The translations under genes were made by a program, and so were the position numbers. Below the pieces are notes generated by a model, which did not search any database, was not told the DNA's origin, and worked only from the letters and a program-made list of their open reading frames with translations. A DNA stretch of 64,000 nt from Podarcis gaigeae (lineage: Eukaryota), in assembly GCA_964106915.2 (NCBI GenBank), contig OZ066919.1, one strand, 5' to 3'. Shown piece by piece: positions 1 through 64,000 of this stretch (position 1 is the first letter of the stretch; every line of letters starts with the position of its first letter).

Positions 1-206
1 GGATGGGGGTCAGCTCAAAGTTGTTGAGCTTTTCGTTTTGGGGGGGAGGAGTTAAAGGCAAGGGGCAAAGGCACTCACAATAAGATCACTATGGATCTAA
101 ACAGCAGCACAGAGAAAGCTCCATCTTCTCTTCCAAAGATCATACAACAATGGAGGGCAGGGTGAAGGGGCGTGGCAGGAGTCAGTTTTAGTGACGCTAA
201 GGAAAG

Positions 207-601
207 AGATGCGGGTGGCACTGTGGTCTAAACCATTGAGCCTTGGGCTTGCTGATCAAAAGGTCGGTGGTTCAAATCCCTGCGATGGGGCTCCCGTTGC
301 TTGGTCCCAGCTCCTGGCAACCTGGCAACCTAGCAGTTCAAAAGCACGCCAAAAAAAAAAGTGCAAGTAGATTAATAGGTACCACTCCGGTGATAAGGTA
401 AATAGCGTTTCCGTGCACTGCTCTGGTGTCGGTGTTCCATTGCGCCAGAAGCGGCTTAGTCATGCTGCCCACATGACCCGGAAAAACTGTCTGCAGAGTG
501 GACAAAAGCCAGCTCCCTCGGCCTGTAAAGCGAGATGAGCGCCAGAACCCCAGAGTCATTCGCGACTGGACTTAACTGTCGGGATCCTTTACCTTTACCT
601 T
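207..601 (+). mobile_element. Sauria SINE, full length
   Basis: tRNA-like head (GCGGGTGGCACTGTGGTCTAAACC ... GGTTCAAATCCC), Sauria-type body, (ACCTTT)n tail; TSD TAAGGAAAG at 198-206 and 602-610. Confidence 0.9.
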
Positions 602-2043
602 TAAGGAAAGGGAGCCAGAGATCGACCACGATCTACCAAAACCTCACGGGGATCTACCAGTAGATTGTGATCAACCTGTTGGACATCCCTGCTGTAGGGC
701 AACACAGTAGAGAGGAGAGGGAGGGGAAGTCCTGTTTTGTAAGAAGAAGTCATTTCATTCATGCAATTATTTAACTGAATGTTGCCCTTAACTCTTTATC
801 TTCTACTGAGTGTGTAAAATGCACCTGAATTGGTATTTCAGGAGAAAGAGAAAGATACTCTTTTCTCCCTCTGACTTGAAGACAGGGGCTCACTATGAAA
901 TCACTTGCAAAGCTTAAGGAGGTATTCTCAACTTGATAAAAGAATGTCATTTGATTGAAATGCTCTTCAAGAAATCTGAACAGATTATCATGAGACTCTA
1001 TCAAGACTGATTTTTGCCAATGTCTCACCATTACTAATCCAATGTTCTTTTATTCTGTTATTCATTGTTACTTGTTCCACTTCACCAAAGCCAAACACGT
1101 TAATTTTCATGGATTTACAACTCAACTTAACATTAAGGACAGTCATCGCATCAAGTCCTTTGCCTTAGGATAAGTGGAGGATCAGACAACATGCACATAA
1201 AATTCAATAAGTGTCAATAACTGACCCACTGAGACTAAACTTTTGCCTCTTCCAGGAAATCAAAACACTTTACGGGGGTCGGGGTGGACGGGGGATAGAG
1301 GCCTCAGACATGGCAACAGCTTCATATGGGAACTTCAAGTAGCCATATAAACCTCACCCAGAGATAAAAAGAACTTTATAGTTTTTAATTGCATCCTAAC
1401 CTTTCATTAATTGGGCTCTGTGTAACAAAAAGCATCACAATAATAGGTCTGCAGCCCCCCCCCCCCCGTATTGAATGCAAATAGGCATCAATCAGGGGGA
1501 GAGGTACCTGCAAATCATGGGTTGGCATTCTCCACAGGAGCTAATGGGATCGTCAAATACAATGGATGGTCTCTAATTACATACAAGCCTTTTGTTTCAT
1601 TTGCTTTGGAAACAAGTGACCCAGGAAAAAGCATGTCACAGCTCTGCCAGAATCACTGATGTGTGGAGGAGCTGTACATTAAAACCTGACCAAAAAAGAG
1701 TCCCCATCAAGACCTGATCGTAGGAAGCAATAATTCAGGAATAAGGATTAGATAAATGTAAAGAAAGCATGAGATTACTTTATCTCTATGTAACAGCACC
1801 CAGATCCAAGAGTAACACCACCCAAAATGTTTTTTTTTAAAAAAATCATTGTGGGTTTCATTCCAGCACAGGATGAATTTTGTCCCAGATGTTAGATTTC
1901 TGAAAGAGAAATAATGTCAGATTTCACATTAATCACATTATTATGCTTTGTATTATAGATAGGTAGCCGTGTTGGTCTGCCATAGTCAAAACAAAAAAAA
2001 TTCCTTCCAGTAGCACCTTAAAGACCAACTAAGTTAGTTCTTG

Positions 2044-2079
2044 GTATGAGCTTTCGTGTGCACATGCACACTTCTTCAG
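2044..2079 (-). ncRNA. Minimal hammerhead ribozyme motif (left arm; 5' strand of stem I replaced by a duplicated module)
   Basis: Minus strand reads CTGAAGA-A-GTGTGCATGTGCACAC-GAAA-GCTC-ATAC. Confidence 0.6.
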
Positions 2080-2105
2080 CTTTCGTGTGCATGCACACTT
2101 CTTGT

Positions 2106-2143
2106 GTATCTGAAGAAGTGTGCATGCACATGAAAGTTCATAC
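2106..2143 (+). ncRNA. Minimal type I hammerhead ribozyme motif (right arm)
   Basis: GTAT-CTGAAGA-A-GTGTGCATGCACAT-GAAA-GTTC-ATAC: stem I GUAU/AUAC, CUGANGA box, stem II hairpin, GAAA box, NUH triplet. Confidence 0.7.
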
Positions 2144-2940
2144 CAAGAACTAACTTAGTTGGTCTTTAAGGTGCTACTGGAAGGAATTTTTTTTGCTCTG
2201 TATTATGTTACTGATATTCGACATCACCTTGGGATCTTTGGATATAAAATGAAATAATAATAATAATGGTGGTGGTGGTAATAATAATAATGCTCCTATC
2301 CAAATAATGGTATATTTCATATTTATGCTCCTTTCTTCCTTGATTTTGATGGAGTTAACTTTTGAGTAGGCATGCTTTTGATTTCCAGTTTGTGCTTAGG
2401 TACAATCTGTATGTGAAAAGTGCCTTTACTTCAAGTAACCACAGTGGTCCATTAGCAGGGTGGAACAGGTGTGAACTCCTTGTCAGGGGACTGCAGCTTT
2501 AGGCTGAGTTTCAAAAGCTGTTTGGCATGGAGGTCAGCTGTTCAAATAGCCAAACATTCCACTGGCCTAATGCGAGTCTAGGCAGACCTTTGGAGCCCAG
2601 CCACAGCCTCCAAGCAATAAATCGATAAATGATCATTTATCCTGTTAAAAGAGAAAGGGGTGACACAGTGGCCTTATTCAGGCATTTATCTTCTGGGTTA
2701 AATCAACTAATTATGAGGGAGAAAGGAGATTACTGAACTAGCTCCATTCCATTCTCTTCCAACATACAGACCTGGAAATGTTTTGAAATAAACCATGGTA
2801 TTTTGGGGAAATCTGATTTTTTTTTAAACCAATTTGTTTCACCCACTTTACTAGACTTATGACCTGGTAAGGTGCATGAGGGGACATAATCAATGCTGGT
2901 CCACTTTTAAGTATCAGAATTGCCACTTACCCCTTTTGCA

Positions 2941-3682
2941 GGTTGCAGCCCCTTTCATTTCACCACCATCCACAGCAGCCAGAGCACACAAGTTGGGATG
3001 GCCGTTTGGGAATTTCCCTAGCTGGTTTATTGCATTCTAGGTCAATTTTTAACATGTATTTTAAACATATTTTGTTTTCCAGGTTGCTGGTTTAGCCTTG
3101 CTTTATTCCCTAGATTTCCTTCCGTTTAACCATCTTTGGGTTCCTTTCATCTCCTGACCTTGCTATGGTTGTCAATGGTTGCCATCTTTAGAGCTGGGAA
3201 GGAATTTGCCCGTAGACAAGTTGGCCCATCGAAAGGTTTTGCCCTTCCCCATAGCAAAACATCACAACTTTTGGCAGTTAAGGAGGAATCCCAATCACCA
3301 AGCTTTTGGGTGAAGTGGTGCATCATCCTGCCCTGGACCAGTGGCTTACTCAGGGTACCCTATTAGAGGGGTCTCGGCGTAAGTCTCTGTCCAGAAGCCA
3401 AACATGGGGCAGGCCAGCCATAGAGCTTCCAGCAGTGGCCTTAGGCTGACCACTTTGGTAGATCAATATCTTGGGGAAGCCAGGATCCTTGGCCTTGAAA
3501 AAGTCTTTGCCTTCTGGCCAGAGGCTAGAATGGATATACACCCATTACCTGAGCCAAAATTCCATCCACACCTGCAATCTATAAATTGTTGTCATTTTAA
3601 ATTCAGATCATTGTCTACTTGAGTTTTTTTATCACACCTTACTTTAGTCCCTGCCTAGGGGAAGGTGACTGGGAGAGCAATT
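2941..3682 (+). mobile_element. Degenerate LTR-like element (copy A), related to 58469-59244 and 62311-63126
   Basis: Shares TGACCTTGCTATG, GGAAGGAATTT...TTGGC...GGTTTTGCCCTTCCC and TAGCAAAACATCACAACTTTTGGC blocks; decayed poly(A) block TATAAATTGTTGTC near 3580; ends approximate. Confidence 0.6.
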
Positions 3683-6600
3683 TTTATTGTTTGCATTTGT
3701 GAATACCTTTGTCCATCATAGCTATTAATGAGAATCCTGACTGTCCCATTGCTACTATGACTTGCTAGATCATTGCCTATGGTAGGAGTCTAAACCATAG
3801 TTATGGTCCATTTAGCACCAGTCCACCAAAATAAATGGAACAAGTGGAACAATAGTCCATTCTCCATCCTAGGAAAACATCATGGCCTGGAGTGCAAACA
3901 GCTAGTAACATCCTTCTCATCTCTTGTCCGGCAGACTTGTGAAGTGTATTTCCCAACAGAGTCCTGTTGTCTGATGGTGGATACGATGCTATTTGTTGTA
4001 ATTTATGTTGACATTTCATTTCACACGCTATTAAATGAACCCCTTCAGAAGGATGAAAATGAAGTTTGCTCTAAAGGAAGAAAACTAATGTGTGTGTTGG
4101 TGTAAAACAAGCTCTTGATTTATTCTTCTGATAATAGTTAATATATATGGAGCAAAATACTCAGCTGACCCTGGCCTCCATAGCTGTGCTTGATGTAATA
4201 TCAGGCTGCGTGACTATGACAGTAAAGTCACTAATGTGATTTGATGCTTGCAGATGCTTCTCTTATTATTATTGGTTTCTTGACTTAGCAGTGGTATTTC
4301 TAACCTGCTCTTACTAACCTTTTCCCGTTATTGGATAACTAGAGACTGAGCATACTTTCTATAAAAGCCCACTTGTGTTGCCCTTTGTAATCTGAAAGGT
4401 GGAAAAAAGAAGCACAAAAGAACTAAAATGAATCATTTTTTATTTGCTGAGTTTACCAGTGGCATAATGTATCACTGGCTGCCCTTGGAAAAAAAGGGAC
4501 ATATATCATGGCAGTTCTTAAAAATAATTTGAACTTCAGCAATTTAAAGAACTAGAAACAATAAAATAAGAGCACTCTTGACAGCCACAGAAACCCCCAC
4601 CCTTCAGCAATGGGGAGACACTGCAAACGAAGGGCAGAGTTTTCACCCATTCAGAGTGATGGCAATGTTGGGCTATCCAGGAAGCATTTCCCTCTCGGTT
4701 GGCTTTGTGACACTGTCACATTGCCAAAACTTGATTGGCTGCATACTGTTGTGATGGCACCACACTCAATACATGATTTCCAATTTAGGAAAATGATGGA
4801 CTTTGTAATCAGCCATTTAGGAGACAAACAGCAGACTGGGTAGCAAACAGACTGTAAATAGGGTGAGCAAAGGGGCATCAGAAAATCTCTCCCTCTCAGG
4901 TAGTCCCCCTTTCACCCTCCAAAATGAGCATGTAAACGCTCAGCATAACCATAACATTAAAAGTTGTTTCACACAAGCAAACATGGTACACGTGATCCCT
5001 GGCAATATCCTCTACATACATGAATCTAATGGAGAAAAGTGATGAATGGATATGAGTTCTACAGATACATTGCCCCTGTGATTTCCATCATTTAGCAAAA
5101 TGTTTGAGTAGCCACATCACAGAGGATACTGCAAGGGTGCATTGGTGAAATGCCTGTGAATGCACTTAGTTCAATCCCTATGCCCAAGAACATTTATTTA
5201 TTCATTTATTTGATTTATATACCACCCTTCAACATAAGATCTCAGGGAACATCATAGCCTGAAATTTTATGTAGCCTAGTAAGCTACTTGGTACCATACA
5301 TACCAAAACTTCTGCAGATGCACAAGGAAAAAGAGAACAGAGGCATCACAAAGCCTCTGTATTGACTAGACCTGGTATATATATCAGGAGCTTAACCTTG
5401 AAGATACAGAGCAAAGTTTTCTGCCTGTTGCAGTCTGCCTTCCAGCAGCAGTAGACCTCTGGATACTAGACTGAGAACACACCCTCAAGGTCTAAGTTCA
5501 GACGTAGCCTACAGCTTGATACTTTGGAGTAGCTTGTTTGAAAATGGCTTATGATTAATTCCTGCCAATTCTTCTACAGTCCACCACTAAGAGGATGCAT
5601 ACAAAGTAACTCTAAGCTGAAACTAATTAACCACAGGGAGTAAATGCAATTTTAAAAAAATGTTTGGACTAAGCCAGAATTTGTTAAGACTATTCAGGGG
5701 TCTCCATCTAGAGCAGGCTGTGACTTATTCAAATTCAGCAGAGGTGCCAGGAGAGCTGTGCGCCAAAGTCTTGGTTTGGACTGATGATGTCATCAGTTCA
5801 CACCATGACACAGGGGCCTAGTTTCATTGGAGCATCTGGCTCTATTGAAACATTTTGACCATGGAAATCCAATTTCTATTGCGAGTATTATTTAATGCAA
5901 ACATCCAGGGTGTCTCTAAGTATTTCTGCAATCACTACCTAAAACCATGCTTCTGTGCTTGGCCATTGCTAGTTAACTCTGATTGCAACAGACACTCTTG
6001 TATTCTTCCTTGCACAGAAATTCTGCACAGCTTGGACTGTTTGGCAAGCAAAAGTCAAGCACTTAAGATTTCCTTCGTCTTGTAGTCCAGCTGTTATTAC
6101 AGAATTAGCACTTCACTTCATTGACCTCTGGTTGTATAAGCCATAGCTTTAAAAACATGGTTGAACAAGAATGAGTGTGGCTGTCTCCTTTTGCAGACTC
6201 TGCCTCCCTATAGCAGCATAACAGTTGATGAGTAATGGAAGCAGATATCTGTCAGGCTGTCAGGATGGGTGGCTGTTGTTGTTAGAGTCATGTAGATGAA
6301 GCGTTGGGTAACTTTTTTTAAAAAAAAATGTTTTTATCACTCTTTGATCTATACGAACCGTAACCAACCATAGAAAATTCTTTTAAAAGGCAAGAGAGTT
6401 CCTGCTTTTCTAGATTTAATTAAACCCAAGCAGGATGATAATATGTCAAGTCCTTTTTTATACAGGAAGGTCTTCAGAACAAATATTTCCTTTAGCCTCT
6501 TTATTACTGGGGTAATAAAAAAGTGACTATGTATAACTGGAAATCACCCTTAACTTTTTTTTAAAAAAGTTTGTTGGACGGACATATTAACATGAATGAA

Positions 6601-6815
6601 ATGTGACATGAAATTAATTAATGGCTTCTGTTAAATTTAAAGGGCTTCCGTTCACTGAATTTTCTCAGTGTTTTTAATGATGATGATAGCAATGCAGAAG
6701 CCTTTGTAAGTAAGCCTGCCTTTGTCTGCCATTGCAGGCAACCCTTCACAAACTCAAGGTCTTGGTTCAAACTGTAATGGAAAACTGATGTTTCCCATTA
6801 GAGTCCTGAGCCATG

Positions 6816-6923
6816 TTGTTGTTGTTTAGTCGTTTAGTCGTGTCCGACTCTTCGTGACCCCATGGACCAGAGCACGCCAGGCACTTCTGTCTTCAACTGC
6901 CTCCTGCAGTTTGGTCAAACTCA
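6816..6923 (-). mobile_element. Bov-B (RTE clade) LINE, extreme 3' fragment
   Basis: Reverse complement of GAGTCGGACACGACTAAACGACTAAACAACAAC tail; 11-bp TSD CCTGAGCCATG at 6805-6815 and 6924-6934. Confidence 0.88.
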
Positions 6924-7489
6924 CCTGAGCCATGGTGAACTTCTAATGTATGCCCCAGAGCACTATGGTTCCTGCATTAGCCACCTGTAACGGTTTTGCT
7001 GAAGTAGTTCATAGTTGGTGTTTATTCCAGACATGTTATGTAGCAATAAAGGCCTGCCTGATACTTGCCTGTTTTCCTAGTACCCCCCTAAACAACAGAG
7101 CCACAGACATACATGTTCCTCTTTTGGTGGTTTCTGTTCTGTTCTGTTCACCATCTAAATGAATTGCAGTTTCCTGAGTTAAGATGCCCAAGGAACAGCA
7201 CTTAGTTCAAAACTGGAAGGAGAAGCTCCTTTTCTGGAATGCAAAAGAGGAGAAATTACATGAACCCAAGACTTGTCACATCTTGTGCATGTTAACAGTA
7301 ATTCATGGTTTTCCATTATGTCTTAACTGAGCAATAGATTGCACATCCCTTCGGTGGTCAGGTGGCAAATTCACACTTACATGCATGAGGTTCCCACAAC
7401 AGCTCAAAACAACAGCTCTGGTACCCTTCATGACCAACAGCTTGAGTATGACATAATATTCATGGACTAGACACACTTGGTCATATGCC

Positions 7490-7855
7490 TTATATCTGAT
7501 GAAGTGTACTCTAGCCGACAGAAGCTTAGGTAGAACAGATTTGTTGGTGTAAAATTCAAAATAGTGCTAAGGGGGGTTATGTGAATGGGGAACGAGGGCC
7601 ACTCATGAAGTGAGACTTTCTCCCCAGCTCCCCTTCCACATGCCCCTTAAACTTGTTTTGGGTTCCCTTCAGCCCCACAGAGCAGATTTAGGGGGTGTAG
7701 ATGTGTACAGGGGAGGGGAGGGAAGTCACATTTGTGAGCAGACCTCATTCTGCACATGCAGCAACTTGGCTGAATCCTGCCCATAGTCTTTAAGAGGCCA
7801 CAAGACACTGTTAGTTTTTCTGCCAAGGACTAACATGGCTACCCCTCCTCTAGAA
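7490..7855 (+). mobile_element. Old Penelope-like 3' end split by a MITE-like insertion (~7550-7785)
   Basis: ATATCTGATGAAGTG...GAAGCTTA (decayed hammerhead) then, after the insert, AGTCTTTAAGAGGCCACAAGAC...GACTAACATGGCTACCCCTC, similar to the GGTCTTTAAGGTGCTAC / GACCAACACGGCTACC ends of the younger Penelope in this window. Confidence 0.55.
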
Positions 7856-10800
7856 TACTTGCAGACTATCCTGCTCAGTCAGTAGCAGATAGCAATTGCA
7901 TTGCAAGCCAGCATATTAAAATCAAAGTGTAATGCTCATGGCACTTTTAATCATGCTTCCTGTATGGGTCTTAAATCCATGGCGAACCTAGGAGTATGAT
8001 CTGCCTGTTTCTAATCTTTGGTAGTGCATGTATTTCAGCACCGATGGCCAAAGAAAGATACTGTATTTCTAGACCTTCAGAATAAAGCACATTTGACTTG
8101 ATCTTTGGCCACATCGAGTGGCAAGATGCTGTGAATTCTGGGGGCAATTTCTCAAGACTCCTGCCCTCAGCTCTATTATGCACCATACTAGCTGAGCTGG
8201 GTTTTATCTCTGCACCGTCAAATGACACTTTGTATTTCTTTCTGCTTTTTATGCTCCTGAGTCTCTTCATTCCCATTCAGTATTTTTCGCTTTGTCGGAG
8301 TGGGCTTTTTAATTTTCATCCATTGGAACGCGAGTGCCCTGTCAGGTCCTCTTCCTTTTCAATTAACATCTTAAAAAGGAAAACATTGTTCTCCGGAATG
8401 AATGGCTGTGTTGAGCCAGAGCTTCTATCAGTCGGTAGCAAGACAGTCCATTACTTTCACTAGGCTGTGCATTAAGCGTTTCACAGTGTGCAAGCTGAAT
8501 TCCATTAGGTACTGCTCATAAGGCATCACTTGTGTGCAGCCCCTGGAGGAGACCAAGAATGCACAAAGAGGCATGTCACCCAGCAGCGGCTGTGTCAGAT
8601 GGCAGAATGACGGAGATGCATGGGAGGGAGGGCCTTGGGAAGGAGCAGAGGAGGAAATGGACCCATAAAAAGAAACAAGCAGGTGTCCTCATTACGGATT
8701 AGGAGCACTCAGAAGAGCATTTTCTACCAGACTGCGTAAGGAAAGTAAATTCCATGCAGGGCATCTATAAAGGCAAAGTTTTTGCCTGGGATGCCAGAGC
8801 ACTCACACAATGCATTTATGGTTGCTCACAGCCTGCCTGGATTTATCCACTAACAAGGGGGTTCTGGGAGTATCTGGCAAAAAGTACACTGGTGGTGCTC
8901 TGTCCTTCGTGTTTCAGAGCATGAAAGCATGTCAAGCTGTGTGTGAATCTAAGAGCAAATGGCTCAGACTTTGGACTGAGGTCCTAATAGCAAAATGTCC
9001 AAGCTCCTAGCTGAGAAAGAGCCAGAGTGCTCTGGAGACTGCTTGTCTGCCTCCTTCCCCTACGTCTGCTTGCAGAATTGTGCACCTGTCTTATGAATTT
9101 TAATAAATGCCATCTAATTCAAAACTTACAAATAATTTACTCCAGAGTGTAGCTGCATTGACTGTAAAGGCTAAATGTGTTCAACAGCGAAACGTCTCAG
9201 CGCCTAAAATAAAACAATCAACGAGCGTGTTCCTGGTGAAGGAAGGCACAGTGTGATCCTATGCAAGTTTACTTGGGGCCAAACTCAACCATAAACACCG
9301 TTCCATTCCTAACCTATGAAGGAAAGAAGGAAGGAAAATCTGTAGGAGGCCATAATGTGGTAGGGTTGGTTACCGCTTTCCCTTACAGTTCCCTGATTGT
9401 TCAGCTCAATACCATCCACTGCCTTTCTCCTGATGGAAGAGGAGAGGTATATCTACCTCTCATTGGTGGGAAACTGCTGGGGTAGTGATTGTGAGGGGAC
9501 AAGCAGGTGGTACAGAAAGAATAAGAGCGCTTTATACCCACTCCTCACTCCCCTCCCCCTCATAATTTCAACCTCCTGCAGTTGCCTTTCCTTTGCAAAG
9601 GGGAAAATGAGTCATGGAACAACATGGAACATAGTATTTAGCCCTTAGAAGTCCCACAAAATTTGGTGGAACTTATTCCCTAGTAAGTGTGCATTGAGTT
9701 AAATCGGCAAGACTTTTTAAGCCGACGGGAGGATGGCATGATAATTCCGGAAGATGGCAAAAATTGATAAAATTACAAAGAACAGAGAGAGCATGAATCA
9801 ACACAAATTATTCTCTTGCAAACGTCCTCACATAATTCTATAAGCAAACTACCATGCCAGGAAGAAAACCCTTTGTGCACCATTCAGTTCATAACCAGGT
9901 TATAGAATGTATTACAGCAGGATATTGCAGTGGATAGTGGTATAAGCAGCTTTGTAATAAGGGTAGATCTATCAATAACCACTATCTATGTGGGTAAAAA
10001 CAGAGTCTCTGTGTATGTGCCAGGCAGAATACTCTGATTATCAGATGCTGGAGAGGTAGTGGTGGAGTGGTTTGGGAAGACTGTGCTATGCAACATAACA
10101 CATAGTCTAGTGGCGATGCTTAGTGATGGTGCTCACATGTTTTGAGCCATGAATCACATTGAAGGCTTCAAACACACCCTGCACACAATACCATGTCTAT
10201 CACCTCATGGAATGATCAAAATCAGCCCAGCCAATGTTGAGCCCCAAGGAACTATGATAATTGTGGGTGCTCCCACAGTTCCAGTTCTAGGTGAGAGCCC
10301 TCCCGCTTCAGATAAGGTGTAAAGGTGGTCATTTGCCTGATCCAACAGGGCAGTTTTTAGGTTCAAGCAACACAGAATTAGATTTCCATGCTGTTATGTG
10401 AGATGTGCAGGAAAAAGGACCCCATGCACTCACAGGCATTCCATTGATTCCCCATCCAGTTGTGAGCCAAGGTAAACCCTTAGGGGAGGAAGCTAGTCTT
10501 ACAACCTCTGAATGGGTTTCCCAACAGTGGGAGCCCTTATTATTATTTATTGTTTAAATCAAGACAATAGCATGCACCATGGTGGAGACTAATCTTGTCC
10601 TCTGACTCCGCCCCAATGTCCCTGCTGGGGTCAGGCTTTTTTCTTTTCTTTTTTTTACAGTAAGTAACACCTAATAATCCACTTCTTTTCCTGTAGCATG
10701 GTATCCTCCTTCTAAATTTGTCTATCTAATTAGCTTTCTTTCCCACCCCCCAACACAATATGTTTAAAAGCTCCCAGGGCAGGCACACCTGAGTGTTTGC

Positions 10801-12257
10801 TAAATTTAGCAGAGGACAATATCTAATGGGTTATTTTAAATGAATGCAGGAATTGCTGCATAAATGAATTTTGATTTGAATTTCCACAGCCTCTTAGCAG
10901 AGCTGTTTCCCCCCCCCCTCCCCACTTCCCCATCTCCCTTAAATTGTATATCAGGCAGATTAGAGAGAATAATGGGCAAATCTACCCGCTACCATCCATC
11001 AAACACATTTCAGAACTACATTAACAATGAACCCTTCATGAAAAAGGAACAGAGAGGTGGGGGGAAGCGGCAAGTTTCTTTCTACTTCACCTCCATCATT
11101 TCATGATGTGTCAGAATAGAAGCCAAGATAATACAGCTTTAAAAGGTGGTTTTAGACAATTCAGGTGCAGGGGTTGGATAATAACTTGTGTTAATTTCCA
11201 CAGGGAGCAGTTGATCTGCATTTTGGAAAGAGATTGCTTTAATGGATTAGATGTCACTACAAGGCCTACATTTTTCAGGATTATGAACTCTGATTCTGAA
11301 GTATAAGACTCTGACCTACTTGAGAAGGATGCCTCGTGGCTCTGCTTAGGGATGCTGGACTGTATATCCTTGGAAACAACCTACTTCATCAGATGCACAC
11401 AAAGGGATGAAGAAGATTGGACTATGTGTGCTGAGTACCTGTTAAAATTAAGGACTGAACAAACAGATTTTGCGTATCTCTAATCCTTACTCATGCTTTC
11501 CCTAAAGACAATCTTGAAATCCTAACAATTTCCTCCTGGTGTTAGAGTCTAAGAACCTGGAATAAATCCCATTCTTGTTCTTGCTGTGCCAAAATAGCCA
11601 TCTTCCACAAAGATCTTTTTTTGTTCCTCTGATTGGAATAATCACACTTCCCTGCTGAGGAAAGAAATGGATGCAAATTCTGTCCCTAAGGAAAAACGGC
11701 AGTCTCTGCCCCCACTTAGGAATGCACCAAGCCTTTTCATTATACTCCATTTGCGGAAAGACAACCAATTCCATCTTCATAATTACAAAGACGTCCACCA
11801 CTGGAGACATTAAGGTGGTTTCTTTCTGAGGATTTGAATTTACTTCAGTTATTGCCTCTGAAGTCCTCCGTTCAGGAAAGTGTAAGAGATGGGAATACAT
11901 TAGAGTAATCAATTCTGCCTGATTGGTTAAATTCAATAAAATTAGGAGGAAGCCCTTCTCTCTTTCTCTTTGTCAGGTGGCAGCTCAGAGGCAGGTAGAA
12001 GCACTCCACTTCCTTCGAGGAAGTTATTCAGTTCAGCAAAAATCACAAGGAAGGCCACACTATGGGATTTCATTAAGTATTGTTTTGGGCTTTGCAACAA
12101 CCTCTGGTCCAGGGATCAGGCGTGTCCTTCCAGGCCTCTCTGTCTGTCCCTTGGCCACACCACATCTCCCCAGGCTATCTCCCTCACCTGCCCTGGTTTG
12201 TTCCTTCTTTGAATATTTTTGACTGGCTATAATAAGTCCTTGAACACTAGTAATACT

Positions 12258-12578
12258 CCTAAAAGAGCATCTCCACCCCCATCGTTCAGTTGAGGTCCAG
12301 TTCTGAGGGCCTTCTGGTGGTTCCCTCGCTGTGAGAAGTGAGGTTACAGGGAACCAGGCAGAGGGCCTTCTTGGTAGTGGCGTCTGCCCTGTGGAACACC
12401 CTCCCATCAGATGTCAAGGAAATAAACAACTGACTTTTGGAAAACATCTGAAGGCAGCCCTGTTTAAGGAAGTTTTTACTGTTTGATGTTTTATCGTGTT
12501 TTTAATATTCTGTTGGGAGCTGCCCAGAGTGGATGGGGAAATCCAGTCAGATGGGTGAGGTATTAATTATTAGTATTA
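12258..12578 (+). mobile_element. L2-clade LINE 3' end
   Basis: Degenerate ORF2 C-terminus (GGCAGAGGGCCTTCTTGGTAGTGGCG...TGGAAC), 3' UTR and TAT-rich tail; homologous to 51460-51740. Confidence 0.75.
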
Positions 12579-12815
12579 CCGTATTCAAGAAATACAAGCA
12601 TGCTTGGCCAACCAGCACACTCTTTTAAAGTATGTGTACCTACCCACTATCTCATATATAATTAGGAAGGTTAGGATGTTCATGTTTCAAATGCTAGGAT
12701 ACTGGTAGTGTAGAGGATAGTCAATTAAAACATAATCCCCAGTGAGTTGTTGGGCATTATTTCCGGGCACAGCTTTTCAGTTCTCTTCATTCTAAGAAAA
12801 GAAAAAAATGAGGAT

Positions 12816-13025
12816 GAATCATAGAATCATAGAGTTGGAAGAGACCACAAGGGCCATCGAGTCCAACCCCCTGCCAAGCAGGAAACACCATCAGAGCACT
12901 TCTGACATATGGTTGTCAAGCCTCTGCTTAAAGACCTCCAAAGAAGGAGACTCCACCACACTCCTTGGCAGTAAATTCCACTGTCGAACAGCTCTTACTG
13001 TCAGGAAGTTCTTCCTAATGTTTAG
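12816..13025 (-). mobile_element. CR1 LINE 3' fragment
   Basis: (ATAGAATC)n tail; encodes [36 protein letters not shown]; near-identical to 29337-29541. Confidence 0.92.
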
Positions 13026-14767
13026 TATGGCCGGGGTATAAGTAAAAAGTTGTTGTTGTTGTTGTTGTTGTTTGCCAGGATGGAGGATAAAAGGGGTGCC
13101 CTGCACAAAAGTAAAATTTACATTCACTTCCCTGCTTACTTCATCCTCTGGCCACGCCCACCACTAGGATGTGATCGCTGAAAAGTTGCACAGGAGGTAA
13201 AGCGTCCCTTGGCTTGAAAATGCTTACTCACTGCTGCGAAAACACACATTGAAACTCTTCACATAAATTCAGCATTAAAATGTGCTCTTCCTCTCTCTTT
13301 CTCTGTTTCACATGTGGATCCAGATATAATTGTGCTTAGAGCAGTTCCAGTGAAATCAGTTAGTCAACTCAAAGCGTGACTAAGTCTGACTCCAACCCAC
13401 TGTTATCCAACCTCAGAGAATAGGCTGTTGTCTCTACTTCACAGTTAATAAAATTGAAGCTGCAGGAGAGATGGGTGGTAGTATGTTCTTTTGACCATTC
13501 CCCATCAACTAATGAAAAAGAAAATTGTATTGGAACATTATCAAAGGGGATAGAAAATTTCAAAGAAACTCCTATAGGTGGAGTGCAGGTTTGTTTGTTT
13601 GTTTGTTGCAATGCATACTTCATTTTGCAAATCATCTCTGTGGACAGGGAGGCTGCAGAGCCATAGCAAAGCATTCACCAGAAAGAAAAGCAAGTACACT
13701 TTGCCGTGATAAGCTAAGCTCAAGACCCACCAAACTTCTAAAGCAGGAACAGGGAGCTGCAGGGCCTCCAGATGTTATTGGACTACAACTCCCATCATTC
13801 CAGACTATTGCCTCGTCAGAGAAAGAGAGACAGAGATTCCCTCTTTGCATGTTCTAAGATAATCTGCCCATACACTTTTTTTAAGGCACAGAGGTTTATT
13901 TCCTCAAGACAGGAAAAAGATTGTGCAATATGCTTATGTTATCATAAGTTACATTTTCTTAATTAACAACAAAAAAACCCTCTTCTCAGAGGCTGTACAT
14001 CCCCAATAACAATATGCCCGGGTGCTAAAATTCTTGAAAACCAGAGGTGGCAGTCCTTTACAGTATGAGTAGCTGTAGAGTACTTATACTAACTTTTTAA
14101 AAAAAATAAAAGCCAGGGGTGTGTTCATGCAAATTTGATATTTTGCCTTTGGCTGTGTTTCTGCTCAAAATTTTGTTCCTCGAGTGCTTTTCTCAGGGGG
14201 TGGGGTGACCTTCCAGAACTCACCCTAACATCTACTCTTGGCTAAAGTATTCATCTATTCCCCGAATGGACTTGCTTTGTGAGCAAAATCCAGGTGCAAG
14301 TTTGACCTCTGGTATAATGAGGTTCCCTGGATACTAATTAAAATGCTGTTTTTCTCCCTCTGCAAGTCAATACTATAAACAGTAGGGCATCAGCATGCAA
14401 AGAACTTGCTTTGGTGCAGTGTGGATTTTCTAAGGCACTTTATAGGATTTAGACAAGGGGCACAAAGGCAGGATAAACTTCTGTGTAGACTCATTGTGTC
14501 ACTAAGAGCTCATTTATACATTTGGGGTGGGGGTATGGGCCCTTCATGGAATATACATGTGAATGCTATTGTGTTCATGTGCGTTCCTGCAGTGCAGAAT
14601 GCAACACGTCAGAATGAAGGGACCTCACCTAACTGTTGTACAGGGCGAGAGGTGGCAAAAGAATTATTCACATGCACCTGAATTTATGAGTTGTGGTACA
14701 GTCCTAGGAGAATGGTATGATGTCCTTTCTCTCTAGGATTAGACTGGCCCTTGGTAAAGGACCCTTT

Positions 14768-15153
14768 CACCATACCCTCCAACATTTCTCCAATGAAAAT
14801 AGGGACATCCCATTCCATAATGATAATTTTACTATTTATACCCTACATATCTTACTGGGTTGCCCCAGCCAGTCTGGGTGGCTTCCAACATATATAAAAA
14901 CGTAATAAAACATTAAACATTTGAAAAAACTTCCCTATACACGATTGCTTTCAGAAGGCTTGGGAGCTGGATAACTCCATACCCTCCAACATTTCTCAGG
15001 AGAAAATAGGAACATCCTACCATACCCTCCAACATTTATCTGATGAAAATAGGGATGTTCTAAGGTAAAGCAGTACATTCCAGGATCAAATCAGAAACCA
15101 GGATGGCTTCTCTAAATCAGGGACATCCCTGGAAAATAGGGACACTTGGAGGG
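14768..15153. mobile_element. Non-autonomous DNA-transposon-like element with an L2-type tail inserted
   Basis: CATACCCTCCAACATTT at ~14772, ~14978 and ~15021; inverted end ACTTGGAGGGT at ~15144; LINE-tail-like segment ~14845-14965. Confidence 0.45.
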
Positions 15154-15194
15154 TCTGCGTTCACTGCCCATAAGATTTGCAGCCTAATTTTCTT

Positions 15195-15410
15195 AATAAA
15201 TTTATTGCATGTATATCTCACCTTTTTCTCCAAGGACCTCAAGGTGATATACATGATTCTTCCACTTTTGTTTTTTAATCCCAACAACAAACCTGCAAGA
15301 TAGGTTAGGCTGAGGGGCAGTGACTGGCCCAAGATCTCCTAGCAAGTCTCATGGATGAGTGGGGATTTGAGGCCATATCTTCCAGGTCCTAGTCTGACAC
15401 TCTAACGCTG
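15195..15410 (-). mobile_element. MIR-like (CORE) SINE
   Basis: CAACAACAAACCTGCAAGATAGGTTAGGCTGAG...TGACTGGCCCAAG...GGGGATTTGA pattern typical of squamate MIR-like SINEs. Confidence 0.65.
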
Positions 15411-16280
15411 GCACTTTTAATCAGTGGTTACTAGCCAGGGCTGGCATACTTGTTCACCCTTTTCAGGAATGTGTTAGAAGACCAAGAGAGCTTTGACCAG
15501 TTTCTGGCCCTCCTGCCCTTGGTATGCTGCCTACAACAGAACGACAGTGGTCAAGATTTCTGCCACTGTACTGAGGAGGCCTTAACCTAGAGAGGGAGGT
15601 CCACGGCATCTTTTGGCCTCTCAGCTGCTCTCCCAAGGAGCCTCAGGTAGCTTCCTAAGCAAGTAAGCCAATATCTACCTATCGGATTGTGACCTTAAGC
15701 ATGCTTTTCTGCATCCAGGCCTTGGTCTGAAATCTCACCTAGCTGGCCGAGATTGCACTGTCCCTTTCAAGCAGGAGACTGAATTACAGGAAGAAATGAT
15801 TTCACGTACTCCCTAAGGAAATTAAAGAGGTCACATTAGAGTCATTCTGTGTCTCAGAGAATAAAGGGAGCCTGTGCTATCTACAAAGCAAAACCTCTTG
15901 TCAAATGGCTGTGTGCAGTCACAGGCGGCTTTTCCTCTGAAATGCTTCTCTTATCGCAATACAACCTTGTAGCGTACTCTGGACTTCCCTTTGTTGGGGG
16001 GGGGGGGAAGTGTATAAATAAGTGTCTCTTTTTTATATTTAAAAAAGCCTTTTATTTGTCTGATTCTGTTTTGTCTGAATGTACAATTTATTAGGTGCCA
16101 ACTGCTTTTGTATCTTGATTATTTGAAATGCAGTGTAATGAGCTGATTTCTTCCAAAATAAAAAATAAACAATTAGCCACTTCAAACACTTCATTCATGG
16201 CTATGAATGAAAAAAGAAGACAGAAAGCTGCTTTATGCCCACTCAGGTCATTGGTGCATTTGCTTCAGTATTGTTTACAC

Positions 16281-16418
16281 TAGGAACTGAGAACCTGTGG
16301 TCTTCCAGGTGATGTTGGACTCCAACTCCCATCAGCCCCAGCCATAATGGCCAGTGACCAGGGATCATGGGAATTGGAAACCAACAACATCTGGAAGGCC
16401 ACAGGTTCCCCCTCCCTG
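16281..16418. mobile_element. Palindromic hAT-type MITE
   Basis: Internal inverted repeat GAACCTGTGGTCTTCCAG...CTGGAAGGCCACAGGTTC with CCAACTCCCATC/CATGGGAATTGG arms. Confidence 0.7.
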
Positions 16419-16712
16419 GTTTAAACTGACTGGCTGCGAACATGCAGGATTTCAGACCAAAGATTTCCCCAGTTTTACTGGAAGCTGCCAGGGGTTGATT
16501 TGAACATGAGACTTTTTGCATGCAAAGCATCTATACTACCATGAGCTACAAGTATTTCATTCACATGTGGCACTGACTCTGTTAAAAAAAATCACTGCAC
16601 TTGAGGAGACACTGGATAATATTAACTGTGGACACATTCAAACATGCAATTTTTTGCTTGATCTTGTACTCATCAAGTGACAAACCTGCGCATATGAATC
16701 AAGCCTCTGCTC

Positions 16713-17501
16713 CAGTGGTTCTCAAACTTTTTTCTCTGGGGCACACTTTCAGAATAAAAAATTGCTTACACCACACTAAATTTTTTATTGATAATAAGTA
16801 CATTGGAAAAAGGAAACGAAACAACTCCTAGCAGTGCTTGTATTTATAGCATAGAACACAATGACTTTATAATATGATTGTGGGACATTGAGAAAGTATA
16901 AAACAATGCAACTACATAAGAACATCCTAAAATATAATATTGGTGGGCTTCGGGGAATCAGCTGGTAGTAAATAACAGATCAAACAAAAGGAAAGTCTTA
17001 CCAGTTAGTTTCTTTAATAAACACAGCGAGAGAGAAAAGAAACCATCTCTTTAGACTGGCGGTGCTCCCAATTAAGGTTTGCCACTCCATTCCTATTATG
17101 TAATCTATATTACTCCTACGTTTTGCAATCTGAGTTTGTACCCTCTGTGCTTTCTGTTCTAACACTCTCTGAGCTCTCCGGGTCCTTGGGGATGGGGGTT
17201 GGGAATGCTGTCCAGAGACTGTGAATCTGTTAACCCTCTCTCTTCCAGTGTTTCTTCTGCTAGCTGTTCCCCATCCAGTATTTCCCAGCTTCTGTCTATT
17301 GAACTATGCCCTTCTTCAAACCACTATTCTAAATCTATTCTAAATCCTGCTCTTGGGAAGATTCATGGTCAGGGGGAGGGGGCAGCTCCCACCATCCCTC
17401 CTCAGTGCAGTCCTCCTTAGCACAGCTTCTGACAAATATTGATTGTCCTTGAATCTTTCTGCCACACTAGTGTGGCAGGCCGCACCCTTTGAGAACCACT
17501 G
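16713..17501. mobile_element. hAT-type non-autonomous transposon containing a nested insertion
   Basis: TIRs CAGTGGTTCTCAAA / TTTGAGAACCACTG; partial 8-bp TSD CTCTGCTC / CTCTAAAC. Confidence 0.7.
16939..17422 (-). mobile_element. Probable decayed solo LTR nested in the hAT element
   Basis: Compositionally distinct ~480-bp block with near TG...CA ends (TATTG/TAGCA) and a minus-strand poly(A)-like signal near 17012-17018; no database confirmation. Confidence 0.4.
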
Positions 17502-17509
17502 CTCTAAAC

Positions 17510-17998
17510 TATAGGGAAGGGGAACCTGTGGCCTTCCAGACAAGGGCATCAACTCCCAGGAGCCAAGCCCTTTTGGCCCCCTTATATTTTGGGGGTAGGG
17601 GGCAGCCCCCCATGTGCTGCCCCCTACCCCATTCCTGAAACAATGAAGCCAAAGCATGCAGCCAAGCATGGCATGCCTCCGTGGCCAGCTCCTTCTCTTC
17701 CTCCTCCTGCTACGGAGGGAAAGGAGGGTCAAAGCTGCCTCCCACCAGTGGCAGTCGGAGGAGGGGCCACCAGGCATTGTGCCATGTGGCCGCCATGTTC
17801 AGCTCCACCCTGGCTCCTCCCAATATCCTGATGTCACACATATGACATCCCCCCAATCACCCTCACAAGCTGGCACCTTTGCCTCCAGGTGCTGTTGGAG
17901 TATAACTCCAATCTTGTCTGACCATTGGCCATGCTGGTTGGGACTGATGGGCGTTGGAGTTCAGTGAAATCTAGAGGGCTACAAATTCCCCATCCCTG
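17510..17998. mobile_element. Palindromic hAT-type MITE interrupted by a GC-rich insertion
   Basis: Left end GGGGAACCTGTGGCCTTCCAG (~17520), remainder at ~17870-17998; same family as 16281-16418. Confidence 0.5.
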
Positions 17999-18721
17999 GC
18001 CTATTCCTTGTGTATAAAAATGCAATGAGAAAGAATTTAGCAGGGTCTTTTTCACTCAGTGGCAGGCTTACTGGCAATTTGTCCGCCCCCAATAAAATGA
18101 GCAATGTCTAGCCTGGATTTCAACAGCCACTTCACTTCAAAATTCACACTAGATCCAAGTGGGGTTTTCATTGTGTTTGGCACATGGACAACATTCATCT
18201 CCTTATTTTAGTGGCTTAAATTACATTACATTGCAAATCCCTGTGAAGTTCACAGAAGCTTTTGTGGGGCTTATGGCTATTAAATATCGAGGCTGATGCA
18301 GTCAAATGATGGGGGAAGAGGGAACGAGGCTGAGTGGCAAGAGCACATGCCAGGGACACCCTCCGCCTCTGCAGTCGAATCCACTTTGTCTCTGCATAGT
18401 TGCAGCCCACCACAAATGGCAGCAGTGGCTGAAACTGCATTGCTTGGAATCTGGAATAAGCCAAGGTATCGTGCTGCAATTCTGTTGTGTTTGTGCATTA
18501 CATATTTATAGCCCTTCTAGGTTACTTGCAAGTCTCCTCGGCCTTCTTCAAACCCATTATACACGTGAGATATCTGTAGGCAAGGATGCTATTCTTAGGT
18601 TTCCACCACACAAATGCTGGGATCTGCTTCATATCTGTTGCCATTATCAGAAAAGGCAAGAAGAATTCTAGAAGGTCTTCCAAAAGGTCTTCCTTGGTCT
18701 GAAATTTTTAAACAGTCCCAT

Positions 18722-19130
18722 AGGAAGATAGGAAGCTACCTTATATTGATCCAGTCCATTGGTCCAGCCAGCTCAGTATTTCAACACTGACTGGCAGCAT
18801 CTCTCCAGGGTTTCAGGTAGGGGTCTCTCCTCTAGCCCTACCTGGAGATGCTCAACAGTCAACCTGGGATCTTCTACATGCTATACCACTGAGCAATGAC
18901 CCTTCCTTCCAAAGAAACAACAAAGAAACCTGCCTTATACAGAGTCAAAACATTGGTCCCTCTCACTCTGTATTGTTCAAACACTGCCTAATTCAGTAGT
19001 GTCTATACTGAGCAACAGCAGTACTCCAGCATTGTGTCTCTCCCAATCCTATATTGAGATTCCAGGGATTGAACCTGGGACATTAAGCACGGAAAGCAGA
19101 TGCTCTACCACTGAGCTATGAGCCCTGCCC
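18722..19130 (-). mobile_element. Two adjacent copies of a tRNA-derived SINE
   Basis: GGGATTGAACCTGGGAC...TGCTCTACCACTGAGCTA (reverse complement of A/B boxes) with shared 3' part CCTTATACAGAGTC...CATTGGTCC; copies ~18722-18905 and ~18930-19130. Confidence 0.7.
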
Positions 19131-20680
19131 GTGCCCCTGGGAGATTTCTTCACTACAGTTTTCTCTACTTTCTTGCCCAGTCACATATACTCCTTCACCA
19201 ATTGGGAGAGACTTAAGATTTGCATTCTGAGGCCAACTCTTTATGTTTGCTTCTCACGAACTTGAGTGTGACTTTTTCCATGAACTCAATTCAGTTGGGT
19301 TGTGCACGTGTAGCCCCAGGAGACTTTGCCTCCTAGTGGCAAACGTAGAGAATGGGCTTGCATTTTCAAAAGCTTGGTTTCTCCCTTCACCCTGTTGCAT
19401 GCACAACTCATGACTTCGCCACCCAATGGCAGATGAAGAGAACTGTCTTCCTTATCTGCATAAACCCATCTGTACAGTTATTTTGGGAATAATTCCCGTT
19501 GTTTCACAGCAGCTTTTCAACGACGCCAGATGTCGCAGAATGTGGTTAAGCAATCACAGTGGCAGAGTTTGTTAATTAGTTACTCTGTGCCATTTTGTTG
19601 TTGACACTCTTGCCTTTAGGAAAAATTCAAAGGGCTAAAAGTTCATTCATTTCAAGCACATATGAGGGTGACTCACTTCCATATGATTTTTTCTGTGTTC
19701 ACAGATCCAGTTTTGTAAGTTTTGAAAAACTGGATGAATTCCCCCCCCCCCCACCTTGCCTCCTGACTTTGGCAATCAGTGGTCTATAGACAGGAAGAGA
19801 GGCTACAGTACGTCCAGGGAATCCAAGAAAGTATTTTTCATTTGCAATGACAAGTTTTAATCATTTATCTATCTATATATTATCTCTGCTACATAGCTTC
19901 ATATCTCTAGCAACACACTCTATTCCCCTCCCCTCTGACACACACCATTTCCCAAAGCAAGCCAGACAGAAATCTTCCAGATGACAATATCTGCTCATCA
20001 GGAGTTTGACCTTGCTCTATCTCTTAAGGCACAAATCACAGCTGATGGGAACCAGCCGCAAAGGCAACCCAGATGCTACATGTGGAACTAGCTAGGAGCC
20101 AGGCATAGCTGATTCTTGCGCTTCTCTGCTGCGTACATGAAATGGCAACGTTTGGCAGCTGGGTGCTACAGATGCTGATTGCAACCTCCTGTGGCCCATG
20201 GGGTTGGCTCCACAGTTGATTATAAATATCAGAGTGACAAAGGGGGGAAATGGGATGAAATTCAGTATCCAAGCACCACCAGCGAATATCAGGCATGGTC
20301 TGCAGGCCAACTCTGCCTTGTTATTAAAAGGCTCTTTCTAGATGAACTGCTTTTGTCCTGGGCTGGGCCCAAGTAAGGGTGAGGAAAGTAGTATACCTTG
20401 GGCCTTGAGATCCAAAGGGACCTGGCTCAGGCTGCATGGCTCTGTCTGTGTTATCAAGAACTGGTTTTTCTTTTCTTTTTAAAATGAAAGACTATTGTTA
20501 CTATGTAATTATCACCATCTTTACTTTCTGCATTTCACATGTTTCACTGTTTATTAGGGATGGGGGAATTTGCCAGTTTCAGTTTCCCACAGTTTTTCAT
20601 TTTTCCAGTCTTAGGTTTGGTTTTTCTACATTTCAACATCAGTTGAAAAAAAATTCCCATGCAAAATCCTCAGTATTTCA

Positions 20681-20684
<4 letters not shown>

Positions 20685-20736
<52 letters not shown>
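20685..20736. repeat. Compound (CT)n(AT)n microsatellite
   Basis: Directly visible. Confidence 0.95.
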
Positions 20737-21017
20737 GCATGCAATTTTGCCTAATGTCTGCATTTTGCCAAAGCAATCTCCCCCCACTTTAATGCTATTT
20801 TTACTAATATGTGAATTTGTAGGCATACTTTACCCTAGTATATTACTTGGGTGGAGAAGTGCATTGCAAAATTCAGTAATTCAAGGGCTAGCTGTGTTTT
20901 GGTTCACATATTGTTTCAGGAAGTGTGAATTTTGGTATGTTCACCTTACAATGCAAACTGAACTGAATTCCTCCCCTTTCCTTCCTGTTTACAATATTGC
21001 TCCTCCAACCAACTATG

Positions 21018-21094
21018 TACAGTGGTACCTCAGGTTACATACACTTCAGGTTACATACGCTCCAGGTTACAGACTGCGCTAACCCAGAAATAGT
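21018..21094 (+). mobile_element. Tc1/mariner (Tigger-like) MITE, left end only
   Basis: TA-CAGTGGTACCTCAGGTTAC; same family as 49773-50024. Confidence 0.8.
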
Positions 21095-21151
21095 GAAAAC
21101 AAAAAAAAATCCTTCCAGTAGCACCTTAAAGACCAACTAAGTTAGTTCTTG

Positions 21152-21189
21152 GTATGAGCTTTCGTGTGCATGCACACTTCTTCAGATAC
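21152..21189 (-). ncRNA. Minimal type I hammerhead ribozyme in Penelope pseudo-LTR
   Basis: Minus strand GTAT-CTGAAGA-A-GTGTGCATGCACAC-GAAA-GCTC-ATAC; both catalytic boxes intact, stems I and II perfect; predicted cut between 21156 and 21155. Confidence 0.78.
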
Positions 21190-21369
21190 ACTGAAACAGA
21201 AGTTGCCAGACCCTTCTATATAGTGAGAAGGTGGGGAGGGGTATTACTCAGAAGGGTGGTGGGAATGGGTGATTGGCAGATAGCTGTGATGAGCCTGTTG
21301 ACGACTCTTAACGACTGCAATAGGTCTTACAGGAAAAAGCAAGGGGTGAGAAGGTGAAAAATGGCTTTG

Positions 21370-22341
21370 TCATGTATAATGAGATAAGAATCCAAGGTCT
21401 TTGTTCAGACCAGGTCTCTCCATGGTTTTAAGTTTGGTGATAAGTTGCAATTCAGCAGCTTCTCTTTCCAGTCTATTTCTGAAATTCCTTTGTAGTAAAA
21501 CAGCTACTTTGAGATCTTGTATAGAATGTCCTGGGAGATTGAAGTGTTCTCCTACTGGTTTCTCTGTCTTGTGATTCCTGATGTCCGATTTATGTCCGTT
21601 TATTCTTTGGCGTAAGGTCTGGCCTGTTTGTCCAATATTGAGAGCTGAAGGACACTGTTGGCATTTGATGGCATACACAATGTTAGACGATGAGCAATTA
21701 AATAGTCCCGAGATGGTATGTGTGATGTTGTTGGGGCCAGTAATGGTGTTGTCCGGGTGTATGTGGCAGCAAAGTTGGCATCTGGGTTTATTGCAGGCTC
21801 TGGTGCCAGTGTCCGTGTTAGGTCTGGTTGTAGTATTATTGTGGGTTAGGAGTTGTTTCAGATTGGGTGGCTGTCTGTAGGCAATGAAAGGTCTTCCTCC
21901 CAGAGCTTGAGAAAGAGAACTGTCATTGTCCAGGAGAGGTTGTAGATCTCTGATGATGCGTTGTACTGTTTTAACTTGGGAGCTGTATGTGATGACTAGA
22001 GGTGTTCTGTTATTTTCTTTTTTGGGTCTGTCTTGCAGCAAGTTCTCTCTGGGTATCAGTCTGGCTCTGTTGATCTGTTGTCTAACTTCATCTGCTGGGT
22101 ATTTTAGTTCTAAAAAGGTTTGCTGTAGATCTCTTAGGTGAGAGTCTCTGTCTGTAGAATTGGAACAGATGCGGCTGTAACGTAGTGCCTGGCTATATAC
22201 AATGGACTGTTTGGTATGTTTGGGATGGTAGCTAGAGGCATGTAGATATGTTTGTCGGTCAGTTGGTTTACGGTATAAGGTGGTGTCTATGCGCCCATCC
22301 TGTATTTTTATAGTAGTGTCCAAAAAATGTATTTCCTGCAT
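21370..22341 (-). pseudogene. Penelope polyprotein fragment (RT C-terminus + GIY-YIG endonuclease)
   Basis: FLDTTI, LYRKPTD, YLHASSYHP, SQALRY, CxxxxCxxC, NIVYAIKC-xxC...NIGQT...RINGH, HF, REAAE, GLN; open for ~320 codons, RT core missing. Confidence 0.92.
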
Positions 22342-22386
22342 AGATGCATAGATGCAAGTGCTATTTTTTGATGTGACAGAATAATA

Positions 22387-22534
22387 GAACACGAGATGGT
22401 TGGACAGTGTTCTCGAAGCTACAAACATGAGTCTGACCAAACTGCGGGAGGCGGTGGAAGACAGGAGTGCCTGGTGTGCTCTGGTCCATGAGGTCACAAA
22501 GAGTCGGACACGACTAAACGACTAAACAACAACA
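22387..22534 (+). mobile_element. Bov-B (RTE clade) LINE 3' fragment
   Basis: GAGATGGTTGGACAG...GAGTCGGACACGACTAAACGACTAAACAACAAC; perfect 24-bp TSD ATTTTTTGATGTGACAGAATAATA at 22363-22386 and 22535-22558. Confidence 0.9.
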
Positions 22535-22654
22535 ATTTTTTGATGTGACAGAATAATACAGCTACCCCTCTGGACATTATGCATCCATTCCATCAATGCA
22601 AGGATTCACTCTCGTGCGACAGAACTCCCGACTCCTGCCTCCCTAAATCTGCTA

Positions 22655-22793
22655 CATAATCATAGTTTTGGAAAAGGACCACAAGGGTAATCTAGTACAA
22701 GCCCCTGCAATGTAGGGATCTTTTTGCCCAGTGTGGGGCTCAAACCCATGATCTTGAAATTAAGAGTCTCATGCTCTATCAACTGAGCTATCC
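22655..22793 (-). mobile_element. tRNA-Lys(CTT)-derived SINE with CR1-like tail
   Basis: Minus strand TAGCTCAGTTGATAGAGCATGAGACTCTTAAT...GGGTTTGAGCCCCAC, then a CR1-type 3' end. Confidence 0.75.
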
Positions 22794-24099
22794 TACAGGG
22801 TTAGGGTTGTGGGTTACCCCATAACAGATTTAGGGGGCACACAGGGAGAGGAGATGGGAGGAGTTCCACTGCTGCCCTGTGTGTACTTACTTCCCTGAAT
22901 TCTGTGTACCAACTGGGCCTTTTTCTTTTTAACTATTCTCTATAAATTAGCAGTTCAGGAGTTTTCTGTAGCTGAAGGTCAGGTGCATCTATATAATTGT
23001 GTCTATATCTGTTTCTGTCTTTCTGTAAACCTGAACTGAAAGCTGAAAAGTTTTGGTTTAATCATTTGCTTTCATCTTTTGAAATGCTGCCTTACAACAA
23101 GTGGCAAATACCACAGAGGTATAAAGTGATTCTCTTCAGCTCTGTTTTCTTTCATCTTCCTCCGTTTCCCCTCAACACACACTCAGGAGGAAGCCCTGCT
23201 CTTTTCAGATGTCACCTTTGGCAATAAGGGGAAAGTGATCACAGAACTTCTTGTCTCATGCTCTGACTTTCAATGCAAAGGATGATCAGTAGTACCAGAA
23301 ATCCTAGGAGGTCTCTCCTGGGGCGGGGAGTTTAAAGGAGCACTGCTTGACTTCCAGGTGCTGTTTGTTTTAAATTCCTGTTCTTTGCAGATCACGTAAC
23401 AACTATCTTTCTCTTGCTCTTAAAACCTTCAAGATTGCAGCTCCTATTTTCTACCTGCCCCACACATGAAGGCACATGTGTCTATCAAAACAAAAAGCTA
23501 GCTACACTTTTGTTGCATGCCCAAGTGCCAATGTTCATTCAGATACCCATTCATTCATTTATCTGCTTCGTCCTCTCTGCTTCTCTCCAGGAATTATCAT
23601 AGCACTTATCACTGCAATATCTGAAATAAAAAACGACAGCAAAAATGGTCAATTTGGCAAATAGCTTTCATTCATAAAAAATAAAAAAGGCATTGTAGGT
23701 AGGTCAGATGAAAACGGATTGGGCCCTGTGCCAAGGATAATGATATCAGGGTTTAAATTTAGATCCTTACAGCAGAGGTGCTTGAAAATGTTAATTGCTA
23801 GGGCAGTTCCCGCCTATGTCCCTGCTTATATGCATAATGCTTACTTAGCAGAGATTCCCTATGGCATATATGATATATGTGTTTCGAGTCTGATAGGGCT
23901 GCCTGTGTGGATTTGGAAAAGGTGCCATGACAGCTGGCAGATGGGTCCATGGGTGGGAGGTGGGTGAATTATGTTGAGTGAACGGTGAGTGCCTACACAG
24001 ATCCCTTCAACAGCAAAAGAGAATCAGGAGATGATAAGCAAAAAGGAAAACATTGGCATGCTGCATGTGCAGTGCCAGGTTTGTGTATAAGCTAAACAA

Positions 24100-24692
24100 T
24101 CTATAGCTTAGGGCTCCACTCTCTTGGGGGCCCCCCAAAAATATACTTCTTCTTTATTGTATTTCACTATTAATATACGTCTTCTTAATTGTATTTTGGT
24201 TCAACAATTACTTTGATAAAATACATATTTTGTTATGTGCAAATGGCTTTAGATACCTATTAGGTCCATTAATAGGGACGCGGGTGGCGCTGTGGTCTAA
24301 ACCACAGAGCCTAGGGCTTGCCAATCAGAAGGTCAGTGGTTCAAATCCCCGCCACAGGGTGAGCTCCTATTGCTCGGTCCCAGCTCACAGCGTTTCCGTG
24401 CGCTGCTCTGGTTGGCCAGAAGTAGCTTAGTCATGCTGGCCACATGACCCGGAAGCTGTACACCGGCTCCCTTGGCCAATAAAGTGAGATGAGCGCCGCA
24501 ACCCCAGAGTCGGTCACAACTGGACCTAATGGTCAGGGGTCCCTTTACCTTTACCTAGGTTCATAAATTACCATATAGGATATATTCAGCACAAAAAGCG
24601 ACAATTTGTTGTTGACAAAGGACAGCTGGACATATGAAGGGCCCCGTTACCTTCAGTAGCTGAGGGCCTCATCAAGCCTAAATCTGGCCCTG
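24100..24692. mobile_element. DNA-transposon-like element hosting a Sauria SINE
   Basis: Ends in CCTAAATCTGGCCCTG (hAT-like terminus); internal TAGCTTAGGGC / TAGCTGAGGGC repeats; left end unclear. Confidence 0.4.
24275..24556 (+). mobile_element. Sauria SINE with internal deletion
   Basis: GGGACGCGGGTGGCGCTGTGG head, CCCTTTACCTTTACCT tail; imperfect TSD TAGGTCCATTAA / TAGGTTCATAAA. Confidence 0.9.
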
Positions 24693-27429
24693 TGCATGTG
24701 TGTACACGAAGCACCTCTGGGGGGGGGGCAGATTTATACCTGATAATGACCTGATTCCTCCCTGCTACATTGTACGTAACCAGTCATGCAAGGAGGTAAT
24801 TCTAGATCCTAAACTTAATGGTTTCATGCTCACCCCCCTTAACATTTCTCTTTCCCCATCCCTCATCATTCCATGCTTTACAGCTGCTTCTACACTCCTG
24901 ACATGTTAGAGCAAACAAACAGACAAACAGCTTGCCAGCCCTGATGGGAAAAGGATGAAATGCTCTGAGCATGCATTTTAACCACGCACCAACATGCCTG
25001 CAGAAATAAAAGCGAGTTTGCTTTTGCTGACCTGATGCTGAACAGCTTTAGTTGGATTCAGAAGTTTTTTCCACTATCGGTCTATGGTGCGGCAGAGTCA
25101 TGTGGCTGCCTCCATACTGTAGTGTTTCTGCAGCTTACCTGGACAAGGCTGGGGTGGAGCAGCAGCAGGGTCTGGGCTGTGCAGGTGGACTAGCAGAGAC
25201 AATCCAGCAATCTCACTGGTGTACTTGCAAAGCCCACCCACCAACCCACCTCACTGCCCCATCCCCACCTAGGTAAGCTGCAGTGATGCCGGTGTCAGCC
25301 GCCCCACCATACAGGCCATTTCTTATGTCTGCTGTCTTGCCAATCCAACAAATATTACGTAGATGTTTGTGGAAAAAGCAAGACTTTTTGTTGCATACAT
25401 TTGCCCAAACAGGATGTTAGACTAGATCATTGATGGGGAACTCCTAATGCTGTTGGATTCCCACCAACCCCAGCCAGCATAACCAACTAGGGATGATGGG
25501 AGTTGTAGTCCAGTAATGACTGAAGGGCTATATCCCAGGCCTAGATGGACGGATTGATCTGATCTAGCAAGGCTCCACTTACATTGTTTGATTCTTAACC
25601 CTCTGTAATGTCCAGCATGAATCTATATTTAAGAGAAGGAAGCTCTTACAGCAGGATTTAGCAAAGAAAGGAACAAGGAGTTGCAGGCTAGGCTACAAAC
25701 AGTGAAGTTTGTGCTGCAATGCTATGTTTATGTAGGGCTACTGAGCAGTGACTTGTGAGCAGCATTGCATCCATAGTGTTTGCACCCACCCTCTGATGAA
25801 TCATGAACCCAGCTTTTTTATTTTATAAAAAATAAGTTTCTGGCATTTGTAAAATCCAAGCTATCTGGCAAAATGTGCCATTCTACTTATTTGTGTGTGT
25901 GACAAACTAGCCTGTTTCTCCTTTCGTGTTTTATATTTCCCCAGCCCTGGAAAAAATTCTGCAAGGACTCTTGAGTATATCCATCATTATAATACCAATA
26001 TTACAGAGTGAGGAAGATGCTGAAAGATGGCAGTTTGTCAAATGCCACTTGGTGAGTTCATGGTTCAAGTGGGATTAGAATTTTGGCTTCCCAACTTTTA
26101 TTCTTAGCCATGATGCTATAGCAGGCTTTGGGGTGTGTGTTTTTTACCTCAAGCAATCCTGTGGAAGGACACATGTGGAAAACGTTCTTCAAAATTGGTC
26201 ATGCACAGGACCATTGACAAGTCCCACAGGTCACAAAATAGAAAGCTCTGAAAGGAAAGAAAGTGGCTGGCTTCAACTAGGGATCAGAACCTGTGGAGTT
26301 TTCTGATTCCAAATCCTCTACTTTAGCAGCAAGAAATGTCTCCCACTTCGGACTGAAAAGGCATAATAATTCTGCATCTCCAAAACGGCTTCCATTTGAA
26401 GAAGGAAGCACTAAAAGAACAAAGGAGAGGCTGGTTGTTGTTATTTCAAGGCTATTTTAAACTGTCTTGTGAGGGCAAATAAAGCCTGATTTGATGAGAA
26501 CAGAATTGCATCATTATCTGAGTAAACAAGATACAACACATTTTCTAATTTGTTCTGTAATCCAAACTATAAAAACAGATTTAAGGCAATTAGAAAGTCA
26601 GGTATACAAAATCAACCTTAAAAGCAAGTTCCACACTTTTTCTTTCTTTCTTGAGCAATAATGATACATACGTTTAAATAATTTCTCTCTCTCTCTCTTT
26701 TGGAACTGCAACACCTACCTGCTCTTTGCATACTTAACAGGATGCAAAGTGCAGATTATGAGCCACCCAGTTAATTGTGCACCTCCTCCATTTATTACCA
26801 TACGGTTAATAAGATTTGCAGGAAGCATTAAAGAGCAGTCAAGTCCTATCACTGAACATGCAATTTAAAGTCCCCAGCAGGGACACGCAAACCCAGTGAA
26901 GAGGAAACATCATCACTTCAGAAGCACGAAGGAAGGTGGGGAGGGGGAGAGAAAATACAAAAAAAGATGTCATAAGTTACATAACTGGTGGTCGGTGTGT
27001 CTGTGCCATCAGCAATGCTGGAGTTTTGGCTCTCTCTCTGAGAAAGGAAGGCAGTCAGTCGCCATACTTAAAGTCCACACAATAAGATTTCTTATTCCTA
27101 CTTACAGCAAGCTTCACTAGATTTCAGCTGTAAGGGAGCCCTCTTTCCTCTAGTCTGGACTTTGGTCTCCATGCTCCTGACTTCAAGGTTCAGTCAGCCA
27201 GATGAATTCACTTCAAAATTCTAAAATAAAATAAATAAAATAAAATAGGTGCACCCAGACCTATCTTATTTGGGAACTATTTTTGGCAACAAGCCAACAT
27301 ATGTAAGAATGGATGGAAGAGGATCTATGCAGAGACTGATACATGATGAAACAAAAAAGCCCAGAATACTTCAGGGCTGTGCACATGGCATTTGATGAAC
27401 ACATGTGCCAAATATTACAAATGTGCCAG

Positions 27430-27720
27430 AGACACTTACATTGGCTGCCCATATGTTACTGGGCCAGGGTTAATTCATTTAAAAGGCCCTTAACAACTTT
27501 GGTCCAGAATACGTTAAGGACAGCCTGATTCTGTATCTCCCTGCCCAGTCCTTGAGATCTTTGGTGGAAATCTCTGTTAGTGGTCTCCCATGGCTCAGAT
27601 GCACAGCTGTCATCTGCCAAGAGTCATGAATTAAGTATTGTGGGCCCAGTCCTGTGAAACTCCATCCCAGCTGAGATCAGATGGGCTTCCTCCCAGTTGA
27701 GCTTCAGGTGCATTATAAGC
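27430..27720 (+). mobile_element. Old L2-clade LINE ORF2 C-terminal fragment
   Basis: LHWLPI...R motif followed by decayed KAL..LGP.YL.D-like coding. Confidence 0.6.
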
Positions 27721-28000
27721 ATGGAGAAAGTGGTTAGAGAAAAAATTTTCTCCCTCAACAATAGAAGTCATGGACATCCAAGGGAGCTTTTGGAAAATTC
27801 AGTGCAGCTTATTTCTTCATGCAAGGCATAGTTAAACTCTGGAACTCGCTCCTACAGGAGGCAGTGATGGCTACCAATTTGGATGGCTACCAAAGAGGAT
27901 CAGACAAGTTCATGGAGAATAAGGCTATCAGCAGTTGCTAGTCATGATGACTGACTTCTATCTCCACTGTCAATATGCCTCTGAACACCAATTGCTAGAC
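27721..28000 (+). mobile_element. Old CR1 3' fragment
   Basis: TTCTTCATGCAAGGCATAGTTAAACTCTGGAACTCGCT...GACAAGTTCATGGAG, CR1 ORF2-end pattern. Confidence 0.6.
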
Positions 28001-28641
28001 AACATTGATATAGTCAGTGTGCAAGAGAACGTCTTGAACATGTGTTCGTACTCTCCTTGTTGATACACTAGTTTTCTAGCCATCTTTATACATAATGCAG
28101 GGTGGAAATTCAGTGTAGTTTTCAGTACTGAACAAGTTGTCTGTCATTTTCTTAGGATGATTTTCCAGCTGTCAGTCAGTGCTATAGAGATGTAGGGATC
28201 AGCATCTCTCTTCCACTTGCCAAGCTCTCCCCCCTGACCCTACAGCTAATTGATACAAATGTGTCAACATATCAGCACTGACTTCTCAGGAACTGGATTT
28301 TGGATGATTTCTCCAGGCCACAAATTTCCTCTACATGAACTGTTCTAATTTTCCAACTATAGAATTAAATAAATAGGAGCGAACAAAGTTCAGGAGAAAG
28401 CTAGAAAAGCAACCTCACTATAACAACTTTGAACAAAAAAGTGCCTGAACATCATAGGTATTCAGAAACTCTCAGTGCTACAGCTCAGTGATCAAACAGA
28501 AGTTGGCAGGTCCAACCCATGGTGCCTCCAGGTAGGGCTAAGGAAAACTAATTTGGAAATGTGATGACTAAACTGGAGTGTGGACAAATGAGAAACTGAG
28601 AGAAGCTTAAATTGACAGATTCACTCATCCCTAGTCCAGGT

Positions 28642-29015
28642 AAAGGTAAAGAACCCCTGGACAGTTCAGTCAAAGGTGACTATGGGGTGTGGCGCTCATC
28701 TCGCTTTCAGGCCAAGGGAGCCGGTGTTTGTCCACAGACAGCTTTCCGGGTCATGTGGCCAGCATGACTAAACAGCTTCTGGCACAACGGGACACCGTGA
28801 TGGAAACAAAAGCGCATGGAAACACTGTTTACCTTCTTGCCACAGCAGTACCTATTTATCTACTTGCACTGGCATGCTTTCAAGATGATAGGTTGACAGG
28901 AGCTGAGACAGAGCAACAGGAGCTCACCCTGTCGCATGGATTTGAACCACCGACCTTCCAATCAGCAAGCCCAAGAGGCTCAGTGGTTTACACCACAGCC
29001 CCACCCGTTCCCCAG
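28642..29015 (-). mobile_element. Sauria SINE
   Basis: AAAGGTAAAG tail, Sauria body; 10-bp TSD TAGTCCAGGT at 28632-28641 and 29016-29025. Confidence 0.9.
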
Positions 29016-29336
29016 TAGTCCAGGTTACACATGTTCATTTTATTATCACATGGGCTGATGTGACCATGATGGGCTGCACCAGGTCTGCCACTGGTCATCG
29101 CAGCATCTTTTATTTTTAAGAATATTTTATAATCAGGGGCAGTTACAGATCCTTTTTTAAAATTAAATATATATATATTATTTTATTCTACAGACAATGG
29201 TGTTTATTCCCATCTGCCCTGAGAATACCTTCCTTGGCACACACACACAAGGTCCCCTTCACCACCCCTCATCTCACTCAAACAAGTTTTGAAAATTACA
29301 GATAGCATAGCAAAGTAAGTTGCGGTGTTGTGTGTT

Positions 29337-30808
29337 CATAGAATCATAGAGTTGGAAGAGACCACATGGGCCATCGAGTCCAAGCCCCTGCCAAGCAGGA
29401 AACACCATCAGAGCACTCCTGACATATGGTTGTCAAGCCTCTGCTTAAAGACCTCCAAAGAAGGAGACTCCACCACACTCCTTGGCAGCAAATTCCACTG
29501 TCGAACAGCTCTTACTGTCAGGAAGTTCTTCCTAATGTTTAGGTGGAATCTTCTTTCTTGTAGTTTGGATCCATTGCTCCGTGTCCGCTTCTCTGGAGCA
29601 GCAGAAAACAACCTTTCTCCCTCCTCTATGTGACATCCTTTTATATATTTGAACATGGCTATCATATCACCCCTTAACCTCCTCTTCTCCAGGCTAAACA
29701 TGCCCAGCTCCCTTAGTCGTTCCTCATAAGGCATCGTTTCCAGGCCTTTGGCCATTTTGGTTGCCCTCCTCTGGACAAGTTCCAGTTTGTCAGTGTCTTT
29801 CTTGAACTGTGGTGCCCAGAACTGGACACAGTACTCCAGGTGAGGTCTGACCAGAGCAGAATACAGTGGCACTATTACTTCCCTTGATCTAGATGCTGTA
29901 CTCCTATTGATGCAGCCCAGAATTGCATTGGCTTTTTTAGCTGCCGTGTCACACTGTTGGCTCATGTCAAGTTTGTGGTCAACCAAGACTCCTAGATCCT
30001 TTTCACATGTACTGCTCTCAAGCCAGGTGTCACCCATCTTGTATTTGTGCCTCTCATTTTTTTTTATTTATTTTTTTGCCCAAGTGCAATACTTTACATT
30101 TCTCCCTGTTAAAATTCATCTTGTTTTGGCCCAGTTCTCTAATTTGTCAAGGTCATTTTGAAGTATGATCCTGTCCTCTGGGGTGTTAGCCACCCCTCCC
30201 AGTTTGGTGTCATCTGCAAATTTGATCAGGATGCCCTTGAGTCCTTCATCCAAGTCGTTGATAAAGATGTTGAATAAGACCGGGCCCAAGACAGAACCCT
30301 GTGGCACCCCACTGGTCACTCTTCTCCCGGATGAAGAGGAACCATTGATGAGCACCCTTTGGGTTCGGTCAGTCAGCCACTTACAAATCCACTGAGTGGT
30401 AGCATAGTCAAGACCACATTTTACCAGCTTCTTTACAAGAATATCATGGGGCACCTTGTCAAATGCCTTGCTGAAATCAAGGTAGACTACATCCACTGCG
30501 TTCCCTTCATCTACCAGGCTTGTAATTCTGTCAAAAAACGAGATCAGGTTAGTCTGACATGACTTATTTTTCAGAAATCCATGCTGACTATTGGTATCAC
30601 AGCATTCCTTTCTAGGTGCTCACAGACTGTTTGCTTAATGATCTGCTCCAGAATCTTCCCTGGTATTGATGTCAGACTGACTGGGCGGTAATTATTTGGG
30701 TCCTCTCTTTTCCCCTTTTTGAAAATAGGGACAACATTTGCCCTCCTCCAGTCTGCCGGGACTTCGCCTGTTCTCCAGGAATTCTCAAAGATGACTGCCA
30801 GTGGTTCT
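29337..30808 (-). mobile_element. CR1 LINE, 5'-truncated, frameshifted RT
   Basis: [49 protein letters not shown] across three ORFs; (ATAGAATC)n tail; TSD GTTGTGTGTT at 29327-29336 and 30836-30845. Confidence 0.96.
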
Positions 30809-31224
30809 GTTGGGTGGGGTGTTGGGTGTTGTGTGGTTGTGTGTTGGGTGGGGAGACTGCAACAGTTTCCCTGGCTTGCAAAAGTGTCCAGGGCCCCAAA
30901 GTGGCTCGTGATCTCTGCAAGGGCATCCCCACCCTGTTGCAATTTTCTCAGATTTTTCAATTTATTTTTCATGGAAAAACCCCTTTCATTGGGTTGCCTA
31001 TTTGGATCCAAAATGGAATGTACATTCCATAATGATACTTAAACCTTAATGAGAATGCAGAAGAGTGTCCACATTCTATTATTTCCCCCTTCTGATGAGC
31101 TTGCACGAGACACTCTCGTGTAGCTGCTGACCATTTCTCTCTTCCCACACTCCAATAAATGGTAAATTTGATAGGATCAGACATAAGGCATCATAACAGT
31201 ATCCTGTTTCATATGGTACTGAAG

Positions 31225-31400
31225 TAGACAATGGCTCATCTAGCCCAGTATTGTCAACACAGACAATACCAGGTTTGGAGCAGCTGTCCAGAGTTTCAGG
31301 CAGATGTCTGTGCCAGCCCGACCTGAATATGCTGGGGATTGAACCTAGAACCTACTGCATGCAAAGCAGATACTCAACCACGGAGCTATGGTCTTCCCTG
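31225..31400 (-). mobile_element. tRNA-derived SINE (family of 18722-19130)
   Basis: GGGGATTGAACCTAGAACCTACTGCATGCAAAGCAGATACTCAACCACGGAGCTATGG. Confidence 0.7.
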
Positions 31401-33049
31401 TGCTCAGAATAACTGTCCACACCTTTGAAAGCACAATACTCATGGTGGCTATCATACCTATTGGATGACTGTGTCATCCCTACCAAGATTGCAGAAGGAA
31501 ACAAAATTCCATTGGGAAAGGAAGTGAAATAAGACATGACTCTCTCCTCAACATCCTTCAGTTTCCATTCTCCTAAAACACAAGCTATCTGGATGTGGTG
31601 TCACAATATGCATATTGTGTAGAATATGCTGAAAATCATTATTTCTAGCTTTGATTTTCTTCCCTCTCTGATCCACTTCCCTCCCTATACTTTGTAGGGT
31701 GACAGCAGGGGTTGCCATAGCAACATAACACAAAGTCATCTTCTTTTGTGGTAAGAAACTGTTGAACAGCTAAGAGAATTAAGGAGGGGGGTGCAGGTAG
31801 AGGGTACCTGGGAATTCAGCTAAAAATAGAAAAACTTAATAATGGAACCATTAAGGGGAAGCCATTTGGGGGCTTCATAGCCTCAAGCCTTTCTCCTGAG
31901 GCCTTTTTCATATTACTAACTGTAATTGAGTAGCTTTTGATTCTGAGAAGGAAAGAGGAAAAGTTGCTTTATTTCCAGCTGTGGAAAGAGCGACAGGCAC
32001 AATGCATGTCCGCATTTCATTTAGGGTGCTAATTACCTGCCCAATTTCAAATTCATAAAATAAAAGCCACTCTCTTTCAGAACTTAGAAAACACCCACAA
32101 CCCCTTTCTTTAAAATGGACACTGAGCACATCTTGTTCATTTCTGAGCGATAAATCAGCATACTCTGTACTTTGATGCCTTGTCTGATTTTACAACTTGA
32201 GACAAATTCCTCCTGTTATCATCTTCCCTTTGATGTCCAATGTGGTTGCATTAATCATTATCAATGCTTTCAGCATTGGCCATGTGCATAATTCTGCCAA
32301 AGGAGTATTTATGGGCCATTCAATTGGTCCAATAGCTGGGAGATCAGATTTGAATGCTGAATGTCTGACTTGGTCCTCATGTGAGAAGAATAAGCCAGTG
32401 CTTTCTTAAAACCAGTTCACCCATGCAGCAAGCATTTTAGTTCTAGCTCTGAAGCACATGTGCTTGCTCTGAGGCAGCAATACAATGTTATGGGTAGATA
32501 CAAGTACCTATAGCAGCCAACTATAGTAAATGTCAGCTTATATCATATGAGGGTGAGAAAAGGATACAGCATTTAATATTAACATCCCGGTAATTTTATC
32601 GTTCTGGAAAGTCACATCAGAAGCAGGTAGTGCACCTAGACTTTGTAATCTGTCATAAAATATATTGTCTCATACAGTTCTGGAACAGGAGATTTGGAAT
32701 GGGCCATTAGTAGAATCAGCTGCTGGAGCAAGAAAGGACATTCAATGTCCAACAGACACAGAACAATTTCTGGTGTTAAAAGATGTAGAGGTGATGTTTG
32801 TTTTACAATATTCCTCCTAACACCTAAAGTAGAACTTTTTTGCTACCCAGAGTAAGATGCAAAAAGTTCCACTTTATGAAGAAGGATGGAAACTGGAAGG
32901 ATGAGGTATTTACATTTCTATTTCCACTGCATTATCCAACATCTAGCCTGCTCTTATGTTAGTCTGTGTGATCCAGGTAAAAAATGTGTTCCAGAAGAAG
33001 AAAACAGATGCAACAAGTATAACCCCCATGGTGAACAAACTATTCTATA

Positions 33050-33255
33050 TACAGTGGTACCTCGGGTTAAGTACTTAATTTGTTCCGGAGGTACGTTCTT
33101 AACCTGAAACTGTTCTTAACCTGAAGCACCACTTTAGCTAATGGGGCCTCCAGCTGCCGCCACACCATCGGAGCACAATTTCTGTTCTCATCCTGAAGCA
33201 AAGTTCTTAACCGGAGGTACTATTTCTGGGTTAGCGGAGTCTGTAACCTGAAGCA
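33050..33255. mobile_element. Tc1/mariner (Tigger-like) MITE, one end truncated
   Basis: TA-CAGTGGTACCTCGGGTTAAG; reverse-complement homology to 49773-50024. Confidence 0.82.
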
Positions 33256-36200
33256 GATATATATATATCTGCTAAATTACAAAACAAATCAAAGCAGTGT
33301 ACATTATTAAAAAGATAAAAACAATACAGTTAAGGTATAAAATGACTTAAAAGCAAAAAAAGGATTTTAAATATATATATATATCAATAAACAGTTCTGA
33401 GGGATGTACTCTTAATTGCCTAGGCACAGAAGGTGACTGCTGATTACCACTCCCATTTTCTTGGCCTGCTTTTTATCCTTCTATTTGCAAACCACTTTGT
33501 AGTAGTGTAACTCCTGCATAAGTCTTCCCTTCTTGTTTATGTTGTTCTTAAAACCTTGATTTAGGAACCGTTTGGGAAGATCTGTTTGGAGAGAACTGCC
33601 CTGTGATCTTTTAATAATAAAAATAACCTTCCCTTTTCCTTTTTGAAAAATCACTTTCAATCAGTCATTTATTCTGAAGCACGACGAGCTCAGATGAACA
33701 CTTACTGATTCATCTCATTTTTAAAAAATGTTTAAATAAACTTTGCTGAAGCTCCAGCATAATGTCAACTGCTTCTCAAGTGAATTATTCATCCTGCCCC
33801 ATTCTTTCAGAAATGCCAAAAGGATTCTGAGGCTGCTTCATATTGAAATGGTTCCCTGTGCCAAAACATATACAAGCCACAGACAATCTCCAGTTTTACA
33901 AGCAGCCCACGTTAGGCTATATTGAGGTTTACTGAGGGGCATGGAAAACATGAATACATGAAGTGTCTTTCCTGGCAAAAAATGGGATTTACATTGCAGG
34001 CAGACTACATCTAGGAAGGCCTTTTCCAAGCAAGTGATCAAGATGAGTTACAATCCAGTCCTATCCTTCAGCAATCCATCCCTGGCAATCCACCCCTAAC
34101 ACAGTTCCCATGAAATATACCTATATCACACAGTTGCCTAAACTGTTCTCCTTGGCCCTCTTCTCTAAATGGGCAGAGAAAACACATGAGGTAGACAGCA
34201 GGTATGAGCACACTGGCCTCACCTCCTCATCACCCCCCCCCCCCCCGCAAGCCAAGGGCATCTGTCTGATGCAGTATAGCTGCTGTCCTCATGCTTTATA
34301 GATCCCCAATTTTCCAAGTTTCTAAATTGCACAGGATACCACCACAACTACAAGAGGCTTCCCACTTCACCTAAGAACAGCCTGCTGCATCAGGTCAATG
34401 GACCAGCATTCTGTTCTCACAGTGGCCATTCAAATGCCAATGGGAAACCTGAAAGCATGTGTTGGAGAGCAACAGCCTGATGTTCTTGCTTCTACTTACC
34501 TCTGAGTAGAAGTTGCTGGTAATTACAAGTGGGCAGAGCACTGTTGCACTTGGATCCCTGCTTTCAAGATTCCCATTGGCATCTGGATGGTTGCTATTTC
34601 GATGCCGGGTGCCATTTTGAATCAAGATGGTGGGCTGGAATGTGACTCTCCGTGAACAAACGTGCACTCTCTGCTAGTCCCGCATAAGTTAAAGCAAAAC
34701 ATGGGTCCATTCTGGGCCAGCTACCTCTTTTCTGTCACAGAACACATTTGTGTGCCTAAAAATAGTCAGGGCACACTCCTAGGAACCGTGATTATCTGAG
34801 GATTATATGTATCCTTTTCCAGACACATGAACATTATGGAAAAGATGCACTCAGCCTGCAGTGGAAAAATGGAAATCTGTTCCAACATACAGAACAGTCC
34901 TAAAAGTATAGAGACACAAGAGAAATCAGTCTTAAAATGTGCCTCTACCTGCAAAAAAACAACAGAATAAAAGCACTCTATAATCCGATGCCAAGGCATA
35001 TCTGTGAATCAGTGACAAGTAAAGATAAAACTCTTCTTGAAGATGTCTGTCAGGCAACTGTATCAGGAATGACATTGATTTTTCCCCATGCTGCTGCTAT
35101 CTAAGGGAGGGCCTTTGTCAGTTCTATATTTAGCCATTAGATTATGTGCATTACTAATATTCAGGTAGTGCTTCATCAATTTCCATCACCACAGGTAGGA
35201 GGCTGAAAAACCTGGGATGAATGTTGTTTTGTATAAAGCTGCTGTTTGTCAAAGGGGGTAAAAAGCCTTAATACCAGGGGGAATGAAAGAAAACCAGGGA
35301 ATTTGGTATAATGTCTAGAGGTACTTCACACAGCTGGGTAAAATGACAGTGTTCAGTAGAGGGTGTAAATGGTACACTTACTTGCTGGGGTCAATGTGGT
35401 GAATTCCATCAAGGTAATAAGCAGGACCAGACAATTGAGCACAGTTTGGGTCTTGTTTGGACAGGATGCAAACTGCATCCAGTCATCACTGTGCACACCA
35501 CTGACTTCCCTTTGCTTGGCAGAGGGGCCAAATGGATGTTAATTACGCAGATGGGCTGCTAGCCTGAATGCTGGGTATTCTAATTCTTCAGTCTTAACTG
35601 CGTTTCAGCCCACCTCAGCGCCATTTCATGGCTTGTGACCTATAGTGCTCAGTTTTCAGTTGAGGTGGGGAGCAGGGAGGAGGAATGGTAATATAGAGAA
35701 CTTAAAATAGGTGGAGAAAATGCCATTTTAAGTCACTAGAGGACTTTCTGGTGGACTATAGATCTTAAGTCCATTGCTTAATTTCTAAAACCGGCAGTAT
35801 GTATTTCATTATTACTTAAAGAAATTTATAGACCACTTCACAGCATAAAGCAACCTAAGAGGTGTATGCCTGACTAGAATCACTTATTCCCCACCCTGGA
35901 AGTATTGGCTCTGGTTATGTTTATGCAAGAGTGAGATGAACTCTGAAGATGTTCAGAAATACGGTACTCTGTCCCAGATTACAGCAGTGATGGGGAAGCT
36001 TTCTTATGTAGCAAGCTGGATCTTTATGTTCCCCCACCCGGCAAGTCAACTTTGTCAGATAGGGTGGAGTGGGGAGACAGTGATCAAGCAGGATTGAATT
36101 CCCATGCATCAGCTGGGAATTCAGTCCTGCTTTCTGCAGGGTTCAGGTGTGCAAGAGAGTTCCCCACAGGGTTAGAGTCTGAAGTTGAAATTACAGCAGT

Positions 36201-36329
36201 AAAAAAAAAAATCATTTTAATATTTTATTGTACTGAGGTGCATTTCATATTTTCTGTAAGCCACCCACAAAACTTTGTGACATATATTAATTGATGTATG
36301 CACTGTGCACCATACATTAAGATCTTCTC

Positions 36330-38389
36330 ATGGGTAGGAAAACTAAGGCCTGGGGTCGGATTCGGCCCAATCGCCTTCTAAATCCAGCCCGTGGATGTTC
36401 CGGGAATCAGTGTGTTTTATAATAATAATAATAAATTTTATTTATATCCCGCCCTCCTCAGCCGAAGCCGGGCTCAGGGCGGCTAACAACAATAAAAGAA
36501 TACAAAAGTACAGCACAAACAACACTCTAAAATCATTCATTATAAAATTGATTCAAATCAAGCCACTGGCAACCATTGTGCCAGAGCTCCACGAAGATTG
36601 CCGAGGGAGGGAGTCAGGCTGTGCCCTGGCCAAAGGCCTGGTGGAACAGCTCTGTCTTGCAGGCCCTGCGGAAAGATGTCAAGTCCCGCAGGGCCCTAGT
36701 CTCTAGTGACAGAGCATTCCACCAGATCGGAGCCACAGCCGAAAAAGCCCTGGCTCTAGTTGAGGCCAGCCTAACTTCTCTGTGGCCTGGGACCGTCAAG
36801 ATGTTTTTATTTGAAGACCGTAAGTTTCTCTGTGGGGCATACCAGGAGAGGCGGTCCCGTAGGTACTCGGGTCCTAGGCTGTATAGGGCTTTAAAGGTTA
36901 AAACCAGCACCTTAAACCTGATCCTGTACTCCACCGGGAGCCAGTGCAGCTGGTATAGCACCGGGTGAATGTGGTCTCGCAGCGAAGACCCTGTAAGGAG
37001 TCTCGCTGCAGCATTCTGCACCCGCTGGAGTTTCTGGGTCAGTCTCAAGGGCAGCCCCACGTAGAGCGAGTTACAATAATCCAGTCTGGAGGTGACCGTC
37101 GCATGGATCACAGTGGCTAGGTTAGGGCGAGAGAGGTAAGGAGCCAACTGCTTAGCTTGGCGGAGATGAAATAATGCTGCCTTTGTTATAGCTGCAATCT
37201 GCGCCTCCATGGAAAGGGAGGTGTCGAAGATTACACCCAAACTCTTAACGGATGGTGCTGGCACTAATTGCACCCCCGCAAGAGATGGGAGTTGCCCCCT
37301 CAATCCCATATTGTCCCGTCCCAGCCACAGGACCTCTGTCTTCGAAGGATTTAGCTTCAACAGGCTCCCACGTAACCATCCAGCCACAGCTTCCAAACAT
37401 CTGGTCAGTGTGTCTGGGACCGAGTCAGGATGGCCATCCATCAACGCGGAAGCCATCAACAGATAGAGTTGGGTGTCATCAGCATACCAGCCCAAAACTC
37501 CAGACAAGCTGGGCGAGGGGGCGCATAAAGATGTTGAAAAGCATCGGGGAGAGTATCGCACCCTGAGGTACTCCACACACCAAGGAGTGGCGCAATGACA
37601 ATTCCCCCCCAAGCGCCACCCTCTGTCCCCGACCAGAGAGAAACGAGCGCAGCCATTGAAGGACTGTGCCCTGAATCCCCACGTCGGCAAGGCAGTGGTC
37701 CAGGAGTTCGTGATCGACCATGTCGAAAGCTGCTGACAGATCTAGAAGAATCAGCAGCCCCGACCTGCCTCGATCCAGCTGTCTACGAAGATCATCTGTT
37801 AGGGCAACCAGAGCCGTCTCGGTCCCATGACCCGCGCGGAAGCCGGCCTGGAATGGATCCAGAGCCGATGTTTCATCCAGAAACCTACCAAGCTGTTCGG
37901 CAACCGCTCTCTCAATCACCTTACCCAGGAACGGAAGATTCGAAACCAGGTGGTAATTGGATAGATCTAAAGGATCTAATGATGTTTTCTTTAAGAGTGG
38001 ACGCACCACTGCCTCCTTCAGTTCCGCAGGGAATGTCCCCATGCCAAGGGACAAATTGATGATATCCCCCAGGAGGGCCCGCACCTCGTCTGGACACGCT
38101 CTAATCAGCCAAGACGGGCACGGGTTGAGAGGACAGGTGGTGGGCTTTCCAGCTCAGAGGAGTCTGTCCACATCTGCTGGGGATATCCGGTCGAAGTGGT
38201 CCAATACAGGACCCGAGGACAGTCGAGGGGCCTCCAGTTCCTTTATTGTATCCAAATTGGCAGGGAGGTCATGGCGGATGTGTAGAATGTGTCTTTTTAT
38301 TCAAAATGCATCTCTGGGTTATTTGTGGGGCCTGCCTGGTCTGAGGGACAGTAGACCAGCCCCCTGCTGAAAAAGTTTGCTGACCCCTG
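36330..38389. mobile_element. hAT-type MITE split by the L2 insertion
   Basis: Right terminus AAGTTTGCTGACCCCTG at ~38372-38388; left part AAACTAAGGCC...GGCCC at ~36340-36418. Confidence 0.5.
36419..38281 (-). mobile_element. L2-clade LINE, 5'-truncated, frameshifted RT
   Basis: NY..VSNLPFLGK, QAGFR, LLDLSAAFD, GVPQGAILSP, YADDTQLY, LNPSKTE, SRLDYCN, LHWLP; (AAT)n tail at ~36419-36434. Confidence 0.95.
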
Positions 38390-38969
38390 TTCTTGTTCAT
38401 GAAGTCTGTGTGGCCGGAGGTTGAAGTAATACTCTCGGACCACACACACAGGTTCAGGTGTGAATGTCCCAGAATCAGTTTCTGCATGATAAAGTCTTCA
38501 GTGCACTAAAGGAGAAAAGTGTGAATCTGCTAGGAAATAGCTCTCATTTGGAATGTGTTGACAAATATGCAACTGGTTCACTTACTCTCGTGCTGCACTG
38601 ATCTCATCTCAGCTGTTAGCGTCTCACTTGAACAATCACTTTTGTTTTCATCTATAGACATAGTCAACCCAAGCTAGAACTGCCCAAATCACTTAATTCT
38701 AAAAGTACCAATAACTGAATGTGACAGCCATTTCCACAGCCTGCCAACACATGTTTGCACATAGGTGACTTTGTGGACAACAGTGGCAGGCTCAGTAGAA
38801 GGAGGGGGGATTACCCTGACATTTCTCCATCCTACCTAGAATCATTTAAATTTTCAAAAAAATATTGTGTGAGCTCCATGATACTCGCAGGATCAAGAGG
38901 ACTGAATATATAGAGTGAAGTGCATGTACACTTCTGCATGAGTGTGCAGCTCAAATATGTTATTCCCAT

Positions 38970-39410
38970 GGTGCGAGGTGCAGAAAAGGGCAACCAAAAT
39001 GATCTACAGAGACAAGGTATGGGACTACAGAGACAATTTAGAAAGGGGACATGAAAAAAGCATTAAAAATATGCATGATTCAAGGAAAGTGAGCAGGGAG
39101 ACCTTTGTCTCCTTCCTGTTGAAGGTTGTGGCCCAGGAAGAGAGAAGAAAATACTGGAAGTAAACCACTGGCTGTGCAGGTGGTGTCAGCAGGAAAGGTT
39201 TGGTTTCTTGGACTGTAGTCTCTGCTTCCGTGAGGAAGAACGTCTGGAACACGAGGGAGGGAAGTGCTATGGCACTCATGTCCTGCTTGTTGGCTTCCCA
39301 GATGCATCTGGATCATCACTGTGAGAATAGAATTGTGAACTAGATGGCCCTTTGACCAGATCATAGCTGTCAACATTTCCCTTTTTTAAAGGGAAATTCC
39401 CTTATTCCAA
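38970..39410 (+). mobile_element. Highly decayed CR1 3' fragment
   Basis: GAGGTGCAGAAAAGGGCAACCAAAATGAT (EVQKRATKM) and GAACTAGATGGCCCTTTGACCAGATC-type 3' end. Confidence 0.55.
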
Positions 39411-40519
39411 GAAAAGGGAAAAGTTGACAGCCATGGACCAGATCCAGTAGGCTTCTTGGTTCTTATGAGGTCCAGATCCAGCCCTCACCATGCAAAGGAT
39501 GTTACTGCAGGGTAAAATATCTGAACTGTGCTGTTGTGTCAAGGGATAGTTTACGAAACAATGGATTGTGTTTAACTAACTTTTACTCAGAGTAGGCCCA
39601 CTGGAATTAATGGCCATGATTAAGTTCGGTTTTCAAATTTTGATGGGTCTACTCTTAGTAAAAGGGAGTTGAATACCATCCAGTGTGGAGATTCCACAGT
39701 AAACTGTTTTGTCTTTGGCAAAGCACAGCTGCTTGCCTGCAAATTTCCAAGGCATTCACAGGAGGAATAAAGTGTTTTTCAGAACACTCAGATAAATGGT
39801 CTCCATTCCAAAAAGATCACCTTATGCTGATTTCTCCACCGCAGTGACCATCTCAGTTGTTCACCTGAAACCACCCTGACATATCACTTGATTGTATGGA
39901 AAACATTCAGCTGACAAGTCAAAGTGGCTGCTTCACTTAATCTAAATATAGTGCCCAATCGCAAAGGACCTTAGCCACCCTCTCTTCTCTTTTCTGTTCA
40001 TGATTTAAAAGAATTGTCTGACATTACTGCACAGCAGGCCCCTCAACTTTTGTATCAAATGGCACATTACCATGCAACTGAGTGCTCCGTAATGTCTGTG
40101 ACTGCATCATTGCCCAGTCTGAGACTTGAGGACTGAAATCTTCATTTTTATTTCATGAATATTTTAAACACCCTTCTGAAGGAAATTCCTGTGCTGCGTT
40201 TATGTGACAAACACAGTTTGAAACTCGAAAGGCATCCAATCCCTGTTGTTAAACATTTCAAGGATTAGTGGGAATGCTGAACCCTATCGCTTGTCGCACG
40301 CCATATCAAATTTCAATCTGCAAGACTCAATTGACAACATCCTTCCAGGGCAGCTTTCTGTGCAGTCTGTGGCACTGGTGTAGTGGAGGCCTGTGGTCAC
40401 AAAACAACATATAACTCCTATTGGCAACTAATCATGGTGCCATCATTTGAGTTTAACAAGGCCTGAGCAGTTTCACTCCAGTGTAAACTAAGGTGTGGAC
40501 AAAGGACTCTTTAACCTTC

Positions 40520-40646
40520 TAGTTCAGTTGGTAGAGCATGAGATTCTTAATCTCAGGGTTGTGGGTTTGATCCCCATGTTCGGCAAAAGATTCCTGCAAT
40601 GCAGGGGATGATCCTTGGGATCCCTTCCAACTCTACAATTCTATGA
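40520..40646 (+). mobile_element. tRNA-Lys(CTT)-derived SINE with CR1-like tail
   Basis: TAGTTCAGTTGGTAGAGCATGAGATTCTTAATCTCAGGGTTGTGGGTTTGATCCCC...CCCTTCCAACTCTACAATTCTATGA. Confidence 0.78.
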
Positions 40647-43600
40647 CTCCCAGCAAAAACAGCAACAGAGCCTTTTGCAGTGCTGGCCTCTTATTATTTT
40701 GAGGCTCAGAGCTCACAGTAATGGTGCACAGTTAAGTAGGGTAGTCTACTGATGCCAAAAAAGCTAAAATGAATCACCTAGTAAGGCATTAATTTGCATA
40801 CAGTTTGCTTAGGAGTAATATGTAATATTGTAATATCACAATATCTAAATTTACATACCAATGTAAAATTAGAAATAACTACTATAATTTAAATAGAAAT
40901 ATAATCCTTCTCACCATTATACACCTCATCATAGTCAGGAAGGCTATGACAAACTGTTGATGGGTACCTTCAAGGCCCCTCCTGTTCTCCCTTCTAATGG
41001 TTCTTTAATCGAATTGTGTGTCAACTGGATGCTTGTAAAATGGTTGCCGCCTGTATTATTGTGAGAAAGAGAGGGGAGGGGAGGAGAAGGGGAAGAGGGG
41101 ATATTATTAAACAATGATAAACTTTTATGCAATGAGAAGATACTATTGTCTTCTGAAACACCATGGCAATAATAGATGCTTTCAAGCTCTCTCCTAGAGC
41201 TTGTTTTATTTTTACTTTTTGTTCACACTTTTATTTCAGTACATAAAACAAACACAAAGAAAAATAAAGACAAAAGTCTCAAAATAAACCACAATTCCCT
41301 CCTTCATCCACAACCCACTCTCAAATTTCTTTAAAATCCCTTGGGCACTCATCCTTTCCTTTTCTAAGACAAAAACAGAGTTTCAGGAATAATTTGGGTA
41401 ATAATCGCTGCAATGGGCATCATTGCAGAGTTTGCGGCACTGGATTATCTCTCAGGGAGGAGTCTCTCAGATGGAGGATTCAGGGGGAGGAAATGTTGCA
41501 TATTCTGAAGAGGTTAAGCACTTTTCAGCCAGATTGGCTTCCTGTCGTTCCTCCTGTTCTTGTTGCTGGGTAGAGCTTTTCTCTTGGCCTGGTTATTTTG
41601 CAGGTCAGACTATTTGCTGTCTCCTCATTGAACCACCAACCAACAAAAAATATCCTTGCTTGCTGCTTGGTTGTCTGCAGAATATGTCATGTCCCGCCCA
41701 GGTAATATGCCTTGTGCTCTTGATTATACACTGAATGAAAAAGAAGGCTGCCTCTTTTGTCTCTCTGTGGGTTGAGCCTGCCCCATTGGAAGCTAACATT
41801 ACATCCACTTCCCAGTTGGAAGGAAGCATTGACATTTTGTCTGAATCGTCAAATTGCTGCTATAGCCTGACCATTTGAAAACAACCACCAAGAGCTTGCT
41901 TTTCCTTTCCTCTGAAAGCCAAATAAAACATAGCATACTATTGTAGGATTAAGCAGACCTTGAACCTGGTCATTCATTCATTCAATAAATATACCGCCCT
42001 ATACCTGGAGGTCTCAGGCCAGTTCACATCTAGCTCTGGGAATAAGATCTGGCTTTTGGAGGCCATTAATAAATATTAGCGAATCAAGGAAATTAATTTC
42101 TTTCAACTATATTTTTATAATAACCAAACTGACCTCCCACATTAAAAGATAGCTAGCATTTCTGAAACAATTTATCCTTATGTCATTTATTCTTCAAATC
42201 TGTGTCACCCCAATCACTGAGCAGTGCAAGATTCCAGGGGTTCCAGGTGCAGCTACCCAGGGTTCATATTTCCTTTGGCAAATCTTTACAATATATGGTT
42301 TGTTTACACATATATACAACCTGAACCTATGATGGAGGGGTTCCCAGCATTACACTCCAAGAGGTCTTGCTTCCTCCATAGCACAGCTTGGATTCAAACA
42401 GAAATCAGCCAAAGCTCTCTGACCCTCTGCTCCAGCTTGCTGTCTTTTCCTGCTCTAGGACACATCTCCACCACTGCAATCCTGACATTTACCTTAGGAC
42501 ATATCCATTCACTCAAAAAGGATGAAAATAAAATTATTATTGTTGTTGTTGTTGTTATTACTACTACTACTACTATTACGATGACAGCAACATTATTGGG
42601 AAGAGGTAGGAATATATTTTAAATGCCATTTTTAATGCAACATGGTATCCCTGGTCCAAATCTGTGGTGTCTTTCCCCTATAATTAATATACCACTTAAC
42701 AGTAGTCTTGAAGTGGTCTACAATAAGGTTCAAAAGGTACAATTTTTAAAACCAGTTAAAACTAAAATCAGAAAACTTACTTAAAATAACCTGATGAAGT
42801 AAAAAGAAGCTTGCATGTGCATCGGCTTCGTCCATTGAAAAGAATGGACAAACCATTGTGGGGGGGAATTGTCCTGCGTGCACCACACATCTCACCACAC
42901 AGGTAATAAATCACTGGAGTAGGTTGAGACAGGCATTCTCAACCACAAGCCTAGGCTTCTGATCAGTACCTAACAGTCACCGCCAAGCTCAACCAAAAAG
43001 TACATTTTTCTTTCCCTTGTTCACCTCGTTAAGCAGAAATCCCAATATACTTGCTATTTCTGGAGCACCTCTGGGCTTCATTTTCGGCTTACCCAACACA
43101 GGAAAAGCCTAATAAAAGCATATAATGAATCTTTGCAGAAGGAGAGTTTCCGTGCCAGGCTCATCCAGAGCACCTTTCACCTTGTATCCCCACAGAAAAT
43201 ACCCTTTCCAACCTTTCATGTCTGCGATCTGTTCACACAGCATTTTATATTGTGGTCTAATCCCAAGTGGCTTGGACTTAAACCTGAACTACATCTGGTT
43301 TATATCTAGAATCAGTTTTCTAGAGATAGTGATTTCCTTAAAAAGCCCCTGCTCCTCCACAAAAGCCAGAAAGTATTATTTAAGGCAGGATAAAAATGTC
43401 AAAGCTATGTAACTCTATAGACAGACAGAGACACATAAAACGAGGATACTATTAATATGGCTTATCAAAACATTATTTTATTTGTTGTGGGTGAGGAATA
43501 AACAAACATCCTTCATTACTCTCTCTTTTCTTTTTAGTTAATAGCATTGATGAATATGGAAATAATTAGCAGAGATGATTCCCCTGTAGGCCCCCAATTC

Positions 43601-44850
43601 TAGGCATGTTAATTTGCCAAAGTTTTTATAACATGCTGCTCTTCGGATTGTTTTATTGACTTTAAATCTAGCCTTCTTAAAAAAAAAAAAATTAATTACA
43701 CAATAGCTGTTTCCCTTCAAAGAAGAATGGGCTCTTAGTGACCTAACAACCCTTTCAGCTCAGTAAAGGTGTTGGGTGAAATATTGACCATCAAAAAAAT
43801 CAATCAACACATTTTCTGTGTGTGGCTTAAAAGCAGTTGCATATTGTAAGAACAAAGGCCCCAATCCTCCAGTGTTTCACTCTTGCATCTGCCATTCATT
43901 AACCACAATGAATCTCCTCCATAAGAAATCACCCCAGCAGGTGATTCGAGGATTGGACTATATGTGTGATACAGAGAAGGATCAATAACTCTCTCTGTGT
44001 ATCAATGAAGCCCCTTCACAATTGCATTTTGTGAAGGGGAATCACACATAGTGCAGGCCTGCAAGGTTACATCATAGGCTCTGGCCTTGAGATTGTGCCA
44101 CAGTGCTGGCACACACACACCCCAATATCCACGCGTGAAGAATGGAGGCCTGTGAGGGAAAGCCAATGTGCCCAGGGATTTCCCCTTCGTTTTGTAATGC
44201 CGATCATACAGGGCTGCAGAACAATTTGAATACCAATAGATACAAATCTATGCCACACTCGCCAACATCTGACTGATGAAAATCAGGACACATGTCTTTT
44301 GTTGCGAGTCAGAGGCACCGAAACACACATGTCTTTTGCACTCATGCACAAGCCAGCTGCAAGTACCAGCTCACCCCCCTCCAGGGTCATAGCAAGGGGG
44401 AGTGGTAGGTGCAGTGTGCCCTGGGTGTCACCACTGAGGGGGTGACAAAATGGCAGGCGGCACTCACCCCGAAGCCTGCAGTGCACCCGAGCCATGCGTC
44501 TAGGGCACCCGCAGGCTCCACACTGTCCGCCCACTGCCTCTACCCCAGCTGTAAGGTGACTGAGGCCCTGCAGCATGCCCTGACCCTATGGGTGCCGCAA
44601 ACCCCACACCGGCCCTATGGGCAGTTCACCCCAGTTGCCCGATAGGCTTCCTCTGCCGCAACCCCCCTCCCCAAGCTCAGCAGCAGCAGCAGCACTGGAA
44701 GGGAGAAATGGGACATTCCGGGATCCAATTAGAAGCCGGGATGTCTTCTGTAATTCTAGGATGTCCCAGGAAAATCGGGACAGTTGAGGGGTATCTTACA
44801 CATGTAAGCTTTTTCTTGAAGATATCTATACCTAATGTGTGAAGTTCAAC

Positions 44851-45094
44851 TGTTAAGTTGTGGGCGAACATAGCAGACGACACAGCGATTTCTCCAGAGC
44901 AGCTCTTTATTTGTAAGCTGGACAGAACTGCACAGCAAACAGCTCAGCCGGCCTGCTTTTATAGGCAGCCGGCTGTCAACATTGTAGCAACAACAACCCA
45001 GGGTTTCCCGCCTAAAATAACTGACGTGGACCTGAGTGAAAACTATCTACAGTATCCCCCTGCTGGCCCAGGGTGAGAACTTCAGTACATAACA
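44851..45094 (-). mobile_element. Short solo LTR (244 bp)
   Basis: TGTTA...TAACA termini; 5-bp TSD TCAAC/CCAAC; minus-strand TATAAAA (44957-44963) upstream of AATAAA (44906-44911). Confidence 0.85.
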
Positions 45095-45953
45095 CCAACA
45101 ATAGAGCTTGCAGCACTAGAGATGCAGTCATGCAACTCCATTCTAGGTGAGATTTTCCTTTCTGTACATAAAGGGGACTTTATGCTTGTAATTTTTGTTG
45201 TTTTCCATAAATATGATGAGGGATTGAAGGATGCTCCAGCTCTCATGTGCTATACGCCAATCATAACCTACCACAGAGGAAGTCAATTGAGTTTGAGAAG
45301 TCATTTCTGACACCCTAAATTAGAAAGGAGAATTACAATTCGTTTAGCGATTCATAAGTTAAAACACCCGAGTAGAAAATGCAGACAGCAACAAGCATTT
45401 CCCCCTTTTCTCAGTAGGAGTTTGTCTGGCAGAAACTTAATAGGATGGTGCTTAAGAGGAATGGGCTATCAATTACACCAAGGAAGGAAGCATTACAGGC
45501 TTAATCTGAGGTATTGTCAGCAGAAGCCTGGATAAGAGAAATTTACATTCCAGAGGAGTGATTGACTTAGCTAATACCTGGCTAGAGACAGTGTAGAAGA
45601 AAACAAAGAAATGCTTTTACTGAATGAAAGCATGGTGCTTTGTTTGTTGAGAGAAATCTGATCTTGAAGGACAGAACTTGCAAATGTCCATACAAGTCCC
45701 ACCTTAACATCCTGATTCTTCGCAGAGTTAAGCATACCTGGACACATTCATTTCAATAGGTGGAATCCTGACTAAGTTACAGAGCAACTTAATGCCTCAA
45801 TCTATTGTGCTGGAGTGGTTTTGTATGCATGAGAACTTCACTGGTCAGGAGTGCTCCAAAGCTCCTCAGAGCTACCACCAACAGTACATCACTAGTGGTC
45901 ATAGTCAGGGGAAGCCCCTGAAATGGGTTGTTGGCACCCATGGTGTCCCCATA

Positions 45954-46367
45954 TGTCATGGACAAGGAGTCAGCTTTACCTGCTGAACTGCAGCCTGAAG
46001 GGGGAGAAGGCAGAGTGACTCTACCTGCAGCTGATCAGCCTTCAAGGACACAGAGGAGAAGGCATGGATGAGAACCAGCTGGCTTCAGCCTTCTTAAGCA
46101 GAACTTCCAGCAGTAGTCACAAGCAGGAAACAGTGCTTGTTGTTCCTTGCCCTGCCTTCCTGCTTAGCTTGACCCTTGGCCATCAGATTCCTTGACCCCT
46201 GGACCATCTGATCACGTGGATGGCTCTTTGCACGACCCTAGGACTGGACCTGACTTTGGATGCTGACTCTGCCTCCAGGCAAGTACACCTCAGATGCTCT
46301 TCTGGTTGGCTGGTCTCCCACTCCACTGAGCCCTGCATGTTGTTGCCCAGCAACGAGACTAGGATAC
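45954..46367 (+). mobile_element. Possible decayed solo LTR
   Basis: Begins TGTCATGGAC; U5-like GACCCTAGGACTGGACCTGAC block; no convincing TSD. Confidence 0.35.
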
Positions 46368-46369
46368 CT

Positions 46370-46500
46370 TGCCTCCTCTTCTGCAGTCTTGTGCTGCAGC
46401 TCCCTCCTTGCACTGTTTATTCTGTTATCAGGTTGGGTACTGCTTTCCTTTTGGGTGAAGACAAAGTAAGCGTTGAGCAGTTCAGTCTTCTCTCTTGGAT
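46370..46500 (-). mobile_element. Internal CR1 ORF2 fragment
   Basis: EKTELLNAYFVFTQ resembles the CR1 ORF2 EKAELLNxFFxSVFT motif. Confidence 0.55.
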
Positions 46501-49500
46501 AACAAAACATTGGTCATTTCCAATTGGCTTTGATCCCATGCTGTAATTAGAAGCATTATATATTGATTTTGTTACGTGTGGTTTTGTTCAGAACATTAGC
46601 ATGGGGAGCATTAATGAATGTTGTGATTTAGCAGTTGTTTGTCTTTAATCACTTAGTTTCTTCCTGCAGTCAAACTCTCATGGCTGTCTAACTTCCCTGT
46701 TAAGAAAAAAATGTGCTGATAGAAGTAATGTGTTTGATCCTGTTTTGGGGCGCAGGGTGAGTGTGTGTCTGTTTGAACAATGCAGCAAGTAAAAGTTCAG
46801 TGTCAATTGATTTGAAGGTTACAGTGATTGACCAGCATCAGTTGTTGTTGACAATTATATTTCCCCAAAATTCTGTGGCAACAGTAGCAGCTTCTCTGTT
46901 TGTTGTCAAATAAAACTGTGTATGCTGCTCCATTAAATTGTTGTCGTCTGCACACAGCCTCATACCTTATTTTTGCAGTGCTGCATGCTGTTTCATTAAT
47001 GTTATCATGACGTCAGCACAGGGTAAACCATATTATAGCACTTAAGTCACTCCCCAGAAAGCAATTACAGTATATTCTTCTTAACTGAAGGAGGTAAACA
47101 TATTTGGTGATACCCAACTAAGGCTGCAATCCGGACCCCATTTACCCAAGAGAAAGCCCCACTGAATTCAATAGGGTTTCCTTCTGAGTAGATATAGCAT
47201 TGTGCTGTAAATTACAGAGTAGACCTACTGAAATTAATGAACTTATTTAAATCTAATTATTTCATTGGGGCTTCTCTGAGAATGACTAATGTTGGATATT
47301 ATTCCAAATGTACGATATGACAAAGGGGACATAGATGCAGCCGTCAGTTTGCTCTAGAGGACCAGGTTTGTTTGGGTTTTTTCATATTATAGGAGTAGCA
47401 TGTTTTTCATTGTCCCATAATTCCACCCAGCTACTACAGCCATGAAGCAAGCAAGGAGCATGTGGGTATCTGAGATACCTGCCATCACCAAAAGCTGATG
47501 GTGTTGCCTGATGCAGGCCACTGGCACAACTACTGTATCTTATGAGCATTGCTGGCCTGAATCAGGGCTGTGTTTTGTGCCATCTTTGCTTACTAACCAT
47601 GTGGAAACAAGGCAGTGGACAGGAAGCAAGCAAGCAGTTGCTTTTGGGTGTGTTTAGCCATTACTAAACCACTACTAATCTTGATGTGATGTGGCTAGCA
47701 AACGCACATCATGGGGGAGGGGAGAGAGTCTTATAGCAGCCCCGGTTTCATTTGATCATTATGGGTTCATTATGGATCACATGATGGTAATAAAAGCAAG
47801 AAAGATATTTCATATAGTATCTCTTATAGTATGTGCCAGATTATGATGTCAGCAGTTAAGTTAGAAAAATAATGACAAATGTGACCAAACCATGAAATTA
47901 CTATTTATTGCTTACAGGGAATAGGTTGTCTGCTTCAATAACTAGGGTAGGTATATGTTGCATGGCCAAAGCATAGTTGCATTAAATATATTTAATGTTA
48001 CAGCCAATGTTCTCCAAAGGCTGAACTTTTAGCTCCCTGCTGTAATGGGAGCATTCAGAAAGGAATACTGAATCACTGGAACAAGGACAGGAATCATTGG
48101 CAGCTCTATCTTTCAGCTACGATGTAAGACAAATGAGGTCCTGTTAAAGCACCTGATAAGAAAATATGTTCCTTTATTAAAAAGTAACAGTTCATTCTTT
48201 ACGTTTATTTTGAAATTTGCTGTAATTACTTAGCAATTGGAAAGCAATTTGCAGAGAGTAGTTTATTGTTCAGCATCTGTAGTGATTTTATTTTATTTAT
48301 TTATTTATTATATTAAAACACACACACAAACGAACCCAACCACCACCGCTGGGGAAGATGAGACATGCAGCAGGAATTATGGCATTTAAATGTCTGCAGA
48401 ATAGAAATTCCAATAAGACTGAAATGAGCCATAAGGCAATTCTGCTTTTGTTGCTGATGTTCATTACTTAAAACACTGTGTGCTGTATAAGTGCATTTTT
48501 GTTTGTTCAGGTGCATATCCAGCATAACCTTGATTTAGTGCACTTATATTGATGCAACATAGGTTATTTAGGAGACATACAGATAAACTGAAATTCAAGT
48601 CCTTCCAGAACTTGATTTAATATATGAGAACCTGTGGTTTCACTATATTGGGCCATTATCTGCATATTCCATAAGGTTGGTAGTCTTTTCCCTACAGTAT
48701 CCCCGTACATTTGGAAAGTGAACTATCCATTAATTCCACTTTTACAGGGAAAAGGACAAACCATCAAGTACAATTCTCTACCCAAATCAGGACACTCTAG
48801 CCAGTGGATGAACTTATGCAATCTGGTATGCCTCACTAATGGATTTTTACTACCAGCCTCAATAAATCTAGAATTGTGGGAAAGCTTCTAAATCAGAAGG
48901 TGGAAAAAAAATACGGTACTACTTCTCATAAAGAAAGCAACAAGCATTGCTGGTTTGGAGGATGAAATTAATTATAAAGCAGTTTTTACACAGGTAAAAT
49001 ACTATAGGTACCATTTTTTAAAAATACCTGGAAGAATGTCTAGTCTAAACATGCAACTAATGACAAATTTTATTCAGAGATAAGTAGGATGTGTGACCTT
49101 TTCGGGGAGAAAATGCCATTTTTCAGCCCTTCAGCTTGCCGTAGGATTCTTGTGTGGGTGACCTTAGGGAAAACAGCTTAACTTCATTTTAATGAATCTA
49201 TAAAACACTCGGAAGGTGCTTCTAGTACTAGGTAAATGCCAACATATATTTTAAAACAGAGAAAGTTATGGCCAAGACAAATAAAGATAATCTAAGTTGT
49301 TGCATTTGTTTTGGATTTAGGTGGAAATGCAAAGCTATGTTTTATTAATAGGCACGGCAATTATTTGTTTACTTTCCCCACACTTCACAGTCGCATTGCG
49401 TGGGGACAGTTCATAATCACATGGGAACACCTTAAGATAACTTGAGGGCTTGCTCTGGGTCCAGTGCTCAAACGGTAGCATGATACCCAGTACTTTTATT

Positions 49501-49772
49501 TGAGAAGGCCCCCTTGGTTACTGATTTAGAAGGCTATAGAGGGGCGTGACTTGGCTCAAATTGAAAACCCCTTTCAATTTGGATTTCATCAAGCCCACCC
49601 CTTTATTCCTCAAACATCAAGTACTGTGAGCCAATTCCTCTGACACACATTTGAAGTGAAATAAAAAAACAACAACAAGGTGATCTTGCAAAACTAAGGA
49701 ACAAGGGAATATTCCTTATAGTTAGCAAAACCACTGATCCCTCTATTTATTTATTTATATTAAATTGATGTA

Positions 49773-50024
49773 CAGTGGTACCTCGGGTTACATATGCTTC
49801 AGGTTATATACGCTTCAGGTTACAAACTCAGCTAACCCAGAAATATTACCTCAGGTAGAACTGAGGCACCTCCTGAAGAACTTTGCTTCAGGATGAGAAC
49901 AGAAATCGTGCAGTGGCGGCAGCAGGAGGCCCCATTAGCTAAAGTGGTATCTCAGGTTAAGAACAGTTTCAGGTTAAGAACAGACCTCCAGAAATAATTA
50001 AGTTCTTAACCCGAGAGACCACTG
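49773..50024. mobile_element. Complete Tc1/mariner (Tigger-like) MITE inserted in an L2-type tail
   Basis: TIRs CAGTGGTACCTCGGGTTA / TAACCCGAGAGACCACTG; TA duplication on both sides. Confidence 0.9.
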
Positions 50025-50139
50025 TACCTCCCTTCATTCGAAGGTCACAGGGCAGTTTGCAGCATAAAAATACAAAGTGAAAACACAAAACAAAAAGCAA
50101 GCAGACAACAACAAAAGTATTGTTAAGTATTATCCAGAC

Positions 50140-50262
50140 CAGGCATAGGCAAACTCGGCCCTCCAGATGTTTTGGGACTACAGCTCCCATCATCCCTAGC
50201 TAACAGGGATGATGGGAATTGTAGTCTCAAAACATCTGGAGGGCCAAGTTTGCCTATGCCTG
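50140..50262. mobile_element. Palindromic hAT (Charlie-type) MITE
   Basis: CAGGCATAGGCAAACT / AGTTTGCCTATGCCTG; near-perfect hairpin; 8-bp flanks ATCCAGAC / GTCTAGAC. Confidence 0.9.
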
Positions 50263-51459
50263 GTCTAGACTGATTGGCAGTGGTTTTCCATGGTTTCAGA
50301 CAGGTTACTCCTAGCCATACCTAGAGATGCTGGGTATTGAAGACCTCCTCCATGCAAAGCACATACACAGAATCGAAACACAGAATTGTAGAGTTGGAAG
50401 GGACCACGGGGGTCATCTAGTCCAATTTGAGCAGGGGCAAGAAGACATGCATCCCAGTTTTGGGACTCAGGATGTTGGGTGGTATGAAACTGGAGACCTG
50501 AACGGGGCTTGGGGCTTGGCAACTTAGAGGCTACTGCCTCCCCACCAGTCTGCTCTCAGCTAGCCCCGGCCTGCCTGTTTACTTGCTTAAAACCAGTCCA
50601 GGGAGTGACGCTGGTTGTCAACCTCCTCCTCATTAAACTCAGTGGTGACCTAGCAGAAGTCAGCAGGGAGTAGAATGGGGGCAAAAGCAGGACAAATTGG
50701 CTCTGCCTGTCACTGCCTCTGCTGTTGGTCTCCCTGCCTTCCGCCCTACTGTTCCCAATGGGCATCAGCTGCCACTGTTGCCACCTTGAGTTCTATGCTG
50801 CAAGAGGAGATAAATTAACGGAAGGTTAGATTCTGCTGGCGAAAACCTCTCTATATCATCAAGGCACCACAAGGTAAGCTTTTAAGTAGCAGCTTCTGTT
50901 GGCTGGATTCCCCCTAAATCTCTTGTGTATCAAGAGCAACAATTTACGCTGTGGCAAGCATGAAACTCTCCCATCTCAAAAAATGGTCACGCTGACACTG
51001 TTCCTGCATTAGGAACTTGCCTTTGACAAACAAAAAGATCTATTTTGCCGCTCGCTCCCGCTTAAAAGGTTTCGTCTGCTTGTTCCACGGCTGTTATTGC
51101 ACATCCATGGTTTGTTTGCACATCTCTCTAATTAAGTAGCAGAGACTGGGGCCTCAATTCAGAAATGTAAATTAAATAGAAATCTTTCTGAGCGACTGCA
51201 TTTAATCCTCAATTTTGCTCCGGCAAATTGCTATGGTCAAGTTACCCTCTCATAGGAATGGTATCATATTGTGAATACATGGCTAGCTGAGCATTTTTGA
51301 ACAGTAAATGACTGGTTCTTTTTGCTTATATGTCTCTCCAACTGGCATTGGGTATTTTGAACTTGTGGGGGAAACAGGAAATGTGACTCATACTATTCCC
51401 CCCCCCCTACACTCTTTTGTCGGGTCTAAAAAGCAGGCTTGCTCATCTTCTGTCTAGAA

Positions 51460-51740
51460 CAGGGCTGCCTTAAGATGTCTTCTGAATGTCAGGTAATTGT
51501 TGATCGCTTTGACATCTGATGGGAGGCCGTTCCACAGGGTGGGCGCCACTACCAAGAAGGCCCTCTGCCTGGTTCCCTGTTAGCTTTGCTTCTCGCAATG
51601 AGGGAACCGCCAGAAGGCCCTCAGCGCTGGACCTCACTGTACGGGCAGAACGATGAGGGTGGAGATGCTCCTTCAGGTATACTGGGCCGAGGCCGTTTAG
51701 GGCTTTAAAGGTCAGCACCAATACTTTGAATTGTGCTCCT
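51460..51740 (-). mobile_element. L2-clade LINE fragment
   Basis: FKVLVLTFKALNGLGPVYLKEHL; homologous to 12258-12578 and the ORF at 36614. Confidence 0.85.
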
Positions 51741-52402
51741 AGTGAAAGAACAAAAATAAAAAATAAAAAGCATGCATATTTTAAGATAAAATGTGTGTAT
51801 TGTGCTAGGATACATTTATATACATTACCACACAATTTTTAATTTAAAAAATGAGCATTAACGTGGAAATCAGATGGAATGGATGTATAATTCAACACAT
51901 GTTAAATTGGCGTGGACTGGAAATAAAATGATCCATCCATCCCTAGACTCAAGAGCCCTGGTTTCAAAAGCAATGAGCATTCCCACAAAATGGGGCATTT
52001 GTCTCCCTGTGAAAACACATATTAGCCCAGCACAATGAAAAAGGAACATGTTTCTATTGAAGAGAAAAAACAATAACAAACACAATTTTATTGAAAAGGT
52101 CGCAATGCATTATACATTTATAGGATCCAGTCCGGTCAATAGAAACACAGGCAGGCAATCCATCCTTCTCCTCCTACCCATCCCCCATCCCCCTGGGCAA
52201 CAAACAGACTTGAAATTCTGTAGGGGCTCAGGCTTAGATGCACATGGCAGAAGTGAAAATATATATATCTCTCTGCTTAAAAAAAAATAAGCTAATGATT
52301 TTCTGTTGCCTTTATGAACATTCATCAGCAGTAATTTCATGTCCTCCTGGATTGGAGGGGATCCTTCAGTGTATTATTATTATTACATTTTGTACATTAA
52401 AT

Positions 52403-52753
52403 GTAAAGGTAAAGGGACCCCTGACCATTAGGTCCAGTCGTGGCCGACTCTGGGGTTGCGGCGCTCATCTTGCTTTATTGGCCAAGGGAGCCGGCGTACA
52501 GCTTGCGGGTCATGTGGCCAGCATGACTAAGCCGCTTCTGATGAACCAGAGCAGCGCATGGAAACACCGTTTACCTTCCCGCCAGAGCGGTACCTATTTA
52601 TCTACTTGCACTCTGATGTGCTTTCGACCTGCTAGGTTGGCAGGAGCAGGGACTGAGCAATGGGAGCTCACCCCATCGCAGGGATTTGAACTGCCGACCT
52701 TCTGATCGGCAAGCCCTAGCTCTGTGGTTTAACCCACAGCGCCACCCATGTCC
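52403..52753 (-). mobile_element. Sauria SINE
   Basis: GTAAAGGTAAAGGGACCCC tail through CCACAGCGCCACCCATGTCCC head. Confidence 0.9.
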
Positions 52754-53029
52754 CCCCCTTCCAAAATAGTAGACAAAGTTAAAATACAATTATTCTTCAA
52801 AATTCACACTTAATCTGAATTTTGCAGTGCAGTTCTCCAGTCAAGTAATGTGTACACTAATGGATATACTAGGGTAAAGTGTGCAAGAGAATGCATATAT
52901 CAGTGAACAAAAACACACAAGACTACATTAATTTATGGAAACTTGGTTTGGAAAAATGATTAGAGTAGGGAAAATTGATTACGAAAATATATACGGGCAA
53001 CTCCTTATCTACACATGGGATTCATTCTG

Positions 53030-53702
53030 TTTTGGTTTTTTTAATAGATTTTTATTGAATTTTTCCATAATATCTCTGTTCATACCATTTTCCATATCAC
53101 ATCACATATTTTAGCTTATTGAACTTCCCTCAACTCCTCTGACAATCATCCATATTTAATTTTCTATCTTCGCATTCCTTAATAATAATATCGCCTTTAA
53201 ATAAAAAAAAATATCCTCATTTACATTCTTGCAATATTCCTTATTTTTTCACAAAGCTTCTTTAAAGCACACTAGCGTTGTGTGTTCCTCACATACAGTT
53301 TTCAAATATTCTCTGAATTTTCCCCAGTCCTCTAAAAACCTATGGTCTCTTTGAAGTCTGATTTTTTCAGTTAATTTGTCCAGTTCTGCATAGTCTATTA
53401 GTTTTGTTCTCCAATCTTCCAAAGTCGGTAGTTCTTCTTGCTTCCATTTTTGGGCCAACAATATTCTCGCTGCTGTTATTGCATACTGAAAAAGGTTACA
53501 GTCTCTCTTATTTATTTCATTTTTGGTTATTCCCAGTAAGAAGGTTTCTGGTTTCTTTACAAAGCTATATTTCAGCATTTTCTTTAACTCGTTATATATC
53601 ATTTCCCAAAACCTCTTCACTTTCTTGCACACCCACCACATATGAATAAATGTACCCTCTTTCTCTTTACATTTCCAACATTTGTTACTGGTTTTGTACA
53701 AA
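53030..53702 (-). mobile_element. L1/Tx1-clade LINE 3' fragment
   Basis: ORF 53249-53701 with CWKC...H....C zinc knuckle and WK...P...W; AATAAA and A-rich tail on minus strand; 19-bp TSD ACACA(T/G)GGGATTCATTCTG at 53011-53029 and 53703-53721. Confidence 0.9.
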
Positions 53703-54989
53703 ACACAGGGGATTCATTCTGAGGTGCCACACGTGTCATTTCTCACCCATCCTGTTCCACCCCTGCCATGTCCCTTTGCGGTGCTGAAAATGGTACATGT
53801 GTCAGTGGTTGCATGGGTGCTAGTCACATGCAAGTGGGAAGGTGCCTGTGTACAGTACTAGGGAAAATATTCACTAAAACCCTGGTGAATTTCCATGTGG
53901 ACTTTAAAGAAAAATACAAGAACCTAGATAACTGAATTTAAGGATGGAAAATTTATATACTGAGAAAAACTGAAGTGAACAGATTTTCTCAAACAACATT
54001 TTCACTTTCTTTGGGCTCCTCTCTGTCTAAGTATAAGATTCAAGACAGTGAGCAATGAAGGGGGAACAAAAGGGAAATAGCATGTGACCTTAGTGTAGTT
54101 TGTGTCTTAACAGCAGCAAACTCATTCCCCATTGAATATGAACCTTCCCATCTCTCTCCCAGAGAAGCAATTTCCTTAATAGTTCTATTATAATAATAGG
54201 TCTTCTGTAACATAGCCTGATCACAGAACTTTTTTTATACTACATCTCTCAACCAAATTGTGTCCCTCTACCCGTTTTATGACATCAGAATGATAAAACG
54301 GTGGACATTATAGATAACAAACGACTGAGCACAGATGTGTAAAGGCATGTGTGGTGGAAAAATTAAAGTACTTAATCTTCAAGCCAATAACCGAAGGGAA
54401 GAGGAATATTAAGAAGTAACAGGAATGGAGGGCGAAGGGGAGCTGTGATGAGAAAAGCCAGGCAAGTCTGTTGTTCGAGATGCAAGCAGTAAAGGTTGGA
54501 GACAGATGGAAATTTGAAGTGTAGCAGAAGTCGTTTGAAGAACACACATCCTCAGCCGTGTGAGCTGTCTTGCAGTGTTTCAGATGTGTGTTTCATCTAT
54601 CTTTACCATGCTTCAGAGTGTATGACTTCACTCCCGAGTTGAAAGGTAGCATTGTACCAGTTTTTGCTTCCCTACTTGTTCTTGGTAATTGTGTAAATGT
54701 TTACAAAAGCTTATATTTAATGTGTGAGTCTATGTTCCATTTGCAGAAGCAGTTTGAATATTAGAGTCCCATCCATATGTTAACTTCTATTACATTTGGT
54801 TCTGCAGTTTAAACATATGGGTAAAACAGCAGGAAGTGTCCTGGATATGTTGGACTAGAGCTCTAAGGCAGAAAGAACAGCAGGAATCCACCTCAGGATC
54901 AGGGATCCTGGCATTCTCCAAGATTACCCAAGGGCCATTCTGAGAAAAGAGCAATTTGTGGACCATCTAGGTAGATGGCCTGCCAGATG

Positions 54990-55255
54990 CTGCAGGGCCC
55001 CCAGATGTTGTTAGACTGTAATTCCCCTGGTCCCTGAACTTTGGCCACGCCACCTGGGGCTGATGGGAATTGGAGTTCAGCAACATCTGAAAGGCCACAG
55101 GTCCCTCTTCTCTAATCTAGAGCAAGGATAGCCAATCTGGTCCCTAGAGCTGTTGTGGATTACAACTCCCATCATCTCCATCTAGCATAGCTAATGGTTA
55201 GGAATTTTGGATGGAGGGCAATACATCTAGAGAGCTCCAGATTGGCTCCCCCTGA
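54990..55255. mobile_element. Two adjacent palindromic hAT-type MITEs
   Basis: CCAGATGTTG...CAACATCTG and GCCAATCTGG...CCAGATTGGC inverted arms; TCTAGA target-like flanks. Confidence 0.6.
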
Positions 55256-56569
55256 TCTAGAGGAAGTGGACATCTGAAGGGGCTTAGACTCTTCAAGTGA
55301 AGAACTGAGTCCACAGCTATGTACCTTTGCCCATCATCCCTCACATTCGCATAAGCTTGTAGAGAGAAGGCAGGTGATCTACCCCATGACCAGGAATCTA
55401 AGGCTTCATGGCATGGCATAGCCCCTCTAAGCTGTATTTTGCACCAGAATAGGCTAAAATACCCAGTATATTTGGATTGTGTGATGTGGGAGTGCTGAAA
55501 CAGCATTTTGATCATCAAAATAATCCTTGTCTTAACAAGCCGTATTTGGCTGGCTGAGTGATTTTTTATTTTATTTTTTAAAAGAATCTAGACACAATTT
55601 TACACAGTATACCAAACTAAGAAGACAGTAAAATGTATTCTGCATTTTTTAACATGAACATGTTTGGGACCGCAATGTTGTTGCATTATCAAGGTGATTA
55701 AAAAATGTGGCTCATAAGAAACAAATAAAGAAGCATAAAATTGGTGTTTTCGTGATAAGCAGCTCTTGAAAACTGCGAAAGAAAGGAAAATTCTGCAAAG
55801 AGAAAACAGAAACATATGGTATAGTGTGGGAAGATGAGTAAGATAGGTCATGATGCTGCTACAATCAAAGTAAATGTAAGCTTCAGTGTCCTGAAAGCCA
55901 GGCCAAATCACTGGCACAGAGTGAGGGAAGCATCAGTAAAGTACCAGAGTGAGACTGACAAAGCAGTCCTAACTATAGGAAGCTGGAAGGTTTTATGCTA
56001 CCTTAAATTAAGCTGGCACAAGTTACCCGTATTCCAAATTCTGTTCAGGAGTGAGGCTATGCACATCTACCATTGATCGGGGGGGGGGGGGCTTACTTCT
56101 CAGTAAATCTGCTTGAGGTTGGCAGCACAATCAGGAAATAAACACAAAACTGCAATTTTGGTGGGGGGGAGAAGGGTGAAGAGGTAACATTGACAGATTT
56201 GAATAGATATTTGTGGATAGGATAGCTGAGATAGCTTGCCTTTTGTAACCAACACCCACAAATCCCTCAGTATTCTTCCTATTTGTTCCTTACACTTATT
56301 GTACTAGGTCCCCACCCCCACCCTCAGTCTTGAGGGCTTTAAAAAAATATTTTAATGTCAAAATTGTATGTATAATGTTAATTATAGTGGGTGAGCTAAT
56401 GGAGCTATGTCAAGAAGCTCGTTAAATAAGTTCTATTGAGATGATTGCCATGAATTAGGGACAGGTAACAGGTGACCTGACATGCTGTGGGGACTTTTCA
56501 AGAGGATTTTACTGTGAAACTTTGAAACACACAGGGAAAGCAGTATGCTTTCCGTCAGCAAAGCAGTTG

Positions 56570-56705
56570 GGAAAGGGCTGTGACTCAGCAACAGAGCACA
56601 GGCTTTGCATGCAAAACATATCAGGTTTAATCCCCCAAATCTCTCGGAAGGGCTCAGGAAAGTTCCTGTTTGAAATCTTGGCGAGCCATCACTGTCAGTC
56701 AGTGC
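56570..56705 (+). mobile_element. tRNA-derived SINE, decayed (family of 18722-19130)
   Basis: GACTCAGCAACAGAGCACAGGCTTTGCATGCAAAAC...CAGGTTTAATCCCC. Confidence 0.55.
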
Positions 56706-57865
56706 CATAGACCACTGCTTCCCAGCTACGGTTTCTTCTTGATAATGTATTTGCTTTTAATGGGGGCAATATGCTTGAGACCAAAAAAGAATAAATTTCC
56801 CCCATCTGTTCACATTCTTTTAAATGCATTATTATTAAGCCTTGAAAGGAGCGGAGAATAGCAGCCAGACAAATAAGTGACCTGTTCAAGAACTGGGTTT
56901 TCAGCACTTGCCCTTAAGTCCAAAGAAAGAAGCAGAATGGATGCTGAATCTGACCCAAGATTAAGGCTGACTAATATTACACTGAACATCAAAGAACTTT
57001 GTTTAACACAGCAGGCACATCCATCGCATGAAATATTCATATTGATTTTCAATTTCAGTTTCATACAATTCAAGTTGTAATACAATGCCCTTTAAATAAA
57101 AGAAGCAATAAAAAGACAATTAAAATCATATGGCATCTGGCAGCCACACTACAGGCAGACAGATTATTAGGTGGTCCACCATTTTTCAAGTGGTCCATAT
57201 GGGGGGGGGGGGGGAGTTTGGGAACTACTGGCCTGGGATAAAGAAGGAAACTGGTTGATTCCAATCTATCTCTGATAAAGCATACATCTCAGGTACTGGA
57301 CATTTTTTATACAACCAAACCACTGGCACAAGCTTGAGATGACGTCGTCAACAACAACCTAGGAACAGACTCCATCTGAGGCACTCCTTGTGATCTCAAA
57401 GTAATAAGCGAACTTCTTAAGATTTCTTGAAGTAACAAGTAAGCAACACACCTTGAGGTAATTATCACTTTCCTGTATTCTCAGGCTATTCCTTTGCATA
57501 TACACTGCTCTCCTAAGAAACAGAAATTGGGTAATCTATATTTACATACTGAGCACAAGCACCAATGAATACCAAGAGCTGGCAAAATTAAATTGATAGA
57601 GCTTAGCTGCTGCAAGAAAAAAGAACCACTCTGTTTTGGGTTTACATGCAGTTCATTCGTGGGAACGCCCTGATTATGGGCCAAAGGGGACCTGGCCTTC
57701 CTTGTGGCATCCTTGGGGTCACAAATATAACTTGTGTTCTGTAAGCATAGGTCCATACACGTCTGCTGCTGAAAATACAGGTCCATATACACAAAGGGAC
57801 AACTGATTATATTCCTGTATTCTTTCCCTTCCATTTCTGCTTGGCTTGTTTCTTGTGGCAGTGCT

Positions 57866-57866
<1 letters not shown>

Positions 57867-57911
<45 letters not shown>
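57867..57911. repeat. (GCT)15 / CAG-CTG trinucleotide repeat
   Basis: Uninterrupted triplet run. Confidence 0.95.
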
Positions 57912-58468
57912 AAGTATGATTTGAGTTGCACATTTTGACCACTGCGCATGAAAAATATTCCATTTCCAGACTTTTCTTGCAACTAGGGTACCATGGTTCA
58001 ACTTTCTTTCTGTGATAGTTGCACTCTCAAAATCTTTTACTTGGTCTGTCAATGGGTGAGGGCCTGTGCTTTTTTTCTTTAAAAAATTGTTTAGGCGTAC
58101 TCGCATTTTGACTCAAGAAAATCACCATTTTATAGTTCAAATCGGGGGAAATAAATACAGTAAATGGACAAAAGTACAAAGATTCACAAAATGTTTAGGG
58201 GTGTGCGTAACCCTGTGCCCCCCCCCCAGGAAAAAAAGCACTGGTGAGGGTTAAGCATTTCTAAATAAAGTCAGCCTCCATTCTGCTTGCATAAGTGTGC
58301 TTCTGGCTGCCACTGCAAATGCATTCAAGTACAACTAGGAATGTCTCCTGTCTGAAATTCTGGAGAGCTGTTGCCAATCAGTGTAGATAGTACTGAGTTA
58401 GATGGACCAATGGTCTGACTCAGCTTCCCAAGTTTCTAGAAAGTGTGTTCTCACTAATAGAGAGCACG

Positions 58469-59244
58469 TGTTGCGGTGGGGTCTAACAGGCCATCCCACT
58501 CTTGCTGGGCTGATCTATTGGATGGTCACAGCCTATGATTGTGTGTGTGTGTTTCTGGGGAGATTTTGATGTTGCCAATTTGGGGGTTGGGCTAAAAGGT
58601 TTTAAATACTGGGCACATAGCTTTGAGCGTCCTCTTTTGCTGCATGCATTGGATCACCCGCCCACCCTCCCTGAAATGGGGATTTGTGCTTGACCTTGCT
58701 ATGCCTGTCATGGGGTCGTCTGCCGTTGGAGCAGGGGCCTGGTAGGAATTTTGTCCATTTGGCTGATTGGCTGGAGCCATTTGGTTTTTTGCCTACTGCG
58801 TAGCAAATCGTCACAACTTTTAAGGTTTGTGGTTAGGCACTGGTTAAAAAATTGGTTGGTGGAGGGGTAAGTGCCTACCCCTCCAAATGCTGGTGCTGCA
58901 AGGGAATTCCATTAAAGGAATCCGGGGGCTTGCCATGCTTACGTCCAAGTCCCTGGCATCACGCTTGGGCCACGCAAGGCCTCTGGGAGCATGCGGGGAG
59001 AGGTGAGGGTCTGGTGCCCAGCTTCATGTCTCCCCGATACTGTTTTCCCTGACTGGCTTTCACTGGAATCCGGAAGTCAGTTCTGTCCCTAGGTGTGGGG
59101 ACAGATAGTCGGAACCAATGCCTAAGCAACCACTCGCAGTTATGTATGTATTTAAATAAAGTTGTGGCCAAAATTATGCCAAAAACCTTAAACAAAAATT
59201 ACATGTGATGTGTGAGTTATTGGGCTGGCTTGGGGACCTCAACA
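58469..59244 (+). mobile_element. Solo LTR (copy B; Gypsy- or ERV1-type)
   Basis: Termini TGTTGCGGT / ACCTCAACA (8/9 inverted); 4-bp TSD CACG/CACA (CpG decay); AATAAA at 59155-59160. Confidence 0.85.
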
Positions 59245-60584
59245 CACAATGCTCAGAATTGGAAACCCTCCCACCCTCCCAATTCTGCAATTTAATCCAC
59301 CATCCCTTAAGCATTGAAAGGACTGCATGACAAAACATACAATGTTTAGGTATTGTTTTGCTTTACACTGTGTCAAAAAACAAACAAACCCCAAAACCTT
59401 TGAGGTCTCATACTTCTTTTACATTGAATTCATTAACAGTGCATAAGTAAGTTAAAAACATAGAAGCATGGGAGGGGAAACTTCTTAGTGAAATGATGAA
59501 AAGCTGTGCAAGCCCTGAAGGACTCATAATCTGCCTGGGAGAATTCAACAAGTTTAAAATGCAAGCAGCTAGCCCCCTGAGTAAATAGCATGGAAATGTG
59601 TGTGTGTACATTAAGCTAAAGAGCCAGGCTTTGGGTCAAGTAAATAACACAGTCAATGCATTAGCAAGAAAACGAATCCAGAATCTGCAGTGCCAAGAGA
59701 CAAGGGAGGCTCCATCAAGAGCAAAGAACAGTACTGGTATGACATTAAACCAAGGAAAATCTAATCTCAGAAAATGCTACATCATAATAATATAAAAAAT
59801 CTGGCAGACAGGGTGTAGTGCCCCTATAGAATTCTGTTCTATTCTGGTCTGTAGATTGCTTTCATCGGAATGGCTCGCAAGCATCTCCAAGAATCTATTT
59901 TTCCTACATAGCCAACCGAAAACGGTAAAATAATTTGTATAAAGATCCATTTTTCATCACTCAAGTGTGTGCGGCAAAAAAAAAAGATATTAATAAAAAC
60001 TTGTAGGTCATATTTTTTTATGTCAAACACTATTTGCTCCGTCTTCCCCACAGGAATATTATTATCTACTTCATTTCTATGGTCACTTGAGAACACTTGA
60101 GATCTTTTAAAGCAACTGAGATTGGCACTTTAATGTATCACCATGACCTCATGTATATATGTGTACTGCACACATAAAGTACACTGGGGAAAGGATTCGT
60201 CTGCAGATACCTATTGAGATTATAGTTGCTTTTGTTTGCCTCTGTAGTCCTATGAGCAAAGGCAACAGAATAATATGAAAGAGGCTTGTATCAAACCAAG
60301 AGCTAGGGAGGTATCTGAAATTTTGAATCCAGTGGGATTTCCCCCCCCCCCCCCAGAATAAGTGGTTTCAGGGATAAAACTGTTTCTCTCCTTTTCTTTA
60401 ATGGGCTTCTGACTACATGCTAGAAGTTTAAATGATTATGCCAGATTGTTTGCATCTCTAATTAAAAGCTGGAATTTCAGTAGGCTGAAGACTATTTGTT
60501 AAAGCTTAGTGTATTTTAAAATTTGAACCTTCACAGCTCAAAGTAAGCACCACTGAGTTCAGCAGAGTTTCGTCTCTGGTAACT

Positions 60585-61030
60585 ATTTATTTGATTTGAT
60601 TTATTAAATTTGTATATTGTCCTTTATCCAAAGATCACAAGATACGAGAACACAAATTACATAACAAAACACAAAAACAAGCCAACAATCCCTGACCTCC
60701 CAGAGACACGTTTAAAAGGCCATAGATGGTTTTATCAGCCCAAGGCCTGGTTATAGAGAAATGTTCCTTCTTGGTGCCTAAAGACATGTAGTGAAAGGAA
60801 GGCGCCGGGCAAGCCTCCCTGGGGAGAGCATTCCACAAATGAGCAGCCACCACAGAAGAAGCTCATTCTCGTGTTGCCACCCTCTGGGCCTCTCGTGGAA
60901 GAGGCATATGAAGAAGGATATTGGATGATGATTGCAGGGTCCAGGTCTATTAATATGGGCAGAGGCGGCTCTTGAGGTATTGTGCTCCTGGACCGTTTAA
61001 GCTTTATAAGTAAAAACCAGCACTTGGAAT
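60585..61030 (-). mobile_element. L2-clade LINE 3' end
   Basis: TTTATT tail, WNALP motif, AGCTTTATAAGTAAAAACCAGCACTT (KVLV.TYKA on the minus strand). Confidence 0.75.
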
Positions 61031-61832
61031 ATGCATAGGATTGTAGTCATGCTGCTCCTAACAAGTTAGGCATTATGCTATGTTCTGTTGATTGGGGGGG
61101 GGCGGGGCGGTGAGGTGAGATGTATCAACACAGCTACCTGCATTTTTAAACGCTCCTTGGCTATAAGTTGTCTTGATGAACTCCCACTCTTCCAAAATTA
61201 CTGCTGCACCACTGTTCAGCTGCATTTAATACCAGATCTCATGCAAAAGAGGCACAGAATCAACTAACAACTTGTAGAGGGATCTTGCAGCCCAATATTT
61301 CTAAATCCCATCCCCTACTACAAAACAAAATAGTTTTTCTGTCCTAGATTATAAGAAATTGGCTGGATCTTAGAAGTACTGCAGCTCAGAAGTGTTGATA
61401 ATTTAAGAAATTTCAGTCTGTCGGACTCTCATATAACCCATGCAGAGCTAGTAGGCACTTGAGATTCAATTTTTATAGGGATGCTCTGGAGAGATTCTTC
61501 ACCCTTATTAATCATCTAAATGATTCATGTCAAGTTTCAGTAGATAGGCACCTGGGCCAAAAATTCAGCAACCCAACGTAAGCAGAAGAATTCCAATGAG
61601 ACACAGATCCTTAAAAGTTAGGAGTGATCCAGAGTCAACGTGTATCTTTTTTTTAGACATTTATGTGAGGCCTCTAAACCTCCTCATTCAAAGTGGGACA
61701 AAAATGTACCAAGCATTACTTTGTTTATCTGAAAGAGCGAAACTTTGGGGGTCATTAAAACATAGAGCAACACCTCATAAACAACAATCTGAAATTTAGC
61801 TTTGCATCAGATTTTCTAGGTACAATATATAT

Positions 61833-61968
61833 CAGGCATAGGCAACCTCGACCCTCCAGGTGTTTTGGGACTACAATTCCCATCATCCCTGACCACTGGT
61901 CCTGTTAGCTAAGGATCATGGGAGTTGTAGTCCCAAAGCATCTGGAGGGCCGAGGTTGCCTATGCCTG
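61833..61968. mobile_element. Palindromic hAT MITE (family of 50140-50262)
   Basis: TIRs CAGGCATAGGCAACCTCG / CGAGGTTGCCTATGCCTG; perfect 8-bp TSD ATATATAT. Confidence 0.92.
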
Positions 61969-62310
61969 ATATATATGGAAGCATTCCTAGCTGCATTAGT
62001 GTGCTTGTCTGCAACAACTCTGAGCATATATTGTGTGAGCATACAGCCACAGAGATACTTGCATCCATCTAGCAGTTCGTTCTCAGAAAACCTGGAACAC
62101 TTCAGCTTTGCACATAGCAAAAACAAGGTACACACTACTTTCTCCGCAGTAAACGTTATCGTCTGCAGTAGTCACAGCATGCTCATCCTAATCCGTGCAT
62201 GCATCCCGAGCTGGATAAAGAGCATATGCCTATTGTTCATTTGGTGCCAGAAAGACTGAAATGCCGTAAGAGAGAATGACCGCTCCCCACTTAAAACGGG
62301 GGGCGCCCTT

Positions 62311-63126
62311 TGCGTGGACGCGTGCAGCCCTGGATCTGGAGTGGCCCCATCAGCATAGGCTTTGCCTTCCCTCAGGTGGGATACCTGGAGGTCCCCGCCT
62401 ACCCCAGTGAGTTGTCCAATCCCACCTGGGGGAAGTGTTGCCAGGGAAACCAGGCCAGGTAGGGGGAGGGATTACCTGCCCACACAATAGAGGGTGGATC
62501 TTAATTGGTAATCCTCACTTGGCTCCAGAGCTTCTCCCACCCTACCCACCCTCAGTTAATGTCTTCTTTTGCAGGTTAACTTTTCTTCATAGGTTTTGCA
62601 GGTTAACCTGTCTCCACAGGTATGCGGGCGCTGCTACGATAAGGTCGCTGTTAAAGGGCCGGAAAGGAATTTCCCTGCATTGGCAGGTTTCGCCTTTCCC
62701 GTAGCAAAACGTCACAACTTTGGCGGTATCAGGCCTTGGGCGGAATCCTTTAGTCCATCTTCCTCTTTGCGGCGGCGATACCAGGGTTCCCCGTTAAAGG
62801 GGTTTTTGAAGGGAGGCTTTGGCCGTACGCCGAAAGGTCGTCATTGCTCTCCCCTGCGGCGGCGTAACGGGGGCGGCTATCTCTGCTTGAACATATGTTC
62901 TCCAGAGCCGGCCCATCCCCCCACACACACACACTGGATAACCCTGATGCTCCCTAGGTCCCCGGCTGGGGACTAGGGAGGGAGAACGCCCAGTGCCTGA
63001 GCCAAGGTCTACCCACATTTGAAATTTAATAAAGTTGTGGCCAATTTAATCCCATAGCACGTTGAGTCATTATTCCACATGACGGGGGGGACCACTCGGG
63101 ATCTGGGGACTCCGCCTGTCCACGCA
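62311..63126 (+). mobile_element. LTR (copy C), CpG-rich, preceded by a polypurine tract
   Basis: Perfect 9-bp inverted termini TGCGTGGAC / GTCCACGCA; AATAAA at 63028-63033; AAAACGGGGGG at 62293-62303. Confidence 0.85.
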
Positions 63127-63202
63127 AATGTATTCATGCAGCCTCAGGTCTTACGCAGATCTTGAAATCCTGGCAGACTTTGGAAGCCATCAAGTCTTCT
63201 AA

Positions 63203-63257
63203 ACTGTAATTTCAATGTTTGAATTAAGACTGTAATTTCAATGTTTGAATTAAGACT
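63203..63257. repeat. Perfect 26-bp tandem duplication
   Basis: ACTGTAATTTCAATGTTTGAATTAAG twice (63203-63228, 63229-63254). Confidence 0.95.
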
Positions 63258-64000
63258 CTGGTGCAATGGGATTGCCCTATTGAACTGGAGTTCCATGTTA
63301 TATGCATTTGGGGTGCATTCTTAGCCGTGCATCGTGGGTAAATATCACCCAGCAGGGACTGATGTTCCATTTCAAGTAATTTGCTGGTACAGCCTGTGCT
63401 GCCCCTACTTCTGTGTGTATGCCATGGATACTTCAGCAAGAGATCATACAGGCCTCAGCTCGGAGCATATGTGCGTTGCAAGGATTCTATGCACTCACAC
63501 AGTGCATCTGATCCCTGAAAACAGAAGCCCATGGAGATGTGCTCTTAATGTAAAAAAGCAGCAGGAAGCAAGGAGTCAACCCTCATAGCCTATCGATTTA
63601 TCTCTCCCAGGCATGCTGATATGCAGTTATGCAGAACCAAAGGGTTTGGTTTTGAGATTTTTAAATCGAGTTGAGTTTTTAAATCTTCTCTTTGCATCAT
63701 TTATCCCTCTTTCTGTAAATCGGCTCTTCTCTGAAAGATGAGGCCAGAATATTTAAAACAACAGAAAAAACAGCCAAGCTTCATTTATTTATTTTTTAAT
63801 GAGGCACCTCACAATAGCCCGTTAGTGTTTTCTCTCCTCCTTTACTTTTATTTGCATTTGTTCTGGTGAAAATTGCTAAAGATAAATAAATCTTCTAGAT
63901 CACTTTTTAAAAATTTGAATTCTGCCTCTGGTCAATTGTCTTCCTTGTTTGCTGGTACTCTTTTGCTAACCTGACACAAACAATCGTGGTAGAGCTTGAG

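Follow-up and report, generated by a model that had tools for sequence, protein, structure and literature searches.

A covarying, predicted ENE-like RNA structure in the terminal spacer of Ngaro retrotransposons

Three dispersed repeats in the DNA analysed here, a stretch of 64,000 nucleotides that we call the window, share a covarying cis-element that we regard as real and apparently undescribed, carried by a known class of retrotransposon and most likely working like an ENE. Judged by their sequence and layout, the repeats (copies A, B and C) are solo A-spacer-B ends of Ngaro elements, tyrosine-recombinase (YR) retrotransposons of the DIRS order. The element sits in the unique spacer between the A2 and B2 repeats, ending just before B2, and is predicted to fold into a four-way junction with a U-rich loop. 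Our favoured reading is that the motif acts as a 3'-end lock, which would capture the poly(A) tail of the full-length replicative Ngaro RNA. We hold the chances of this to be about even, and prefer it because the hallmarks of an ENE loop occur together with predicted long-range helices that would place the cleavage site at the junction's base.

Ngaro termini in the window

A repeat search delineated an ~800-bp dispersed family around each of the three copies. Their features are as follows.

58440..59249, +, solo A-spacer-B terminus of Ngaro family B (copy B); modal copy ends AA..AA, no target-site duplication, matched by elements L129 and L125
58440..58656, +, A repeat of copy B, following the extent of A1/A2 in L125; likely a promoter
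58601-58608, +, TATA-like TTTAAATA in the A repeat
58657..58671, +, C tract of four runs where A2 meets the spacer; on the minus strand, of G-quadruplex type
58696..58806, +, predicted four-way junction RNA: closing stem P1, hairpins P2a and P2b, and P3 with the U-rich internal loop
58696-58704/58798-58806, +, outer stem P1
58704-58714, +, hairpin P2a
58715-58739, +, hairpin P2b with its bulged G
58741-58746/58792-58797, +, lower stem
58741..58797, +, predicted ENE-like arm, GGUAGG / AAUUUU(GU) / CC..GG / UUUUUUG / CCUACU
58810..58820, +, spacer tail GUCACAACUUU, complement of 59158-59168, overlapping the poly(A) hexamer
58831..59249, +, B repeat; its start (58833-58845) is predicted to pair with 59113-59125
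59155 and near 59204, +, AATAAA and GU-rich downstream element of the family B repeat
62275..63128, +, solo A-spacer-B terminus of the young family C (copy C; family copies ~98% identical)
62536-62551, 62631-62706, 62711-62721, from 62721, and 63028, +, C tract, motif, tail, B repeat and AATAAA of copy C
3160..3667, +, old, decayed terminus of family A (copy A), with the motif at 3160-3257, the tail at 3261-3271 and a decayed poly(A) signal at 3580; the 5' A part is upstream of 3160

Loci fetched for families B and C have the order A1-gag/RT/RNaseH/YR/SGNH-B1-A2-spacer-B2, and the available text of PMC9210276 and PMC8547959 gives the layout A1-ORFs-B1-A2-B2 for Ngaro elements. Copy B aligns along all of its 810 bp with the A2-spacer-B2 ends of L129 (76%) and L125 (74%), both of which are YR/RT/SGNH elements, and in a full family C element (L091) there are frames for a gag-like protein, RT, RNase H, YR and SGNH. 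Phage_integrase (E 2e-6) was the sole Pfam domain in the internal region to pass its cut-off, the matches to RVT_1, RVT_3 and Lipase_GDSL_2 being below the curated cut-offs. The domain order RT, RNase H, tyrosine recombinase, SGNH was examined in 40 loci, picked for diversity from 118 YR matches, and no integrase was seen in this survey of Ngaro-like loci. The A1/A2 and B1/B2 pairs are 95-100% identical over the range as a whole, and 97-100% identical in L091, L092, L094, L106, L111, L125 and L128. The assignment to Ngaro is made on layout and the SGNH frame and, since no full-length family A element was found in the genome, on shared terminal signals only for that family.

The preliminary description of this DNA had placed the structure in LTRs, and solo units of ~800 bp with a promoter-like part and an AATAAA do resemble solo LTRs. 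The attribution does not survive for families B and C. Their units lack TG..CA ends (30 family C copies; family B modal ends AA..AA), with family C copies starting in AAT (29/30) and ending in CAA (30/30). No target-site duplication was found in the 30 family C copies, duplications beyond AA amounting to only 0-3 bp where an LTR element would have 4-6 bp, and the parent elements encode a YR and have split direct repeats. That the motif is an RNA export or stability element of an LTR or endogenous retrovirus is, in our view, scarcely credible; apart from the LTR class, a nuclear-export role for the predicted fold is possible. Family C matches also include partial tandems ordered A ... B and A-B, for which a Penelope pseudo-LTR was considered and rejected because the parents encode a YR; the fetched loci give the order A1-internal-B1-A2-spacer-B2.

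The distribution of the motif follows that of the spacer. Among the 40 loci it was present in all 14 with a duplicated B repeat and in none of the 26 without a second B, and it is kept across families whose YR proteins are ~50% identical. From its position we infer that a full element has one copy of it and that RNA stopping at B1 has none. The unique part of the spacer spans 150-190 bp and opens, at the A2 edge, with a C tract, made up of three or four variably spaced CCC runs, which was found in 21/30 unselected copies and in 11/420 flank windows.

Genome-wide, the core pattern has 3,814 matches, counted as exact-pattern rather than covariance-model matches, versus 6 for a reversed control. 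The first 30 of the 3,814 all fit the covariance model, and 29 of these 30 are taken as solos because no B1 signal lies upstream. A pattern scan of the window returned the architecture exactly three times, and the covariance model built here gave only three strong sites there, all three of them in its training set. The three copies originally reported, with their stems and loops, are thus all present on the + strand at the positions listed above; their common orientation, which had also been pointed out, is correct but uninformative, there being 1907 matches on each strand of the genome. Matches to GGAAGGAATTT at 1998, 2179 and 21106 were rejected as further copies, as they belong to another repeat and the motif is absent. 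Two inverted repeat halves form a near-perfect palindrome at window positions 1982-2195, and the same repeat occurs at 21090-21191.

Beyond this genome, eight metagenome loci with a related YR gave no covariance-model match (best E 0.3); these loci seem to end before a spacer. None of 100 viral and prokaryotic pattern matches fits the model (38/38 viral and 62/120 prokaryotic matches tested), and we take them to be chance on that account. As for the elements themselves, ~17 near-identical YR copies lie within 3 Mb of contig C32 (G000:C32:24.6-27.3 Mb), which is Ngaro-rich overall. Two full elements (L129 and L107) sit flush against termini of related families (~86% identical), which hints at a recombinase preference for existing element ends.

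The predicted junction and its covariation

Copy B has a predicted folding energy of -47.4 kcal/mol (z -2.15). The consensus over 29 copies from many families is a four-way junction of P1, P2a, P2b and P3 with the U-rich loop, in which the hairpins P2a and P2b are additional to the structure first described. The bulged G of P2b is invariant across the 29 copies, and UUCG/GNRA-type loops occur in the junction as well. In the 29-copy alignment 93.7% of the cells pair, as against 31-54% in slid controls. Both sides have changed in 10 of 25 pairs, which bears out the compensatory changes that had been claimed for the three copies, and one P2a pair is found as all four Watson-Crick types.

To allow for the relatedness of the copies, changes were also counted on a tree, which was built from the B region and holds 24 of the 29 rows, the other five having been left out for want of a recognisable poly(A) region. 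This count gave eight pair-keeping double changes, four of them on tips, versus a mean of 3.6 under a null of any co-occurring change (P=0.017). The tree-aware support for covariation is modest and comes from few lineages. In a strand test, G-U pairs outnumber A-C (83 versus 14), and the mean z is lower for the sense strand (-2.3) than for the antisense strand (-1.6), which argues for selection on the sense-strand RNA.

The U-rich loop is two-sided, with G-C pairs closing both sides, and beside the lower stem it has a conserved AA on the 5' strand and CG/UG on the 3' strand. The loop U's show no covariation, so that the sequence gives no evidence on what they do. At least four U per strand were counted in 12 of the 18 copies, out of 24, that were parsed, and 5+5 U or more in eight of the 18. 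Family C, the youngest, has 3+3 U and family A 3+3-4 U; as had been cautioned at the outset, these tracts are short for a single-domain ENE. Inspection by eye also led us to reject a pseudoknot of the apical UUGG with the junction or tail, which is inconsistent across families.

An Rfam search of the whole window at gathering scores gave no match to the motif and three tRNA-derived matches elsewhere (19055-19125, 22733-22790 and 40520-40577), which are probably SINE heads. Around copy B, at E-values up to 5, there were two matches, both far below thresholds. Neither search yielded an existing annotation of this structure.

The poly(A) signal and the possible roles of the motif

Over 9-12 bp, the spacer tail GUCACAACUU(U) is the complement of (A)AAGUUGUGGC, a segment overlapping the 3' end of the AAUAAA. 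We looked at 28 copies, four of them without a poly(A) signal, and in 22/24 the tail complement is the best duplex partner within B. In ensemble folding, the helix between tail and poly(A) signal reaches a probability of at least 0.7 in 14/24 copies, and only 0.02 and 0.12 in the types of window copies B and C, because a local hairpin competes. This helix is nearly invariant, with one double change. An inner long-range helix, between the start of B and the stretch before AAUAAA, has five double changes versus 1.0 expected (0/2000 null runs), one of the five being at a position left variable by the anchoring pattern. The most widely shared 8-mers in the ~470-nt region of 24 copies are two mutually complementary segment pairs together with AGGAATTT.

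As at functional cleavage sites, a GU-rich tract lies downstream of the poly(A) signal, and in the copy sequences AATAAA and this element come 296-365 nt after the tail. The AATAAA that had been placed ~330-360 nt downstream of the structure is found at that distance in copy B (349 nt); in copy C it is nearer (322 nt), and copy A retains only a decayed TATAAA at 3580.

In the 3'-end lock that we favour, RNA would start near the end of A1. Transcripts ending at B1 would not have the motif, which only read-through to B2 would supply. The sequence immediately ahead of AAUAAA would then pair with the first ~25 nt of B, and AAAGUUGUGGC with the spacer tail, so that the cleavage site, ~10 nt further on, would be brought to the base of the junction. 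Through the G-C-rich lower stem side the poly(A) tail would enter the U-rich loop, where U-A-U triples would block deadenylation, and the locked RNA would serve as a long-lived template for packaging and reverse transcription. In known ENEs the A-rich strands likewise enter from the lower (junction-base) side, and a KSHV-like triple run is ~5. The complementarity between the tail and AAUAAA and the covarying helix that closes B are new here, and together they would set the poly(A) site next to the loop; if formed before cleavage, the tail helix would mask half of the B2 hexamer.

As given in the available text of PMC13541005 and PMC12501189, the hallmarks of an ENE are U's on both strands, G-C flanks and a position upstream of the poly(A) site; PMC12501189, in the same limits, reports that the U loops and flanking G-C pairs of the Evade ENE are necessary. 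The motif has U's on both strands (at least four per side in 12/18 parsed copies) with G-C flanks. The conserved stem, U-rich loop and stem upstream of a poly(A) signal are compatible with the ENE comparison made in the preliminary description, the function being a prediction. The junction hairpins P2a and P2b lie outside described ENEs and are not needed by them.

These hairpins fit a different idea, which we consider possible if doubtful: a packaging or reverse-transcription signal of the kind of hepadnaviral epsilon or retroviral psi, bound by Gag or RT with no poly(A) triplex, in which the C tract and the start of B would mark the points of priming and strand transfer. A multi-hairpin junction with a bulged G and such loops resembles a protein-binding platform, A1/A2 and B1/B2 are near-identical (95-100%), and the motif is confined to RNA reading past B1, exactly between two sharp homology edges, the end of A and the start of B. 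The solo units also bear on it. Exact junction matches in family C (spacer/B 363, ORF/B 14, B/A 6) correspond to ~357 solos, 6 full ends and 8 single-B elements, an excess of A-spacer-B over A-ORF-B units of ~45-fold. As the longer, closer B repeats should not recombine 45-fold less than A, solos may arise in the course of reverse transcription; the excess may also reflect selection against long copies, and PMC8547959, in its available text, ascribes solo AB units to recombination. A packaging signal would, moreover, leave the two-sided U loop 300-360 nt before the poly(A) site unexplained. No description of an Ngaro priming mechanism was found in the literature, as far as its text was available. 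We think it unlikely that the spacer is the Ngaro replication origin, a proposal in which the tail:AAUAAA helix would dock the poly(A) tail and the loop would hold it, so that its paired 3' end could serve as the primer of reverse transcription, one fold thus both protecting and self-priming the genome RNA. The C tract would set the A boundary through a G-quadruplex stop on the cDNA, and early closure of circles would give rise to thousands of A-spacer-B solos, mobile, non-autonomous and spread by the recombinase.

A poly(A)-site switch, in which the tail pairs with the AAUAAA region of B1 on the nascent RNA so that some transcripts run to B2 and the junction merely presents the tail, seems to us quite unlikely, and it is compatible with the 3'-end lock, with which it can coexist. 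The element needs some route past B1, and the tail, made 440-540 nt after the B1 signal, is equally complementary to B1; predicted pairing is at least 0.4 in five of nine nascent-RNA snapshots but at most 0.1 in the other four, the hexamer is covered only in its last 1-3 bases, and here too the U loop is left without a role. Ribozymes are common in retroelement termini, and the motif abuts the B boundary, where self-cleavage could define an RNA end or primer. This is very improbable: there is no Rfam match at the gathering or E-value thresholds used, hammerhead core words are absent from 24/24 copies, and the conserved unpaired bases are mostly U runs.

Some further observations concern expression and the element ends. 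RNA reads of a related organism from four runs, compared with copy C, yielded 16, 97 and 66 reads and 49 contigs, mostly less than 95% alike, and no pile of read starts or ends and no splice joint was seen on copy C in these few, diverged reads. In family C (62560-62622) and family A (3030-3115), three or four splice-acceptor-like runs stand in tandem before the motif, and family C has a splice donor 34 nt past A1; these may give a short spliced RNA or a gene-trap effect. Splicing as a shared role was rejected, as a donor near the end of A1 occurs in 1/6 elements and family B has no acceptor-like runs. At one locus (L101, 8264-9076) another A, a C tract and part of a spacer come after B2, making a tandem B-A-spacer multimer that is compatible with repeated copying of a circle. 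Directly before B1, in 42/45 loci from L091 to L137, stand TTGGCGG, a hairpin (CGAG...CTCG with a variable loop) and TGGCGG. This hairpin lies ~30-50 nt after the SGNH stop, shows a compensatory change in family C, is distinct from the spacer motif and may mark the B1 boundary for strand transfer. In a distant metagenome Ngaro (33% YR identity) the SGNH frame is followed by a similar TTGGCGG-hairpin-TTGGC (L140:4930-4960).

Relation to known systems

ENE-type poly(A) capture is known mainly from viruses, MALAT1 and plant and fungal transposons, and would, if our reading is true, extend to tyrosine-recombinase retrotransposons in a vertebrate. The junction, the U loop, the helix between tail and poly(A) signal, the C tract and the pre-B1 hairpin form a set of conserved candidate cis-signals for the copying of Ngaro elements, which are little studied, and each of them can be mutated. 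At least 3,800 promoter-structure-poly(A) cassettes are present in the genome and are easily mis-annotated as solo LTRs. A survey by Tycowski in 2016 reportedly covered ~200 transposon ENEs. According to the available text of PMC7583470 its entries include slime mould and stickleback, and a DIRS-order case could already be among its supplements. No description of a structured Ngaro spacer was found in the literature text available outside that survey and the original Ngaro papers.

The closest likeness in layout is to Ngaro-like elements of the SGNH type (Xenopus DIRS-53_XT), which, in the available text of PMC9210276 and PMC8547959, share the RT/RNase H, the YR, an SGNH frame after the YR and near-identical repeats, and for which solo AB units are reported too. 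That text mentions neither a structured A2-B2 spacer nor long-range pairing with the poly(A) signal nor a C tract. SIRE, a derivative of the trypanosome element VIPER, is similarly an abundant short unit of A2, unique spacer and B2 (PMC6681497, available text), with a unique part of ~30 bp, whereas the Ngaro spacer is 150-190 bp and predicted to be structured. The same text treats the independent mobility of SIRE as an open question and Ngaro replication as a paper model.

Among ENEs, the double ENEs of plants and fungi (TWIFB1), as far as their available description goes, share with the motif a transposon-borne U-rich loop and an irregular lower part; the motif has only one U-rich loop. Compared with the single-domain ENEs of KSHV PAN and Arabidopsis Evade/Copia93, it is hosted by a YR retrotransposon and its arm stands inside a four-way junction, with an extra AA/CG in the loop, 3+3 U in one young family and a predicted long-range helix with the poly(A) signal.
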